Translations under genes and position numbers: made by a program
Part shown: positions 1-64,000 of the stretch, in pieces
How the letters are laid out: each line of letters starts with the position of its first letter
Position numbering within the stretch: position 1 is the first letter of the stretch
DNA from: a candidate division FCPU426 bacterium
Lineage (GTDB): Bacteria > Oederibacteriota > Muellerivitia > Muellerivitales > Muellerivitaceae
Direction of reading: 5' to 3'
Length of the DNA stretch: 64,000 nt
Assembly: GCA_963796105.1 (NCBI GenBank)
Contig: CAWCKJ010000003.1
Span: 320,001 to 384,000 of the forward strand
Notes under the pieces: generated by a model
Told to the model about the DNA's origin: nothing
What the model saw: only the letters and a program-made list of their open reading frames with translations
Databases searched by the model: none

Positions 1-2067
1 AAAACCGGGAATCTGACCCAAAAGACTACTTTTGACCATAACACAATTACCTACGGTTACGATGGCCTAACTGATCGCTTGACGAGCGTTTCCAGCACGA
101 ACCGCAACGAGGCTTACCAATACGACAACCTGGGAAGAAGAACTCAGATGAACGTTAATAACTTGTTAACCACCTTCACCTATGATAGGCGCGACCGTCT
201 CTCCACCAAGACGGCCTATACTTCTTCTTCCTCGACCCTCTACGCCCTTTCATACGGCTACGACTCAGTGGGGAACGTGAACAGCATCCAGATGTCGAAC
301 GATTCAAATGGACCATCTGTTACTTACGACTACGACAGGGCCAACAAGTTGATCCATGTGAACGATAATCATCTTGGCACAACAGCCTACAGCTACGACA
401 ACTCCAACAACCTTCAAACCATGGGCTACACCAACGGGGTGACCCACACCTGGGGATATGACAACCGCAACCGCCTCACCAGCCTGACTGTGACGGGGCC
501 AAACTCGCCTGTGACCATAAACTCATATGGATATACCCTGAACGGGGCTGGGGCCAGGATCAACGTGGTGGAAGCCACCAGTCGCAAGATCAACTGGACC
601 TACGACAACCTCATGAGACTTACCGGTGAAAACATCACTTCCCTCAACATCCCCGACCCCACCGGACAGGTGAACTACGCCTACGACAATGTGGGGAACC
701 GCTTGAACCTGAACGGGAGCTTCGCGGCGGCAACGACCGTCATATCCAGCCAAAACTTCAATGGGTCATATGACACCAATGATAGGCTGACGGCGGGGTA
801 CACCTACTCCGACGGAGGGAACACGCTAACGGACCCGCAAGGAAACACCTACACCTACGACGCAGAAAACCACCTTATTTCCGTAACAGGTTCGAGCCTA
901 AATGCGATCTACGAATATGATGGCGACGGGAACCGCACCGCCAAAACCCTGAACGGAGTGAGAACAAACTACGTCGTGGATACGGTCAACCCCACAGGTT
1001 ACAGCCAGGTTCTGGCGGAAATCCAAAACGGCCAAGTTGTGAAGAGGTACACCTATGGGCATATGCTCATATCGCTGGAACAACCAGTCAACAGCTCATG
1101 GACAGCCAGTTATTACTGTTTGGACGGCCAGAACAGCGTGAGGAACCTGACGGATGCCAACGGCAATGTGACTGATTCGTACCAGTTTGACGCCTTTGGT
1201 AACATGATCGCCCAGACTCACGCAGGAACACCCACTCCCAACAATATGCGCGCTTTCGGGGAATACCAGGACAGTGACACCAACCTGATCTACTTGAGGG
1301 CCAGGTGGACAAACCCCGTCCTTGGCCGTTTCCAGACGATGGATGTGGATGAAGGTGACCTATATGACCCGATCTCTCTCCACAAATATCAGGCATTTTC
1401 TAATAACCCAATAAATAATGTCGATCCAAGTGGGAATGATGATTATTCAATTGGGACCAGTTATTTTAGTAGTGGTTTTAGCATTTCGAATACCGTTGGT
1501 TCTGCGGAAAGTAATTTATTACAGGGTGTATTTTCTGTACAAGTTGAATTGTTAGATCCGCCTAATTTTATTGATTTAAGACAACTTGTTGGAGTGATAT
1601 TTGCAGAGTCTCAAACAAGCGGATTGGGAGGTGATAATTTAGACGAACAAGAAGCCATAGGTTTGACTTTTGAAAATCGCGTGTATTACCGTCGAATGTA
1701 TCCAAGATATAACGGGGCTTTTGGAAATGGCACAATGATAAGTGCTATAAGAACAGGTTCTAAGGCATATGATCAACCGCGATGGAATTTGATCATGGCT
1801 AATAATGACTTAAAATATATGTACGAAATAGATTCTCTTTTAAAAACGCCTGGCGACAGAATACATTTTAATGATGCAGTAAATACTTCTTTTAGGGTTA
1901 ATCAAGAAAGTGTTCCGGCGGTCCAAATGACATTGGACAGCCAAGTACCTCCTGTAGCATTTAATAAATCCCCGAGTCAAACACCACCGAGTACCAGAAT
2001 GAGATATTTAGGATACTTAGGGTGTCATAATTTCTACGGATTTAAAGATAAAAGGTGGGTTCAATGA
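1..2067 (+). CDS. Rhs/YD-repeat polymorphic toxin (5' part outside window) with C-terminal SleB/Hydrolase_2-like cell wall hydrolase domain
   Basis: Frame is open from base 1. Many YD repeats, Rhs core 'LIYLRARW...GRF...NNPINNVDPSG'. C-terminal region (from 1435) is AT-richer and contains 'LVGVIFAES...EAIGLTFENRV...YLGCHNFY'. Confidence 0.9.
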   Translation, partial: KTGNLTQKTTFDHNTITYGYDGLTDRLTSVSSTNRNEAYQYDNLGRRTQMNVNNLLTTFTYDRRDRLSTKTAYTSSSSTLYALSYGYDSVGNVNSIQMSNDSNGPSVTYDYDRANKLIHVNDNHLGTTAYSYDNSNNLQTMGYTNGVTHTWGYDNRNRLTSLTVTGPNSPVTINSYGYTLNGAGARINVVEATSRKINWTYDNLMRLTGENITSLNIPDPTGQVNYAYDNVGNRLNLNGSFAAATTVISSQNFNGSYDTNDRLTAGYTYSDGGNTLTDPQGNTYTYDAENHLISVTGSSLNAIYEYDGDGNRTAKTLNGVRTNYVVDTVNPTGYSQVLAEIQNGQVVKRYTYGHMLISLEQPVNSSWTASYYCLDGQNSVRNLTDANGNVTDSYQFDAFGNMIAQTHAGTPTPNNMRAFGEYQDSDTNLIYLRARWTNPVLGRFQTMDVDEGDLYDPISLHKYQAFSNNPINNVDPSGNDDYSIGTSYFSSGFSISNTVGSAESNLLQGVFSVQVELLDPPNFIDLRQLVGVIFAESQTSGLGGDNLDEQEAIGLTFENRVYYRRMYPRYNGAFGNGTMISAIRTGSKAYDQPRWNLIMANNDLKYMYEIDSLLKTPGDRIHFNDAVNTSFRVNQESVPAVQMTLDSQVPPVAFNKSPSQTPPSTRMRYLGYLGCHNFYGFKDKRWVQ

Positions 2068-2906
2068 TAAAGAAATATTATTTTTTTATTCTACTTTTTG
2101 TTTTTGCCGCGCCCATGAAATGTCTTGCAGATAAACTTGATGGATTTCCTAATGAATCCGGAAGGGAAAAGGAACTCGCAACACTCGTTGGCGAGGCGTA
2201 CGTGTGGAATCATTATTGGTACAACGACTGGGGAAAAGATTTCGAAAAGGTTTTTAAAGTTGGCAGAAAAGAAAAAATTGGAGTTTGTTTGATCGATAAC
2301 AAGATGAAAGAGGAAAAAGGCTACGGCATTTTTTTTGATAAATTACCCGCCGAACTGTTTTTTTACAAACAGAATAACTCTTGGTACGCCCCGGATGTTA
2401 GTTGTGATTACATTGACGAGCGAACTTCGAAAAAACAAAATATAAAAGATTATATTGATTTTAAGGCCAAGCAATCAGCCCCGATCAAAGAATTCAGCGT
2501 TTTTTTCGACAAGGAAGTTTTGAATGTTCTGAATTTCGGCCCTTTCAATGGGGAAAAACGGAAGTTTGTGAAGGAAATATTTTTGGATAGGATTTTAAAA
2601 GGCAGCGACCTTGAATTTATCCAAAAGAACGAAGAAAACTCGAAGAAAGGCATCTTGATCAAGGTTGGAAATTTTAATTTCAATTACCCTATTTTTTATT
2701 ATTACGTCGAAGGTTTAAATGACGACGAAGGCATTCCCTATCTTGGTTTTGTCAATTTTGATACTGAAACCCGTAAAGTATTTCAGGACGATTTAATTAG
2801 CGGTGAAGTACAACCGATTAAAAGAAAATACAAAAACGCATTAAAACGCATTGACCAAACAGGACTGACACTCAGATATATGAATGGACGGTTCGAGGAT
2901 GATTAA
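2064..2906 (+). CDS. Putative exported immunity protein for Rhs toxin 1
   Basis: ATGA overlap with the toxin stop codon. Signal-peptide-like N-terminus MIKKYYFFILLFVFAAPMKCLA. AT-rich. Function inferred from position only. Confidence 0.65.
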   Translation: MIKKYYFFILLFVFAAPMKCLADKLDGFPNESGREKELATLVGEAYVWNHYWYNDWGKDFEKVFKVGRKEKIGVCLIDNKMKEEKGYGIFFDKLPAELFFYKQNNSWYAPDVSCDYIDERTSKKQNIKDYIDFKAKQSAPIKEFSVFFDKEVLNVLNFGPFNGEKRKFVKEIFLDRILKGSDLEFIQKNEENSKKGILIKVGNFNFNYPIFYYYVEGLNDDEGIPYLGFVNFDTETRKVFQDDLISGEVQPIKRKYKNALKRIDQTGLTLRYMNGRFEDD

Positions 2907-2909
2907 AAA

Positions 2910-3254
2910 ATGGAAAATATGAAACGTTTAGTATTTGTTTTGATCCTGATGATGGCCCAAGGTGTGGTCTTTGGTGCAGCCCAGCCCAACCCCATCAACA
3001 CCCAGATCAAGCGAACACCCATGGACAGGGTTGTGATCCGTCTCCGTCAGCAGAATATCCAAATCCAGCGGGATTTACGAGCGGGGAAGCTGACCAAGGA
3101 CCAAGCTAAGACCCTGAAGGTTCAGGTAGAGACCATCCGCTAACAACAGATAACTTTTTTGAAGCAGAACGGCACCAAGACGCTGACTGATGCCCAGGTA
3201 GCGCAGTTGAACGGGCAGTTGAACGCCCTTTCGAAGTCGATTCCTATTAGGTAA
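2910..3254 (+). pseudogene. Small secreted helical protein A, copy 1, interrupted by in-frame TAA at 3141-3143
   Basis: Frame continues after the TAA with QQITFLKQNGTKTLTDAQVAQLNGQLNALSKSIPIR*, nearly identical to intact copy 2 (6066-6416), which has AAA (Lys) at that codon. Confidence 0.8.
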
Positions 3255-3285
3255 CAATCAATTTATTTTAAAAAAGGAGGCAGTT

Positions 3286-3648
3286 ATGAAGCGTTTAATT
3301 TTGGTCGCTGTGGCGGCGATAATCACAATGGGGGTAAGCCTGGCCCAGGCGACAACGTCCGCGCCGACGCCGGGACCCAAGGCTGTTTCTGCTCCCAAAG
3401 CGGTCGTGACGCCTAACCCCGCTTTGAAGAACATAAATATAAAGATGATGGAGCAAATGCGGGATATCGCCAAGGCCCAGCACTCAGGGAAAATTACGAA
3501 AGACCAGGCCAAGGGCTTGCGGGACAAGGTGAAGTCCATCCGTAAGCAACAACTGGACTTCATGAAGGCCAACGGGAAGAAGGCCATGACTCCTGACCAG
3601 GAGAGCCAAATCAACCAGGCCCTCGACGAGAACGCTATGGCTCTGTAA
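3286..3648 (+). CDS. Small secreted helical protein B, copy 1
   Basis: AAGGAGG RBS, signal peptide ending SLAQA, Pro/Thr linker; near-identical paralogue at 6460-6846. Confidence 0.85.
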   Translation: MKRLILVAVAAIITMGVSLAQATTSAPTPGPKAVSAPKAVVTPNPALKNINIKMMEQMRDIAKAQHSGKITKDQAKGLRDKVKSIRKQQLDFMKANGKKAMTPDQESQINQALDENAMAL

Positions 3649-3762
3649 AAACCCAATTTAGAAAATAGGCCAGATGAAGCAGTATTTAGGACGTACCTAT
3701 GATTACGACGCGGAAGCGGAAAAAGGCTAGTAAAGATCAGAATGACAATTTAGGGCCAACTG

Positions 3763-3807
3763 AACCCCGTAGAGGCGGCACAACGCTTTTACGGGGTTTT
3801 TCTTTTT
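3763..3807 (+). terminator. Intrinsic terminator closing module 1
   Basis: Stem AACCCCGTAGAGGCG / CGCTTTTACGGGGTT (with G:U pairs), 6-nt loop, followed by a T-rich tract. Confidence 0.8.
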
Positions 3808-3823
3808 CATCTGATCAACTTGT

Positions 3824-5489
3824 CAGGGCCAACAAGTTGATCAGAACCAATGATAATCATCTTGGCACAACAGCCTACAGCTACGACAACTCCAACAACC
3901 TTCAAACCATGGGCTACACCAACGGGGTGACCCACACCTGGGGATATGACAACCGCAACCGCCTCACCAACCTGACGGTGACAGGTCCAAACTCGCCTGT
4001 GACCATAAACTCATATGGATATACCCTGAACGGGGCTGGGGCGAGGACCAACGTGGTGGAAGCCACCAGCCGCAAGATCAACTGGACCTACGACAACCTG
4101 ATGAGACTTACCGGTGAAAACATCACTTCCCTCAACATCCCTGACCCCACTGGTGGTGTCACTTATACCTACGACAGCGTGGGGAACCGATTGAACCTGA
4201 ATGGCAATCTTGCGGCGGCAACGACCGTCATATCCAGCCAAAACTTCAATGGAGCATATGACACCAATGATAGGCTGACGGCGGGGTACACCTACTCTGA
4301 TGGCGGAAACACACTGACCGATCAAAGTAACAACAGTTACACCTACGACGCCGAAAACCACCTTGTTTCTGTAGCAATTCCTAACTCCTCACTCTTACCT
4401 ACTAACTCGACTGTGTCGTACGAGTACGACGGAGATGGGAATCGCACTGCCAAGATTCTGAACGGCGTGAGGACAGATTACGTGGTAGATACAGTAAATC
4501 CAACCGGTTACAGCCAAGTCCTCGCTGAAATTCAGAACGGCCAAGTTGTGAAGAGGTTCACCTTCGGCCACATGCTGATATCGCAGGAAGCCTCGAATGG
4601 TTCTTCGTTTGTTGTCAGCTACTACTGTTTGGACGGCCAGAACAGCGTGAGGAACCTGACGGATGCCAACGGCAATGTGACAGATTCGTTCCAATTCGAT
4701 GCGTATGGAAATTTGCTCTACAGCAACGGAACAACCAACAACGATTATTTATATAACGGGGAAAGGATGGACCATGAGACTGGGAACTATTATCTGAGAG
4801 CAAGGTATATGAACCCGGCGATTGGGAGATTTACGGGGATGGATAGCTTTGAGGGTGACAGCCAGGACCCAATTAGCCTACATAAGTATGAATTTGTGGC
4901 CAACAATCCAGTAAATTTAACCGATCCGGATGGGCATGAATTTGATATTTGTAGTTTAGCAATGTCAGCAGCAATTGTCGGAATTTTGGCTACGTTTCCC
5001 AGTGTTTCTGAAGCTGGTACTGCCAAAGAAGCTAATATTATTGTGTTAATAACAGATTTTAATAATGCTTCAGTGGATACGGGAATTAATGTAAATGTTT
5101 TAGGCTCTTTGGGTTGGTCAGAAAGTGCAAATGGTGCGCTAGGTTATTGGGACAGAAATACGCACAACAGCCCGAACGCGCACGGAATAATGCAATTGTG
5201 GGGACCTGAAAATGAGGGGCTAAGTGATGCCGATAACATTGAAAAAGGTGCAAAAATCCTTAAGGAAAAAGTCAATGACGCGAAGAAAATTAAACACAAA
5301 CTATACGGACAAAGTCTAACTCCCGCCCAATTAGCAGATTCTTGGTTTATACCTATAGCGCTTTATAAAGCGAGCTTAAAAAACGCAAGTACATGGGAAA
5401 ACCAAATTTATTCTTCTTGGCCAAATGTAGAGGGTACTTTTAAAACTCCCACTTTATTAAGAACACTTTGGGCACAAAACGCAAAATAA
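3824..5489 (+). CDS. Orphan (5'-truncated) Rhs core with C-terminal SLT-like lytic transglycosylase toxin domain
   Basis: Identity to Rhs1 begins abruptly at 3824 (= base 336). Core ends NNPVNLTDPDG. C-terminal domain has 'WSES', 'AHGIMQL', 'NIEKGAKIL', 'IALY'. The ORF-track start at 3699 runs through a terminator and is probably not genuine. Confidence 0.85.
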
Positions 5490-5514
5490 ATGAATGGGTA
5501 AAAGGAGAGATTTT

Positions 5515-6054
5515 ATGAACTGGTTAAAGAAATTGAGTTTAGTGATTATGATTTTCTTAACATCAGGAACATCTTTATTTGCCGTATCACAAGACAAAAT
5601 CAATGTTTTTCTTCAAGAGTTTATCGATGGTAAACCCACTGACGAATTTATTCATTTTTCATTAATTATTTATTCAATGTCTGAAAAAGAAAGCGGAAAG
5701 TGGTTGCTTACTGAAGAAACATTCTCAAATATAAAAGATCAAAAGTTTACAACTTTAAATTTAATTCAATCTCGTTCAAATGATGATTATGACACACCGC
5801 TACTTAGTGATGTCGTTTGGACCCCTGGCAAAGAATTGAAGTGCACTTATATGCCATTTAGAGGAATGGATATTAAGTTGAAAGCGGAAAAAAGGCGTAC
5901 CGGTAAATATGATTGGGATGTTTATTGTGTAGGTTCATACAAGTTGACAGCTAACGATAAAACCCATAAATGGGAATTTAAAAGCACACGAGAACAAACA
6001 CTCGAATTTAATAAGCTTCAATTTCAGAGTTTATATTACAGAAAAGATAAGTGA
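5515..6054 (+). CDS. Putative exported immunity protein for Rhs toxin 2
   Basis: AAGGAG RBS before ATG 5515. Signal peptide MNWLKKLSLVIMIFLTSGTSLFA. AT-rich, directly after the toxin, no evident similarity to immunity 1. Confidence 0.65.
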   Translation: MNWLKKLSLVIMIFLTSGTSLFAVSQDKINVFLQEFIDGKPTDEFIHFSLIIYSMSEKESGKWLLTEETFSNIKDQKFTTLNLIQSRSNDDYDTPLLSDVVWTPGKELKCTYMPFRGMDIKLKAEKRRTGKYDWDVYCVGSYKLTANDKTHKWEFKSTREQTLEFNKLQFQSLYYRKDK

Positions 6055-6065
6055 TTGGTTTTAAA

Positions 6066-6416
6066 ATGAAAAAGCGTTTTATAAAATTCATCGTTTTCTT
6101 CTGTGCTTTATTCATGAACCAAAGCATGATCTTTGCCTTGCCCCAACCCACACCTGTCAACGTTCATATTCAACGTTCTCCAATGGAAAAAGTTGTCATC
6201 CGTTTACGCCAGCAGAACATCCAAATCCAACGGGATTTGAGGGCAGGCAAGCTGACCAAGGACCAGGCCAAGTCCCTCAAGGCCCAGGTGGAAACCATTC
6301 GAAAACAGGAAATCACCTTCCTAAAACAGAACGGCACCAAGACTTTGACCGATGCCCAGGTGGTGCAATTGAACGGGCAGTTGAATGCCCTTTCGAAGTC
6401 GATTCCTATTAGATGA
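6066..6416 (+). CDS. Small secreted helical protein A, copy 2 (intact)
   Basis: Signal peptide, then IQRDLRAGKLTKDQAK...NGTKTLTDAQ; paralogue of 2910-3254. Confidence 0.85.
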   Translation: MKKRFIKFIVFFCALFMNQSMIFALPQPTPVNVHIQRSPMEKVVIRLRQQNIQIQRDLRAGKLTKDQAKSLKAQVETIRKQEITFLKQNGTKTLTDAQVVQLNGQLNALSKSIPIR

Positions 6417-6459
6417 CTAATAGTTTATTTCGAAAATATTTTAAAAAAGGAGGCGGTTT

Positions 6460-6846
6460 ATGAAACGTTTTATTTTAGTTGCTGTGACGGCGATTATCAC
6501 GATGGGGGTAAGCCTGGCCCAGGCGGCAACGACCGCACCGACGCCTGGCACCAAGGCGGTGGCACCAATGCCGACTAGGGTTGCGTTACCCAAGGGGGTT
6601 GTGACGCCTAACCCCGCTTTGAAGAATATTAATATAAAGATGATGGAGCAAATGCGGGACATCGCCAAGGCCCAGCACTCAGGCAAAATCACGAAGGACC
6701 AGGCCAAGGTCTTGCGGGACAAGGTGAAATCCATTCGCAAGCAACAACTGGACTTCATGAAAGCCAATGGGAAGAAGGCCATGACTCCGGACCAGGAGAG
6801 CCAAATTAACCAGGCCCTCGACGCCAACGCCAAGACGCTCCAATAA
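6460..6846 (+). CDS. Small secreted helical protein B, copy 2
   Basis: AAGGAGG RBS, signal peptide; mature part almost identical to 3286-3648. Confidence 0.85.
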   Translation: MKRFILVAVTAIITMGVSLAQAATTAPTPGTKAVAPMPTRVALPKGVVTPNPALKNINIKMMEQMRDIAKAQHSGKITKDQAKVLRDKVKSIRKQQLDFMKANGKKAMTPDQESQINQALDANAKTLQ

Positions 6847-6905
6847 ACAAGTAGGGAATTGCGTTTCATCCATGTGAAGGTGTCTAGATATGCCTAAACA
6901 CACTC

Positions 6906-6937
6906 AAGGCTGGGGTTTCTCCCAGCCCTTTTCTTTT
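6906..6937 (+). terminator. Intrinsic terminator closing module 2
   Basis: GGCTGGG-N6-CCCAGCC followed by CTTTTCTTTT. Confidence 0.75.
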
Positions 6938-7015
6938 CTCGCCGATTCTTCAATTCCTAATTCAACATTCAAAATTCCTAATTCGGGCGGTATTCCCTTG
7001 GAATCCGCCCGTTGT

Positions 7016-7646
7016 GACCGTCTCTCCACCAAGACGGCCTATACTGCTTCCTCCTCGACCCTCTACGCCCTTTCATATGGCTACGACTCAGTGGGGAACG
7101 TGAACAGCATCCAGATGTCGAACGATTCAAATGGACCATCTGTTACTTACGACTACGACAGGGCCAACAAGTTGATCAGAACCAACGATAATCATCTTGG
7201 CACAACAGCCTACGGATACGACAACTCCAACAACCTTCAATCCATGGGCTACACCAACGGGGTGACCCACACCTGGGGATACGACAAACGCAACCGCCTC
7301 ACCAGCCTAACGGTGACGGGGCCAAACTCGCCTGTGACCATAAACTCATATGGATATACCCTGAACGGGGCTGGGGTGAGGACCAACGTGGTGGAAGCCA
7401 CCAGCCGCAAGATCAACTGGACCTACGACAACCTCATGAGACTTACCGGTGAAAACATCACTTCCCTCAACATCCCCGACCCGACAGGACAGGTGAACTA
7501 CGCCTATGACAGCGTGGGAAACCGCTTGAATCTGAACGGAAGCCTTGCGGCGGCCATGACCGTCATATCCAGCCAAAACTTCAATGGGGCATATGACGCC
7601 AACGACCGCTTGACGGTGGGGCACACCTACTCAGATGGAGGGAACA
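7016..7646 (+). pseudogene. Rhs core fragment lacking both the N-terminus and the C-terminal toxin
   Basis: Near-identical to bases 193-822. Similarity starts and stops abruptly; no DPxG motif follows. Confidence 0.85.
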
Positions 7647-7746
7647 TTATTGGAAATACTATGGAAATTGAGTCCTTTAATAGTAATCTCACATGATGGT
7701 TGCGATGCCCCGCATGACCAGCTTGCTCCAGGTCTCCAAGTTTGAT

Positions 7747-7775
7747 ATAAGTATGGCAAGCAATGCCATACTTAT
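7747..7775. promoter_or_regulatory. Palindromic operator upstream of vapBC
   Basis: Perfect 12-bp inverted repeat ATAAGTATGGCA-N5-TGCCATACTTAT directly before the GGAGG RBS; typical of type II TA autorepression. Confidence 0.7.
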
Positions 7776-7785
7776 GGAGGACGAA

Positions 7786-7983
7786 ATGAAAATCACAACC
7801 CATATCGACGAAGATCTTTTAAAACGGGCAAAACAAAAAACAGGAATTGTCTCTCAAAGGGAAGTCCTGGAAACTGGATTACGCAACTTATTGGCGGACA
7901 TTCAAAGAAAAAGTTTCGTGAAGGATTTCGATAAGTTTCGCCTCGATCTAACGATCAAGCAACTCAAAGAGTCCAGAAATTGA
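7786..7983 (+). CDS. vapB: Type II antitoxin, VapB family
   Basis: MKITTHIDEDLLKRAK...REVLETGLRNLL pattern; GGAGG RBS; overlaps a PIN-domain gene. Confidence 0.8.
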   Translation: MKITTHIDEDLLKRAKQKTGIVSQREVLETGLRNLLADIQRKSFVKDFDKFRLDLTIKQLKESRN

Positions 7984-8414
7984 ACCAACTTTTCCTGATT
8001 GACAGTTCAGCGTGGATTTTCGCATTAGGTCCACGACCTGTGGAGGCTATACGTGAAAGGGTTGAAAAGTTAGTGAAAAACAACCTTGCGGCTATTACCT
8101 CGCCGATATTCTTCGAACTTGTTTCCTCTGAAAAAAACCAAACTCATTCGGCCTTATTAGCGGCCCATTTATCGGCGCTTCACCCTTTCCCCTTATTGCC
8201 CCAGGAATGGGCAGAGGCTGCCGAGTGGACGAGGGCACATCGTCAAAAGGGTCATAAATTAAAAACTATTGATGCATTGATTGCCTATAAATCGCTCAAA
8301 CACAATCTGACCCTAGTTCACGCCGACGCGGATATGGATAGAATTGCCGACCATACCAAATTGAATGTTGAAAGCTATGTTCGGCATGTTCGCTCAGTTC
8401 ACGGAAGCAATTAA
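7980..8414 (+). CDS. vapC: PIN-domain ribonuclease toxin
   Basis: LIDSSAWI, FELV, IDALIA, LVHADADM acidic PIN motifs. Confidence 0.9.
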   Translation: MNQLFLIDSSAWIFALGPRPVEAIRERVEKLVKNNLAAITSPIFFELVSSEKNQTHSALLAAHLSALHPFPLLPQEWAEAAEWTRAHRQKGHKLKTIDALIAYKSLKHNLTLVHADADMDRIADHTKLNVESYVRHVRSVHGSN

Positions 8415-8435
8415 ATTTGATGATGGGAGTTGTGA

Positions 8436-8669
8436 ATGCGCGCAACTATTAATATCGAAAAAGGTGTGATGGAAAATCTGATGAAATATACAAAATCCAA
8501 GACCCGCGCCGAAGCGGTCAATCGCGCTTTGACGGATTGGGTCCAGCATCTAAAACTCATGAAACTGCGAGCTCTTCGTGGAAAGCTTCATTTAGAAAAC
8601 AATTGGAAAATGCTCCGTTCCCTTGAAAAGCGGGAATTTCGATCAACATTTGCCCAACGTCCTCGTTGA
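8436..8669 (+). CDS. vapB: Second VapB-family antitoxin (orphan)
   Basis: MRATINIE...TRAEAVNRAL...LRALRGKL pattern. Confidence 0.75.
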   Translation: MRATINIEKGVMENLMKYTKSKTRAEAVNRALTDWVQHLKLMKLRALRGKLHLENNWKMLRSLEKREFRSTFAQRPR

Positions 8670-8703
8670 TAGTTCCGTTTCGGAATAGTCTTTCCGGGGA
8701 AAC
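8650..8703 (+). pseudogene. Relic of a vapC 5' end
   Basis: TTG-started LPNVLVDSSVSE*SFRGN overlapping the antitoxin end resembles the PIN N-terminus 'VLVDSSVWIxFFRG'; the rest is missing. Confidence 0.5.
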
Positions 8704-8719
8704 CTAAATCCATCATTAC

Positions 8720-8759
8720 AAAAAAAATCCCCCATGCCTCTTACGAAGCATGGGGGATT
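8720..8759 (-). terminator. Intrinsic terminator for the CBM9-like gene
   Basis: AATCCCCCATGC / GCATGGGGGATT stem preceded by an A-run on + (U-tract on -). Confidence 0.8.
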
Positions 8760-8779
8760 GAGAATTTTTAAAATTGATA

Positions 8780-9812
8780 CTACTTGATGTCAGCAACACC
8801 CCACATAGCAGGATTGTCCCAGGCGTCAACGGTGGCGTTCCAGAAGATACTTCTTTTCCCTCGAGCCCGCCTCGCTGGCCTTGGCCAAGCCCGCGTCAAA
8901 ATTAATGGATTTCCCGGCGGCCCAGTCGTTTTCCGGCAGGTTGGCTAAGGGGATGATACCGGTCATGATATATCCCTTGGCGGTCGGGGTGGCCTCGATT
9001 TTCCCGCCTTTCAACACGGAACCGATTGGGAAAACCCGGATAACCGGTTTGCCTGAGTCGCTTGAGGGGGCCAGGACAAACTGGAAGTCGTAATCCGACT
9101 TCTTCATGCGGCTGGTCTTAAGCATGGTCGATTTCGCGCAGAAGTAGAGTTCCAGGCAGTCCGCGTTCCAGCAATTGTCGAAATTCTGCTTGTTGACCGG
9201 GCCGCGGCCCTGGGTCACTTCACAGGCGATATAGATATTTTTCAGGTCCGTGGCGAGCCTTAAATCAGCCGAAAGGTCGGCGGCGCCAGTGACTCTGCCG
9301 ATGCAGATATGGTCCTTGTTGGCCGGTGAAATTTTGATTGAAGGAACAGCGGCAAAGGGCGTCATCCCCGAGTCAATGGCAATGGGGGCATCCACTTTCT
9401 TGATTACGGCCGGCCCTGTGGCTTCTGGTGCGGCTTTCTTAGCCTTTTTTGCCCTCTTAACAGCCTTGTGCTTTACCGGGGCTGGTGTCGCGACGGCAAC
9501 GGCAGGAGCCACGGCGGCTGGAGCAGCAGCGGCTGGAGCAGCAGCGGCTGGTGCGGCGGCAGGCTGGGCGGCTGCGGCAGGTTGAGCGGCTGCTGCAGGC
9601 GCAGCGGCAGCAGGATTAGTCGCTGGTATGACTGGCGGTTTTAATCCCTCTTCAATTGGGGGAGGCCCCGCTGGAGCGGCTGTATTCGCGACAGGCGCGA
9701 CAGCGGCCGGTGTCGTAGCGGCGGCCGGCGCGGCAGCGTTAGTCTGGGCCATTACTAACCCATAACTTCCAACAAATAGAACACTTAGCAACATCATCAT
9801 AAAGCGCTTCAT
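8780..9812 (-). CDS. Secreted Ala/Pro-rich protein with CBM9/DOMON-like sugar-binding domain; apparent 1-nt frameshift near 8849
   Basis: GGAGG RBS, signal peptide, PAAA repeats, 'WNADCLELY', 'GYIMTGIIPL'. The family-like tail IFWNATVDAWDNPAMWG lies in the shifted frame, which ends at 8780. Confidence 0.7.
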
Positions 9813-10211
9813 CCAAAGCCTCCTTATAGGTACATAATTCTAAACTTCAAGAGCCGAGGTTCGTTTGATGCTTGAGGCCTGGGCCTTGAGCGAAAACATT
9901 GTATTCGGGGGAGGGGATTAGGGCAAATTATTTGGAAAAGGATTGAGGGTTATATTAAATTTGGGTAAATCATAAATACAGTTTTCACCACAGGGACTCA
10001 GAGACACAGTAAAAAGCTAATTTTTCCTAAAAAATAAACCCAACTGAACCGGGAGACACAGAGCACAGATTTCATTAAATTCCTGGACTTGGCGGTGCGA
10101 ATCAATGTTAACTTAGCACAAGGGTTTTAATTTGGACTTAATTGAACCGAATTCACACGAATCCAGAAAAATCAGTTAAAATGCGTCGGAAATTGATCGA
10201 AAGAGGTATTC

Positions 10212-10448
10212 ATGCCAGCACCATCGTCGTTTGAGGATTCACTCTCGAAATTGGAAAACATCGTCTCGAAAATGGAGTCGGGGGACCTCAAATTGGAGGA
10301 TTCCTTGAAGCTGTTCGAGGACGGCATGAAACTCACCAAGGAATGCAACCAGCGTTTGAACGAGATTGAGAAAAAAGTAAAAAACCTCCTGAAAACCACC
10401 CAAGCCAAAACAGGCGAAGGCGGATCTAGCCGCGGGTCCAAGGCCTGA
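10212..10448 (+). CDS. xseB: Exodeoxyribonuclease VII small subunit
   Basis: SFEDSLSKLENIVSKMESGDLKLEDSLKLFEDG; upstream of ispA-dxs. Confidence 0.95.
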   Translation: MPAPSSFEDSLSKLENIVSKMESGDLKLEDSLKLFEDGMKLTKECNQRLNEIEKKVKNLLKTTQAKTGEGGSSRGSKA

Positions 10449-10453
10449 GACCC

Positions 10454-11350
10454 ATGCCCTTTTCAATCCAAGCCTATCTTGGGAAAAAACGGGATGTCGT
10501 TGACGCTGGCCTGAAAAAAGTTTTCCAAAATTCCGGCAATTGCCCTCCTACCCTTTGGCAAAGCATGAAATACAGTGTTTTCGCCGGGGGAAAAAGACTT
10601 CGTCCCATCCTGTGCCTTGCCAGCGCCGAGGCCCTGGGCCTTCCACAAAATGAAGCCTTACGGATCGGCTGCGCCCTGGAACTCATCCACACCTACAGCC
10701 TCATCCATGACGACCTCCCGGCGTTGGATGACGATGATTACCGCAGGGGCCGTAAAACCAACCACAAGGTCTTCGGGGAAGCCATGGCCATTTTGGCGGG
10801 GGACGGGCTCCTCACCCTGGCCTTTGGATGGGCGTCAAATCCAAACGCTTATTCGCCTCTCCGGAGGAAAAATTTGCCCCAGGTTACGGCTGAACTTGCC
10901 AAAGCCGCTGGCTATCCAGGGATGGTGGGTGGCCAGGTGGATGATGTCCTGTCCGAAAGAAAAAAACCAAATCTCACCAAGGTCCTTTCTATTCACAGCC
11001 GGAAAACCGGCGCCCTTCTTTCGGCCAGCGTCAACCTTCCTGCCATCCTGATTGGCGCTTCCACCCGGAAATTCCAAGCCCTAAACGTTTACGGCCGATG
11101 CGCAGGACTGGCTTTCCAAATCGTGGATGATATCTTGAACGAAACTGGAAACAGCGGCCAAATGGGCAAGAAAGCGGGAAGCGACCGCGAACGTGGAAAA
11201 ATGACCTATCCCGCTGTGATGGGTATCGAGAAATCTAAAAAAGAAGTCTTGAGGTTGACGAAGCGGGCTGTGGAAGGCCTCCGGGTATTCGGGACCAAGG
11301 CGGAACCCCTAACGTCGCTGGCCCTATACATGGCCGAAAGGACAATGTAA
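10454..11350 (+). CDS. ispA: Farnesyl/geranylgeranyl diphosphate synthase
   Basis: GGKRLRP, SLIHDDLPALDDDDYRRG, FQIVDD motifs. Confidence 0.95.
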   Translation: MPFSIQAYLGKKRDVVDAGLKKVFQNSGNCPPTLWQSMKYSVFAGGKRLRPILCLASAEALGLPQNEALRIGCALELIHTYSLIHDDLPALDDDDYRRGRKTNHKVFGEAMAILAGDGLLTLAFGWASNPNAYSPLRRKNLPQVTAELAKAAGYPGMVGGQVDDVLSERKKPNLTKVLSIHSRKTGALLSASVNLPAILIGASTRKFQALNVYGRCAGLAFQIVDDILNETGNSGQMGKKAGSDRERGKMTYPAVMGIEKSKKEVLRLTKRAVEGLRVFGTKAEPLTSLALYMAERTM

Positions 11351-11352
11351 AC

Positions 11353-11796
11353 ATGAACCCGGTGACGCAAATCCTCACGGCCAAGATTTTCTGGATTCCC
11401 GCCCTGGCGTGGTTCGTGGCCCAAAGCTGCAAAGTTTTATTTTATTTTTACCGCCATCACAGGATTAACTTTAAGCTTTTCGTGGGCTCTGGCGGAATGC
11501 CCAGTTCCCATTCCGCGTTGGTGGCCTGCCTGGCCACGACCATCGGTTTGCAATGCGGCTGGAACTCGCCGGTTTTCCTCTTGGCGATGGGCATCTCTTT
11601 CGTCATCATGGCGGACGCGGCGGGGGTGCGCAGGGCGGCGGGCCAGCAGGCCAAGATCCTGAACGAAATCATGGATGACATGAACAACTCCAAACCCTTC
11701 CCGCACATGCGGTTGAAGGAATTCTTGGGCCACACCCCTTTCGAGGTTATTATTGGGGCCTTAATGGGATTATTATTTGCGATCGTCTTTTATTGA
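11353..11796 (+). CDS. Divergent PAP2 family (DUF212) membrane protein
   Basis: GGMPSSHSA, DAAGVRRAAG, LGHTPFEV motifs; usual position after ispA. Confidence 0.9.
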   Translation: MNPVTQILTAKIFWIPALAWFVAQSCKVLFYFYRHHRINFKLFVGSGGMPSSHSALVACLATTIGLQCGWNSPVFLLAMGISFVIMADAAGVRRAAGQQAKILNEIMDDMNNSKPFPHMRLKEFLGHTPFEVIIGALMGLLFAIVFY

Positions 11797-11895
11797 GCGC
11801 CATAGGCGTCCAAGATAAACAAAATCCAAGAAACAAAGATAAATGAAATCAGGAATTTTGAATTCTAAACGACTTTAAACAAAAACAAGTCCTTC

Positions 11896-12108
11896 GCCAC
11901 GGATTCAGGGGATGCAGGGGGATGGCCAAGAAAATGGATTTTGTATAAAAAGTTTAACGATCGTGTTCTATGGCTCAGCCGTCGGCCGATGGAAAAATTT
12001 ATTTTTCCACGGTCCGCTGGCAGGGCCATAACGCCCATCGGGCGCAAAGGCAAAGCCTTTGTCACGATCTAGACATGTTGAATCCCATGAATCCCATGCA
12101 TCTGTGGC
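11896..12108. repeat. Imperfect inverted repeats with internal 9-bp periodicity
   Basis: GCCACGGATTCAGGGGATGCAGGGGGAT (11896-11923) versus the reverse complement of 12082-12108, GCCACAGATGCATGGGATTCATGGGAT. Confidence 0.6.
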
Positions 12109-12266
12109 TAGAGATTTTTCCAGACATGTGTGATTGAGCGAAATAAGGTTAAAAAAGCCCTATTTCATTCCTATCTCGGTAAAAGTTAATTTTTGAGTTT
12201 TTTGGGGAATGACAAACTTGTAAAACAGCGTTTTAATCTTTAAGGATTTTTAGTACTGGGAGAAAC

Positions 12267-14183
12267 ATGTACGAGTACCTGGACAAAATCGAAAGCCCGG
12301 CCCATTTAAGGGCTCTGCCTCCGGAGGTTCTTCCGAAGGTCGCGGCGGAATTGCGGGATTTCCTCATCACTTCCGTTTCCAAGACCGGGGGACACCTGGG
12401 CGCCTCCTTAGGGGCGGTCGAATTGACCCTCGCCTTGCACTACGTTTATGACACGCCCCAAGACCGGATCGTTTGGGACGTGGGCCACCAAGCCTACGGG
12501 CATAAGGCCCTGACGGGCCGCAGGGAACGCTTCGCCACCCTGAGGCAGGCCAACGGCCTGGGCGGATTCCCCAAACGCTCCGAGAGCGAATACGATACCT
12601 TTACCGTCGGCCATGCGGGCACCGCCTTGTCGGCGGCTTTCGGCATGGCGTTAGCCCGCACGATCCAGAAACAAAACTTCCACGTTGTGGCGGTAGTAGG
12701 CGACGCCGGCATCTCCAATGGCCTTTCCATGGAGGCGCTCAACAACATCGCGGACCACCCCGAACTGAACATGGCGGTGGTTTTGAACGACAACGAGATG
12801 TCCATCTCCCCGAACGTGGGAGCCATGTCGGCCTATTTGAACAAAATCCTGATCGGCAAATCCTTCAATGAGGCCAAGACCCGGCTGGAACACCTTTTGG
12901 ACCGGATTCCCAAGGTGGGACCCCAGGTTCTGCAGATGGCCCATCACGCCGAGGAGGCCTTGAAGGGTTTCATGACCCCCGGGACCCTTTTCGAGGAGTT
13001 GGGCCTGCGCTATTACGGGCCCATCGACGGTCACAACGTGCTGATGCTGGTTGAAATTTTCAAGCGCGTGAAGCAGTTGAAGGGGCCGGTTATGCTCCAC
13101 CTCGTCACCCAGAAGGGGAAGGGCTACGCCCCAGCCGAGGAAAATCCCGAGAAGTACCATGGAGTCACGGTGTTCGACAAGGAAACGGGAACCATGACCG
13201 TCCCGACCGTTCCCGGCGCGGCGCCGACCTACACCAAGGTTTTCGGGGATGCCATGATCGAGCTGGCCAAGGACCACCCAAAACTGGTCGGCATCACGGC
13301 CGCCATGCCCGACGGCACTGGACTCAAGAAATTCGGAGAATTGAACCCGACACGCTTCATGGACGTGGGAATCGCTGAAAGCCACGCGGTTTGCATGGCC
13401 GCCGGAATGGCCTGCGAGGGCCTCAAGCCCGTGGTGGCCATTTATTCCACCTTCCTCCAAAGGGCCTATGACCAGATCATCCACGACGTCTGCCTCCAGA
13501 AACTTCCGGTGGTTTTCGCCTTGGACCGCGGAGGTTTAGTGGGGGACGACGGGGAAACCCACCAAGGCGTCTATGATTTGTCCTATCTCCGCTGTGTGCC
13601 CAACCTGGTGGTCATGGCGCCATCGGATGAGAACGAGTTGAGGAACATGCTTTTTACAGCAATTAAACATGACGGCCCGATCGCACTGCGCTATCCCAGG
13701 GGCGCCGGGGAGGGGATTCCCATAATGCCCGGATTCCAAAAAATCGAAATCGGGAAGGGAACGATCCTCACGGAGGGAAGCCAATTCGCGATCCTTGCCA
13801 TCGGCAATATGGTGGGCGTCGCCAAGAAGGCGGCGGCCTTGTTGAAAAAAGAGGGTTCGGAAGGGACCGTGGCCAACATGAGGTTCGTGAAACCCTTGGA
13901 CGAGAAAATGATTATCTCCATCGCCTCCAAAACCAAAATCATTCTCACCCTTGAGGAAAATGTCCTGGCCGGGGGCTTTGGAAGCGCGGTCCTGGAATGC
14001 CTCCAAAATAATGGAATGACCGACTGCGCCGTGCTCCGGCTCGGCATTCCCGACAAGTTCATCGAGCAAGCCAAGCCCCAACAACAGAGGGAAAACTGCG
14101 ATTTGGAACCCTCCAAGGTCGCGAAAGCGGTGCGCCAGATGATGACGAACAAGTCCAAGTACATCCTTGGGGCCGTTTCTTAA
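12267..14183 (+). CDS. dxs: 1-deoxy-D-xylulose-5-phosphate synthase
   Basis: GGHLGASLG, WDVGHQAY, LNDNEMSIS, YSTFLQRAYDQ motifs. Confidence 0.98.
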   Translation: MYEYLDKIESPAHLRALPPEVLPKVAAELRDFLITSVSKTGGHLGASLGAVELTLALHYVYDTPQDRIVWDVGHQAYGHKALTGRRERFATLRQANGLGGFPKRSESEYDTFTVGHAGTALSAAFGMALARTIQKQNFHVVAVVGDAGISNGLSMEALNNIADHPELNMAVVLNDNEMSISPNVGAMSAYLNKILIGKSFNEAKTRLEHLLDRIPKVGPQVLQMAHHAEEALKGFMTPGTLFEELGLRYYGPIDGHNVLMLVEIFKRVKQLKGPVMLHLVTQKGKGYAPAEENPEKYHGVTVFDKETGTMTVPTVPGAAPTYTKVFGDAMIELAKDHPKLVGITAAMPDGTGLKKFGELNPTRFMDVGIAESHAVCMAAGMACEGLKPVVAIYSTFLQRAYDQIIHDVCLQKLPVVFALDRGGLVGDDGETHQGVYDLSYLRCVPNLVVMAPSDENELRNMLFTAIKHDGPIALRYPRGAGEGIPIMPGFQKIEIGKGTILTEGSQFAILAIGNMVGVAKKAAALLKKEGSEGTVANMRFVKPLDEKMIISIASKTKIILTLEENVLAGGFGSAVLECLQNNGMTDCAVLRLGIPDKFIEQAKPQQQRENCDLEPSKVAKAVRQMMTNKSKYILGAVS

Positions 14184-14184
14184 C

Positions 14185-15186
14185 ATGCCCTTTTGGACAC
14201 CCCGGATCCGTTTGTTTCTCATAGCAGATGGCATTCTCATATTAGCCCTGGCCGTGATTTACAGTGCCTCCAGTTCCCCCCAGATCCAAACCAAGAAAAA
14301 CTTGAGCGAGCGGATCTTCGTCACACCCGAAGTTGGGGAAGCCACCACCGGGGCCCAGCCTGAAAGGGAAACACTCCAGCCGCCAGCCGTCCCCCTGAAA
14401 ATCGGCGACCTCGGCGCCATCCTTCTCAACCGCCTTCGTTCCACCAGCGTCACGGTCTCCGTCCACGCGGTGGAGCTTGGGGAGAATTACTGGTCCATCG
14501 CCAGCGACAATGACATCGATATTTACACCTTGATCGGCGCCAATCCCGACCTGCCGTTCCGGGCCGCCATGGGTCACCCGGTTAATATCCTCTCCCAGCG
14601 CGGTGTTTTGCACAGCGTTGAGAAGGACGAGACCATCAAGTCCATCAGCGCGCTTTACAAATGCAACGAGAAATTACTGGCTTCAGAAAATCACCTGACC
14701 TGGTGGCATGGCTTGCGCGCAGGGGACGTGCTTTACATTCCCAATGTGAAACCTATCCGCATGACCGAGGAATGGCGCAATTATTTCAGCAAGAGGGGCA
14801 TCTTCGGCATACCTTTCGCGAGCTGGGGCAAGGGCTGGACGTCCGGTTTCGGCTGGAGGAAAGACCCTATTACTGGGGAACGAAAAATCCACAAGGGCGT
14901 CGATTTCAAGGCCCATTATGGCGAGTCTGTTTACGCGGCCGGTACCGGAACCGTCATCTTCGCCGGTGTGGCGGGCGGTTACGGGAACCTCATCAAGATC
15001 AAGCATCCCAACGGCTATATCACCATGTATGGCCATCTTTCAAAAATCCTGGTCAAGGGCGGCCATCATGTCCGCAGGGGAGAAATCATTGGAAAAGTTG
15101 GCGCTACGGGGCGGGTGACAGGCCCGCACCTGCATTTTGAGATCCGCAAGAACGGGAAGGCCATCGATCCCCTGCAGATGATTTAA
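14185..15186 (+). CDS. Membrane-anchored LysM / M23 metallopeptidase
   Basis: N-terminal TM segment, two LysM-like repeats, HKGVD and TGPHLHFE motifs. Confidence 0.9.
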   Translation: MPFWTPRIRLFLIADGILILALAVIYSASSSPQIQTKKNLSERIFVTPEVGEATTGAQPERETLQPPAVPLKIGDLGAILLNRLRSTSVTVSVHAVELGENYWSIASDNDIDIYTLIGANPDLPFRAAMGHPVNILSQRGVLHSVEKDETIKSISALYKCNEKLLASENHLTWWHGLRAGDVLYIPNVKPIRMTEEWRNYFSKRGIFGIPFASWGKGWTSGFGWRKDPITGERKIHKGVDFKAHYGESVYAAGTGTVIFAGVAGGYGNLIKIKHPNGYITMYGHLSKILVKGGHHVRRGEIIGKVGATGRVTGPHLHFEIRKNGKAIDPLQMI

Positions 15187-15360
15187 CGAAACTGGAATTC
15201 CGGATATAGTTGATTGGATAACAAGGAAATCTCCTGTTTTTAAACAAGTTTTGCTTTATCGAAAAGACCGTTGTTTCTAGTGTTTATAACCAAACCTAGG
15301 TCATATTGACTCTGGCGTGGTTTCGGCATACTTATACTTTCTCATTTTTTTGGAGGGATC

Positions 15361-15609
15361 ATGGCCAAGCGCAAGGGGCGCGTGAAGGTTGACGCAAACC
15401 GCTGCAAGGCTTGCGGCCTCTGTGTTTTATACTGCCCCAAGGATTGCCTTGAAGCGTCGGAAAGCTTGAACGCCCTCGGCTTCGTTCCCATGCGGTTCAA
15501 TGATTCCTCGGAATGCACCGCGTGCGGCAACTGCGCCTTGATGTGCCCCGACATGGCCATCCAGGTCTGGATTATGGACGAACCCGCCGCTGTCGAGGCC
15601 CGCAAGTGA
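15361..15609 (+). CDS. 2[4Fe-4S] ferredoxin-like delta subunit of 2-oxoacid:ferredoxin oxidoreductase
   Basis: CKACGLCVLYCP and CTACGNCALMCP. Confidence 0.95.
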   Translation: MAKRKGRVKVDANRCKACGLCVLYCPKDCLEASESLNALGFVPMRFNDSSECTACGNCALMCPDMAIQVWIMDEPAAVEARK

Positions 15610-16667
15610 CCCTCACTTTGTGCAAAGGCAACGAGGTGATCACCGAGGCGGCCATCGCGGCAGGCTGCCGTTTTTACGCCGGTTATCCCATCACCCCCCA
15701 GAACGAGATCACGACTTCCATGGCCCGCCGGATGCCCGAGGCTGGCGGAACTTTTATCCAGGCCGAAAGCGAGCTCGCCTCGATCAATTTGTGCTTCGGC
15801 GCCTCAGTGGCGGGAGCCCGCGCCATGACCTCCACGTCCTCCCCTGGGTTCAGCCTGATGCAGGAGGCGGTTTCCTACCTGGCTGCCTGCGAGATTCCCT
15901 GCGTTCTGGTGAACATCATGAGGGGCGGTCCCGGGCTTGGCAACATCCAGCCTTCCCAGGCCGATTACTTCCAAGCGGTGAAGGGAGGAGGCCACGGCGA
16001 TTACCGGAACCTGGTCCTGGCCCCAGCCACTGTGGAAGAAGCCTACGCCTTCACCCAATTGGCTTTCGAGCTCTCCGACAAGTACCGGAATCCCGTCGTC
16101 CTGCTGGCAGACGGTCTGCTGGGCCAGCTCATGGAACCGGTGAACCTTGCCCAAGAAACCCAGCAGGTCCTCCCCAAACGTTCCTGGATATTGGACGGCG
16201 CAAAGGGGCGCAAGCCCCGCCTCATCCGTTCGCTTCTCATGGTGGAAGGGGAACTTGAGAAACACAACTACCACCTGGCGGAAAAATACCGCTCCATGGA
16301 AAAGGAAGCGCGTTGGGAGTTGGACCAGCAGGAGAAGGCCCAATTGCTGGTTGTGGCCTATGGTTCCTCCTCCCGGTCCGCGAAAGCCGCGGTACGGGAG
16401 GCGCGGGGTAAGGGTATGAAGGTTGACTTGCTGCGGCCCCAGACCCTTTGGCCTTTCCCGACCGGGGCCGTCCGTAAGGCCGCGAAACGCGCGGGCCGGG
16501 TACTGGTGGTTGAAATGAGCCTGGGCCAGATGGTGGAAGACGTGCGTCTAGCGGTGGAAGGAGCGGTACCAGTGGAATTTTTCGGAAGGCCTGGCGGGGC
16601 CTTGCCCACCCCGGGCGAAATCCTGGCGGTTATGGAACGCAACCCCGGCATGAAGGTCAAACCATGA
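15606..16667 (+). CDS. 2-oxoacid:ferredoxin oxidoreductase alpha subunit (VorB/KorA-like)
   Basis: GTG overlapping the previous stop; GYPITPQ, QAESE, TSSPG, RGGPGLGNIQPSQADY. Confidence 0.92.
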   Translation: MTLTLCKGNEVITEAAIAAGCRFYAGYPITPQNEITTSMARRMPEAGGTFIQAESELASINLCFGASVAGARAMTSTSSPGFSLMQEAVSYLAACEIPCVLVNIMRGGPGLGNIQPSQADYFQAVKGGGHGDYRNLVLAPATVEEAYAFTQLAFELSDKYRNPVVLLADGLLGQLMEPVNLAQETQQVLPKRSWILDGAKGRKPRLIRSLLMVEGELEKHNYHLAEKYRSMEKEARWELDQQEKAQLLVVAYGSSSRSAKAAVREARGKGMKVDLLRPQTLWPFPTGAVRKAAKRAGRVLVVEMSLGQMVEDVRLAVEGAVPVEFFGRPGGALPTPGEILAVMERNPGMKVKP

Positions 16668-17398
16668 AACTGGCCAATCCTCACCCGGAATCCCTCAAGG
16701 AAAATCCCTATTCCTATTGCGCAGGTTGCGGCCACGGATTGGCTCACCGGCTGGTGGCTGAGGTTTTGGATGAACTGGATGTTCGGGAGAAAACCGTGGG
16801 TGTCGCGCCGGTCGGCTGCGCGGTTTTCGCCTACGATTACTGGAATTTCGACGTGACAGAGGCGCCCCATGGCCGCACCCCTTGCGTGGCGGCCGGAATC
16901 AAGCGGGTCCTGCCTGACCGGGTAGTGTTCAGCTACCAGGGGGACGGGGACCTAGCCTCCATCGGCATGGGTGAAATTGTGCATACCGCCAACCGGGGTG
17001 AAAACATCACGGTGGTCTTCATCAACAACGCCAATTACGGTATGACAGGCGGACAAATGGCTCCTACCACGCCCCTGGGCATGAAGACCACAACTACGCC
17101 CATGGGGCGCTCGGCAGTGGACGGGCATCCGTTCCGGATACCGGAACTCTTGAACGCCTTGGATCTTCCCGTGTACCTGGACCGCCAGTCACTTCACGAC
17201 CCGGCGCACGTTCGAAAAGCCAAGGCCTCCTTGAAAAAGGCGTTCCAACTCCAAATTCAAGGCAAGGGCTTCACCCTGGTTGAACTACTGTCATCCTGCC
17301 CATCCAACTGGGGCATGACAACCGCGGACGCCATGAAATGGGTGGGCGAGCAGATGGTGAAAACGTTCCCGCTGGGAGTGGTGAGAGATAAATCTTAA
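16664..17398 (+). CDS. 2-oxoacid:ferredoxin oxidoreductase beta (TPP-binding) subunit
   Basis: YCAGCGHG, QGDGD...NNANYGMTGGQ. Confidence 0.93.
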   Translation: MKLANPHPESLKENPYSYCAGCGHGLAHRLVAEVLDELDVREKTVGVAPVGCAVFAYDYWNFDVTEAPHGRTPCVAAGIKRVLPDRVVFSYQGDGDLASIGMGEIVHTANRGENITVVFINNANYGMTGGQMAPTTPLGMKTTTTPMGRSAVDGHPFRIPELLNALDLPVYLDRQSLHDPAHVRKAKASLKKAFQLQIQGKGFTLVELLSSCPSNWGMTTADAMKWVGEQMVKTFPLGVVRDKS

Positions 17399-17435
17399 AT
17401 TCGCGGATGACGCATTGAAGTTGGAGGGTTGGTTT

Positions 17436-18008
17436 ATGCGGGAAGAATTCCATTTCCGGGGTTCGGGTGGGCAGGGCATCCTGCTGATGGGGCTTGTGCT
17501 GGCTCATTCGGCCATGAAGGATGGCCTGCACGTGTCATGGATCCCCTCCTACGGCGCCGAGCGCCGGGGCGGGACCTCCTTCTGCGCGGTTACGGTTTCG
17601 GATCAACCCGTGGATTGCCCGCTGACGGACCAACCTACGTTGCTTTTCGCCATGGACCAACGAGCGGCCCATACCTACGCTACATCCCTGCGGCCGGACG
17701 CAGTTTTGGTTTATAACTCCACAATGGTTTCCGATCCGCCCGAGGGGGCTTTCAAGGCTTACGGAGTGGAAGCCTCACGCCTAGCTTCCGATGCCAAACT
17801 GTCCCAAGCGGCAAACATGGTGGGCCTGGGAGCGGTTCTGGCGGTCAAGCCCGTGGTCAAGCTATCCTCGGTGGCCATGGCCCTGCCAGAGGCGCTGGGC
17901 GCCCGCAAGAGCCACTTGGCGCCGGCCAATTTCCAGGTGCTGGAGGCAGGATTCAAATCCGTCCGCCCCTATCCCCAGCGGGACGCTAATCGCGCAAAGA
18001 CCCTTTAA
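17436..18008 (+). CDS. 2-oxoacid:ferredoxin oxidoreductase gamma subunit
   Basis: GSGGQG, PSYGAERRGG. Confidence 0.92.
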   Translation: MREEFHFRGSGGQGILLMGLVLAHSAMKDGLHVSWIPSYGAERRGGTSFCAVTVSDQPVDCPLTDQPTLLFAMDQRAAHTYATSLRPDAVLVYNSTMVSDPPEGAFKAYGVEASRLASDAKLSQAANMVGLGAVLAVKPVVKLSSVAMALPEALGARKSHLAPANFQVLEAGFKSVRPYPQRDANRAKTL

Positions 18009-18185
18009 CAATCGAAAGAAAATTCCCTGAGGGTATTGATTTCAAGACCCATTAACCCGAGGCTGTATGCGCGGCAAGCACCGAAAATGTCCTGTTTTCG
18101 GAAGTCTCCGGGGGCAAGGGAACCCCATCCAGGTCAAGCTTCCCAACAGCTTTTCACACATTCACTAAGATAAGGTCATTGAACA

Positions 18186-21100
18186 ATGGACCCACGGTTT
18201 TTAAAAGAAAAGGGAATTGAAACCTACACGGGAAACGAACTGATCGTAAAGGGCGGCATGGAAGCCGGCATGAACCTTTTGACCGGATATCCGGGATCGC
18301 CGGTGGCAGACGTCTTTGAGGCCGCGGCCGACGTTTCTCCCTACCTGAAAGAACACGGAATATTGGCCCAAATCGCCAATAACGAGGCTTTAAGCGCCGC
18401 CAGGCTCACCGGCGCCCAAATGGCGGGTTTACGGGCCATTACAGTGATGAAATCCGTGGGTTTCCACGTGGCGGCCGACGCTTTGGTCTCGGGAACCCTC
18501 ACGAAAACAGGCCACAAGGGGGCCGGGGTCATCGTCGTCGGGGACGACCCCTGGAGCGACACCACCCAGGTCCCAGTGGATTCCCGGCGCCTTTCCGACC
18601 ATCTCTTTATTCCCGTGCTGGAACCAGCCACCTTCCAGGAGATCAAGGATTGGATCAAAGTCGCTTTCGAGCTTTCTGAGGAAGCCGACCTTTTCATCTC
18701 GTACCTTCTCATCACCTACCTCGCCGAAGGCGGGGGGAGCGTGGAAGTCCATCCCAACCAGCCCCCCTCCGGTTTCAGCACCATAAATAAGGCCACGCTG
18801 GACAGCTCGACTTTCGACTTAACCCACTCCATCACGCTGCCCCCCCACACGGTTCGACTGGAAAAAGAAGCCCTGGAAATTAAATTTCCCCAACTGCTCA
18901 AATCGGCCCGCAAGAAAGAAATCAACCGGATCATTCCCGGAAAGGAAAAAGGCGGACTCGGTTTTGTATCAGCCGGGGCTTCCTACACTTACCTGGAGCA
19001 GGCTTTCGCCGAGTTCGGGATGAGCGGCAAGTTCCCGATCCTCAAACTGGGCCTCACTTACCCCGTGGACCCTGAAGCCGTCCAGGAATTCCTGAACACC
19101 TGCGGCACCCTGGTGGTGGTCGAGGAGAAACGTAAATTCATCGAGAGCCAGGTCCAAAACATCGTCCAGAATTTATGGCAGGCCGGAAAAATCAAAAAAA
19201 TGCCAAACGTCTGGGGCAAGACATTCCCGGAGGGTTTGGAAGGTTTCCCAGAGGACAAGGGATTACAACCAGGGGTCGTCATGCAAACCCTGGCCCCGCT
19301 CCTGGCCAAGTACAAGGTTTCTTCCCCAAAAGTCAAAAAAGAAATAGAGTTCATGAAAAGTTTGGAAACTTTCGAGATGACCGTTCCGGTCCGCACCCCG
19401 TCCTTCTGCCCGGGATGCCCGCACCGAGATTCAGCTTCTACCTTCCTGGACCTGGTGAGGGATTTCAAAGACCCCGAGTACATGAAAAAAACGCACAAAT
19501 TGGAACCCATCGACATTCTTTTCCATGGCGACGCTGGCTGTTACGTTCTTCTGTTCATGCCGCCCTACGGGGCCCTGATGCACAATTACATCGGGATGGG
19601 CCTCGGGGGAGGAACGGGAGCCGGCCTTTCTCCCTTCTCCACCAATAAGTCGGTCTGCTTCATCGGCGATTCCACATTCTTCCACTCAGGGTTGTCGTCT
19701 GTTTCCGACTCCATCAAGAATAACCAGGATGTCCTTTTCGTCATCCTGGACAACAAGACCACCGCCATGACGGGGCACCAGCCCCACCCTGGGATGGACT
19801 CGGACCTGATGGGAAACCCCACCTTCGCCCAAGATATCCAAAAAGCCCTGCTGGGCCTGACGAGGGGAAAGGACGTAAGCGTCGCACGCGTTAATCCTGA
19901 GAACCGCCATGATTACAGGGAACTGCTGGAAGAATTGATCCTGAAGCCGGGTCCCAAATTCATCATCGCCGACAAGGAATGCGGCATCACCTTCCACCGA
20001 CGGTTCCGCCATACCATGAGCAAGGAAAGCGCGAAGCTGGGCTACCACCCGAGGCAAACCCGGATCAATATCAACGACCACACCTGTGAATACTGCCTGG
20101 AATGCACCAATTCCACCGGGTGCCCGGGCCTGGCCATTGAGGAATCACTATACGGCCCCAAAATGTCCACGGACCTGTCCTATTGCGTCTCGGACATGGC
20201 CTGCACGAGGGTCAAGGTTTGCCCCTCCTTTGAGGAATTGACTATTCTGCGCAACCACAAAAGCTCCTCCGCGATCCTGCCTGATCCGGCCCAAATTCCT
20301 GAGCCGAAACCCCTCGTGGTTAAAGAAGATTGGCGCGGTTACCTAGCTGGCGTCGGGGGAATGGGGATCGGCAGCTCCACGGGAGTACTCGTGCGGGCGG
20401 CCTTGAAGCACGGCTACCATGTGACTTTCTGCGATAAAAAAGGGTTGGCCATACGCAATGGAGGGGTCTATTCCCAGATTACCTTCTCAACCCGAAAGAA
20501 AGTGGTGTCACCGCTTCTCCCTTACGGCAAGGCCGATCTGCTTTTAGGCATGGACATCCTGGAGGCGGCGCGGGGATTGGATCCGCGTTTTACCTTCCGG
20601 GTGGGCTCCCCCGAAAGAACCCATTCGGTGGTGAACACACACAAGACCCATACCATCCTGAGCCTGATGGGAAAGGAAGATTTTTCCCCGGCCGTCCTTT
20701 CAAAGATTTTCCAAAAATACACGCTGGATTATTTTGGAGCCGACCTCAGCGACATCGCCGAGCATTACCTCGGCAATAAGGTATTCGTGAATATCATCCT
20801 CCTGGGGGTGGCCTTCCAGAAAGGACACCTGCCCTTGAATTTGAAGGAAATGACCGACGCCATTAAGGAAAGCTTCGCGCCCCGAGCCGCCGACTACAAT
20901 ATCCGCGCCTTCCACCTCGGCAGGGACGTAGTGGTCCATCCGGAACGTTATAACGCCGAAGTCCGGCTGGGTTTGCGGGAAACAATCGAGAAAAAAGCCG
21001 TGTACCTGAAAGGGGGCCGAGCGAAGGCTTACAAGGAACAATGTGAAATATTCCTAAACGCTTGGGATGGGGACGAGGAAACAAAAGTCCAGTTCGCCAT

Positions 21101-21740
21101 CCGCCTATACGATCTTTTTCAGTTCGAGAACGCCTCTTACGCCGAAACCTACCTGAACCGGGTTTTAAACGTCTTAAAAAAAGACTCCAAGGCCGAGGGA
21201 TTCGCCGCGACACAAGCCGTCGTCAAGTACCTTCACAAGACGATGGAAATCAAGGATGAGGTTTATGTGGCGCACCTGCTGACCAGCCCTGAAAAATACG
21301 AGAAGGACGCCAGGCGCTACAAGGTGGACTTGGCGGGCGGGGACCGGATCCAGTACAAGCATTTCAACCGGCCCCATTTCGACATCCTGGGCACCGCCAT
21401 TGAGTTCGATATCGATACCAAAGATTGGATGCTCAGGATCATGAAACGCATGAAATTCCTGAGGCGCCTCCTGCCCGCCTGGCACAAACATGAAAAAGCC
21501 TTCAGGCAATGGTATTGCGAATTAGTGGATAGGTTCGAGTTTAAAAACAGCGAGGAGTATAGCCGCTGGGTTCGGGCCCTTTCAGTTCCCGAGGAAGTCA
21601 GGGGTTACACCCAAATCCGCTACCCCAAAATGGAAGCCGCGAAATTGAAAGCGGGCCGGATTCTATCGGGAGATGAACTACCGGCCGGTCCAGCCCCTTC
21701 CGCCCTCGCCCGCAAGGCCAAGAAAGCTGTGACTGTTTAA
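18186..21740 (+). CDS. Indolepyruvate ferredoxin oxidoreductase family, fused alpha-beta single chain
   Basis: GYPGSP, FCPGCPH, GDSTFFHSG, NKTTAMTGHQ, ferredoxin cysteines, gamma-like GVGGMG, C-terminal KDEVYVA...PEEVRGY. Confidence 0.9.
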   Translation: MDPRFLKEKGIETYTGNELIVKGGMEAGMNLLTGYPGSPVADVFEAAADVSPYLKEHGILAQIANNEALSAARLTGAQMAGLRAITVMKSVGFHVAADALVSGTLTKTGHKGAGVIVVGDDPWSDTTQVPVDSRRLSDHLFIPVLEPATFQEIKDWIKVAFELSEEADLFISYLLITYLAEGGGSVEVHPNQPPSGFSTINKATLDSSTFDLTHSITLPPHTVRLEKEALEIKFPQLLKSARKKEINRIIPGKEKGGLGFVSAGASYTYLEQAFAEFGMSGKFPILKLGLTYPVDPEAVQEFLNTCGTLVVVEEKRKFIESQVQNIVQNLWQAGKIKKMPNVWGKTFPEGLEGFPEDKGLQPGVVMQTLAPLLAKYKVSSPKVKKEIEFMKSLETFEMTVPVRTPSFCPGCPHRDSASTFLDLVRDFKDPEYMKKTHKLEPIDILFHGDAGCYVLLFMPPYGALMHNYIGMGLGGGTGAGLSPFSTNKSVCFIGDSTFFHSGLSSVSDSIKNNQDVLFVILDNKTTAMTGHQPHPGMDSDLMGNPTFAQDIQKALLGLTRGKDVSVARVNPENRHDYRELLEELILKPGPKFIIADKECGITFHRRFRHTMSKESAKLGYHPRQTRININDHTCEYCLECTNSTGCPGLAIEESLYGPKMSTDLSYCVSDMACTRVKVCPSFEELTILRNHKSSSAILPDPAQIPEPKPLVVKEDWRGYLAGVGGMGIGSSTGVLVRAALKHGYHVTFCDKKGLAIRNGGVYSQITFSTRKKVVSPLLPYGKADLLLGMDILEAARGLDPRFTFRVGSPERTHSVVNTHKTHTILSLMGKEDFSPAVLSKIFQKYTLDYFGADLSDIAEHYLGNKVFVNIILLGVAFQKGHLPLNLKEMTDAIKESFAPRAADYNIRAFHLGRDVVVHPERYNAEVRLGLRETIEKKAVYLKGGRAKAYKEQCEIFLNAWDGDEETKVQFAIRLYDLFQFENASYAETYLNRVLNVLKKDSKAEGFAATQAVVKYLHKTMEIKDEVYVAHLLTSPEKYEKDARRYKVDLAGGDRIQYKHFNRPHFDILGTAIEFDIDTKDWMLRIMKRMKFLRRLLPAWHKHEKAFRQWYCELVDRFEFKNSEEYSRWVRALSVPEEVRGYTQIRYPKMEAAKLKAGRILSGDELPAGPAPSALARKAKKAVTV

Positions 21741-21837
21741 TCATTCCAACAAACAGGAAACATCGCGGGCGGCAAATCCCGTCATTTGATTCAGGTTCAT
21801 CGTTGCTTATCCACTTTCCCAGGATTAAATTGTTCCC

Positions 21838-23553
21838 ATGCTGAGCCAGCTTTCCATTAAAAATTTCGCCATTGTGGATTCCATCACCCTGGAATTCGGG
21901 CCGGGATTCAACGTGATGACCGGCGAGACCGGCGCGGGGAAATCCATTATCGTGGACGCCTTGTATTTCCTTTTAGGCGACCGCATTTCCAACGACATGC
22001 TCCGGGCAGGCCAGGAAAAGGCGACTGTGGAAGCCCTATTCCAGGTATCCGGAAAAAGCCCCGCCCATTCAAAGCTAATGGAATGGGGGATCGAGGCTAA
22101 AGGCCATGAAATCCTGATGAAGAGGGAATATACCCTTTCCGCCGGAAAAACCCGGAGTTTCATCAACGGGGCCATGGCCACAACCGCCATGGTAGATGAA
22201 TTGGGTGAATTTCTCGTGGATATCCACGGCCAGCACGAACATCAGGCCATTTTCAAAGTGGGCAAGCACCGGCAACTTATCGATTCCTTCGGCCGAACGG
22301 CGCCGCTCTTGGAAAAAACCGCCCAGGCCTACCAAACCCTTTCGAAGCTGTTGGCGGAACAATCGAACCTGGGGGGTGATGCCAGGGAAATAGCCCGCCG
22401 GACCGACTTGCTTCAGTTCCAGGCGCAGGAACTTCAAGCCGCCAGCTTGGAGAACCTGAATGAGGAAGAACTACTGAATCAATTCCAGTTGATGCGTCAC
22501 GCGGAAAAAATCACCACCCAGGTGACCGAGGCCCAACGCCTCTTGGATGAGGAAGGGAACGGCGGTGTGACGGGCATGTTCGGCACCGTGGTCGCGCGCC
22601 TACAAGACAGCGCCCGCTTGGACCCCAGTCTGGAAAACATGGTGTTTAGCGTCAAAAACCTGCAGGAAAACTTGAACCAGCTTTCCTTTGACATCGCCCG
22701 GAAACTGGAAGGCTATTCTTTCAGCGACAAGGAGTACCAGGACCTCTCGGACCGAATCGACGGTTTGAATCACTTGAAGAAAAAATACGGGGATTCGTTG
22801 GTTGAAATCAAAAATTACCTGAAAAAGATCAAGGAAGAACTGCAAAAAATTCTTGGCCGGGAAGATCTCTTGAAATCCTTGGGGCTCCAAATCGAAAAAT
22901 CGGCGGAACAGTACCGACAATCGGCTTTAGAGTTAAGCGAAAAACGCCAACAAGCGGGACATGAACTGGCCAAGCAGGTCCAGGATACCTTGAGGGAACT
23001 GGGGTTGCCCCACGCTAAGTTGGGCGTGGACTTAACACCCCAGGAAGATCAAGGAAGTCCCGTATTAGAAAACAACCGAAGATTGGCCTTGTCGCCAACA
23101 GGTTGGGACAAGGTGGAATTCACCTTTACCGCCAACCCCGGGGAACCCGAAAAACCGCTAGCCAAAGTGGCCTCGGGCGGGGAAGCCTCCCGGGTCATGT
23201 TGGCCTTAAAAGCCGTGCTGTCAGAAAGCGACGAAGTGGCCACCTTGATATTCGACGAGATTGATACGGGCGTGGGAGCCAGGACGGCTTCCACCGTCGC
23301 AGAACTGCTTTCGGGTCTCGCGAAAAACAAACAACTATTATGCATTTCCCATCTTGCCCCTATAGCCGCGGTGGGCGACTACCACTTTCAGGTCGAAAAA
23401 ACATTTTTAAAGGGCAAAACAGCCATTTCCGTCAACCGTTTAACAGGGAATAACCGCCTGGAAGAATTGGCCAAAATGCTGGCAGGGGAGCCAGTTTCCG
23501 AAACTTCACTTACACACGCGATGGAATTATATGATAAAATGCGCGCGCTTTAG
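21838..23553 (+). CDS. recN: DNA repair protein RecN
   Basis: TGETGAGKS, IHGQHE, ASGGE, FDEIDTG. Confidence 0.97.
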   Translation: MLSQLSIKNFAIVDSITLEFGPGFNVMTGETGAGKSIIVDALYFLLGDRISNDMLRAGQEKATVEALFQVSGKSPAHSKLMEWGIEAKGHEILMKREYTLSAGKTRSFINGAMATTAMVDELGEFLVDIHGQHEHQAIFKVGKHRQLIDSFGRTAPLLEKTAQAYQTLSKLLAEQSNLGGDAREIARRTDLLQFQAQELQAASLENLNEEELLNQFQLMRHAEKITTQVTEAQRLLDEEGNGGVTGMFGTVVARLQDSARLDPSLENMVFSVKNLQENLNQLSFDIARKLEGYSFSDKEYQDLSDRIDGLNHLKKKYGDSLVEIKNYLKKIKEELQKILGREDLLKSLGLQIEKSAEQYRQSALELSEKRQQAGHELAKQVQDTLRELGLPHAKLGVDLTPQEDQGSPVLENNRRLALSPTGWDKVEFTFTANPGEPEKPLAKVASGGEASRVMLALKAVLSESDEVATLIFDEIDTGVGARTASTVAELLSGLAKNKQLLCISHLAPIAAVGDYHFQVEKTFLKGKTAISVNRLTGNNRLEELAKMLAGEPVSETSLTHAMELYDKMRAL

Positions 23554-23616
23554 TAAAAGCGTCACGGCAAATAACTGTCCGTGAAAGAGCAGTAAAAAAA
23601 ACCCTGGAGGATTTAC

Positions 23617-24444
23617 ATGAAGCTTTTCACCCGGTTGATGGTTGGAGGTTTAGCCCTCGCTTTGGTCTTGAGTCTCGGGGCCGGAACCGCGAACGCTGCT
23701 GCAAAGAAGAAAAAAAAAGCCGTTAAAGTAGAAACGAAAACTGTACGGAAAGCCAAAAAAGAATACATTTCCGGAACCAACTTGGAAGGCCGTGCCGGAT
23801 TGTTTTACGCGGATACCTCAGAAGTGGCTGCCAAGAATACAGTGGAAGGCTCAGTTCACTTCACTTACAGCTCGCCTGGTCCAAGCGTCGATCAAATTAT
23901 GATCCCGGTTGGTGCTCATTTCGGAGTTGACAATAACTTCGAACTTTCCGCTTGCGTTAAACCTTGGATTATTTCAGAGCCTAGTGTCACGATCGGCTCA
24001 ATTACTATTGGTGGTTCTTCCACAAATTTTCTTTTGGATGTCGGTGGAAAATATAAAATCGCCTCCGAGAACAGGGAAACCCCTGATTTTGCGGTGGGTG
24101 GGGTTATATACATTCCCACTTGGTCCGGCGGCAATGTGGTTGTGATGCCGGAAGGCACCTGTTCTTACGTATTGGATAACGGTCTCCTCTTGAATGGCGA
24201 TGTGGGAATTGGGATTGGCAATACCTCGTACGTTAAGCTCGATGGCGGTGTCGGTTTCCCAGTCAGCCCGAAAGTCACGCTGATCGGCGAAATCGGGGCA
24301 AACCAAGACGGTTATATGGGTTCCGTGTTTGCGGCTGGTGCAAGGTTCGCCTTGCAGGATGTCAAGCTCCAGGCGCTTATCGGAGCTCCATTGAATGGCG
24401 GAGACGTCTTGATTGGAGCTGGCCTCATCCTGGCTTCCAAGTAA
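23617..24444 (+). CDS. Secreted protein, possibly an outer-membrane beta-barrel
   Basis: GGAGG RBS, signal peptide, Lys-rich segment, Gly-rich alternating beta-strand patterns. Confidence 0.55.
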   Translation: MKLFTRLMVGGLALALVLSLGAGTANAAAKKKKKAVKVETKTVRKAKKEYISGTNLEGRAGLFYADTSEVAAKNTVEGSVHFTYSSPGPSVDQIMIPVGAHFGVDNNFELSACVKPWIISEPSVTIGSITIGGSSTNFLLDVGGKYKIASENRETPDFAVGGVIYIPTWSGGNVVVMPEGTCSYVLDNGLLLNGDVGIGIGNTSYVKLDGGVGFPVSPKVTLIGEIGANQDGYMGSVFAAGARFALQDVKLQALIGAPLNGGDVLIGAGLILASK

Positions 24445-24455
24445 TTTTTATCTGG

Positions 24456-24491
24456 AAAAGCTGGTTTCCTTTCGAGGAAGCCAGCTTTTTT
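24456..24491 (+). terminator. Intrinsic terminator
   Basis: AAAAGCTGGTTTCCT-TTCG-AGGAAGCCAGCTTTT followed by further T residues. Confidence 0.85.
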
Positions 24492-24596
24492 GTTTTATAG
24501 CCATTTAAGAATGGCTTCTTTTCCGGTTCCTTGTGAACCCAGATCAATTTTCCTATAATCCAGAGACTTGAATAATCCTGCTTTTGAATTCCAAAT

Positions 24597-25349
24597 TTGG
24601 AGGAAGGTTTTTTGACTGTTTCAACCTCTACCCACCCGCAAACCCGCAAACCCGCCGCTCGGCCGACCCTCTGGCGCCAGCTTGCCAGTTTATTTGTGGA
24701 CTTACTCATCAGCGCCTTTATCGCCTGGGTGGTTTGTTTTACCTTCGGCTTGCAGAACTATTGGTCCTCCCTGGCGATTCTTCTTTGGGTGGGCGAGGTT
24801 TTTTGGTGCAGGGACCGGTTAAAACCCACAGCGGGGGAGTACTTCCTGGGTATCCGGTATTTGACTTCCTCTTCCAGCCAAGTGGTCGCCGACATCAAAA
24901 TCATTCACCCCAAATTGCTATTAAACGGTTTTCTCCTATTCGCCGGGGTATTTGAAATCACCCTATCCATTCTTTTCTTTAGCGGATGGACATTCCTCGG
25001 CAAGGCCGTTCTTGGCGGAATCATTATCAGTCCTCCAATGTCCCTGCTTTATTGGGCTGTTTATGGACTTGGCCTATTCGCCTGCGGAACTTCTTTTTTA
25101 AGCGGTTCCAAAAACATATTTTGGGTTTTGCCTGTAATCCATTGCTGGCTTCTGGTTGATTTTCATTTGAGTTGCGATGTTTGGCCTGGAATCTTTAAGA
25201 CTGAAATGATTCTTTCTCCTGGTACCGCCGTGTTTTTTTACGATTTCATCAGTAAAACCCAGCATTACAGTTTTCTTTTGGTGTTCTTAGTCTGGACCGC
25301 TTTTTTAGCCGTGGTTCTTTTCTTTTCCAGAAAGCAAATGGTTAATTAA
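24597..25349 (+). CDS. Integral membrane protein, RDD-like N-terminus
   Basis: 'TLWRQLASLFVDLL' and 'TAGEYFLGIR'; several hydrophobic helices. Confidence 0.55.
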   Translation: MEEGFLTVSTSTHPQTRKPAARPTLWRQLASLFVDLLISAFIAWVVCFTFGLQNYWSSLAILLWVGEVFWCRDRLKPTAGEYFLGIRYLTSSSSQVVADIKIIHPKLLLNGFLLFAGVFEITLSILFFSGWTFLGKAVLGGIIISPPMSLLYWAVYGLGLFACGTSFLSGSKNIFWVLPVIHCWLLVDFHLSCDVWPGIFKTEMILSPGTAVFFYDFISKTQHYSFLLVFLVWTAFLAVVLFFSRKQMVN

Positions 25350-25384
25350 CGCCAACAATTGGACTTTCCAGCTGAAACCCATAG

Positions 25385-25413
25385 CTGACAGGCGTTTCCA
25401 GCATGCGTATAAT
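25385..25413 (+). promoter_or_regulatory. Sigma70-type promoter of leuS
   Basis: CTGACA-N17-TATAAT. Confidence 0.6.
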
Positions 25414-25447
25414 TCAAACCCCGGGATGGAAATTTTGAAAGGCTTCG

Positions 25448-27958
25448 ATGGAAACTTATAATTTCGCTGAAATTGAACAGAGATGGAAAAAGGCCTGGAA
25501 GGAAAAAGGCGTTTTTTCCTGCGATCTTTCCAAAAAAGAAAAGAAATACTACACCCTCGTCATGTTCCCCTATCCTTCGGGTGATTTCCTCCACGCCGGG
25601 CATGGCCGCAATTACATCATCGGAGACGCCGTTTACCGCTATTTCAGGGCCTTGGGTTTCAACACCCTGAATCCGATGGGTTTTGACGCCTTTGGTCTTC
25701 CCGCCGAAAACACGGCCATTCAAAAGGGAATCCATCCCGAGGATTGGACCTTGGGTAACATTGAGCGGATGAAAGGGCAGTTTTACGATTGGGGTATGGG
25801 TTATGACTGGGATAAAGAGGTCGTCTCCTGCCTACCCGAATATTACCGTTGGACCCAGTGGATCTTCCTGAAACTTTACGAGAAAGGTCTGGCCTACCGG
25901 AAAAAAGCCTATGTGAACTGGTGCCCCTCCTGCCTGACGGTCCTAGCCAACGAGCAAGTGGTAGAGCAAAAATGCGAAAGATGCGACTCACCAGTGGAGC
26001 AAAAGGACCTGGAACAGTGGTTCTTCAAGATCACCGATTACGCCGAGAGGCTTTTGAGGGATATCGACCACCTGGAGGATTGGCCGGAGCGGGTCAAAAG
26101 CATGCAAAAAAACTGGATCGGACGCAGCGAGGGGGCCGAAGTCCGTTTCAAGATCGAGGGGAAGAACGAAACCATCACCGTATTCACGACCCGTCCGGAC
26201 ACGCTGTTCGGGGCCACCTACATGGTCTTGGCCCCGGAACACCCCTTGGTGCCGACATTGGTCAAGGGAACCGTTCAGGAACAGGAAGTAAAGGCATTTA
26301 GCGATAAAGTTAAAAGGCAAAGCTCACTGGACCGCATCGGCGAGAACGCCGAGAAAATCGGGTTGGACACGGCCGTGAAAGCCGTCAACCCCGTGAACGG
26401 GAAATCCATTCCCATTTATATCGCCAATTACGTCCTCATGGACTATGGAACCGGCGCCATCATGGCTGTTCCGGCCCACGATACCCGGGATTTTGAGTTC
26501 GCGAAAAAATACAACATTCCCATCGTTCAGGTCATCCTGGACCCGGAAGAAGATCTCAAGAAATCCCGGGCCGCTTCCGAGGGCAAGGTCCATGACCCCA
26601 TGGCCCAGGCCTATACTGGTGACGGCGTTCACATTCATTCCGGTTTCCTAGACCAATTAAACCTCCAGGATTCCATCACCCGGATGAACCAGTGGCTCGC
26701 GGAAAACAATTGCGGAAAAGCCGCCGTGACTTTCCGCCTTCGGGACTGGCTTATCTCCCGCCAAAGGTACTGGGGCGCCCCCATCCCCATGATTCAATGC
26801 GCGAAATGCGGTTGGGTTCCCGTTCCCGAGAAGGATCTTCCAGTGAGGCTGCCTCGAAACGTGAAATTCAAGCCAACCGGGGAATCACCCTTGAAGTATG
26901 TTCCCGAGTTCGTAAAAACTCCTTGTCCGCGCTGCGGCCAAGACGCCCGCCGGGAAACCGACACCATGGACACTTTCGTGGATTCCAGCTGGTATTACCT
27001 GCGTTATGTATCGGCTAAAAATAGCCAAAAGGCTTTCGAATCCGACTCCGTCAATGACTGGCTTCCCGTGGACCAATATATAGGGGGAGTCGAACACGCT
27101 ATTCTTCACCTTCTTTATTCCCGCTTCATTACCAAAGTCCTGAAGGACCTGGGCTACGTGAAATTCGACGAGCCGTTTAAGCGGTTGTTTACCCAGGGGA
27201 TGATCACCAAGGGCGGTGTGAAAATGTCCAAAAGCAAGGGTAATTCCGTCCAACCCGACCAGTTGATACAAAAATTCGGCTCCGACACTTTCCGTCTTTA
27301 CACTCTTTTTATTGGCCCCCCGGAAAGGGATGTCGAATGGGATGACCGCGCGGTGGAGGGGGCGTTCAGGTTTTTGAATCGGGTTTGGAGGTTTTACCAG
27401 GAATTCTTGTCTCGCCCGAATGCCTTGACCGCCGAATCCCCAGAGGCGGTGACGGAAATGGACTGGACGGTCCGCAGGAAAATCCACCAAACGATCCAAA
27501 AAGTGACCCAGGACATGACCGGGGGTTTCAAGTTCAACACTGCGGTTTCAGCCATGATGGAATTGGTCAACCTCCTTTATGAATACAGGGAAAAACCCGA
27601 GTCGAAAGTACCCATCCTGCGGGAAGCTCTCCTGGCTCTCGTACGGCTCATGGGCCCCTTCACTCCCCACATTGCCGAGGAAATGTGGAATCATTTGGGG
27701 TACGGGAAATACCTGTTGGATTCTGGCTGGCCCCAATACGAACCCTCCCTTCTAATCGCCGAGAAGGTGGAAATCGCTGTTCAAGTGAATGGAAAGGTGC
27801 GAACCCGGATGACCGTTGCCGTGGGACTGGATGAGTCTGCTATTCTGGATATCTCAAAAAAAGATGAGAAAATCGCCAAACTGTTCGATCCGGGCCAAAT
27901 TCAAAAAATGATTTGGGTGAAGGACAAGCTGGTTAATTTCATCGTGCGTCAAAACTAA
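25448..27958 (+). CDS. leuS: Leucine--tRNA ligase
   Basis: [30 protein letters not shown]. Confidence 0.98.
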
Positions 27959-27989
27959 CAAGGACTTTTGAACCGGAGGGGCAAAGCCG

Positions 27990-28517
27990 ATGAGAACAAG
28001 ATACCTCAAGCGGGTTTCCCATATTGCTTTTCTTTGCCTATTGGCCTTTTCCACGATGCCAGGCTGCAGGCCGGCCGTTTTGATCGTACCGTCCTACGTC
28101 AAAACCGTCGGAGTGGACCCAGTTGACAACCGCACAAGCGAGTATGGCCTGGACACGGATTTAACCGCGGCGCTGATCCGCAATTTTCAATATGACGGCC
28201 GGTTGGGAATAGAGAACGCCGACAAGGCCGACCTGAGGGTGAAGGTCACGATCCGGCAATATATCGAGCAGCCCATCTATTTCGATCCCAAAACCAATGT
28301 GGTTCTCCAATATCAGATCTCAGTGATCTATGACTTGTCCGCGCTGGACACGCAGGAAAACAAGACCTTCATGGAGGATGCCCAAAAGAACCACAGTATT
28401 GTTTATTACACCCCTAATTACCCAGGGGCGGTCCCTGAGACCAAGCCCCAGGCCGTCGCCCGCCTGGAGGACGAACTGGCGAGATTGATCGTGAGAAGAG
28501 TTTTGGAAGGTTATTAA
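27990..28517 (+). CDS. lptE: LPS assembly lipoprotein LptE-like
   Basis: Lipobox-like MPGC; leuS-lptE-holA synteny. Confidence 0.75.
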   Translation: MRTRYLKRVSHIAFLCLLAFSTMPGCRPAVLIVPSYVKTVGVDPVDNRTSEYGLDTDLTAALIRNFQYDGRLGIENADKADLRVKVTIRQYIEQPIYFDPKTNVVLQYQISVIYDLSALDTQENKTFMEDAQKNHSIVYYTPNYPGAVPETKPQAVARLEDELARLIVRRVLEGY

Positions 28518-28557
28518 TCCATTTTTAATTTAAAATTCAATTGTTGAAGGGGAAATC

Positions 28558-29268
28558 ATGAATCGAAAATGTTGCCTCGGAATCTTCTTTTTCTTGCTTT
28601 TGACCCTGCCGTTCACTCCTGTCTCTGCCGACCTGGAATGGATCACCGGCGGAGTCCCTAAAACCAGCTCCGATAAGCCAGGCGGCGCGGTTATCCCTGA
28701 CGCTCCCGGGGTCGAGAATCACCCGACCCCCACCAGCAATCAAAACGTCATTGTCAGCCATCTGATCACCTGCACGAACATCAACAACCACTACCCATCC
28801 GACAGCGTCAATTACTTTTTCGTCAACAAGAACCACCAGATTTGTTTTTACGCTTACTTCCTCATGAAACCCTCTAGCCGGATCCACTCCGCGGTCGCCG
28901 AATGCTTCGCCCCCGACAATCTTTCGATCGCGCGCTATGAGCGTGAATATCAAGTGGGTTTCACCGACCAGCTCTTGACGATCCAAAACGAGACCTACCA
29001 GTTTTTCATTTTGGAAATGAACCTGGGCATGGAAAAAATGAGGACTGAATTCGGGCAGACGGGCCTCCCTCGGGACCCGGGACTCTACACGGTCCACTTG
29101 AGCGTGGATGGGGAACTGGTTGGAATCACTTTTTTCTACGTCAGGCCGGAGGAATGGAAAACCACACCGGTCCCGACTGTGGCGCCGGTTTCACCCAAGT
29201 CCGGAGGCAATCTTCTCCCGATGAGCACCCCTTTCTCCAATATGCCTATTCCAAAAGGCCTTCAATGA
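28558..29268 (+). CDS. Hypothetical secreted protein
   Basis: Signal peptide, beta-rich core ending 'PGLYTVHLSVDGELVG', Pro/Thr tail. Confidence 0.7.
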   Translation: MNRKCCLGIFFFLLLTLPFTPVSADLEWITGGVPKTSSDKPGGAVIPDAPGVENHPTPTSNQNVIVSHLITCTNINNHYPSDSVNYFFVNKNHQICFYAYFLMKPSSRIHSAVAECFAPDNLSIARYEREYQVGFTDQLLTIQNETYQFFILEMNLGMEKMRTEFGQTGLPRDPGLYTVHLSVDGELVGITFFYVRPEEWKTTPVPTVAPVSPKSGGNLLPMSTPFSNMPIPKGLQ

Positions 29269-29300
29269 TCTTTCCCCCAATTATCAGACGGGAGTTTTAA

Positions 29301-30344
29301 TTGTATTTTGACGATTTCTCAAACAGGCTGAGAAAAAACTCCCTGCCAAGTCTTCTCCTTTTTTACGGTGATTCCGAGGGGGTCATTTTCGAGGGCTTGC
29401 AGGCCGTTAAAAAGGCCTTTCTCTCCGCCAATCCAACCGGCGCGATCGAGAATTTCGACGCCGTAGAGTCCGGCTTACCAAAGGTCCTTTCCGCAGCCCA
29501 AACCTCTTTCCTTTTCGCGTCCCTTCAATTGTTGGTCGTCAATAACGCGGAAAAAATCCTGGGAGGGCGTTCCGAGGAAGCGGTCAAGCAATTATCGTCC
29601 TATTGCGAAAACTTGAACACCACGACCCACCTGGTTTTCCTGGCGGAGGGAATGAGGAAAACAGCCAAAGTCGTTTCCTTAATCGAGAAAAACGGATGGG
29701 CCGTTCAATGCTCCGATATTCCCGAATGGAAAATTTCATCCTGGCTTCAAGAGCAATGCAAGGCGAAAGGCATTACTTTAAGCGACGAGGCCGCCAAGGA
29801 CCTTCTCTTGAAGATCGGGCCTAATATCTCCTTCCTTCAGCGGGCATTGGAGCATCTATCCATTTATCTTTATCCGGGCAAGAACGCGTCAGCCAAGGAC
29901 ATCCGTGACCTTCCCGCCCCGGGAATCGAATCGGAGATTTTCAGTCTTTTTGACGCGGCAGGAACGCGTCGGATCGAGAACGCCTTGAACCTATTCCAAC
30001 AAATCGGCAGTGGTGCCGAGTCAGGCGTCCTGACGATGCTTTATGGAAGGATGAGGGACCTGCTTCAAATATCCATTGGAAGGTCGGAAGGCCTTGATCC
30101 AAGCGCTTTGACCAGCAAATTGGGCATCCACCCCTTCCGGCTCAAGAACCTTTGGAGCCAAAGCGAAAGATATTCCACGGAAGAATTGAAAAGGTTCATG
30201 AAAAAATTGATCTACCTGCAGTTTGGGGTCGTGACGGGTCGATTGGGGAAAGAAGTCGTGGGGCCGGCAATAGAAAATTGGATTTTAAGTTTAAACCGGA
30301 AAAACGCACTCGGATCAAGTGTTTCAAAGGGCTCCAAAACCTAG
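29301..30344 (+). CDS. holA: DNA polymerase III delta subunit
   Basis: LLFYGD, SFLFA..LLVV, LGIHPF; position next to rpsT. Confidence 0.85.
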   Translation: MYFDDFSNRLRKNSLPSLLLFYGDSEGVIFEGLQAVKKAFLSANPTGAIENFDAVESGLPKVLSAAQTSFLFASLQLLVVNNAEKILGGRSEEAVKQLSSYCENLNTTTHLVFLAEGMRKTAKVVSLIEKNGWAVQCSDIPEWKISSWLQEQCKAKGITLSDEAAKDLLLKIGPNISFLQRALEHLSIYLYPGKNASAKDIRDLPAPGIESEIFSLFDAAGTRRIENALNLFQQIGSGAESGVLTMLYGRMRDLLQISIGRSEGLDPSALTSKLGIHPFRLKNLWSQSERYSTEELKRFMKKLIYLQFGVVTGRLGKEVVGPAIENWILSLNRKNALGSSVSKGSKT

Positions 30345-30357
30345 TAGCCCTTCTTGA

Positions 30358-30621
30358 TTACGCCTTTTTAAACTTTTTGTGAACCATGATGGAAAGGCGG
30401 GATTTGTGCCGGGAAGCGTTCTTTCGCTTGATGACATCCTTGGAGCAGGCTTGGTCCAAAACCTTCATGGCCAAAACCAGGTTCTTTTTGGCTTCTTCTT
30501 CGGTCTTGGACATGCGGACGGATTTGATGATAGTGCGGATTTTATTTTTCAAAGCGGAGTTGCGGGCTGTTCTTCTTTTCGTCCGTCGGATATCCTTCAT
30601 CGAAGATTTGATAATCGGCAT
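30358..30621 (-). CDS. rpsT: 30S ribosomal protein S20
   Basis: MPIIKSSMKDIR...RN...KNASRHKSRL. Confidence 0.95.
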   Translation of the reverse strand: MPIIKSSMKDIRRTKRRTARNSALKNKIRTIIKSVRMSKTEEEAKKNLVLAMKVLDQACSKDVIKRKNASRHKSRLSIMVHKKFKKA

Positions 30622-30693
30622 GAATCCTCCAAAAATTGTGACAGAATGCGAAACGGGGGCATATGGTAAACAAAGTGCGGGGAACTGTCAATA

Positions 30694-32316
30694 ATGGTTA
30701 ATTCCGCTAGTCCATCCAGCGATGTGTCAAAGGAACCTCGTCATTTGGGGGGACATTTCCGTTTGGTTACCTTCGCCACTACCGTCAGCCGGGTGACTGG
30801 ATTTGTGAGGGACCAGCTGAACGCCGCCCTCTTTGGGGCCGGCTGGATGTCGGATGCCTATTTCATGGCCATCCGAATACCAAGCCTCTTAAGGGACTTA
30901 TTCGCGGAAGGCGCCCTCTCCAACGCCTTTGTCCCGGCATTCACCTCCCGCTTGAACGATAGGAAAGACGCCTGGAAATTGGCCTCACAGGTTTTCACTC
31001 TTCTCATGGTGGCGACAGGCCTGCTGTCGGCTCTTGGAATCCTGCTGGCTCCCCAGATCGTTTGGATCATCGCCCATGGATTCATTCCGAACCTGGATAA
31101 ATTTTCCCTGACCATCGAACTGACGAGAATTCTTTTTCCCGTCCTGGCCTTCGTGTCCCTGGCGGCCCTTTGGATGGGAACGCTCAATTCGCTCTATAAG
31201 TTCACATGGCCCGCTTTCGCTCCGGTTTTCATGAACCTCACCCAAATCGCCGCGGGATTTCTTCTTTTAAAAGTCTGGAAAGCGACAACTCCGGATGAGG
31301 AGCTGCGAAACGTCCGGCTTTGGGCCGCCTCCATGACCCTCGGCATGCTTTTACAGTGGCTGGTCCAGGTTCCGGCGGCCATCAGGCAGGGGGCCAAATT
31401 CAGGTGGATCTGGCCCCCCAATCACCCTGGCGTCAAGGAAATGCTGAGGTTGATGGGCCCGGCGGTGGTAAGCCAGTCCGTCCTGCAGGTCAATCTTCTG
31501 GTAAACCAGTTTTTCGCCTCGTTTCTCGCCACAGGTTTCGTGACTTACCTTTATTATGGAAATCGTCTCTTTCAACTGCCCTTCGGTATTCTAGGGGTTT
31601 CATTATCCACCGTTCTGTTTCCTCTCCTCTCCAGGCTTTTAAGCGAAGGAAAGAAAGAGGAGTTCGGCCAAACCTTAAGCCGTGGACTATCAGCCGGTTT
31701 GTTCATGATGATTCCTTGCACGGTTGGGATTTGGATAACGGCCCAAGCGGCTTGCCTTCTCGCTTTCCAGCACGGACGTTTCACACCGGAAGCGAGCCAG
31801 GCAACCGCCGAGGCGACCGCGATTTACGCCCTTGGTTTGGTGGGTTACACCGGAGTCAAAATTTTGCAGCCCGCGTTTTTCGCGGGCGGGAACTCCAAAA
31901 TTCCTCTTTCATCCTCTCTTTGCGCCATGCTGACCAATGCCGGCTTGAATTTCGCAGCTTTCCTGTTTGTCGCTGATTCCCATACGCGTTTTTGGGGGCT
32001 GGCTCTGGCCTCTGGTTTGGGGGCTATGGTCAATTTAGTTTGGTTATTATCTCATTTGGAAAAAATCGGGATTCATCTGCAATGGACTTTCTTGAGACGA
32101 GAGGCTATTAAAACCATTGCCGCATCAATCGTCATGGGACTTCTCGTCCAAATGACATTGAGTCTGTTGCAAAAATTGAACCTTCCATGGGCGAAGGTCT
32201 GGAATTTCACCATTCCGGTCCTTGTGGGCTTGGCTGTTTATTTATCGCTTAGCAAAATAATGAGACATGAAGGCCTCAGGTGGATATCAGGATCCAGAAA
32301 TGAAAAAATCTCTTAA
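30694..32316 (+). CDS. murJ: Lipid II flippase MurJ
   Basis: SRVTGFVRD, FAEGALSNAFVP, RLFQLPFG. Confidence 0.95.
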   Translation: MVNSASPSSDVSKEPRHLGGHFRLVTFATTVSRVTGFVRDQLNAALFGAGWMSDAYFMAIRIPSLLRDLFAEGALSNAFVPAFTSRLNDRKDAWKLASQVFTLLMVATGLLSALGILLAPQIVWIIAHGFIPNLDKFSLTIELTRILFPVLAFVSLAALWMGTLNSLYKFTWPAFAPVFMNLTQIAAGFLLLKVWKATTPDEELRNVRLWAASMTLGMLLQWLVQVPAAIRQGAKFRWIWPPNHPGVKEMLRLMGPAVVSQSVLQVNLLVNQFFASFLATGFVTYLYYGNRLFQLPFGILGVSLSTVLFPLLSRLLSEGKKEEFGQTLSRGLSAGLFMMIPCTVGIWITAQAACLLAFQHGRFTPEASQATAEATAIYALGLVGYTGVKILQPAFFAGGNSKIPLSSSLCAMLTNAGLNFAAFLFVADSHTRFWGLALASGLGAMVNLVWLLSHLEKIGIHLQWTFLRREAIKTIAASIVMGLLVQMTLSLLQKLNLPWAKVWNFTIPVLVGLAVYLSLSKIMRHEGLRWISGSRNEKIS

Positions 32317-32887
32317 ATCGGCGAAAGCCACAGCCGACATTTCTTGGGGGATGATTGAAACAAGTTTCGGTTGGTGCGCCGCCGCTTGGTCCCCGAAGGG
32401 TGTGTTAGCCTTTATCCTTCCAAAAAAAACACGAAAAAGCGCGCTGCAGGAATTAAAAAGAATCTTCCCGCTTGTGCGATTGAATTGTTTCGGGAATAAA
32501 GAATCAAAAATTACTTCCGATTTTCAGGGAAAATTATCAGCCGCGCTTGTTGGAAAAGCATTTCGACCCATTCCTCTGGACACTCGATTATCGACCCCAT
32601 TCCAAAGAAAAATCCTAAACGCCACCCGGCTTGTCAAGAAAGGTCAGACGCGTTCTTATGCTTGGGTGGCGCAAAAAGCCGGTTCACCACGAGGTTGTCG
32701 GGCAGCTGGCCAGGCTCTTAATCGAAACCCAATCCCCTTATTCATTCCATGTCACAGAATCGTGGCCTCGAACAGAAATCTAGGCGGCTTCGGAAGCGGT
32801 ATTCAATGGAAAATCAAACTTTTAAAGGCTGAGGGTGTTCCAATTGAAACTCCCGGGGAAGATAGTTACAGGGTTGGAAAGGTCTGA
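32300..32887 (+). CDS. ogt: Methylated-DNA--protein-cysteine methyltransferase
   Basis: RAAGQAL..NP...IPCHR. Confidence 0.92.
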   Translation: MKKSLKSAKATADISWGMIETSFGWCAAAWSPKGVLAFILPKKTRKSALQELKRIFPLVRLNCFGNKESKITSDFQGKLSAALVGKAFRPIPLDTRLSTPFQRKILNATRLVKKGQTRSYAWVAQKAGSPRGCRAAGQALNRNPIPLFIPCHRIVASNRNLGGFGSGIQWKIKLLKAEGVPIETPGEDSYRVGKV

Positions 32888-32984
32888 TAAAATATTTACC
32901 GTAATTGATGATTTGCCCTGCCTCAATGACGCTACTACCAAGTGAGTTTTACGGGGATTTTAACCACTTATTTAAGGGGAATGG

Positions 32985-34790
32985 ATGCTTCAAGGCAACA
33001 TCGATAAATATAAACTCCTCGAAATCAAGGGCAGCGGCACTTTCGGAACCGTCTGGCTGGCCGAAGACACATGGATCGGAAAAAAAGTGGCGATTAAAAT
33101 CCCTCATAACCAAAAAGAGGAATTTACCACCCTCATCGCGGAACCGAAACTCCTAGCCTCTTTAGACCATCCCAATATCGTGCAAATCCTGACCGTGGAT
33201 AAAGCCGAAAATATATTTTTCATGGTGATGGAATACGTGGATGGCAAGAATCTCGCCCAGCTGCTCCAAGAAACTTCCCTGACTTATAAAGAGGGAATCG
33301 ATATCATCGTTCAAATCCTTTCCGCCTTGCAGCACGCTCACGAGAAGAACGTCATTCACCGCGATTTGAAACCAGGAAACATCCTTCTTACCTCCGACAG
33401 GAAGGCGAAAATCACCGACTTTGGAACGGCCATGATTCAATCAGGGAAGAACGGCGCCGGGATCGGAGGTACCCTCTTTTATATGGCAAAAGAGCAGGTC
33501 TTGGGGCATCCCACTCCCGCGTCAGACCTTTACTCGGTCGGCGTAATCCTTTATGAAATGGTCACTGGCAAGCTTCCATTTTCCGATGAAGTCCCTATGG
33601 CGGTCTTAAATAAAATCCTGAAGGATGATCCGCCAGCGCCTCATCAGTTGAACCCGGCTATTCCCAGGGAATTGGAATCCGTCATTTTGAAGGCCATGCA
33701 AAAGGAATTATCGAAACGTTATCAGTCAGCCGCTGAGATGAAACATGATTTGGAGAAAATACCTATTTCTCTTCTTTCATCCCCGATCTCCGTGGGAAGC
33801 AAAAGCCAGGAATTGTTGACGCATACCCTGATCCAAGAAGCTCAAAAGAAACAAATCAAAGAAGTGGGGGATATCAACACCCTGCGTTACCAAGGTTACC
33901 ATTACAAATTAATCCGAACGATCGGAACCCGAGGCAAGGAAGAGGGAAACTTCATTTCCCCGGTTTCAGTGGCAGTCGACGCCCAAAAACGGGTTTATGT
34001 TTGTGATTCCTTGAAATGCAATATCCAGGTTTTTGATTTCGAGGGTAAGTTCCTTTACTCCGTTGGTAAATTCGGTAAAGACATGGGAGACCCGCGGGAG
34101 GTGTTTTTCCTCATGCCGGTCTCTGTCGTTGTCGATCAAGGCGGAAACCTCGTGGTTTTGGACGCGAAAACCTGTTCTGTCCAAATCATCGGGAAATCGG
34201 GGGAACTCATCGCGAAATTCGGGGAACCAGCCTCTCCCACCACTGGAAAAATAGAAATCGGAGCTGGCGGTTTTTTCCACCCCCAAGCCTTGGCCTTGGA
34301 CGAAAAGGATAATATTTATGTTTCCGACACTGGCAACCATCGAATCCGGGTTTTCAATCCCGCAGGAAAAGTATTGAATAAGTTCGGGATTCAGGGCGCA
34401 AGATTGGGTGAGTTTAATAGCCCCGCTGGCATCACTTTGGACAACGCCTCGAATCTATTGGTCGTAGATGAAAAAAACTACCGGGTCCAAATTTTCACCT
34501 ACCGGGGCGTTTTCAAGAATAAATTCGGCAAAAGGGGGAGTAGCCGGGGCGAGTTTTCTTCGCCCATCGGAATCGCGACCGATTCAAAAAGGAATATTTT
34601 CGTTTCCGATCGGGACCTGCGTATACAAATATTCGATCCAGAAGGCTATTATTTAACCGAGTTCGGGACTCCCCAGGGCAATTATAAAATCGCCCCTAAA
34701 TATTATGGTATGGTCATGGACCCCGAAAATAATCTATATATAACCGATGTCGCCAATTGCAGTGTTTTGATTTACGCCCTGAAGAAATGA
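32985..34790 (+). CDS. Hanks-type Ser/Thr protein kinase with C-terminal NHL beta-propeller
   Basis: GSGTFG, VAIK, HRDLKPGN, DFG; about six 'F..P.G.A.D....YV.D..N.R.Q.F' repeats; no TM segment seen. Confidence 0.93.
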   Translation: MLQGNIDKYKLLEIKGSGTFGTVWLAEDTWIGKKVAIKIPHNQKEEFTTLIAEPKLLASLDHPNIVQILTVDKAENIFFMVMEYVDGKNLAQLLQETSLTYKEGIDIIVQILSALQHAHEKNVIHRDLKPGNILLTSDRKAKITDFGTAMIQSGKNGAGIGGTLFYMAKEQVLGHPTPASDLYSVGVILYEMVTGKLPFSDEVPMAVLNKILKDDPPAPHQLNPAIPRELESVILKAMQKELSKRYQSAAEMKHDLEKIPISLLSSPISVGSKSQELLTHTLIQEAQKKQIKEVGDINTLRYQGYHYKLIRTIGTRGKEEGNFISPVSVAVDAQKRVYVCDSLKCNIQVFDFEGKFLYSVGKFGKDMGDPREVFFLMPVSVVVDQGGNLVVLDAKTCSVQIIGKSGELIAKFGEPASPTTGKIEIGAGGFFHPQALALDEKDNIYVSDTGNHRIRVFNPAGKVLNKFGIQGARLGEFNSPAGITLDNASNLLVVDEKNYRVQIFTYRGVFKNKFGKRGSSRGEFSSPIGIATDSKRNIFVSDRDLRIQIFDPEGYYLTEFGTPQGNYKIAPKYYGMVMDPENNLYITDVANCSVLIYALKK

Positions 34791-34797
34791 GCCTTTT

Positions 34798-36378
34798 ATG
34801 AGCCCCAATCCCACTGCATCCGAGTCGGAAACGCCAGGCCGGATCATTCTCACTCCCGGCAAAACGACCGGTAAACCCCAAATTACCATTACCGTCCTCG
34901 CGGGACCTGAACAGGGTCAGGTTTTCAAAATCTCGAGGCCCACGACCACTATTGGAAGGTCGAATACTTGCGAAATCGTCATTACTGATCCCCTTGTATC
35001 AAGGCAACACTGCCAAATCCTTCTGGGAATGGGCGGAATCAATCTTAAGGATTTAGGGAGTACCAATGGTACCTTTTTGAACGGCTCACGGTTGACCGAG
35101 AACCCACTTCGAAACCAAGACGTCATCTCAATCGGCTCATCGCGCCTTCGATTCGCCGTGGAAGTTTCAAAAGAAACCCTGGACAACAAGAATTACAAGA
35201 TCGACGAACTCGCGCATAAAAAGCTTCTTACCCTTTATGAGGTTGGGAATATAGTCAATTCCGTTCTCGAGTTGAAAACGCTTCTCTCCATCATCATGGC
35301 GATGGCGATCAAAGTGATGCAGGCTAACCGCGGATTCCTTCTCATTCGGGAAAAAAACGGGGAATTAAAGCCCGTGGCGACCCACGCTTTGACGGCGGCA
35401 GAAGCCCAAGCGCCTTACAGTCAAACTATTGTGGATACCGTTTTAAAAGAAAGAGTACCGGTGTTGGTTTTAGACGCCTCGCAGGATGTCCGTTTTTCAG
35501 CCAGAGAAAGCCTGCGCGCCCTCCCGTTATCCTCGGTCATTTGCGTGCCTATTTGGGAGCGGGACAATATTGTGGGCGTCATTTATGTCGACAAAGCGGA
35601 GGGAACCAATACCTTTAATGAAGAGGACATGTATTTTCTCTCCGCTTTCGCCAACCAGGCCGCTGTCGCGATCACGAACGCCAAACTATTTGATGATGTA
35701 AGGCGGGAGGAACGCCTGAGGACCTCTCTCCAGCGTTATCTTTCCCCCAACCTAGTTGATGAAATGATCCAAAAAAGCGGAGTCACTTTTTCCCTGGGCG
35801 GCGAAAAAAGAAAAATTTCGATATTATTCTGCGATATACGGGGATTCACCTCGCTCACTGAAAGGGAACCCGTGGAAGTGGTCGTGAGTCTTCTCAATGA
35901 GTACTTCAGCGCGATGTCCGAGGTTATTTTCTCGAACCATGGCACATTGGATAAGTTCATCGGCGACGCCATAATGGCCATCTACGGCGCGCCCCTGGAT
36001 TTGGCTGACAATGTCTTCGATTGCGTAAAAACCGCCATTGAAATGCGGGAGAAACTCATATATCTAAATGAAAAATGGAAGTCCTTGAACAAACCTCAAA
36101 TTCAGGTCGGTTACGGGATCAATACTGGCGAGGCGATCGTGGGCAATATTGGCAGTGAGCGTCGAATGGAATACACGGCCATAGGGGACATGGTGAACGT
36201 GGCTTCACGCATCGAGGGTGAAACTGAAAGTAACCAGATCTTTATCACCGAATCCACTTTCGCCGAATTGGGCAGCCGCGTGAATGTTAAAAAACTTTCT
36301 CCCGTCAAGTTAAAAGGTAAAAGCTCCAAGGTGCAAATTTTTGAGGTTATCGGCCTGAACAAAACTCCTTTACCTTAG
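34798..36378 (+). CDS. FHA-GAF-class III adenylate cyclase
   Basis: FHA (IGRS, VSRQH, STNGT), GAF (SVICVPI, IYVD, FNEED), cyclase (FCDIRGFT, DKFIGDA, YTAIGDMVNVASR). Confidence 0.93.
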   Translation: MSPNPTASESETPGRIILTPGKTTGKPQITITVLAGPEQGQVFKISRPTTTIGRSNTCEIVITDPLVSRQHCQILLGMGGINLKDLGSTNGTFLNGSRLTENPLRNQDVISIGSSRLRFAVEVSKETLDNKNYKIDELAHKKLLTLYEVGNIVNSVLELKTLLSIIMAMAIKVMQANRGFLLIREKNGELKPVATHALTAAEAQAPYSQTIVDTVLKERVPVLVLDASQDVRFSARESLRALPLSSVICVPIWERDNIVGVIYVDKAEGTNTFNEEDMYFLSAFANQAAVAITNAKLFDDVRREERLRTSLQRYLSPNLVDEMIQKSGVTFSLGGEKRKISILFCDIRGFTSLTEREPVEVVVSLLNEYFSAMSEVIFSNHGTLDKFIGDAIMAIYGAPLDLADNVFDCVKTAIEMREKLIYLNEKWKSLNKPQIQVGYGINTGEAIVGNIGSERRMEYTAIGDMVNVASRIEGETESNQIFITESTFAELGSRVNVKKLSPVKLKGKSSKVQIFEVIGLNKTPLP

Positions 36379-36434
36379 TTTGCGCATTCTTTTTACCCCT
36401 TTTATAAAACATAGGCTTTTTCATTTTCAGCCGG

Positions 36435-38270
36435 ATGAAAGAATTAGACATGGACAAAATCAATAATCTTCCCGAGAACATAATCAATCAAATTGCCGCC
36501 GGCGAGGTGATCGAAAGGCCGGCGTCCGTAGTCAAAGAATTCCTGGAAAACGCATTGGATGCCGGCGCTGAAAACATAGAGGTCTTTGTGGAAGGCGCGG
36601 GGATGAAGCTTATCAAAGTTTCCGATGATGGCCAGGGGATTTCCTCCGCAGACGCGGTCCTTACCATCCGAAAACACGCCACTAGCAAAATATTCAGTTT
36701 GGATGACTTATCAAATATTCAATCATTCGGATTCCGGGGCGAGGCTTTAGCCAGCATCGCAGCCGTTTCCCATTTCGAGATTACCTCCAGGGAAAAGAAC
36801 GCTCTTTCCGGTTTCAGCATAAAAGTGAAAGGCGGAGGCAAAATTCAGCCCCAAGAAATCGGCAGGCCGATAGGAACTACCGTCACCGCTTCCAATCTTT
36901 TTTTCAACACTCCCGCCAGGCTTAAGTTCATGAAACGAAAATCAACCGAGGAAAACCACATTTTCATGACTGTGTCGAATTACGCCCTCTCCTTCCGTGA
37001 AAAGTCCTTTAAATTGTTCATGGATGGTAAACAGGTTCTTGAGGCAATCCCAACCAATTTACAAGGAAGAATCGGCCAAATTTTAGGGAAAGACATTTCA
37101 AGTTACATGGTGCCCATAAGTTTTAATTCCGGGCAAATCCAAATCAACGGAGCCGTTAGCCTTCCATCCATGACCAAACCCACCAGGGAAAACATTCTTT
37201 TCTTCGTGAATCACCGCTGGGTTTCTAACCCGTCCCTCTCTCATGCCGTCATGACTGCATTTCATACCCTGTTACCGACAAGGCGGTTTCCCGTTTCCGT
37301 CTTGTTTTTATCGATATCGCCGGAACAAGTGGATGTGAATGTCCACCCCACAAAAAAAGAGGTTAAATTCGCGGATGACCGCGCAGTCTATAACGCGGTT
37401 GTTTCCTCCGTCCGGGAAGGAATTCTCGCTTCTCCGGGCGTAAATTCCAATCCTCCAGCCTTCGAGGATCAAAAACCGGCCACTTATTCTTTCAGTGAAG
37501 ATAAACCTTTTGAAGCGCGGGAAAACAAGATTTCCTATTCAAACGATAATTCTTTTAACAGTTCCAGGCCTGCCACATCGGTTTCCCCTTATCAGATTTT
37601 TCGCGATAAACCTTCCGGGGATGAAATTCGGTCTTTTTTCGAAAAAGATTCCCCATCCGCACCCCGAATTGATCCAGACATTTCGCTTTATAATTTCTCC
37701 CAACTTTTCAACACGTTTATTGTTTTTCAATCTGATTCTGAAATGTACATAGCGGATCAACACACTGTCCACGAGCGCATTAATTACGAGCGATTCATGA
37801 AAGCGCTCAACGCCAAAAATACGGAAATCCAAAAATTATTGGTCCCAATAACATTGGAGTTCAACCCCAAGGAAGCACTTATCGTCAAAAATAATATTGA
37901 ACTTCTGGCCGAGTTGGGCCTGGAAATCGCCCCATTTGGAGGGAACACATTTTTATTCAGCAGTGTTCCAAGTGATCTTAAGGATAAAAATCCAACTAGC
38001 CTTATACGGGACTTGGTGGATGATATAGCATCGAACGATAACGAAGCCTCAAAAAACACAGATCGGATTGAACATATTCGCGAAAAAGTCACGACCTTCC
38101 TGTCCTGCCGCAGTTCGGTCATGGCAGGGGACCGTCTTAACGAGCCTCAAATGCGATCATTAATAGACCAAATGAGAAAAGCAAATTTTCCTTTTACCTG
38201 TCCTCATGGCCGCCCCACCATCATTACTATACCCTTATCCGAACTTTACCGGAAATTTGACCGGCATTGA
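36435..38270 (+). CDS. mutL: DNA mismatch repair endonuclease MutL
   Basis: IAAGEVIERP, GFRGEAL, DQHTVHER, CPHGRP. Confidence 0.98.
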   Translation: MKELDMDKINNLPENIINQIAAGEVIERPASVVKEFLENALDAGAENIEVFVEGAGMKLIKVSDDGQGISSADAVLTIRKHATSKIFSLDDLSNIQSFGFRGEALASIAAVSHFEITSREKNALSGFSIKVKGGGKIQPQEIGRPIGTTVTASNLFFNTPARLKFMKRKSTEENHIFMTVSNYALSFREKSFKLFMDGKQVLEAIPTNLQGRIGQILGKDISSYMVPISFNSGQIQINGAVSLPSMTKPTRENILFFVNHRWVSNPSLSHAVMTAFHTLLPTRRFPVSVLFLSISPEQVDVNVHPTKKEVKFADDRAVYNAVVSSVREGILASPGVNSNPPAFEDQKPATYSFSEDKPFEARENKISYSNDNSFNSSRPATSVSPYQIFRDKPSGDEIRSFFEKDSPSAPRIDPDISLYNFSQLFNTFIVFQSDSEMYIADQHTVHERINYERFMKALNAKNTEIQKLLVPITLEFNPKEALIVKNNIELLAELGLEIAPFGGNTFLFSSVPSDLKDKNPTSLIRDLVDDIASNDNEASKNTDRIEHIREKVTTFLSCRSSVMAGDRLNEPQMRSLIDQMRKANFPFTCPHGRPTIITIPLSELYRKFDRH

Positions 38271-38313
38271 GTTTTGGCCATTCAGTAGGTTTAAACTATT
38301 TGGTGAAAATTAG

Positions 38314-39258
38314 ATGGATATTAAAAATTATAAAGTTCCCATTCTGATTGGCCCCACCGGAGTCGGGAAATCTGAAATCGCCTTTCTGATCGCCAAGAAA
38401 ATAGGTCTGGAAATCATTTCCGCTGACGCATACCAGGTTTACAGGGGTTTGCCCATTGGAACAGCTCAACCTCCTAGTTCCTGGCAGATTCAGGTTCCTC
38501 ATTTTTTGATAGGAAATCGAAATCCAAAACTCACATGGAGCGCGGCCGAATTCGCAGTTGAAGCGAAACAAATATTGAAAACTCGGGTTCAAAAAGGAAA
38601 AAGAATTCTAATTGTTGGGGGAGCTGGATTTTATATAAAAACATTGGTTGACGGATTGCCTCAAGGCTCTAAAACAAAAGCCGAAATCAGAAACATGGTT
38701 CAGAATGAATTGGACCTCTTAGGTAGCAACAAGGCGCATCAATGGTTGGAGCGCATAGATCCTGCCACCAGTAAAAGAATTCACGTCAACGACACCAAAA
38801 GGATTAGTAGAGCCTTGGAAAAAGCTTTGGATAATTCTAAAAACGTCAAATTTGAGCCGTTGCACCATGCATCCGTTGATTTTTACGGGTTGGAAATATC
38901 ACGCGAACACTTGGATGACGTTCTTAAACAAAGGGTAGAATTGATGTGGCAAAATGGCCTTTTGGAGGAATCAAAGGGCTTGGAGCATCTGGATCTTGCG
39001 CCAAGTCATCCGATATGGACGGCCATCGGTTATTATGAGGCGTTGGCATTCACAAGGAATGAATTATCCGAAAAAACGGCTAAGGAATTAATCTTCCGAA
39101 GAACCCGGCAATACGCTAAACGTCAAATGACATGGTTTAAACATCAGCATCAGGTGGAATGGCTGAATCTGGAAAAAATTGACAAAGAAACCGCGGTTGA
39201 AATTTTATCCGAAAAAATAAACGCAAATTGGAGTTTGAATGAAGACCGTTCGAATTAG
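38314..39258 (+). CDS. miaA: tRNA dimethylallyltransferase
   Basis: GPTGVGKS, QVYRG, TRQYAKRQMTWF. Confidence 0.96.
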   Translation: MDIKNYKVPILIGPTGVGKSEIAFLIAKKIGLEIISADAYQVYRGLPIGTAQPPSSWQIQVPHFLIGNRNPKLTWSAAEFAVEAKQILKTRVQKGKRILIVGGAGFYIKTLVDGLPQGSKTKAEIRNMVQNELDLLGSNKAHQWLERIDPATSKRIHVNDTKRISRALEKALDNSKNVKFEPLHHASVDFYGLEISREHLDDVLKQRVELMWQNGLLEESKGLEHLDLAPSHPIWTAIGYYEALAFTRNELSEKTAKELIFRRTRQYAKRQMTWFKHQHQVEWLNLEKIDKETAVEILSEKINANWSLNEDRSN

Positions 39259-39682
39259 GGTGGCGGGTATTTTAATCAAAGACGGGAAAATTCTTTTAGT
39301 GCGCCATAAAAAAATCAATGAATCCTATTGGCTTTTGCCCGGGGGGGGGATTGAATTTGGGGAATCAACCGAGAACGCCCTCATTCGCGAGTTTAAGGAA
39401 GAAGTTGGAATAGAAGTTGAAATCGGCAAGTTGGTTTTCGTCCATGACTCTATTCCACGCCAATTATTCCGGCACGGCTTGAATTTATATTTCCTGGTCA
39501 CTGCAAAGAATCATGAAGTAAAGGTAACCCGGGATTCGGTGCTCATGGACGCATCCTTTGTTTCACTCGAAGAATTCAAAAATCTATCGTTACGCCCGGA
39601 CTTGAAAAATGAGATCTTGAATGGGTTGAATGAGAATTGGGCAACCGAGCCCATGTATCTTGGAAACCTTTGGAAAGATTGA
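39239..39682 (+). CDS. NUDIX hydrolase
   Basis: LPGGGIEFGESTENALIREFKEEVG Nudix box. Confidence 0.92.
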   Translation: MKTVRIRVAGILIKDGKILLVRHKKINESYWLLPGGGIEFGESTENALIREFKEEVGIEVEIGKLVFVHDSIPRQLFRHGLNLYFLVTAKNHEVKVTRDSVLMDASFVSLEEFKNLSLRPDLKNEILNGLNENWATEPMYLGNLWKD

Positions 39683-39781
39683 TTCATTTTAAACATAACC
39701 AAAACAAATTATTCCTCAATAAACAGATATTATTTCCGTATTATTGCATCGTTTTTCCTTGTCTGTTAACATAATGACCTT

Positions 39782-40753
39782 ATGATTCCAAATCAAACCC
39801 CTTCCCAATCCAAAAATACGACTTTCTACATAGTTTTGTTATCGGTAATCGCGTTTTTTATAATAAGCTTGGTGATTGTTGTTTATGCTTTCCAAAAGGT
39901 CATTGGGCACAATTCCTCATCGCTTCTTTCCCTGAATTCCAATGAAATTTCTCTTATAGAAATACAGGGTCCCATCTATGAAAGCGATGATACGGTTCGG
40001 CGAATAAGGCGTTTTAAGAACAGCTCAAAAAAAGCTTTGATCTTGAGAATCAACAGTCCCGGGGGGGCAGTCGCCCCTTCCCAGGAAATTTACAGCGAGA
40101 TACTAAACGCAAGAGAAAATAAAAAAATAATAGTAGCTAGTTTGGGAAGCTTAGCCGCATCGGGTGCTTATTATATTGCGGCAGCTTGTGACAAAATAGT
40201 CGCCGATCCAGGCACTGTCACTGGATCCATTGGGGTCATTGCTGAATTTCCAGAGGCATCTAGGCTTTTGGGAAAAATCGGAATCAATTTTCAAATTGTC
40301 AAAAGCGGTAAATTCAAGGACACTGGTACATTCAATAGGCCAATGTCTTCTGATGAAAAGCGTTATTTGCAGGAAACTATCAATGATGTTTATCAACAAT
40401 TTTTAGCGTCGGTCATCCAAAGCCGGAAAGAGGTTTTTCAGAAAAAGTTATCTACCATTCTGGGTAAAAAATACACCGCGGTATCTGACAACGAAATACA
40501 CAATCATCTCCTCCAATTTGCCGATGGAAGGGTTTTAACTGGGAAAAAAGCTTTCGATTTGGGCTTTGTTGATAAATTAGGGAATTATTACGATGCTGTT
40601 CGTTTAGCGGCTGATTTAGCCGGCATAAAAGGTGAACCAACTGTCCGAAAGGATGAAAGTTTAAAGTTAGATCAATTTTTCAATAGTCTTGTTCCTTTTC
40701 GGTGGTTGAGCGAGGATAGGGCAACATTTCACCTGGAGTATCGAGCATTTTAA
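39782..40753 (+). CDS. sppA: Signal peptide peptidase SppA (S49, short form)
   Basis: INSPGG, AASGAYY, TGSIGV, KSGKFKD. Confidence 0.95.
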   Translation: MIPNQTPSQSKNTTFYIVLLSVIAFFIISLVIVVYAFQKVIGHNSSSLLSLNSNEISLIEIQGPIYESDDTVRRIRRFKNSSKKALILRINSPGGAVAPSQEIYSEILNARENKKIIVASLGSLAASGAYYIAAACDKIVADPGTVTGSIGVIAEFPEASRLLGKIGINFQIVKSGKFKDTGTFNRPMSSDEKRYLQETINDVYQQFLASVIQSRKEVFQKKLSTILGKKYTAVSDNEIHNHLLQFADGRVLTGKKAFDLGFVDKLGNYYDAVRLAADLAGIKGEPTVRKDESLKLDQFFNSLVPFRWLSEDRATFHLEYRAF

Positions 40754-40789
40754 TCATTTTATTAAACTATTGCTTTCAGGGAGGACCCA

Positions 40790-42613
40790 TTGGCTGAAGC
40801 TAAAACTCAAACCTCAAATTCCGTGCCTGAATCTATTCCAGTTTCTGAAGTTGTCCCGGCAACGCCTGCACCCATTTCTAGTCCAAACAAGTTATTGATA
40901 AAAATCCGTGGTTTTTTAACAAAAACAATGTTTTTTTTACTTGGTTTTGCTTTCATCCTTTTTGCGATTTTATCCAGGTATTCAAACTTGATCCCTGCGC
41001 CCATCCTTGCATTTGTGACTCATATTATTCCACGCTTTTTATGGTTCATTGCTGGTTTTGGTTTTATTTCACTGGGTCAAGCTTTGTTTTTAACAAAAAG
41101 TGAATATGCGGATGAGTACAAAAAAAATCGAAATTCAAACCATTCTTGGAAAATACCCTTAATATCCGCACTTGGATGGATTCTCTCACTAACCGGGGTA
41201 TATGGCTTGTTGGTTGGAGTGAAATTTCTTCCATCCATTCAAAATGTTATGGGGTTAGTTGTAATATTTTTATCGTTTTGCTGTTATATCTTTTGGTACC
41301 TATTCGCTCATATCAAAAATCGTTACCCAGCAATATTAGGCCTTAGAATTGCAATGGTTGCTTTTGTTCTTTCAGCGATATCCTTTTTAGCCTGGGCCTG
41401 GACTCAATATATTTTTTTAAGCCTCATTTTCGGGGTTTTCGGCGTCATTTCTGTGATAGTAAGTTTAGCCCTCGTTCCTATTGAAAAAGAAGAACAAAGG
41501 GGAAACTGGTTGAGAATCAGTTGCTTGTTAATCAGCGTTTTCATCCTTTTATTCATCGGGGTTCATTCGCTTTTTGTGGACAAAACCCATGCCACGTTGG
41601 TGAACCTTGGTTTTGTTCAACAAAATTTGGCAGGCCAAATTGACAACCTCGCCTATTCGCCCGACGGTAAGAAAATTGCTTTTTCCCAAAAATTAGGAAA
41701 AGACTGGTTTTTAGAAGTCATTAATCCCCAAAACTCCGACTGGACATCCTTTAAAGTAAAGGCAAGTGAGGATTCCTTTCGACCGGTTTTTATCGAGAAT
41801 GGTTCAAATATTTTGATCGATCGTGTTATCAACGGTGTAAGGAATATCACGAAAATTAGAGTCGCGAATGGTTCATTAGAAAACATTACCTTCAGCGGCA
41901 TTGAAAAATTCAGCGATGGATCACCTTGGTCGGAAACGAGAAAAGAATTTCTATACGTTTCAAGAAATTCAGATAAATGGGAATTAAAAACATTATCTTC
42001 CTTGACTGGTAAGTCGGAGATCCTTTTCGAATCCTCAGATCCGATTCTAACTCCTTCTTGGACTACAGCGGGAAATGTGTCATATGCTGATTCCAAGTCC
42101 GATCGACCCTATTTGTTTGATTTGAAAACAAAAACCTCTAATCTCATTTTATCCGACGACGAGAAAATTGAGCGTTTCAAAGATAATACGAATTTAAAAA
42201 ATTCACTTTCCGTTGACGAAGTTATTCCGGCGCCAGATGGATTTCGATATCTCTATGTAACGCACGATTCAAAAGAAACTCCTTCTTCCATTTGGACAGT
42301 CCTTTCCGATGGGACGAAGGCTTTAAAACTCTACGAAGCCAAGGGTGAAATCAAGAATTTCTCTTGGAACACTGACGGGCAACAAATTGTTTTTGAGGAA
42401 AATAGCAAACAAATGGGTTTTTTTGAAAAAAACAAAAACATCATGATTTTAGACGCGAATCTTGGGGAAACCGAATCATTACTCCTGCCACAAGTTTCTC
42501 ATTATTCACCAGCCTTATCGCCAGATGGCGTAAAAATTGCGTTTGTAGGCAACCAGAGTTTATGGAATCCATTAGTTGGGCGTTCCGGGATCTGGGTAGC
42601 TGTACTTCGTTAA
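40790..42613 (+). CDS. Multi-pass membrane protein with C-terminal TolB-like (PD40) beta-propeller
   Basis: About 7 hydrophobic segments, then YSPDGKKIAF, WNTDGQQIVF, LSPDGVKIAF. Confidence 0.8.
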   Translation: MAEAKTQTSNSVPESIPVSEVVPATPAPISSPNKLLIKIRGFLTKTMFFLLGFAFILFAILSRYSNLIPAPILAFVTHIIPRFLWFIAGFGFISLGQALFLTKSEYADEYKKNRNSNHSWKIPLISALGWILSLTGVYGLLVGVKFLPSIQNVMGLVVIFLSFCCYIFWYLFAHIKNRYPAILGLRIAMVAFVLSAISFLAWAWTQYIFLSLIFGVFGVISVIVSLALVPIEKEEQRGNWLRISCLLISVFILLFIGVHSLFVDKTHATLVNLGFVQQNLAGQIDNLAYSPDGKKIAFSQKLGKDWFLEVINPQNSDWTSFKVKASEDSFRPVFIENGSNILIDRVINGVRNITKIRVANGSLENITFSGIEKFSDGSPWSETRKEFLYVSRNSDKWELKTLSSLTGKSEILFESSDPILTPSWTTAGNVSYADSKSDRPYLFDLKTKTSNLILSDDEKIERFKDNTNLKNSLSVDEVIPAPDGFRYLYVTHDSKETPSSIWTVLSDGTKALKLYEAKGEIKNFSWNTDGQQIVFEENSKQMGFFEKNKNIMILDANLGETESLLLPQVSHYSPALSPDGVKIAFVGNQSLWNPLVGRSGIWVAVLR

Positions 42614-42646
42614 ACCTCATTCAAACTCATCCTAAAAGAGTTCAAA

Positions 42647-45600
42647 ATGAAGCCCGCCGTTATTCGTATTCGAAAATATCTTTCCATTTTATTGTGGCTC
42701 GTTACGGTTTATCCCGCCTCGGCTGATCTCGAATTCGGCAATAACAAAGTTAGATACCACACACATCACCATTGGAAAATTTTAGAAAGCCAGCATTTTG
42801 ATGTTTATTATTACAAAGAATGCGAAGCTTTTGCCCAAACGGCGGTTCAATACGCTGAAAATGCATTTGTTAAAACCTGTAAAATTTTCGACTACGTTCC
42901 CATTGAAAAAATCCCCATTTTTCTATATGGAACAGGATTGGAATTCCAGGAAACAAATATCACTCCCGAAATTCTATCTGAAGGTGTTGGCGGTTTTACT
43001 GAGATTTTCAAAAACAGAATATCTGTCCCGATAAATGGCTCCTACTTCGAATTCGAAAAAGTTTTACACCATGAATTGACTCACGCTTTTCAATACGATC
43101 TTATTTACGGTGAAAGCTGGAGGTCCATAAATTTATTCAAATCAATCCTGGTACCAACCTGGATGATGGAAGGAATGGCGGAATGGAACGCTCAGCACAC
43201 TGATTCCCAGGGTGAAATGGTTTTAAGGGACGCAATATTGAATGACCAAGTATTGCCCTTAAGCATGCTTGAATCCTTTGACCATTTTCAACAAGTCTAT
43301 ATGGCCTACAAGGAATCCCAGAGCATTTTGGACTATGTCTCACAGGTTTATGGACCTAAGATGGTTGTCCAAATATTCAAAAAAATGGCTGTCAATCAAT
43401 CACCTGATAACGCCGTCAAAAATACTATCGGCATATCCCTTGATGAACTTTATGAAAATTGGCATTTTTTCATGAAAAGTCAAACTTGGTCAAGAATCAA
43501 TGGGCTTCCTAAACCCGAGAAATACGGGGAACTATTCGAGAAAGGAGTCTCTAAGTCATCGGTTTCTCCCGATGAAAGTAATATCGCTTACATCAACGGA
43601 GAGGATCTTGTTCTATATAACTTTACCGTCAAGAATAAGAGCGTTATCGCTCATAAAAATTTTGAGATTCAAGGATCGGGAGTTGCTTGGTCACCCGATG
43701 GAAATCATCTGGCATTTTCAGCGGCAGTCAACGGTGAATATAAACTTTTCTCGTTTGAGATCAAAACCCATGAAAGTCACGAACTCAATACGCCTGGTTT
43801 GCCTGTCGTTTATTCTCCCTCCTGGTCCCCCGACCAAAAATATATCGTTTTTTCGGGTTTCGATTATTCAACAGTTGATCTTTACAGACTCGAATTATCC
43901 TCCGGCCACTTGGAACGACTTACTGACAATTTGACCACAAAATCTTGGCCTTCCTATTCTTCCGATGGAAAATCAATTTATTTCCTAGGCGAAGATTCAG
44001 GTGAGACGAATATTTATAGGCAACCGTTAAGCGATAATGGACTTCCAAAAGGAACCCCTGAGATCGTCGGGAAAGACCTAGGAACTATTTCCTCCTTTCA
44101 GGTTTTAAACAATTCTATCTATTTCACCTCAAATCGAGATAACAGGATATTCAATCTTTTCAAAATGAATTTGGACGGTCAATTCCTCACCCAATTGACA
44201 AATACTTATGTTGATATTTTAAGTTTCAATTTAATGCCGGATAAAAATGTATTCGCAACCCTTTATCAACATGCCCAGGTCAGTTTGTATTCCCTTCAAT
44301 TCGAAAAAATGGATCAAAATACCCAACCAACCGTCAATTTAAAATATCTGGCTAATTCATTCGACGGTGCCTCTAAAATCATTGCGACAGTCCCTAAACC
44401 CGATTCGACAAAAAAAGATGAATTCAAGGACAAAAACGACCTGACCGCTTTAGAGACTAACCACAATAAAAAAGAACCAGAAAAAACGCCGGCCCGTATA
44501 ACGCATTTAGAAGTGACTGATTCCTCCAATATTGTCCAACTTCAATGGCCTGTCACCATTGATGAGGGATCCCCGGAAATTGACAGCTATCATGTTTATA
44601 AATCGACTGATTCCGGAAATCACTTTTATTTACTCGGATCCACCCCCAATTCTAAAGAGGGAAAATATACGGATTACTATGCCCGTCGTGGCGAGACTTA
44701 CCAATATTACGTGACCGCAATAAACAAAATGGGGGAAAGCCTTCCTTCTCCTGTCGTGAAGGCGACTCCAGCGTTCAATCTTTCATCCAAGGATTATCAA
44801 TTTAATTTTTCCCCGGACATTCTTTTGCTTTTAGCGGGTTACGACAGTTCCGCCGGATTTGTCGGAGGAGGCATCGCACAAATGAGCGATTATCTCGGAG
44901 ATAATCGTTTAAGTCTCATAGGGGACACTGTCCCTGGGGTTGAAACGGGTATTCAAACAAACTACGAATTTTCCGCTTGGAGAACCACATTAGATCTTGA
45001 TTACTATTATTATCAGAACTATTTGAATATTTACGATCTTCAAACCGGGAACATTGTGAATGAGTATCGGAACAACGAAAATGGAATGGATATTAAATTA
45101 AGTTATCCATTGGATGCATCCCTGCGTTTCGAATATGGAATCGGGACTCAACGATTCCAGGGAAATCCATTGTATTTACAATTTTCCGAGGGAATATCCA
45201 ATTATTCTCAAAATCAAGACCAATGGAACGTTGCGAATTACTACCGCTTGTCGTTGGTGGGGGATAAAAGAAAAGGGGAAGAATTTTCGCCCAGTAGCGG
45301 ATATGCCTTCAATTTTACGCTCTTACACGCTCTTCCCGTCTTAGACTCAAATGTCTCATTCGCGAATATTCTTTTAGAGACTCAAGTATTTGCGAATTTC
45401 AGTTTCTTAAACCATCTTGTTTGGGCGAATCGTTTCATTGGCATGTCATCGCAAGGGCCCAATCCTCAATCATTTTTCATAGGGGAGGATGTACTCTTTC
45501 AAGCTTTTTTTACAACCATCAGGGGCTACGGAAATAATACCTATTTTGGCAGTAATTTAGCACTATGGAATACTGAACTTAGATATCCGATCTCGACTAA

Positions 45601-45859
45601 TATGAATTTTTTATTGCAACCCTTGTCTTTTATCATGATTAAGGATATCGAACTTGCTGGTTTTGCGGACAATGGCGTAGTGAATAACCAGTTACAAAAG
45701 ATTTCAAATTCGCCGCTTTTGTCAAGTATTGGGGCGGGATTGCGTTTTTATACCTTTCTTTATCAAAGGGCCCTTGTAATGCTTCGGTTTGATGTCGCAT
45801 GGCGCTTGGACGGGCCATTTCCGCCAACCTTTCATTTTAATTTGACCCCGATTTTTTGA
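42647..45859 (+). CDS. Outer-membrane protein: HExxH metallopeptidase-like + PD40 propeller + FN3-like + Omp85/BamA-type barrel
   Basis: Signal peptide, HHELTH...PTWMMEGMAEW, WSPDG repeats, 'VQLQW...YYVTAINKMGES', IRGY motif, C-terminal Phe. Confidence 0.8.
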   Translation: MKPAVIRIRKYLSILLWLVTVYPASADLEFGNNKVRYHTHHHWKILESQHFDVYYYKECEAFAQTAVQYAENAFVKTCKIFDYVPIEKIPIFLYGTGLEFQETNITPEILSEGVGGFTEIFKNRISVPINGSYFEFEKVLHHELTHAFQYDLIYGESWRSINLFKSILVPTWMMEGMAEWNAQHTDSQGEMVLRDAILNDQVLPLSMLESFDHFQQVYMAYKESQSILDYVSQVYGPKMVVQIFKKMAVNQSPDNAVKNTIGISLDELYENWHFFMKSQTWSRINGLPKPEKYGELFEKGVSKSSVSPDESNIAYINGEDLVLYNFTVKNKSVIAHKNFEIQGSGVAWSPDGNHLAFSAAVNGEYKLFSFEIKTHESHELNTPGLPVVYSPSWSPDQKYIVFSGFDYSTVDLYRLELSSGHLERLTDNLTTKSWPSYSSDGKSIYFLGEDSGETNIYRQPLSDNGLPKGTPEIVGKDLGTISSFQVLNNSIYFTSNRDNRIFNLFKMNLDGQFLTQLTNTYVDILSFNLMPDKNVFATLYQHAQVSLYSLQFEKMDQNTQPTVNLKYLANSFDGASKIIATVPKPDSTKKDEFKDKNDLTALETNHNKKEPEKTPARITHLEVTDSSNIVQLQWPVTIDEGSPEIDSYHVYKSTDSGNHFYLLGSTPNSKEGKYTDYYARRGETYQYYVTAINKMGESLPSPVVKATPAFNLSSKDYQFNFSPDILLLLAGYDSSAGFVGGGIAQMSDYLGDNRLSLIGDTVPGVETGIQTNYEFSAWRTTLDLDYYYYQNYLNIYDLQTGNIVNEYRNNENGMDIKLSYPLDASLRFEYGIGTQRFQGNPLYLQFSEGISNYSQNQDQWNVANYYRLSLVGDKRKGEEFSPSSGYAFNFTLLHALPVLDSNVSFANILLETQVFANFSFLNHLVWANRFIGMSSQGPNPQSFFIGEDVLFQAFFTTIRGYGNNTYFGSNLALWNTELRYPISTNMNFLLQPLSFIMIKDIELAGFADNGVVNNQLQKISNSPLLSSIGAGLRFYTFLYQRALVMLRFDVAWRLDGPFPPTFHFNLTPIF

Positions 45860-45874
45860 TGTTTATTCCTATTA

Positions 45875-47518
45875 CCTGAATTTTGCACCGAGTTTACCGA
45901 TTCCGTGGCCAGATCGGCCTGAATCGGGACCCGACAGTGGCCATTTTCATCAGAAGTGAACTTATGTGCAAAGAATTTTTTGCACCAAGCCACTTCTAGG
46001 CCGCCCTGGGTCTTTCCAATCGTTTTCGATCAAGGTATTTGAGGAAACCCAATAGGCCCGCTGTCCTATCATCATGGATTGAATACCTCACCACATCCCG
46101 ATGGCCGTGATACTGGATTCGGGCGGCTACAAAGAGCATCTTCAAACGTGCGATCCGAAGGGTATGGTCCGGCATGGTGATCTGTTCCTTCTCCTGTGGC
46201 TTCTTTCCCGGTCGCTTTTCTTTTCCACAATGGCCCACCATTAGTTTCATCCACCTCCAGAGGTTGTAAGCCAGCATCACGATCTGGAAAAAAGCATGGT
46301 GGCTTTGGAAACTCTTAGAGGGAATTGCTAATAACCCCTCCCGTTGCGCCTCACCAATCAGGTTTTCCACATCCGCGCGCAGGTCGTATTCCTCAACCAC
46401 CCGATGGGGTGCTCCCAGACAGTTGGTCGCGAAGATTCGGTAGACATATCCTTCCATTTCAGGAAGGCTCAATTGTTTCTCCCGCGCTTTTTCATCCAGC
46501 GTCCTCATCGCCACAAACCGGACTGGTTGTTGCCAGCCTATGGGTTGATGGACACATTCGTTGTATTCGTGTTCTCCATGGCGGTACCAACCCTTTTTCG
46601 TGAAAGGCGGGTCATGCCGCTTGTTCCCGAAGATGAAAGAAAACCCTTCTTTTTCACAGGCTTTCACGCTTTCCCAGCCGATCATTTCACCGTCACCGCG
46701 CACCAGAATCGTCCGGACACAGGACGGCAAGAGTCGCCGGAATTGTCTAATTTGGCGGGCCACTTCCTCAGAACTAAGGGTGGTTCCGCGTCTTTGGGTT
46801 CCGCACAAATATTCCCGGGTTTCCTGGAGAAAACACAGAATGGGCCTCAGTCCCTTCTTGCCCCGGTGCTTGGGGTTGTATCCTTTTCGGCTTCCCTCGA
46901 TATTTCCGTAGACCGTTGCGGTGGTGGTATCGATGTTGATCTCCACCTTCTTGGGGGCATATTTCACCTGTCCCCAAACCTTGGCCCGTAACGCCCCACT
47001 CAGATTCAGCAACGATGCCGACTGCCCGATCCCCAGCGACCTCAGGTATCTCCAAAAAGTTGTCACTACCGGCAACAAGGGAACCCGCAGTAAACCGCAC
47101 AGCATGACCTCACCCCGCAGGTAGGCAAAATGGCCAAGTCTTTGGAACCCGATGAAAAGAAGCATTAGGATGCCGCTTACCATCCGGTAGTGGCCCAAAT
47201 TCGGAAGGCGTTTAGGTGCGGCATAGTGTTTTTTGAATTCCCGCTCAAAATCAAGAAGGTCGAACATCTTCGCCAATGCCAACAATCCGCCAAAAGCTGT
47301 TAGGCGGTCTTCGCAAATACCTACGGGAGTATTGGCCGTAATCTTGGGCGCGATTCTCCCGTTTCGATTGGCTTTTTTCTGGACTTGCGGGTTTGATTTC
47401 TGAGGCGTATCTTGACGTTTCACCATCTGGGGGACCCTCTTTTAGGATGAGTTGGCTTCGCAACCCTTATCCTATAATGGTTTCCTAGATGGTTTTTTTA
47501 TTAGGCGCAAAATTCAGG
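45875..47518 (-). mobile_element. Insertion sequence, IS1380 family
   Basis: Terminal inverted repeats CCTGAATTTTGCACC / CCTGAATTTTGCGCC (14 of 15 match); 5-bp target duplication TATTA at 45870-45874 and 47519-47523. Confidence 0.92.
45996..47426 (-). CDS. IS1380-family DDE transposase
   Basis: LTAFGGL, NIDTT..TVYG..EG...GYN, VRGD, Y..RADVENLIGE, AYNL. Confidence 0.92.
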   Translation of the reverse strand: MVKRQDTPQKSNPQVQKKANRNGRIAPKITANTPVGICEDRLTAFGGLLALAKMFDLLDFEREFKKHYAAPKRLPNLGHYRMVSGILMLLFIGFQRLGHFAYLRGEVMLCGLLRVPLLPVVTTFWRYLRSLGIGQSASLLNLSGALRAKVWGQVKYAPKKVEINIDTTTATVYGNIEGSRKGYNPKHRGKKGLRPILCFLQETREYLCGTQRRGTTLSSEEVARQIRQFRRLLPSCVRTILVRGDGEMIGWESVKACEKEGFSFIFGNKRHDPPFTKKGWYRHGEHEYNECVHQPIGWQQPVRFVAMRTLDEKAREKQLSLPEMEGYVYRIFATNCLGAPHRVVEEYDLRADVENLIGEAQREGLLAIPSKSFQSHHAFFQIVMLAYNLWRWMKLMVGHCGKEKRPGKKPQEKEQITMPDHTLRIARLKMLFVAARIQYHGHRDVVRYSIHDDRTAGLLGFLKYLDRKRLERPRAA

Positions 47519-47664
47519 TATTAAATAAAAACAAGTTGGTTCAATAGTAGGGAATCGTTATAATGTTTTCGAAAATCGAATTGAACTCTTGATGTTTGAG
47601 TTTTATAGCTATTTAAAGAAAAGATTTATGTTTTTGGACATTCCTTAAATTCAGAGGTTAATCC

Positions 47665-48288
47665 GTGAAAAAATTTTCCATGTTTTTGCTTCTATTAGGG
47701 TTTTTATTTTCTCCTCTTATAGCGAATGTTTTAAGTTCGAAATTCAACATATCGGATTATGAAATTGTAGATTTGGAGTTCTTGAGGACTCATTACCCTG
47801 AAATCAATAACGGGCGCTCCATCCAAATCGACGCCAACTTTTTAAGTTTGAAATGGAAATCGCCATTTGAATACAGGGAGCGCTTGAAGGAAATTGGGTT
47901 GGATGTAAATAAATACAACATAGTTGAATTCAATTTAAAAGAAAAAGATGACGTCCATTACTCTTTTCCGAATCTACTTTTCCACACTGATGCGGGCGAC
48001 TTGAATGAATTGAATAACCTCGTGAAAGGCGAAAGAGTCGTTGTTTATGGGAAATTTTATAAAGTGAAAAAGTCTGAATTCATCATTGACGTGGATTTAA
48101 TCGAGGTGATTCAAAAAGGCGGGCATAGTCGAAGCTTTCTGCTAGATGCGAGAGTATCGCCAACTCCCACCTATGTGCCCACTTTGACCCCGACCCCAGG
48201 TCTAAACATATGGCAGAAATTAGGTAATTTTGTAAATCCCAAGGAAACACCAACAGTCACTGGTACAGTAACTCCAACGGCTCAATAA
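47665..48288 (+). CDS. Hypothetical secreted protein with Pro/Thr-rich tail
   Basis: GAGG RBS, GTG start, signal peptide, 'LVKGERVVVYGKF' (OB-fold-like), PTPT repeats. Confidence 0.7.
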   Translation: MKKFSMFLLLLGFLFSPLIANVLSSKFNISDYEIVDLEFLRTHYPEINNGRSIQIDANFLSLKWKSPFEYRERLKEIGLDVNKYNIVEFNLKEKDDVHYSFPNLLFHTDAGDLNELNNLVKGERVVVYGKFYKVKKSEFIIDVDLIEVIQKGGHSRSFLLDARVSPTPTYVPTLTPTPGLNIWQKLGNFVNPKETPTVTGTVTPTAQ

Positions 48289-48878
48289 GAATTACTTTTT
48301 AAAACCACGCGATCCTCATATCTTTTATTATTTCACTCAATCTTTATATCGTTTTTTAATTTGTTTTCTTTCATAGCTTGTTGAGAACCGACTCAGTTGT
48401 TGCATATTCATAACACCAACCATTAATAAACCCCAAAACAACTCTTGGAACCAATCCTCGCACCATAAAGTAAAACTTTAACTGTTTTAAAAGGGTTAAA
48501 TATCTTTGAAATAATGCGCAAGATGCGGGGAACAATAGCCCCCTTCCTAAAAAATATTAATGAAAAAAATTTTTTCTTATAAAAGGGAACAGCTGTTGGT
48601 AATTTAGAGTCTGAGAATATCATTTTCATAATCTTTCTAAGGTGTATTTAGCGATTCATGGTTGTCGTAAAAGTATCTTATCTTTTAATAATCGTTTAAA
48701 AGAACGGCGTTTAAATGCAAAAACAAGTCATTTTTAAGCTTTTGTTTTGCACGGAAGGGGGCTCGGTTAAAAACGGATTGTCGTCGTTCGGATCCGAGCT
48801 GATAAATAAGGATTTAGGATTCGAGGAGTAATGCGAACGAGTGGATTTTAAAAGATTTTCCTACACAAAGAGCCCCAG

Positions 48879-49841
48879 TCAAGACTTCCTTTTCCAAGAG
48901 CGGAATTTTTTTAAAATTTCGACCACCCCGTTATTTTTCCTGAGATTCAAGTTGTGGTATTTGAATTGCCTTTCGAAAGCTTTTTGGTGTGCCCGAATCG
49001 ACTTCGTGGAAGCCAATTTGACGTAATTCTCGCTGACCACAATGCTGGAGTGACCCATTAAATCCCGGATTTCATAAACACTTGCCCCGGATTCAGCCAA
49101 TTGAGTCCCGAAGGAATGCCTTAAAACATGAACCGTCAGTTCATTTGGATTTTCAATCTTGGCCCATTGAGCCGCTTTTTTAACCCAGGTCTCCAGGTAA
49201 TCCGGGTGAATGGGTTTCTCAGGGTTTCGAGGACTTGGAAAAAGATAAGAGCGGGTTTGTTTTGAATTTTCGAGGTAAAGTTTTATTCGATCCTTTAGGA
49301 ATTCGGTCATCGGAACCGTGCGTTCTTTATCGCCTTTGCCAATGACAGTTATCAAGCCACGGGTTAAATCCAAATCACGGATTCTCAAATGGACAATTTC
49401 CGAAACCCGAAAGCCGCAATGATAGCCCAACAAGACCGCCAGGCTGATTTTCTGATCCTCTAAACCCTCCCACATAAGGGCTCCGACCAGTTTATCGCGC
49501 TCCGCCGACGATAGGGGCCTGGGATTTCGCTGCGGGCTTCTGATGGCGAGGTTGTGAAAGACTGCCGTTGGATCAGTAGCGATAAGTTGGATGGAGGCAA
49601 GATAGCGGTAAAAGGATCGAGTGGAGGCCAATATGCGCTTCATGGTTCGAGTGGAATAGGCCTTACGGAGTTTACCCCCGGGTGTGAGGCCGGGTTTGGT
49701 CAAGGAGGCGGCAAAACGTACCATCTGCTCAGGTTGCGCATACAATGGCGTCGTGATATTCGTAAGGTCGAAAAATTGTTTTAGGACCCGGAGATCCTGA
49801 TGATAATTTTCCAAGGTGTGGGATGATTTGCATAGGGACAA
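48879..49841 (-). CDS. Xer-type tyrosine recombinase (true start probably further upstream)
   Basis: Catalytic set present: GFRVSE, GKGDKER, HVLRH, MGHS, ENY. N-terminal 'HTLENYHQDL' SAM-like domain. Frame stays open about 40 codons upstream of the TTG. Confidence 0.92.
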   Translation of the reverse strand: MSLCKSSHTLENYHQDLRVLKQFFDLTNITTPLYAQPEQMVRFAASLTKPGLTPGGKLRKAYSTRTMKRILASTRSFYRYLASIQLIATDPTAVFHNLAIRSPQRNPRPLSSAERDKLVGALMWEGLEDQKISLAVLLGYHCGFRVSEIVHLRIRDLDLTRGLITVIGKGDKERTVPMTEFLKDRIKLYLENSKQTRSYLFPSPRNPEKPIHPDYLETWVKKAAQWAKIENPNELTVHVLRHSFGTQLAESGASVYEIRDLMGHSSIVVSENYVKLASTKSIRAHQKAFERQFKYHNLNLRKNNGVVEILKKFRSWKRKS

Positions 49842-49918
49842 GAAGCCATCGTAGGGCTTTAATTCCAGAAGATTCTGGGACTGGTTTTTCGTTTGTGGAC
49901 TGATGGAAGCTCTCCAAT

Positions 49919-49946
49919 TTTCGGTATAACTGTAATTATACCGAAT
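49919..49946. other. dif-like recombination site
   Basis: TTTCGGTATAA-CTGTAA-TTATACCGAAT: 11+6+11 layout with 10-bp perfect inverted arms, directly upstream of the Xer-type gene. Confidence 0.75.
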
Positions 49947-49962
49947 TTTAGTATGGCTTCAA
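49935..49962 (-). promoter_or_regulatory. Putative sigma70 promoter of the recombinase, overlapping the dif-like site
   Basis: Minus strand TTGAAG-N16-TATAAT. Confidence 0.5.
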
Positions 49963-50211
49963 TAGAATTTTAGACCTGATTTAACCCCATAATCTTTTTC
50001 CCGTTGATCAAGTTAAACCGGGCTAGGCTCCATGTTCTTTTGACCCAATTGAAATTTTAACGACGGTTGCAAAATATTTATTTCTTCTCTTAAATCCAGG
50101 AGTCTTTACTTCCACCACGGGTCAAATTGAGTCGATTTTGCATTTAAAGGCTGTTTAATTCGACGAAAGTTTACATGGGTTCTTGGAATACCACCTTTAC
50201 TCAGATGGTTT

Positions 50212-50982
50212 TCAAACGAACTCATCCAGGATTTTTTGAAATCGCTCGGGATTCTCCAGCGGGATCAAGTGCCCAACATGCTCCAAGACCTGAATCCGGC
50301 TTGAGGGTATGGCTTTGGCAAGGGATTCAGCCTCAGCGACAGGAACCAGGGTGTCTTCTTGGCCCGCTAAGATGCATACTGGCGTTTTCAATTCAGACAT
50401 TAAGTCATTTTGATCCAGTCTGACGGCCATGGCCCTCTGGGCCAACGCGATAGCGGCAGGATCAGTCATTTGTATCCATTCCCGCAAGCGTTCCGCAACT
50501 TCTGGTTTATCAGACAAAGTCGTCCTGCCTAAAAGGCCTGGAACCATTGTGGATTTTAGAAATTCGACCCCTTCTTTGTTAACTCTTTCAGCCATTTTCA
50601 ATCGGTATTGCTTGGCATCTTGCCGGTCTATACCTGGTCTCGTGGATATAAAAAGAATTTTGACAACCTTGGAAGGGAACTGGCGGATAAATTCCATTGC
50701 CCAGTAACCACCCATGGAAATGCCGCCAAGGATTATTGGCTCAACAATTCCCTTCTCCCATAGGTGTTTTTCAAGTCCTTGAGCGGCTTGAGCCAGCGTT
50801 AACTCTTTGTTTGCTAATGGTGTAACGCCAAATCCTGGAAAGTCCGGCAAAATCAATTGATAACCGCTGGGCGCCTTGAAATCTTCCCACATCAAGTGGG
50901 AAAGCGGAAATGCGTGTAAAAGAACGACGGGTCTTCCCTTTCCCTTGGTGATGGATAATATGGTCGGGATCACTTTAAACAA
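50212..50982 (-). CDS. Alpha/beta-fold hydrolase
   Basis: LLHAFP, PDFPGFG, GISMGG, ED, GH triad motifs. Confidence 0.9.
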   Translation of the reverse strand: MFKVIPTILSITKGKGRPVVLLHAFPLSHLMWEDFKAPSGYQLILPDFPGFGVTPLANKELTLAQAAQGLEKHLWEKGIVEPIILGGISMGGYWAMEFIRQFPSKVVKILFISTRPGIDRQDAKQYRLKMAERVNKEGVEFLKSTMVPGLLGRTTLSDKPEVAERLREWIQMTDPAAIALAQRAMAVRLDQNDLMSELKTPVCILAGQEDTLVPVAEAESLAKAIPSSRIQVLEHVGHLIPLENPERFQKILDEFV

Positions 50983-51122
50983 TACCTCTGAAGATTTATG
51001 TGTTTGCTTCCAAGCCTCCCAACCATCTCTTTAACTGCTAAAGCTATAGATGGACAGTATATCTGTGAGTAGTTACTTTCTAGCGCATTATACTTTAAAG
51101 TTGAAATTTTCGTCTGCAAAGC

Positions 51123-52739
51123 TTATTCGTTCCGGCGTCTTAAAACCTTACCCGGAAATCTACCCGTAAATGCGCCTTTTTCAAAAACTGGTTGTCCATT
51201 CACCAGGACCATATTGATGCCTTTGGGAGGTTCCCAAGGGGAAACAGCTGTCGCCTTGTCCCCGATGGTGTTGTAATTAAACACCACAATATCGCCCCAA
51301 TATCCCTCTTGAATTATCCCCCGGTCGCTCAGTCCCAATAGTTTTGCCGGTTCCTGGGTGAGACGATTGATAGCCTCAGAAAGCCGAATAATCCTCTTGG
51401 CCCTGACATAGGTTCCCAAAAGCCTTGGAAAGGAACCCACATCCCTGGGATGAGGAATCGATCCGGAGGAATCAGACCCAAAAAGGATATAGGGTGACTG
51501 GATTTTCTTGATGAGACCCTCTTCTGAAAGTCCATGGTAGCAAATTTTAACGTCGGGACCGTTTTCCAGAAGCAACGCCAATACGGCGCGCTCCTCGGTC
51601 AGTTTCCGTTGTTTAGCCAATTCCTTAAGCGTCAAACCAAGGGCGCTTTGGGAATCCCGAGCGTAAACGCGCGTAATCTCGATTTTATCCCCTCCGCCGT
51701 ATTCCAGGAGGCGCCGGCGGATAGAAGCTAAAACATCCTCGGTCTTGGCCTGGTAAAGATAGTAATCCCACCGGGTGGCTTCTTGTGGGAGGTAAAGAAA
51801 CTGGTAAAGCGGAATTTGAACCTCGTTGCCCCAAAAATCATAGGGATAAACCGTCGCGAAAACGTCATAACCCTCCCCCCTTGCGTCTTCAATCAATTTT
51901 AAACCACTCTCCGTTTGATCCCAGTTGCTCGGTAGCTTGAATAACAAATGCTGGATCACGACGGGAATTTGATCCGTTTTGGCCACATGGATGGCTTCCC
52001 GGATGGCTTCCAAGACATTGGATCGATAGTTCCGGATATGGGTGTAATAGACGGAATGGGGGTAATGGGACAGGATCGAGGTCAATTGTTCCAATTCGGA
52101 GGGCTGGCACCACAACCCCGGCTCGTAGCCTAAACCGCTTGAGAGCCCGAAAGCGCCCGCTTGGAGGGCCCCCTCCACAAAACTTTTCATTCGGCGCATG
52201 TCAGCGGCGCCGGCAGGTTTTTCCCGTTTTTTCCGGATGAACCAATCCCTCACGCTTCCCTGCCCGATGAGGGTTCCAACGTTTAAGAGTCCCCTGTGCT
52301 TTTCGAGTTTTTTCAGGTTTTTTTGGACGTCCAAAATGGAAAATCCGCAATTCCCAGCGAGCCCGGAAGTCACCCCCTCCCTTATGGCGTTTTCCTGCTC
52401 TTGAAGGGTCCAAAGCAGGTCATTGTGGCAGAGTATGTCAATGAACCCGGGGGCGACCACCAGCCCTTCCACATTCACCGAACGTTCGGCCTCATACGAG
52501 CCTAGATCGCCGATTTTTGAAATTTTCCCGTCCGATATCCCCACATCCGCCTTAAAGGGCGGTTTTCCTGTTCCGTCCACCACCAGCCCGTTTTTCAGGA
52601 CCAAATCAAAATGTGGATTTTCGGCCCCGGCTGGGAAAAAACAAAGCACGAGGGTTATATTTAAGTAAATTATGAAATTTTTCAAAACCAACCTCATGAT
52701 TGATTTGGCCTCGAAAGTATAAATTCGCGGGCCTTCCAC
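51123..52739 (-). CDS. N-acyl-D-amino-acid deacylase family amidohydrolase
   Basis: VVDGTG, APGFID, GNCG, LSSGLGY, HIRN, GSD, HPR..GSFPR; start may be ATG at 52697. Confidence 0.88.
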   Translation of the reverse strand: MEGPRIYTFEAKSIMRLVLKNFIIYLNITLVLCFFPAGAENPHFDLVLKNGLVVDGTGKPPFKADVGISDGKISKIGDLGSYEAERSVNVEGLVVAPGFIDILCHNDLLWTLQEQENAIREGVTSGLAGNCGFSILDVQKNLKKLEKHRGLLNVGTLIGQGSVRDWFIRKKREKPAGAADMRRMKSFVEGALQAGAFGLSSGLGYEPGLWCQPSELEQLTSILSHYPHSVYYTHIRNYRSNVLEAIREAIHVAKTDQIPVVIQHLLFKLPSNWDQTESGLKLIEDARGEGYDVFATVYPYDFWGNEVQIPLYQFLYLPQEATRWDYYLYQAKTEDVLASIRRRLLEYGGGDKIEITRVYARDSQSALGLTLKELAKQRKLTEERAVLALLLENGPDVKICYHGLSEEGLIKKIQSPYILFGSDSSGSIPHPRDVGSFPRLLGTYVRAKRIIRLSEAINRLTQEPAKLLGLSDRGIIQEGYWGDIVVFNYNTIGDKATAVSPWEPPKGINMVLVNGQPVFEKGAFTGRFPGKVLRRRNE

Positions 52740-52771
52740 TTCAATAAAACCGGGTGGATGGAAACCTTGAT

Positions 52772-54229
52772 TTATCCTTTTTTAAGAACCGAAAGGAAAC
52801 CCCCGTCATGGGTCCGGGTGGGCCAAAAGACCAAGCCGTCCTCGCAGGACGAAATCCCGTTTGGCTCCGCCGGGGTATTTAAAGCAAGAGCCTGGTATTC
52901 GGGATGGCATTTCCGGAATGCCCCGATCACTTCCTGGTTTTCCTCGTTTTCCAATGAACAGGTGCTGTAAGCCAGGAGTCCCTTTGGATAAAGGTGTTCC
53001 TGGACCTGTTCCAGAAGCCTCGTTTGCTGGGGAGCCTGTTCCAGGATGTCTTTGGGCCTCAAACGCCAGCGGAGGTCGGCCCTTCGGGATAAGACCCCGG
53101 TCCCGCTGCAGGGGGCATCCACCCAAATCAGGTCGAATTTTTGGGACGGTGAAAGTTTTTCAGCGGCCCCCTCATGAATGAAAATCTGCCTTAAGCCCAC
53201 CCTTTTCAGATTTTCCGAAAGAAGTTTTAAACGCACAGGGGAAGGCTCGCTGGCTAGGATTTGCCCCTTCTCCCCCGCCTTCCAGGCCAAACTGATGGTC
53301 TTTCCGCCGGGAGCCGCGCAGACATCCCAAACCTTCATGCCGGAAGACAGGGGGACCATCTCCAGCATGGCCTGCGGGACCCAGTCCTGGATGATCCATT
53401 CCCCCTTTTGGAAGCTTGTTCCTGAAAACAACCCTCCCTCATGTTCCTTCAAAACAAGCGCCTGGGGAGGCCAATCCATCGGGGCCACATTTGTTTTTTT
53501 GGCCCGCAAGTCCGCAATGACATTTTCCCTAGTCCCCGGTTTGGTGTGGAAATAAACGGGGTGGGGGTGGTTGTCCGCCTCCAATACCTCCTCCAGTTTC
53601 CCGCGGTCCAATTTCTCGGCCCACTTTTTCACAAGCCAAGTGGGGTGGGAATACCTCAAGGATAAAGTGTCCAATTCGCTGTCGCCCTGGATGGCAAAAT
53701 CCTTCCCCTTGGTTTCAGCGGCGCGCAAGACCGCGTTCACAAAACCGCTCAGGGCCGCGTGCTCATGGACCTTCACCAGGTTCACGGACTCGTGAACGGC
53801 GGCCCAGGCCGGCACCCGGTCCAGGAACATCAGCTGGTACAATCCCATCCGCAGTGAAACCCTCACCTCCACCGGGAGTTTCGCAAAAGGCGACTGGCAA
53901 AGTTGGCCCAAATGGTAATCCAAAAGCCGCGTCTGCCGGGTGACGCCGTAGACCAACTCCCTCATCAAAGCCGTGTCCTCGGGCTTCAGGTTCAATTGGC
54001 TTTCAAGGACATCGGAGACTTTCGCGCCCTTATCGATTTTTGAGAGGGCCTTAGCCGCCTCTAATCGCGACGGCGAGATTTCTATTTTCCCCCCCGCGCG
54101 GGATTGAGAAGGGCGCCTGGCGAATTTTTGATCCTGGCCGCGGGAGGCCTTCTTTTGAAAAGGCCGGTTGGGGGGGCGCCCATATCGGGGTTTTGGACTT
54201 CCGGTTGGGTTTTTGGGGGGCTCGGTCAT
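52772..54229 (-). CDS. rsmB: 16S rRNA m5C967 methyltransferase
   Basis: NusB-like N-domain, CAAPGGKT, DAPCSGTG, YSTCS; def-fmt-rsmB synteny. Confidence 0.95.
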   Translation of the reverse strand: MTEPPKNPTGSPKPRYGRPPNRPFQKKASRGQDQKFARRPSQSRAGGKIEISPSRLEAAKALSKIDKGAKVSDVLESQLNLKPEDTALMRELVYGVTRQTRLLDYHLGQLCQSPFAKLPVEVRVSLRMGLYQLMFLDRVPAWAAVHESVNLVKVHEHAALSGFVNAVLRAAETKGKDFAIQGDSELDTLSLRYSHPTWLVKKWAEKLDRGKLEEVLEADNHPHPVYFHTKPGTRENVIADLRAKKTNVAPMDWPPQALVLKEHEGGLFSGTSFQKGEWIIQDWVPQAMLEMVPLSSGMKVWDVCAAPGGKTISLAWKAGEKGQILASEPSPVRLKLLSENLKRVGLRQIFIHEGAAEKLSPSQKFDLIWVDAPCSGTGVLSRRADLRWRLRPKDILEQAPQQTRLLEQVQEHLYPKGLLAYSTCSLENEENQEVIGAFRKCHPEYQALALNTPAEPNGISSCEDGLVFWPTRTHDGGFLSVLKKG

Positions 54230-55173
54230 GAAAGAATTTCGCCAGGCTTGAAGTCGGGATGTCCCAGGGTGAAATCAAAAGCGCTCATTTTACGCTTTCC
54301 CGGGGGCTGGATGTCGCGGATCAAGACTTTTCCCTTGCCGGCGGAGATCTCGATCCCCTCATGGCTGACCCTTAAAACCTCTCCCGGCATTTTCCCGGCG
54401 GGCTTCCCCTCCGCGTCCGAGGCGGAATGCACCCTTAATTGCGTTTCCCTCCATTGGGTCTCAGCCACGGGCCAGGGTGAAAGGCCCCGGATCTTGTTCA
54501 CGATCTCCGCGGAGGATGAATCCCACTTGATCCTGCACTGTTCCCGCTTGAGGCTGGGCGCGTAGCTGGCTTTCGAATGATCCTGCGGAATTCTAGGGGC
54601 CTTACCCTGGCCCAAAAGCGCCAGCGCCTCTTGCAGGCCTTCCGCTCCCAAAAGGGCCAAACGGTCATGAACCTCCCCGGTCGTCTCCTCGGGGCCAATC
54701 CCTGTTTTCCTCGTCAAAAGGATATCCCCCTCATCCATTTTTTCGTTCATGTACATAATGGTGACGCCTGTTTCCTTCTCCCCCACCATGACGGCGTAAT
54801 GAATGGGGGCCGCCCCCCGGTATTGGGGCAAGATCGAGCCGTGGACGTTCAAACAAGCGACCCTTGGAATTCGCAAGACCGCCTGGGGCAAAATTTGGCC
54901 GTAAGCCGCCACGACGGTAAAGTCGGGTTGGACAACCCGCAGGGTTTCGATGGATTCAGGAAACTTGATTTTCTCCGGCTGAAAAACGCTCAAGCCCAAA
55001 CCCTGGGCGGCCTCCTTGACGGGGGAGGTTTTTAACTCCAATCCCCTCCCCGCGGGACGGTCCGGTTGAGTGACCACCAATGGGATTTCATATCCAATCC
55101 TGTGAAGCGTTTGAAGGGCTGGTACCGCGAAATCGGATGTGCCCAAGAATAAAATTCGACCAAGTGATGTCAT
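54226..55173 (-). CDS. fmt: Methionyl-tRNA formyltransferase
   Basis: TQPDRPAGRG, NVHGSILPQYRGAAPI. Confidence 0.97.
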   Translation of the reverse strand: MTSLGRILFLGTSDFAVPALQTLHRIGYEIPLVVTQPDRPAGRGLELKTSPVKEAAQGLGLSVFQPEKIKFPESIETLRVVQPDFTVVAAYGQILPQAVLRIPRVACLNVHGSILPQYRGAAPIHYAVMVGEKETGVTIMYMNEKMDEGDILLTRKTGIGPEETTGEVHDRLALLGAEGLQEALALLGQGKAPRIPQDHSKASYAPSLKREQCRIKWDSSSAEIVNKIRGLSPWPVAETQWRETQLRVHSASDAEGKPAGKMPGEVLRVSHEGIEISAGKGKVLIRDIQPPGKRKMSAFDFTLGHPDFKPGEILS

Positions 55174-55283
55174 ATTGAACCCTGACCCAGAATGAACGGC
55201 GGATGATTCGCGAGGAGGATATTAAAACATGGAAATGCTTTTTTTTCAGGGTTGTTTATCGGGGCGGCGGGAAAAATGGCTGG

Positions 55284-55808
55284 TTACAAACTCACTGTTT
55301 CCTTGTAATTCCTCTTGAGCTGATCCAGCTGTTTTTTAAGGAACAGGCGCTTGATGGCGGGTATTTTCTGGATGAAAAGCCTGCCGTCCATATGGTCGAT
55401 TTCGTGGAGGACACAACGGGCCAGGAGACCCTGGAACTCGTAAGTTTGCCAGGAACCATCCAAAGTTTGGCCCTTTACTTGAACCTTCAATGATCTTTCC
55501 ACTTCCTCCCGGATATCCGGGATGGACAAGCACCCTTCCTCGATGGTCTCGGAACCTTCCTCGGACAACACCTCCGGATTGCATAGGACGAGGGATTCCC
55601 CTCGGTCTTCCAACTCGTAATGCGCATCCATTACCATCATTCGGATGAGTTCACCGACCTGGACCGCCGCCAGGCCGATCCCATTTGCTTGCCGCATGGT
55701 TTCAGTCATATCCCGAGCTAATTCCCTCAACTCAGAGCCGAAAACCGTAACGGGCTGGCTCATGTTTTTGAGGACCGGATTCGGGTAAATGACGATGGGA
55801 CGGATCAA
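55284..55808 (-). CDS. def: Peptide deformylase
   Basis: GIGLAA.Q, EGCLS, HEIDH. Confidence 0.97.
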   Translation of the reverse strand: MIRPIVIYPNPVLKNMSQPVTVFGSELRELARDMTETMRQANGIGLAAVQVGELIRMMVMDAHYELEDRGESLVLCNPEVLSEEGSETIEEGCLSIPDIREEVERSLKVQVKGQTLDGSWQTYEFQGLLARCVLHEIDHMDGRLFIQKIPAIKRLFLKKQLDQLKRNYKETVSL

Positions 55809-55907
55809 TTTCGCCTCTTCAATTTCATGATGATTTAAAAATTATAAGGAAAAAACATCTTGAAACTCAAGGGGTTTGGAAAAACCGGTCGCATGGCGAA
55901 TGACGGC

Positions 55908-56561
55908 TTATTCAAGCGGGAACGCCGTCATCCTTTTCTTTAATTCAGCCGCCGCAAGGCGAGGGTTATCCGCGTCGCAAATCGCCCGAACCACCGCGAT
56001 CCTCCGGCACCCGGCCCCAAGCACCTCGTCGAGATTGGTCAAATCGATTCCGCCTATGGCGAAGAACGGGAGGGAGGTCCTCATGGAGGCCAATTGCCGG
56101 ATATATTCCACGGAAACGGCCTTTCCTTCAGGCTTGGTCGGCGTGGCGTAAATGGGGCCCACCCCGATGTAATCAGCCCCGTGAGCCGTGGCCATACAGG
56201 CCTGGTCTGGGGCATGGGTGGAAACACCGACCAGTTTGCCGGGTCCAAGGATTTTGCGGGCGTCCAGGACCGATAAATCCTCCTGTCCGAGATGGACCCC
56301 ATCCGCGTCCGAAAGCGCCGCTATTTCAGGCCGGTTGTTCACTATGAAAAGCGCGCCGTATTGACGGGTAATTTCCCGGAATTCATGGGCCATCTTCAGG
56401 AGAACCGCGTCCTTGACGGAATAATCCCTCAGTTGCACGATATCCACGCCTCCCATTAAGGCCTCTTCCACCAAACGGTAAGCGGTCCCTTCGCCGGATG
56501 AAATCCCGCCCGCGACTAGGAACAAGCGCGCTTTCGCGAGGGCCTTCGCCGGATCGCTCAT
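55908..56561 (-). CDS. thiE: Thiamine-phosphate synthase
   Basis: VQLR, DGVHLGQED, STH, GPIYATPTK, AIGGI. Confidence 0.95.
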   Translation of the reverse strand: MSDPAKALAKARLFLVAGGISSGEGTAYRLVEEALMGGVDIVQLRDYSVKDAVLLKMAHEFREITRQYGALFIVNNRPEIAALSDADGVHLGQEDLSVLDARKILGPGKLVGVSTHAPDQACMATAHGADYIGVGPIYATPTKPEGKAVSVEYIRQLASMRTSLPFFAIGGIDLTNLDEVLGAGCRRIAVVRAICDADNPRLAAAELKKRMTAFPLE

Positions 56562-56686
56562 GTTGTTGCTCCTTAGTCGCCAAACTTAAAGTGATGGATG
56601 AGCGACATAACAGCTCATCGACCCTTGTGGTTTAAGTTGTTGAATGGCGGGTCGGTTATTCCCGGATCAATTGTTCGGGAATTTCA

Positions 56687-57100
56687 CTACCGCCCTTTGA
56701 GATGACGGAGGGTTTCTTGGAGGATGCTTTCCAGCTCTTTTTCCTCGGGGGTCATCGGCAGGTTCAACATCCTGTTTAAGGCGAGCCGCAGGATCGGGCT
56801 TCTTCTCAAGTGCTTATTATGCGATAGGAGCTTTTCCAGGACTTTCAATTGATGAAATGTCAGCCTGACAGCCTTGGTTTTCCCCTCAATCGGGCGTGGT
56901 TGATGGAATTCCGCGGCCTTGGCGGCAGGCTCAACCGGAACTTCAACCTTTTCCAATTTCGGCTCAACCGCGCTTATCTCGGCTTTTGTTTCAACAGGGT
57001 CTGTTTCCGGGGAGGGCTCGGAAGGATTTTGGCTCCGCAGGGATTGCAGTCTCCTGATTTGTCTTTCTGCAAGGGTCAATGGCTTTTCTGGTTCGTTCAA
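56687..57100 (-). CDS. Hypothetical protein, possible C-terminal ribbon-helix-helix domain
   Basis: GAGG RBS, low-complexity E/P/K N-half, then KTKAVRLT...LEKL...RSPILRLALNRML. Confidence 0.55.
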   Translation of the reverse strand: MNEPEKPLTLAERQIRRLQSLRSQNPSEPSPETDPVETKAEISAVEPKLEKVEVPVEPAAKAAEFHQPRPIEGKTKAVRLTFHQLKVLEKLLSHNKHLRRSPILRLALNRMLNLPMTPEEKELESILQETLRHLKGR

Positions 57101-57163
57101 GTGGATCGCCTCTCTGGTTTAATGATTTTAATGTTCTAGAATTCAACCGTTAGGGTCGAAACC

Positions 57164-58111
57164 CTATCGTTTGTTCAAAAGGACATCGGGTCGTCCGAAT
57201 ACAATTCCCTTCTCGATGGTCACGCGGGGCCATTTTCTCTCAATCCATGGCCCGATGAAATAACAGCATAAACCTACCCCCAAACCAGCCAGGACATCAA
57301 CGAAATAATGGTACCTTCCGTATATGGTCCCAAAAAACAGGGAAAGAATCATCAAGAAGACGAAAAACCGCCATTTTTTCAAATAAGGAAAGGCCATGCA
57401 GCAAATGATGGACGCAGCGATATGGGAACTGGGAAAGGACCCTCCTGGAAAGGCGTTGTTTTCCATGGTCATTTGAAGCCAATCGGAAATCCAATAGCCC
57501 TTAAGGGATTCCCTGAGGCCCGGCATGTAAAACCGGGGGCTCTCGGCCGGGAGGAGGATAAATAAAAAATAATGCAAAAAATAGGTGAAGCACAGGGTAA
57601 ACATGAATGCCCTGAAAACACTCCTGGGCGCTTTTAAATAAATCACGATGGAGGAAAGCGGCAGCAGGATGAAATAAAAACTGTAACCCATGCTGAAAAT
57701 CTCGTTCATAAGCCGATAGGGGGAATAAAACTGCTGGAAATTCCAAATCGAGGGTCCGATTCGGCCCAGTTGGTAATCCCACTTGACGAGCCTCTCATCC
57801 AGCGTCCAATCGAAATAAAGGTGAATCAAATTGCCCATTTCGCGGTAGAAATAAATGATGAGAACCAGGGGATAAACATGCCGTAAAAATTGGGTGACCG
57901 GCTCCTGGGTGTTCCGGAGGGCCCAAAGGGCGCCGATCAGAAACAGGGAAAACAAGACATGATAGCTGATGAGCCGGCTCTTGAGCTCCGTGGATAGGTT
58001 GCCCCCCGCGATCAGGATCGAAAGGACGATTTGATAAACCAGGATCAAGGAATCGACCGAGTTGATCCATGTTTCCTCCTGCCTGGGGTTGTGACGCGTT
58101 TTGGGGTTCAT
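57164..58111 (-). CDS. PAP2-superfamily membrane phosphoesterase
   Basis: PAESPR, FPSSH, RYHYFVDVLAG; multiple TM segments. Confidence 0.88.
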   Translation of the reverse strand: MNPKTRHNPRQEETWINSVDSLILVYQIVLSILIAGGNLSTELKSRLISYHVLFSLFLIGALWALRNTQEPVTQFLRHVYPLVLIIYFYREMGNLIHLYFDWTLDERLVKWDYQLGRIGPSIWNFQQFYSPYRLMNEIFSMGYSFYFILLPLSSIVIYLKAPRSVFRAFMFTLCFTYFLHYFLFILLPAESPRFYMPGLRESLKGYWISDWLQMTMENNAFPGGSFPSSHIAASIICCMAFPYLKKWRFFVFLMILSLFFGTIYGRYHYFVDVLAGLGVGLCCYFIGPWIERKWPRVTIEKGIVFGRPDVLLNKR

Positions 58112-60519
58112 GGTTTCAAGACCGTTTTTTGGTAAGGAAGACCCTCTTTGGCCATTTTAGAGGTATAGAGCAGCGCCTCGCCGGGGCTATGGTCGGCGTG
58201 CAGGGTCAGGCAGGAAACGCTGTAGTAAGGAACCTCATAGTCGAAGTCCCGGCTCATGCCCGCCTCAACCACCACGTCGGATTCCTCCCCGTTCAAGGAT
58301 ATTCGCGGATGGCAATAACGGTCCCCCTCGTTGATCAACACCAATACCACATCCCGATTCTCGGGATCCTGGCGGGCGTAAACCGTGAGATCCCTCATTT
58401 GGGTTTGCGCCTGGACCGCCCGGCCTTTAAACTTCTCCGCGATCATTTTCAGGACCCAATAGGCGGAATGGGGCCCCTTTTCAGAGATATATTCCAGTCC
58501 ATCCCTTCCCCAAAAATGAGTGAATATACCGAAGTTAAAGCCTTCCCCCGAAATCAGCCCCATTTCATTGGCCTCCCAAAGGCCGGCCCAAATTCCCCTG
58601 GGATCGACGGCATCCTTCTGGACGCTGGTCACTCCCGCTGAGCATAAATTGCCCCCCGTGACCAGGACCGGGACATATACGTCGGTGTTTTCATAAACAA
58701 CATCCCTTAACTCCCTCAGCAGGATCGGTTCCGCCCTTAAAAGCCCCCTGAGTTTTCTCAGGGAAAGATCGGCCCCATCAGTGATTCCAAACCTGTGGAG
58801 GGAAACCATATCGATAATGTCTCCGTTGTACTTTAAGAACGGCCTCAGCCAATCCCCCTGGGAGGCGCTGTATTTAAAAGCCAACTCCGGTCCCAGCACG
58901 TAGAGGGTGGGGTCCTGGAGTTTCATGGCATTGTAATCGGCCCGGAAATCATTGATGTAATCGTAAGCCGAGTAATTTTCATACGCCGGATTTATGCTTT
59001 TGCTTTCATACAAGTCCGGCTCATCGCCGACGGTCCAATACTTGACGTTGAGTTTTTTTTCGATATTGCAGTACCTCACCCAATCCGCCGCCTCTTCGGG
59101 AAAGCCAGCCCGGACTTGCAGGATGGGTTCGACCCCGGTGCCGCGGGCAAAAAGGACGAATTTCTCCAATGCCTGGCGTTTCTGTTCCGGGGTTCCGCCG
59201 GAAGATTCCATTCCTTCCAGCCGCAGAATTTTGATCCCCGAGGTCTTGATCCAATCGCTCATGGCCTTTGGGTTTTGATCAAGCCACTCCTGGCTAGTGG
59301 ATGATAGGTTCAACCCGTAATAGGTCGGAACCGCCGCCCCTTTTTTGGGAAGCATATCCTCCGGCAGGCGTGAAAGCATGAGGGTGGCGGGTTTGCTTTT
59401 GGCGGGCCGGGGGCAGAGCGAACAGGCAAATCCGTTTTTCCTCGCGTAGATTACGGTCAAGTCATAAAGCCGGATGCCCTCCAATTCAAAAGCGCCGTTG
59501 GAGTCCGTGACCGTTTCCTTGGTGCGTGGCCAGGTCGTCACTTTGGCGCCGGAGACGGGCTTTCCAAGGCTGTCCAAAGCGAGGCCGGTGACCTTCTTGA
59601 CGCCCAGGTAAGTCGCGTCCGCGGTCCCGTCCTTGACAGACCCGGAATTGGGATCAGCGTTTTCGCTGGCCGGAATGGAGGCCTTGGCCTGGCTGGCCCA
59701 CTCCACTGCGGGCCAAAGAATCGGTTTTTCCCAGCTATCCGGGTCCCCGGTCAGGTCAAGCTGGACGCAGCGGTCCCCGTTGACCCCCCCCTCGTTCAGG
59801 ACCAGGTTAATGGCCGATTTCTTGCCGGGTCCCAATTTCATGCCCTCAAAAAAAGCCCAGGGGATTCCCGCCTCCAGGATATAACCCGATTTGGTCAAAC
59901 GGGAGATGACCCGCCCCCCGGCGATCTCCTTATCCAGGTTCAGGCAGTAAATCCTCGGATTTTTGCAGTCCGTTCCCGGGGAAATGGCGATCCGAAAGTC
60001 GCCGCGGGATAGTTTTTGCCTGTCCTGGACGCCCGCGTCCGTCGAGATGTAAAACTCCAGGCAATCCCCGTTCCAGAGGGAAAGCCCGCTTCCCTGGTTG
60101 ACGACATGGATGGTCGTGGAGGCGGTCGGGGACACGGCTTGTCCGGGGTAGGCGTCCTCCAAAGGCAAATATGGGTTTCCCCCCGGTTTTTGGACGATAG
60201 CGGCGATGTAGAGAAATTGTTCGTTGTAAGTCAAAAAGACCCTGCCGCTGAAATCATCCTCCCCCTTCCAAAAGGCTTTTCCCTCGGTGACTTGGGACCG
60301 TTGGTCCAAGAGGACCATCCTGGCGTTGGGCCACTCGATGAGATGTCCGTCCACCCGGATGGGAAGCGGGGTTCCATCGATGGTCAGGGGTGTGGGCTGG
60401 GGGGTCTGGGCTCGAATGGGCCCGCAGAGAAAGAGGAAAAACAATGAGAAGGCAAATCCCCGCAAGACTGGAATCGCGGTTCGGAGGGAGTTTAGGGAGA
60501 AGTCGGTCATAAATTTCAT
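58108..60519 (-). CDS. Secreted CBM9-like + carboxypeptidase-regulatory-like + clan-A glycoside hydrolase-like protein
   Basis: VDGHLIEW, WNGDCLEFY, GKPVSGAKV..TDSNGAF, AADWVRYCN..VKYWTVGDEP, DMVSLHRF. Confidence 0.75.
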   Translation of the reverse strand: MKFMTDFSLNSLRTAIPVLRGFAFSLFFLFLCGPIRAQTPQPTPLTIDGTPLPIRVDGHLIEWPNARMVLLDQRSQVTEGKAFWKGEDDFSGRVFLTYNEQFLYIAAIVQKPGGNPYLPLEDAYPGQAVSPTASTTIHVVNQGSGLSLWNGDCLEFYISTDAGVQDRQKLSRGDFRIAISPGTDCKNPRIYCLNLDKEIAGGRVISRLTKSGYILEAGIPWAFFEGMKLGPGKKSAINLVLNEGGVNGDRCVQLDLTGDPDSWEKPILWPAVEWASQAKASIPASENADPNSGSVKDGTADATYLGVKKVTGLALDSLGKPVSGAKVTTWPRTKETVTDSNGAFELEGIRLYDLTVIYARKNGFACSLCPRPAKSKPATLMLSRLPEDMLPKKGAAVPTYYGLNLSSTSQEWLDQNPKAMSDWIKTSGIKILRLEGMESSGGTPEQKRQALEKFVLFARGTGVEPILQVRAGFPEEAADWVRYCNIEKKLNVKYWTVGDEPDLYESKSINPAYENYSAYDYINDFRADYNAMKLQDPTLYVLGPELAFKYSASQGDWLRPFLKYNGDIIDMVSLHRFGITDGADLSLRKLRGLLRAEPILLRELRDVVYENTDVYVPVLVTGGNLCSAGVTSVQKDAVDPRGIWAGLWEANEMGLISGEGFNFGIFTHFWGRDGLEYISEKGPHSAYWVLKMIAEKFKGRAVQAQTQMRDLTVYARQDPENRDVVLVLINEGDRYCHPRISLNGEESDVVVEAGMSRDFDYEVPYYSVSCLTLHADHSPGEALLYTSKMAKEGLPYQKTVLKP

Positions 60520-60590
60520 TCTTTTAAGACGTCATCGCGGTTGGCTACGTGTTGCTGGAAATTTTCAAGTTCAGAATGCCCCCATGGGGT

Positions 60591-62072
60591 TCAAGCCCTT
60601 GAGGATTTGACGGTTTGCTTTTCGCTTTCAAAGGGGCTTGGCAGGCTCGTCTCGCCCATCAGCCACAAGTCGACCCCCCTGGCCGCCGCTCTTCCCTCCG
60701 CGATGGCCCAGACGATCAGGGATTGTCCCCGGGTCATGTCTCCCGCCGTGAAAATTCCCGGCACGTTGGTCATCTTGTTGGCGTCCCCCTTCACGTTGGT
60801 TCGCTGGTCCTGCTCCACCCCCAGCTTGGCGAACAGGGGGTTCTTTTCGGGGCCCAGGAATCCCATGGCCAGGAAAACCAGGTCCGCGTCGATGGAGAAC
60901 TCGCTTCCGGCGATCTCCTGCATCTTCGGGGGGCCAGAGGGCTGGGAAACCCAGTTCAGCTTGACCGCGTGGAGCTTTTTCACCATTCCGTTCTCACCCG
61001 TGAGTTTCTTGGTCAGGACGCTGTAGATACGCTCCCCGCCCTCCTCGTGGGCCGGGGCCGTGCGGAATACGCGCGCCCATTGGGGCCAGGGGTTGTCGGA
61101 AGGCCTCTGGTCGGGGGGCTGGGGCAGAAGCTCGAAGGAGGTGACGCTCTTGGCGCCCTGGCGGTGCGCCGTCCCGATGCAGTCCGCCCCCGTGTCCCCG
61201 CCTCCCAGGATGACCACATTCTTGTCCTTGGCCGAGATCTGGTTCTCCACCTTGTCGCCCTCGACCACCCGGTTGGACTGGGTGAGGTACTCCATGGCGA
61301 AATGGACGCCCTTTAATTCCCGCCCCGGCACCTCCAGGTTGCGGGGCTGGGTCGCTCCGCAGGAGAGCACGATGGCGTCGAAATTCTTCCGCAGGTCCTC
61401 GATGGGGACGCTCACTCCGATATTCGCGTTCACCTTGAACTCCACGCCTTCCGCCTTCATCTGCTCGATTCGAAGGTTCAAGTGGCGCTTTTCCATCTTG
61501 AATTCCGGGATGCCGTACCTCAAGAGGCCCCCGATCCGGTCGTCCCTCTCGAAAAGAGTGACCTTGTGGCCCACGCGGGCCAACTGCTGGGCGCAGGCCA
61601 GGCCGGCGGGCCCGGAGCCAACGACCGCCACTTTCTTGCCGGTGAGCTTCTTGGGGGGAAGGGGCTTGATGTTCCCCTCGTCCCAGGCCCGGTCGATGAT
61701 GGAAAGCTCGATCTGCTTGATGGTGACTGGCTGTTGGTAGACATCCATGGCCAGGGTGCAGGAATTCTCGCAGGGGGCCGGGCAAAGCCTGCCGGTGAAG
61801 TCAGGGAAATTATTGGTGGCGTGGAGCCGGTCGATGGCTTCCCTCCAGCGGTCGCGGTAAACCAGGTCGTTCCAGTCGGGAATGATGTTCCCCAGGGGGC
61901 ATCCCTGGTGGCAGTAAGGTACCCCGCAGTCCATGCAGCGGGCGGCCTGGGTTTTCAGGCTCGAGGGTTCCGGGGCGAGCATGTACTCTTTCCAGTCCCT
62001 CACCCTCTCGGCGACGGGCCTCTTGTGGGGCAGGTCCCGTCCCGCTTCCATGAATCCAGTTGGTTTACCCAT
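60591..62072 (-). CDS. gltD: Glutamate synthase small subunit
   Basis: MGKPTGF, RCMDCGVPYC, GSGPAG, GGGDTG. Confidence 0.98.
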   Translation of the reverse strand: MGKPTGFMEAGRDLPHKRPVAERVRDWKEYMLAPEPSSLKTQAARCMDCGVPYCHQGCPLGNIIPDWNDLVYRDRWREAIDRLHATNNFPDFTGRLCPAPCENSCTLAMDVYQQPVTIKQIELSIIDRAWDEGNIKPLPPKKLTGKKVAVVGSGPAGLACAQQLARVGHKVTLFERDDRIGGLLRYGIPEFKMEKRHLNLRIEQMKAEGVEFKVNANIGVSVPIEDLRKNFDAIVLSCGATQPRNLEVPGRELKGVHFAMEYLTQSNRVVEGDKVENQISAKDKNVVILGGGDTGADCIGTAHRQGAKSVTSFELLPQPPDQRPSDNPWPQWARVFRTAPAHEEGGERIYSVLTKKLTGENGMVKKLHAVKLNWVSQPSGPPKMQEIAGSEFSIDADLVFLAMGFLGPEKNPLFAKLGVEQDQRTNVKGDANKMTNVPGIFTAGDMTRGQSLIVWAIAEGRAAARGVDLWLMGETSLPSPFESEKQTVKSSRA

Positions 62073-62103
62073 ATATCCTCATTAAGAATCTTGTGTGGCC
62101 GTG

Positions 62104-62136
62104 AACTTAAAATTCTAAATTTAAAATTCAAAATTT
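62104..62136. repeat. Degenerate heptamer tandem repeat
   Basis: AACTTAA AATTCTA AATTTAA AATTCAA AATTT between gltB and gltD. Confidence 0.55.
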
Positions 62137-62139
62137 CCG

Positions 62140-64000
62140 TTAGGCTACCGCCACTGGCTTGGAAGCCGCTTCCTTTTGCGCCTGAAGGGCCTTCTTGTAG
62201 TCGATCGGCATGACCTTGACGAACTGCCCGGAAGTCTTGGCCCAGTTCTTGAGGATTCCCTCGGCGACAGTGCTCCCGGTGTATTCCTGGTGCTTGCGGA
62301 TCATGTCCTGGATGAGCTTCAAATTCTCCTCGTCCGGGCGCTCCAGCTCCACCATTTCCTTGTTGCAGTGGATATCGAAATCCCCGCTCCTGTTCCAGAC
62401 GTAGGCGACCCCGCCCGACATGCCGGCCGCGAAATTGCGGCCCGTGTCGCCGATCACCACCACCCGCCCGCCGGTCATGTACTCGCATCCGTGGTCCCCC
62501 ACGCCCTCCACGACCGCGTGGACGCCCGAATTCCTCACGCCGAAGCGCTCCCCGGCCTTCCCACGGATATAGCCTTCCCCGCTGGTGGCCCCGTAAAAGA
62601 GCACGTTGCCCACCAGGATGTTCTCTTCCGGCACGAAGGTGGCCTCTTTGGGCGGATACACGATGATCTTGCCCCCGCACAAACCCTTGCCCAGGTAGTC
62701 GTTGGCGTCCCCTTCCAGCCTGAGGGTCATCCCCTTGGGCACGAAAGCCCCGAAGCTTTGTCCCGCCGAGCCCTTGAAGGTGATCTGGATGGTGTCGTCC
62801 GGCAGGCCCTTGGAGCCGTGCTTGCGGGAGATCTCGGCCCCCAGCATCGTTCCCACCGTGCGGTTGATGTTGCGGATGGGCACCTCGAACTTCACGGGCT
62901 TCTTCTCCTCCAGCGCCCCCTTGCAGCGCTCGATCAGAACCTCGTTGTCCAGGGCCTTGTCCAGCCCATGGTCCTGTTTTTGCACGCAATAGACGGGCCC
63001 CAAATTGGATTCCTCCGGCTTGTAAAAGATGGCGGAGAAGTCGAGCCCCTTGGATTTCCAATGGGCGATGGCCTCGTTCATTTCCAGCATCTCAGAATGG
63101 CCGACCATCTCGTTAATGGTCTTGAAGCCGAGTTCCGCCATGATCTCGCGGATTTCCTCCGCCACGAACATCATGAAATTCACGACGTACTCGGGCTTGC
63201 CGGTGAATTTCTTCCTCAGCTCCGGGTTTTGCGTGGCGATCCCCACGGGACAGGTGTCCATGTGGCACACCCTCATCATGACGCATCCCTGGGACACCAG
63301 GGCCGCGGTCGCGAACCCGTACTCCTCGGCCCCCAGCAGGCAGGCCACAACGACGTCCCGACCCGTCTTCATCTGTCCGTCGGTCTGCACCGTGATGCGG
63401 TCCCTCAGGCGGTTTTTCACGAGGATCTGGTGGGTCTCGGCCAGCCCCAGCTCCCAGGGGATGCCGGCGTGCTTGATGGAGGAAAGGGGCGAGGCCCCCG
63501 TGCCGCCGTCGTAACCGCTGATGAGCACGTGGTCCGCGTGGGCCTTGCAGACGCCCGCCGCGACGGTTCCCACCCCGACTTCGGCTACCAGCTTCACCGA
63601 GATGCGGGCGTATTGGTTGGCGTTCTTGAGGTCGTGGATGAGCTGGGCCAGGTCCTCGATGGAGTAGATGTCATGGTGGGGCGGGGGCGAGATGAGCCCC
63701 ACGAAGGGAGTGGAAAACCTCGTCTTGGCGATCCAGGGATAGACTTTCCGGCCCGGAAGCTGGCCTCCCTCCCCCGGCTTGGCGCCCTGGGCCATCTTGA
63801 TCTGCAGTTCCTTGGCGTTGACCAGGTAATGGCTGGTCACCCCGAAGCGCCCCGAGGCCACCTGCTTGATGGCGGAGTTGCGGGAGTCCCCGTTGGGTTC
63901 CTTGATATACCTGGCCTCGTCCTCGCCGCCCTCGCCGGTATTGGACTTTCCGCCCAGGCGGTTCATGGCGATCGACAAATTCTGGTGGGCTTCCTGGCTG
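62140..64000 (-). CDS. gltB: Glutamate synthase large subunit (5' part outside window)
   Basis: [46 protein letters not shown]-terminal domain. Confidence 0.98.

Follow-up and report, generated by a model that had tools for sequence, protein, structure and literature searches.

An array of spare Rhs toxin tips with likely exported immunity genes and small conserved exported proteins in a candidate division FCPU426 bacterium

The window analysed here, a stretch of 64,000 nucleotides from a candidate division FCPU426 bacterium (GenBank assembly GCA_963796105.1, contig CAWCKJ010000003.1, positions 320,001 to 384,000), opens with a repeated unit in which an Rhs core and its C-terminal toxin tip (CT) are followed by a signal-peptide gene and by two small genes, A and B. 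What A and B contribute to such a unit is the question raised by this locus. The window holds an array of spare (orphan) Rhs toxin tips, predicted to act on the cell wall; behind each complete tip come a gene for a likely exported antidote and then A, B or both, which are related to each other and conserved. Throughout, G000 denotes the genome under study, other G numbers denote related genomes, and C numbers denote contigs or loci within them.

Organization of the array

All features lie on the forward strand. Orphan unit 1 comprises an Rhs/YD core that ends in a DPSG motif (1..1434; RHS_repeat, E 3e-23, and Rhs_assc_core), the tip CT1 (1435..2067), the 280-residue signal-peptide protein I1, whose gene overlaps the CT1 stop (2064..2906), A1 (2919..3254), the 120-residue exported paralogue B1 (3286..3648), and an intrinsic-terminator-like hairpin with a 16-bp stem (3762..3799). 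Orphan unit 2 comprises a core fragment that ends in DPDG (3824..4934), CT2 (4935..5489), the 179-residue signal-peptide protein I2 (5515..6054), A2 (6066..6416), the 128-residue exported paralogue B2 (6460..6846), and a second such hairpin (6908..6927). The terminators of the two units differ, as do the junctions into the next core, and promoter and terminator scans gave no excess over shuffled sequence (9 terminator-like sites observed, 10.9 in shuffles). A third core fragment (7016..7646), truncated, lacking a toxin tip and 93% identical to positions 193-823, runs into vapB-vapC-vapB′ (7786..8669), array-closing neighbours outside the module.

The arrangement described in the earlier note, two units and a third core, was confirmed, as was its contrast between variable and conserved parts. 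The cores are 84% identical over 894 nucleotides and the A-B blocks 81% identical over 689 nucleotides, whereas the CT and immunity genes of the two units are unrelated and gave no cross-match. The CT and immunity genes are AT-rich, with a GC fraction of 0.32-0.38 as against 0.46-0.55 in the core, A and B. The Rhs N-terminus that the earlier note proposed to look for upstream was not found: the first Rhs open reading frame (ORF) starts 1,187 nucleotides before the window and encodes 1,084 residues that include no N-terminal export region. The Rhs protein of unit 1 is an orphan too.

Toxin tips and immunity genes

Neither CT1 nor CT2, searched alone, matched Pfam, NCBIfam or PHROGs. For CT2, a search of the ESM Atlas (0.95) returned SLT in 21 of 30 matches, and a two-sequence profile matched EtgA (E 1e-4). 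The predicted protein has a lysozyme-like fold with a catalytic Glu (ES) and a GxMQ motif, and its assignment as an SLT-type lytic transglycosylase is a well supported prediction. CT1 is likely a SleB-like, Hydrolase_2-type wall-lytic enzyme, as suggested by a chain of homologues ending at a tip that Pfam assigns to Hydrolase_2 (E 4e-6), a transitive link only, and by retention of the Glu in all four close tips that have the region. Fold, PDB, hhalign, phage and homologue searches with CT1 returned nothing or nothing usable, and its structural model (pLDDT 43) was unusable. The description of the tips as cell-wall-lytic is well supported for CT2, and for CT1 by indirect links only.

I1 and I2 are likely the cognate immunity proteins and likely exported, the signal peptide of I1 having been recognized by inspection and hydropathy. 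Homologues of CT1 and I1 are adjacent in G017 (28% and 26% identity), the segment from CT2 through I2 to the 5′ end of A recurs in another genus (G075:C3; 70% nucleotide identity over 1,250 nucleotides), and tip and immunity homologues co-travel in five pairs. Most tips resemble peptidoglycan hydrolases paired with signal-peptide immunity proteins, and peptidoglycan-type tips were present in 17 of the 25 modules that bear an A/B family gene.

The A/B family and its place behind Rhs tips

A and B belong to a single family of exported three-helix proteins and are paralogues that share 32-37% identity; both are small and basic (pI 10-11), and their mature parts contain no cysteine. A2 is intact and is modelled as a three-helix protein of 116 residues (pLDDT 87.5; pI 11). 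A1 carries an in-frame TAA (3141-3143) where A2 has AAA, so either A is broken in unit 1 or the assembly is in error. The A model matched generic three-helix bundles only (best Z 9.1, rmsd 2.7, 76 residues aligned; best Foldseek E 0.62), A had no PDB sequence match, and no family in Pfam, NCBIfam or PHROGs matched A or B above cut-off, DUF2680 being matched weakly by 26 of 112 family members. A complex prediction for the Rhs core (876 residues) with A scored 0.00 and was not counted as evidence.

When 99 genomes of the phylum were searched with the A profile, 19 of the 22 best matches proved to lie downstream of an Rhs tip, with six genera represented. Within the host's family, 25 modules of this Rhs clade could be scored, and 19 of them are followed by a family gene; these genomes are kin, and the module and match counts are not independent. 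B is confined to the genus: a B-type gene was found in one of 26 relatives, a member of the same genus, and was broken. The five family-bearing modules of this genome contain A and B in two cases, A alone in two and B alone in one. The recurring unit in the host's family is therefore [Rhs core-CT][immunity][A]. The proposal of an expanded polymorphic-toxin module survives in the form of one constant small exported gene linked to Rhs in relatives, but not as a four-gene unit. An obligatory A-B heterodimer was ruled out, as each gene occurs alone.

The A clade is found almost only at Rhs loci (quick-method tree; SH-aLRT 93 for the 26-row A group, below the starred level). Its sister clades adjoin other giant exported proteins, with 17 members directly behind proteins with FlgD-like tails, and members of a further, distinct clade are arranged head-to-head with immunity-like genes and with giant proteins that start with SpoIID, M23 or GH18 domains (five clear cases and one weak among nine scanned). 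A general partnership of A with tail-bearing proteins was ruled out, a family gene following only one of the 72 tail-bearing ORFs of this genome.

A somewhat unlikely alternative is that the function of A is unrelated to the toxin, the gene having been captured once behind an rhs operon, where it would persist as a passenger while easing cassette exchange by serving as a homology arm, with B a second capture. Such a history would suit the many unlinked paralogues (13 family ORFs in this genome; 3,161 clusters at 50% identity in the family at large) and the breakage, by stops, IS elements or deletion, of about eight Rhs-linked copies (A1, two each in G001 and G073, and one each in G019, G075 and G005). 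It would also suit the B gene at C3:502 kb, which tracks B1 over most of its length and B2 from its 3′ end onward and, by sequence, is a recombinant mosaic with the crossover visible within B. A homology arm, however, requires no reading frame, and the near-exclusive association of the A clade with Rhs loci is not what a passenger would predict. Moreover, the median dN/dS was 0.11 over the 62 unsaturated of 78 A pairs and 0.09-0.10 for B, values of about 0.1 that mark purifying selection on both genes; for Rhs-linked A, maintained over saturated synonymous distances, they require selection on the protein itself.

A general role for A and B in protecting the envelope is unlikely. In such a role, which comes close to the proposal of the earlier note, they would be chaperones of the periplasm like Spy, or else basic peptidoglycan-shielding proteins, and would provide broad back-up immunity to wall-lytic toxins. 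Spy and CpxP, the LTXXQ proteins, are periplasmic chaperones, and A and B resemble them in being small, basic, helical and exported, with LTxxQ-like helix caps. The prevalence of peptidoglycan-type tips, the clade that faces SpoIID-, M23- or GH18-headed giants, and the persistence of A behind lone immunity-like genes without Rhs (G075:C4, G001:C39) are also in keeping with protection. Against this, PF07813 did not match A or B; a Spy model matched one of 112 family members, and weakly; LTXXQ was absent from their 25 most frequent Pfam matches; Spy and CpxP were not among the fold matches listed for the three-helix model; and the genome's own LTXXQ gene sits elsewhere, away from the array. The partners of the tail-linked clade contain no wall hydrolase domain. 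Four of 25 modules (G011, G073:C83, G006:C26 and G014) have A behind a tip whose immunity gene is absent or encodes a cytoplasmic or membrane protein, and G017, G025, G019 and G073 carry wall-lytic tips that lack A. These two observations indicate that A is not peptidoglycan-specific, contrary to the specialisation first proposed. Nor is A essential, given that the same Rhs clade lacks any family gene in G017 (three modules) and G025 (five modules).

The divergence of the two units refutes the idea that they arose in assembly or by a single local duplication: although two public DNA read runs covered short pieces only, none across the A1 stop or bridging the region, shared parts differ by 16-19%, CT and immunity genes differ wholly, dS is 1.6 between A1 and A2 (0.56 between A1 and the G001 copy), CT2-I2-A recurs in another genus, and G011, G019 and G022 also carry [CT][I][A] in tandem. 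The repeat is real and is neither an artefact nor a recent duplication.

Proposed origin and comparison with known systems

No intact parent gene of this Rhs clade was found in G000. Intact or near-intact giants of about 2,900-4,800 residues occur in relatives and combine NHL, malectin, DUF6531 and RHS domains, a make-up recorded at 2,940-4,269+ residues, with hydrophobic N-termini and a signal peptide. Searches for VgrG and PAAR (PF05954 and PF05488) gave no matches in this 96.8% complete genome, with controls giving matches, and PAAR was absent from five giant relatives. The host encodes BamA, LpxC and 16 PorV proteins above cut-off. A SprA-like ORF of 2,020 residues matched below cut-off, with its control silent, and PF14349 was silent in this genome and in controls alike. 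No Rhs protein matched a T9SS-type C-terminal tail; in G019 and G000, genes for proteins with such tails sit immediately upstream. Two secretins represent a possible alternative export route.

The reading preferred here, with a probability of roughly 0.55, is that the locus is a decaying Rhs orphan array derived from a parent rhs-immunity-A(-B) operon by C-terminal displacement, the model advanced for Rhs orphans in PMC2935791. Its tips would be wall-lytic and its immunity proteins likely exported, with A, joined locally by its paralogue B, likely an exported helper that assists the giant Rhs whichever toxin it bears and a conserved 3′ flank for cassette exchange. In favour of this reading are the gene order, its recurrence in six genera, purifying selection, AT-rich cassettes flanked by sequence of host-like GC content, the mosaic B gene and the giant signal-peptide parents of relatives. 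Weighing against it are the modules of this Rhs clade that lack a family gene, the A genes behind lone immunity-like genes, and the missing T9SS-type tail of the Rhs proteins. The parent would leave by Sec and afterwards probably by a T9SS-like machine, at DPxG the Rhs shell would release the tip into the neighbour's wall, and the immunity proteins would shield the producer's own periplasm. A may aid folding, export or display of the giant Rhs, as BcpO does for BcpA, a helper role that we infer by analogy. Because A lies inside the operon, every displaced tip would carry its immunity gene and A along, giving the repeat. The array may now mainly keep immunity genes and unused tips in reserve, with A1 decayed and with A and B supplying 3′ homology for swapping cassettes.

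More tentatively, this T6SS-free family may possess a distinct antibacterial arsenal in which teneurin-like giant Rhs proteins with mostly wall-lytic tips leave via Sec and a T9SS-like machine, and in which export or self-protection would need an exported three-helix domain, widespread and unnamed, of which one clade is dedicated to these proteins. This domain would also serve a second toxin class with N-terminal SpoIID, M23 or GH18 heads; it may thus partner giant antagonistic surface proteins in general, its gene doubling as a recombination anchor for cassettes. The locus would add a third, conserved gene to the two-gene toxin/immunity cassette, give a domain of about 3,000 unnamed sequence clusters its first functional lead, and point to wall-targeting Rhs toxins exported without a T6SS. 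The host is uncultured and its copy of the array is in decay, and BcpO already provides a published design of this kind in contact-dependent inhibition (CDI).

Like the Rhs orphan CT/immunity arrays of PMC2935791, PMC3482391 and 10.1101/2025.05.08.652813, the array has partial cores with DPxG, variable low-GC tips, cognate immunity genes and tandem orphans. It differs in its third conserved exported gene, its mostly signal-peptide immunity, its mostly wall-lytic predicted tips and a Sec-type NHL/malectin parent without PAAR or VgrG. The TANFOR polymorphic toxins of Bacteroidetes, as outlined in PMC7073777, are likewise signal-peptide toxins that lack a T9SS tail of their own and adjoin T9SS substrates; here there is no TANFOR match but an Rhs shell, a constant downstream gene and predicted wall-lytic tips. 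As proposed for A and Rhs, Bdellovibrio Bd0108/Bd0109 pairs a small exported protein with a YD-repeat protein, in that case a non-toxin system at a single locus with direct binding demonstrated (PMC3818213).

A published analogue of this design is Burkholderia bcpAIOB. According to PMC3415462, BcpO is required for full toxin function, has a constant mature part and a variable signal, and is encoded right behind the immunity gene. A shares that position, being a small exported protein encoded directly 3′ of the immunity gene, and identity within its clade is 44% over the signal region as against 78% over the mature part. Signal peptides vary in many protein families, which makes the parallel drawn from this pattern weak. 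No TpsB gene is present in the array locus, BcpO lying between the immunity and TpsB genes. BcpO is a lipoprotein of 73-74 residues in a two-partner system, whereas A, which recurs from one orphan cassette to another, is modelled as a cysteine-free soluble three-helix protein, and the two are likened here by proposed function and by position.

Layout of the Rhs array

The window corresponds to G000:C3:320001-384000, and its 5' edge falls within an Rhs ORF (RHS_repeat and Rhs_assc_core matches) that carries the toxin tip CT1 and ends at 2067. The ORF starts 1,187 nt upstream of the window, where the earlier note suggested seeking the Rhs N-terminus; it has 1,084 aa and carries no export region. 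It is followed by the likely immunity gene I1 (2064-2906), then by the small genes A1 (2919-3254, with an in-frame TAA at 3141-3143) and B1 (3286-3648) and a hairpin (3762-3799). The second core starts at 3824 and continues into tip CT2, which ends at 5489 and precedes I2 (5515-6054), A2 (6066-6416), B2 (6460-6846) and a hairpin (6908-6927) unlike the first. The third core (7016-7646) lacks a tip, and the array is closed at 7786-8669 by vapB-vapC and a second vapB-like gene, vapB'. All six small genes encode a signal-like basic-hydrophobic N-terminus, as judged by inspection and hydropathy. GC content is 0.32-0.38 in tips and immunity genes versus 0.46-0.55 in cores, A and B; A and B share 32-37% identity. 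Short AATTCCT-type repeats and a hairpin occupy the junction before the third core (6951-7010); core 2 contains an inserted repeat of similar type (4375-4409), and a further copy of 74 nt follows the module on contig C4 of this genome (G000).

The possibility that the two modules are an assembly artefact, raised in the earlier note, is countered by 81-93% identity in their shared parts and a dS of 1.6 between A1 and A2; A1 is nearer to the copy in the relative G001 (dS 0.56) than to its array neighbor. No public sequencing run was found to bridge the repeat region. CT2-I2 and the start of A were found again in another genus (G075:C3; 70% over 1,250 nt), the match stopping at a poly-T assembly defect. 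In G017, homologues of CT1 and I1 lie side by side without A.

Members of the A/B family (family genes) are also present at three further G000 loci: C3:736 kb (signal-peptide Rhs split by an IS, GH24 tip, immunity gene and A), C4:1474 kb (GH24 tip, lipoprotein, IS and A) and C3:502 kb (immunity-like gene, B, terminator and core with an NlpC/P60-like tip cut by an IS). The constant four-gene unit proposed earlier is not upheld, given that A and B occur together in only two of the five G000 modules (A alone in two, B alone in one) and that, among 26 genomes, B-type genes were found elsewhere only as a broken copy in G001. B at C3:502 kb is B1-like for most of its length and B2-like from its 3' end through the terminator and core, which shows that B itself has recombined. 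No intact Rhs of the array's clade was found in G000. An IS-cut 932 aa signal-peptide ORF at C3:512 kb (G000:C3:512637-509839) matches the N-terminal part of giant relatives and may be the lost parent of the array, parted from it by IS-driven inversion and deletion. Small exported genes with similar N-termini lie 3' of A at L004:11342-11755 (G000:C4) and L153:9984-10367 (G073:C86), and represent a fourth gene other than B. A true Spy/CpxP (LTXXQ) gene is located 9 kb upstream of the window (G000:C3:310847-311107).

Linkage of the A/B family to Rhs tips

At E 1e-12, matches to the A profile were present in 23 of the 30 further genomes from the taxonomic family and in none of the 68 from elsewhere in the phylum; weaker relatives are present outside the family (one at 6.5e-7). 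Among the best 22 matches (E 1.5e-27 or better, four from G000), 19 lay no more than about 3.5 kb behind an Rhs tip, bearing out the proposed Rhs linkage for A; one had a lipoprotein gene on one side and a core on the other, and the last two were unlinked. In G073 and G075, inspected after the pattern was set, five of six retrieved A-type matches lay behind a tip and the sixth behind a lone I2 homologue. Conversely, of the 25 modules from this Rhs clade that could be scored within the family, 19 had a family gene behind them (three more modules were left out as IS-cut, at a contig end or truncated in the core), although such counts overstate independence because the genomes are kin. The six modules without one are in G017 (three), G013:C19, G019:C97 and G073:C134. 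G025, from another family, has five modules of the same clade and no family gene. Metagenome loci (n = 11) comprised four with the order Rhs-tip-immunity-A, three of them one element, six too short for a core to appear and one in the tail-linked clade. Median dN/dS was 0.11 for A (62 unsaturated of 78 pairs) and 0.09-0.10 for B (three pairs).

AlphaFold modeled A as three helices (pLDDT 87.5); neither model nor sequence gave a specific match, and A/B matched no curated family. The A/B profile covers 3,161 clusters at 50% identity, with 2-11 tandem copies in some, and no informative Pfam domain was present among the 35 top multi-copy matches. A quick tree of 107 members, with context labels assigned by hand, placed most Rhs-linked copies in a single group (26 rows, of which 18 were labeled Rhs; support 93), separate from B. 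Elsewhere in the tree, groups followed giant NHL proteins with a tail (17) or TPR/outer-membrane-like genes (5), or faced immunity-like genes and giant proteins head-to-head (10); the label "other" applied to 52 rows. Five of nine head-to-head giants scanned had N-terminal SpoIID, M23 or GH18, and one a weak M23. Giant NHL/Kelch proteins with such N termini (L056, L111, L153, L160, L162 and L085) are a candidate second toxin class; in front of them stand one to three immunity-like genes with signal peptides, together with a family gene in head-to-head orientation.

Two other paralogues stand in tandem 3' of an Rhs in G006:C26, and at L051:6867-7257 (G014) a family gene directly follows an Rhs of 4,800 aa whose tip is helical, no immunity gene intervening. 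Next to the modules there is often an element (L043, L048, L053, L124, L144, L147, L154 and L156; remnant at L002:7052-7522) that combines a primase-like gene with an XRE gene and two tyrosine integrases and may mobilize them. Related rve-type IS in three genomes (L045:13802-15525, L153:10376-11976 and L157:14637-16150) lie between truncated and full A or between immunity gene and A, possibly marking an insertion hot spot.

Toxin tips and export

Five giant Rhs relatives (2,940 to over 4,269 aa) contain NHL, malectin, DUF6531 and RHS domains and lack PAAR; the three front ends seen were hydrophobic and signal-like. G000 encodes BamA, LpxC, 16 PorV over the cut-off, two secretins and a SprA-like ORF (C3:213-217 kb; match below the cut-off), and gave no VgrG or PAAR match. 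It thus probably has a T9SS-like system, one in which PorV is greatly expanded. An FlgD-like tail ends 72 G000 ORFs (46 over 1,000 aa), one of which is followed by a family gene, and was found in no Rhs.

CT2 is predicted to be SLT-type (Atlas 0.95, 21 of 30 matches; EtgA, E 1e-4). CT1 homologues (E 1e-9 to 1e-13) form tips in G013, G017 and one metagenome; chained homology through a G073 remnant (E 3e-5) leads to a tip carrying Pfam Hydrolase_2, and direct tests of CT1 as Hydrolase_2-type failed. Tips were tallied in 25 modules carrying a family gene, a set that includes two metagenome elements and differs from the 25 scorable modules. Seventeen were of predicted peptidoglycan type: CT1 group (4), GH24 (3), SLT-type (3), SleB-like (2, presumed by motif alone), weak endolysin-like (2), Hydrolase_2 (1), NlpC/P60 (1) and Tlde1 (1, below the cut-off). 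Three were of no known type with exported immunity, four lacked an exported immunity gene and one was ambiguous. The 11 modules without a family gene included three GH24 tips and one CT1 homologue; wall-lytic tips thus dominate the clade regardless of A. The peptidoglycan bias put forward in the earlier note is therefore retained, but not its tie to A. One tip family with exported immunity (L042:8581, L046:7233 and L046:9771; G016 and G022) had no library match.

Origin of the cassette and relation to known systems

Gene order, its recurrence, selection and mosaicism are established by these comparisons. Following the displacement model for Rhs orphans (PMC2935791) and cassette logic (PMC3482391), a parent operon rhs-I-A would shed its 3' end whenever a new tip recombines in; since that end includes A, A would be repeated with each orphan. 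A double crossover using conserved A/B as flank would replace the tip-immunity pair. Most likely, A helps the giant exported protein to fold, exit or be displayed; it may instead protect the envelope, or may be a pure passenger.

In the largely open-access literature covered, no report was found of Rhs cassettes that carry a constant third gene, or of NHL/malectin Rhs toxins. Orphans have two genes in a Stenotrophomonas module (10.64898/2026.07.13.738213) and a plant-pathogen survey (10.1101/2025.05.08.652813), the main text of the latter lacking the words peptidoglycan and lysozyme. TANFOR toxins carry signal peptides and lie next to T9SS substrates (PMC7073777), and Bd0108 binds a YD-repeat protein (PMC3818213). 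Burkholderia BcpO, required for full killing (PMC3415462), is likewise small, exported and encoded behind the immunity gene, with a constant mature part. The three-gene Rhs cassette, with its local fourth paralogue, is real and conserved.

Follow-up and report, generated by a model that had tools for sequence, protein, structure and literature searches.

By analyzing a window of DNA (the whole stretch of 64,000 nucleotides, on contig C3 of what we call the window genome), we found a Xer-type tyrosine recombinase gene and, adjoining it in non-coding DNA, a 28-bp symmetric dif-type site, TTTCGGTATAA-CTGTAA-TTATACCGAAT. The features of the locus are as follows.

45856..48879, no strand: gene-orientation convergence zone (replichore junction), which holds an IS1380 transposase
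45996-47426: IS1380-family transposase (170 bits against a cut-off of 180), 1.45 kb from the 3' end of the recombinase gene
48879..49904, minus strand: Xer-type tyrosine recombinase gene, 341 aa if the start is the in-frame ATC at 49904-49902 (inferred)
48879-49841, minus strand: the ORF finder's version of the same gene, with a TTG start at 49841, 320 aa
49023..49409, minus strand: catalytic residues R 49407-49409, K 49335-49337, H 49128-49130, R 49119-49121, H 49050-49052 and Y 49023-49025
49200..49202, minus strand: codon of Asp235 (H-P-D-Y motif), predicted arm-specificity residue
49910..49915, minus strand: predicted ribosome-binding site GGAGAG, 5 nt before the ATC
49919..49946, no strand: 28-bp site, made of an arm (49919-49929), the spacer CTGTAA (49930-49935) and an arm (49936-49946)
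49935..49940, minus strand: predicted -10 box TATAAT, formed by the inner arm and the first spacer base (10/12 consensus match)
49957..49962, minus strand: predicted -35 box TTGAAG, 16 bp upstream of the -10 box
50212..50982, minus strand: alpha/beta hydrolase gene, the upstream neighbour, outside the module

A preliminary description of this DNA had claimed a symmetric 11+6+11 site with a CTGTAA centre upstream of a Xer-type gene, and such a site occupies 49919-49946, 10 of the 11 arm positions being complementary. The features that define a dif site (an inverted repeat of about 28 bp with 11-bp arms and a 6-bp centre, non-coding and in single copy) were all found here: allowing up to six mismatches, the genome (4.98 Mb, 96.8% complete) holds no further match save the site's own reverse complement. 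Sites of such symmetry are also not expected by chance, with one observed and none in 100 order-3 Markov simulations of the window. By using a matrix built from 27 other loci (see below), we obtained the 28-bp site as the best match, at 36.2 bits. A terminator-like prediction fell on the site, which we read as a by-product of the palindrome, and Rfam gave no match in 44000-56000.

The recombinase ORF contains the Pfam domains PF00589 and PF02899. The full catalytic set claimed for it was borne out, since R-K-H-R-H-Y is intact and invariant among 38 aligned homologues; the protein is thus a simple tyrosine recombinase with the R-K-H-R-H/W-Y set, vertically kept, as a Xer protein is defined. The site had been placed less than 80 bp upstream of the gene's start. 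This holds for the annotated TTG at 49841, which is 77 bp away, but because the homologues are conserved upstream of that TTG (NLLELKPYDGF), the true start should lie nearer the site. We found the reading frame open up to 49958, and the start is probably the ATC at 49904, only 14 bp from the site: the N-terminus read from it, SPQTKNQSQNLLELKPY, resembles those of the homologues, and the +14 spacing agrees with relatives whose starts (+12 to +14) have a ribosome-binding site, the spacing that, together with the sequence itself, underlies our prediction of GGAGAG. Among 28 distinct loci (L031-L058), 13 have an ATG 0-4 nt after the arm and no ribosome-binding site, 10 start at +12 to +14 downstream of a GGAG-type motif, and in 3 the first in-frame ATG lies within the right arm.

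The same stretch could be read differently, that is, with the order-wide system real and the window genome's own copy damaged or misassembled at its 5' end. Speaking for this, no in-frame ATG, GTG or TTG occurs in the window copy between the site and the conserved N-terminus, a TTG 1 nt past the site (the spacing of many relatives) is shifted out of frame by one base across an A-run, and the database gene call on the contig is just a 198-aa fragment (P0071). Yet the in-frame ATC at +14 behind GGAGAG fits the second start layout of the relatives, the remainder of the gene is intact and SPQTKNQSQNLLELKPY is like the homologues' N-termini, so that we consider a damaged copy unlikely. The one DNA sequencing run that bears on the gene (9% of words) covers 218 bp within it, with the 5' end outside, and no RNA run is listed as carrying the sequence.

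Then, we asked how far gene and site are conserved. An orthologue at 57-75% identity was present in 29 of 30 family relatives and in the one sister-family genome; the sole family genome without a match is 63% complete, and other families gave only matches of about 30% identity. That same incomplete genome carries a divergent member of the wider clade, apparently without the catalytic motifs (G014:C145, L384:2325-3284). After setting aside two loci without upstream DNA, merging seven duplicates and taking the best 28-mer within 180 bp, we found a symmetric 11-6-11 site just upstream of the orthologue in all 28 distinct loci and in two later genomes, hence in 30 of 30 genomes with upstream DNA, which answers positively the check on conservation that the preliminary description had proposed. 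A consensus pattern matches exactly once in 26 of 32 genomes of the order, always beside the recombinase gene; as it was derived from these same sites, only the copy number is informative. Outside the order it matches in 3 of 67 genomes (2 of 67 for the control), one of these matches being fully palindromic in a genome with canonical XerCD (G072:C16:8993-9016), which is at chance level. The hydrolase gene upstream stays next to the module in 25 of 29 relative loci, so the module occupies a fixed chromosomal place. A metagenome scan added at least one true orthologue among the 80 loci listed.

Several observations place the site at the replication terminus. First, gene strands flip around it, as had been claimed: on contig C3, 203 of 239 genes are on the plus strand to its left and 254 of 339 on the minus strand to its right. 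The cumulative peak of gene orientation lies 4.1 kb from the site in the window genome and 2.3-2.7 kb from it in four relatives (one of them from the sister family; stretches of 270-400 kb), hence within 2.3-4.1 kb in five of five genomes, all unclosed, and dnaA is found on contig C4 at the matching divergence of gene direction. Second, the motif GGGGAAG, chosen on the window genome, where it is skewed also in head-on genes and intergenic DNA, points to the site from both sides in four of four relatives (plus/minus counts of 53/6, 45/11, 11/2 and 12/4 on the left and of 9/54, 5/42, 0/4 and 3/38 on the right), while canonical KOPS, GGGNAGGG, is weakly polar in the window genome. Third, the cumulative GC skew peak is 19-30 kb from the site in three of five genomes, which we took as agreeing with the terminus, and far from it in the other two (143 kb in the window genome and 185 kb in G002); in the window genome the skew is too weak for placing a terminus. 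Regarding mobile elements, no phage structural or ICE genes were found among the 13 neighbouring ORFs scanned against PHROGs, in line with the preliminary description, which had left the IS1380 transposase unmentioned; besides this transposase, the scan matched three housekeeping enzymes and, for the SppA-like gene, an S49 protease. The palindrome of 28 bp probably serves as dif for this chromosome.

We then looked for XerC, XerD and a canonical dif. The recombinase scored far below the curated cut-offs (156.9 bits against 335 for XerC, TIGR02224; 147.7 against 330 for XerD, TIGR02225). XerD was above cut-off in none of 17 family genomes and XerC in none of 18 near-complete genomes of the order, compared with 20 of 42 phylum genomes outside it, 38 of which have two Xer matches of at least 260 bits. 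In two genomes, G024 (94% complete) and G031 (97%), the recombinase orthologue is the only match to the XerC model. A canonical dif pattern was found in 34 of the 42 genomes outside the order, where identical dif cores recur; since the reversed control also matched in 23 of 42, only these recurring identical sites count there. Within the order, the pattern matched in 3 of 18 genomes, the same as the control, with non-dif left arms, and the match in G004 lies 155 kb from the convergence. Thus, the check proposed in the preliminary description gave no XerC or XerD above cut-off in the order and dif matches at control level: canonical XerC/XerD and a terminus-type dif were not found within the order. 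The gene had been called lone, which is right for its surroundings; the window genome as a whole has 36 PF00589 matches, though none is a canonical XerC or XerD by curated cut-off. FtsK with alpha and gamma domains is present in the window genome, and FtsK gamma in 17 of 17 genomes.

Adjacent XerCD-like gene pairs of 194-265 bits occur in 5 of 18 genomes of the order; the pair of the window genome was inspected and the other four, all in genomes of the family, were judged from coordinates. This pair (G000:C8:198644-200624; L001, L002) reaches 231-252 bits on the XerC/XerD models, above the module recombinase. By ORF reading, it follows a primase-like gene and very large secreted-looking ORFs near a contig end, and in the tree it groups with tandem or fused pairs of mobile type. 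Fused two-domain recombinases of 600-870 aa also number about 40 among the profile matches.

To place the recombinase, we ran a profile search over 1.84 billion representatives and built two trees. Both trees place the family in a clade of unnamed recombinases on a long stem, distinct from XerC/D (SH-aLRT 100 in the quick tree). In the main tree, 10 long-branched or redundant rows were dropped and 44 left, and an AU test on 28 of the 44 rejected descent from the phylum's own XerC or XerD (p-AU of 1e-39 and 2e-60). The protein phylogeny called for in the preliminary description thus sets the family apart from XerC/D; the tree is without XerS, XerH and named XerA sequences (XerA-like rows were assigned by best model), and XerS and XerH were set apart by profile and structure-match scores. 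NCBIfam at 1e-62 gave no model match for the 17 clade members scanned, which rank above the first XerD-like match, and the ESM Atlas returned generic integrase clusters only. Sister proteins P0104-P0114 are 40-44% identical, whereas phage, plasmid and viral collections hold no close relative (best about 33%). One clade member, G010:C20:4425-5355 (L299:3426-4355, minus strand), is an integrase at a prophage edge in a genome of the same family. This prophage encodes a RecE-like exonuclease, an endolysin, a tail and an internal virion protein, with the integrase beside a gene that by ORF reading is murA-like; no symmetric site of at least 9/11 was found near the integrase in the 8 kb examined. 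Since the rest of the phylum has XerCD, the simplest reading is that an incoming module replaced it, and the module likely took the place of XerCD/dif in the order's ancestor, deriving from this clade with its prophage integrases. The tree is unrooted, and the phage-to-host direction is presumed.

Comparison of the sites among relatives indicates how the arms may be read. Arm cells were complementary in 286 of 308 cases, against 217 +/- 9 (maximum 254) when arms were shuffled among loci, a shuffle that ignores kinship. The outer arm bases differ between genera, and both arms change in step. Of 299 protein columns, residue 235 covaries most strongly with arm bases 5-6: D235 goes with GG in at least one arm (13/13), R235 with CA (3/3, three separate changes on the tree), and H or N with TC or AG (12/12). 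A tree-aware sign test of this covariation, with two or three independent pairs, was underpowered (p 0.5). Residue 235 aligns to the Q of XerD RQT, the R of XerC ARN and the K of XerA PKT, the middle positions of the key motifs RQX (XerD), XRX (XerC) and XKX (XerA), which set outer-arm specificity according to excerpts of PMC2958812. There is thus an apparent one-residue code, in which residue 235 would set the match to arm bases 5-6. As for the spacer, its consensus over the 28 loci is YTRYAR, and its ends are non-complementary in 27 of 28, with a polarity that flips seven times on the tree. This fits a crossover region that needs a direction, unlike a plain operator. Each of the three C...A spacers, CTGTAA, CTATAA and CTACAA, when reverse-complemented, gives exactly a T...G spacer that other members have (L031-L058). 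This suggests that the spacer has inverted repeatedly between its symmetric arms, with seven changes on the tree.

The site also overlaps a predicted promoter. The scan for -10/-35 promoters found three where 2.2 were expected, a result that is weak alone. In 24 of the 28 loci, the gene-distal arm and one adjoining base of the spacer spell TATAAT or TATAAC. On the side that matches the sense of the gene, a -35-like hexamer of TTG/TTTA type precedes this box by 16-18 bp in 21 of 28 loci, versus 2 of 28 on the opposite side. With one arm serving as predicted -10 box and the predicted start of transcription falling under the other, we find it quite probable that the bound recombinase represses its own gene. 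The same arrangement of site and promoter was speculated upon for xerS, together with a guarding of dif against inserting elements, in excerpts of PMC1914069.

Together, these data make it very likely, as far as sequence can tell, that the site and the adjacent gene form a one-enzyme module for chromosome dimer resolution in place of XerC/XerD, with the gene likely encoding the sole recombinase that acts on the site. For binding, recombination, FtsK control and self-repression, we infer the following course. One recombinase monomer would bind each 11-bp arm, reading the inner TATAA, while its H-P-D-Y helix would read the outer arm bases. On a chromosome dimer, the two sites would come together in a tetrameric synapse, and the dimer would be split by paired strand exchanges where the 6-bp spacer meets the arms, with the non-palindromic spacer ends setting the direction. 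We lean, with some reserve, towards a role for FtsK in timing the reaction at division, guided by polar, G-rich motifs aimed at the site. Finally, recombinase bound to the arms over the -10 box and transcription start would repress its own gene.

Other readings of the locus were weighed against this module. The palindrome might be an operator only, at which the recombinase represses itself while recombining another site or none. The overlap with a conserved predicted promoter, with its gene-side -35 in 21 of 28 loci, would suit an operator, as would the closeness of the start codon, which in 13 of 28 loci follows the site by 0-4 nt. An operator, though, needs neither a terminus position, found in five of five genomes, nor a fixed 6-bp spacer with kept polarity (27 of 28), and neither the matrix scan nor the canonical dif pattern gave a second chromosomal candidate; we hold this reading to be highly improbable. 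We think just as little of the module being the immobilised integrase and attachment site of an old insertion at the terminus, with dimers resolved otherwise. It is true that the wider clade includes a prophage-edge integrase in the same family and that a site beside its gene is the typical layout of integration modules (excerpts of PMC1914069). Such a relic is hard to reconcile with a single copy at 57-75% identity and intact catalytic residues throughout the order, with an upstream neighbour fixed in 25 of 29 loci, with finding no element genes nearby and no close relative in the phage, plasmid and viral collections, and with the finding that no other Xer candidate is common to all genomes.

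A recombinase that needs a partner, for example the C8 XerCD-like pair or an undetected divergent paralogue, seems to us scarcely credible, even though the C8 pair outscores it on the XerC/XerD models. Such pairs occur in just 5 of 18 genomes of the order, the C8 pair sits near a contig end after a primase-like gene and groups with mobile-type pairs, and G024 and G031 have the module gene as their sole XerC-model match. Moreover, changes in one arm are mirrored in the other, which is what binding by a single protein would lead one to expect.

Four one-enzyme systems, XerS, XerH, XerA and XerL, are described in excerpts of PMC5357621 and PMC9765430. The preliminary description had proposed an undescribed single-Xer system; a single-Xer system is supported by conservation, position, the failure to find XerC/D and the separate clade, but the type itself is already described four times over. 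Our literature search, mostly without subscription papers, gave no account of such a system in this lineage; excerpts of PMC8138268 define a 'Cand' subgroup of Xer-related recombinases from candidate phyla, whose profiles lie outside our comparison.

Like XerS/difSL, the module has one recombinase, a site directly upstream of the gene at the terminus, a CTGTAA centre and a proposed autoregulation (excerpts of PMC1914069 and PMC2965235). Unlike it, the site is 28 bp long with near-perfect TATAA arms, difSL being 31 bp with imperfect GAAAAA-type arms (PMC2965235, in the excerpts), and the protein scores 83.8 bits on the XerS model, for which the cut-off is 267. With archaeal XerA/dif it shares one recombinase and an 11+6+11 site whose arms have TATAA/TTATA cores and few mismatches, if any; excerpts of PMC2958812 give the P. 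abyssi XerA dif as ATTGGATATAA-TCGGCC-TTATATCTAAA and place dif near xerA in Sulfolobales. XerA is also the equal-best solved-structure match (95.6 bits). The differences are a bacterial host with FtsK, P-D-Y in place of the XKX motif (D at the K position), 142.9 bits against the XerA cut-off of 220 and a long branch from the XerA-like rows. XerH/difH too has one recombinase that is often linked to its site, and its 6-bp spacer CTATAA/CTGCAC resembles YTRYAR, but the difH arms are GAAAA-N6-TTTTC (excerpts of PMC2731167) and the XerH match is 32.9 bits (E 3.9e-07) versus 95.8 for XerD. XerL/dif of Legionellales likewise combines one recombinase with perfect-dyad arms at the terminus; by the excerpts of PMC9765430, its arms resemble no known Xer motif, unlike the Xer-like arms here, and xerL is more than 400 kb from dif in L. 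pneumophila. The Coxiella plasmid recombinase, which we infer to be XerL, is 24% identical (E 3e-06), no closer than XerC/D.

With XerC/XerD-dif of E. coli and the rest of the phylum, the module has in common the 11+6+11 layout, ATAA/TTAT cores, the terminus, FtsK and the domain make-up. XerCD, in contrast, comprises two enzymes with asymmetric arms and genes far from dif; neither two paralogues over cut-offs, nor RQX/XRX motifs, nor an asymmetric dif with a TTATGTTAAA arm were found here, and XerD's RQ-QQ FtsK-contact residues (as given in excerpts of PMC5357621) are absent from the recombinase. The preliminary description had called the site a hybrid of XerCD-like arms and a difSL-like spacer. 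The CTGTAA centre given for difSL proved correct (excerpts of PMC2965235), and so did the resemblance of the arms; but the arms are equally near those of the P. abyssi XerA dif, and YTRYAR also covers the CTATAA of difH, so that the likeness does not amount to a recombinant origin.

The system type being known, the finding widens a pattern and does not create a category. Its distinctive value lies in the probable replacement of XerCD throughout the order and in symmetric sites that vary naturally alongside a single residue of the enzyme. A wider question is what keeps a lone Xer enzyme with a symmetric site from recombining without control. Excerpts of PMC5357621 and PMC2965235 describe the XerS and XerH complexes as asymmetric and FtsK-dependent, and XerA as FtsK-independent. 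The order offers 30 natural gene/site pairs of almost perfect symmetry, it has retained FtsK, and a sister lineage keeps XerCD, so that the question of control could be addressed by swaps in E. coli. The apparent one-residue code between the recognition helix and arm bases 5-6 would allow direct predictions of Xer specificity and possibly orthogonal recombinases, and in draft genomes of this uncultured order the site shows where the terminus lies. A bolder picture, which we put forward tentatively and regard as rather doubtful, draws on the fully symmetric arms and on the lack of an XerD-type FtsK contact: the module would be one more Xer lineage of independent origin that works with a single enzyme, domesticated from a clade of phage integrases and replacing XerCD order-wide; it would act in a Cre/loxP-like manner and be checked by self-repression, not by FtsK, its variants being mutually exclusive enzyme/site pairs switched by one residue (D, R or H/N).

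Finally, other recombinase loci of the window genome are worth recording. Contigs C1, C4, C14, C15 and C16 carry adjacent recombinase trios flanked by CATAA-N6-TTATG repeats, which we take to be RIT elements, and C1 and C16 start with near-identical copies. Contig C14 also holds two dif-like sites 417 bp apart (G000:C14:57242-57269 and 57659-57686; L300), with matrix scores of 29.0 and 16.9, adjoining genes for ParA, ParB and a type IV coupling protein. The two sites have different spacers, neither of them that of the chromosomal site; each site is followed by TCTTGACAA, and one has the arms that are paired with an R-type enzyme in other genera. They may be pdif-like sites, or operators, belonging to a conjugative element that relies on the single Xer of its host.
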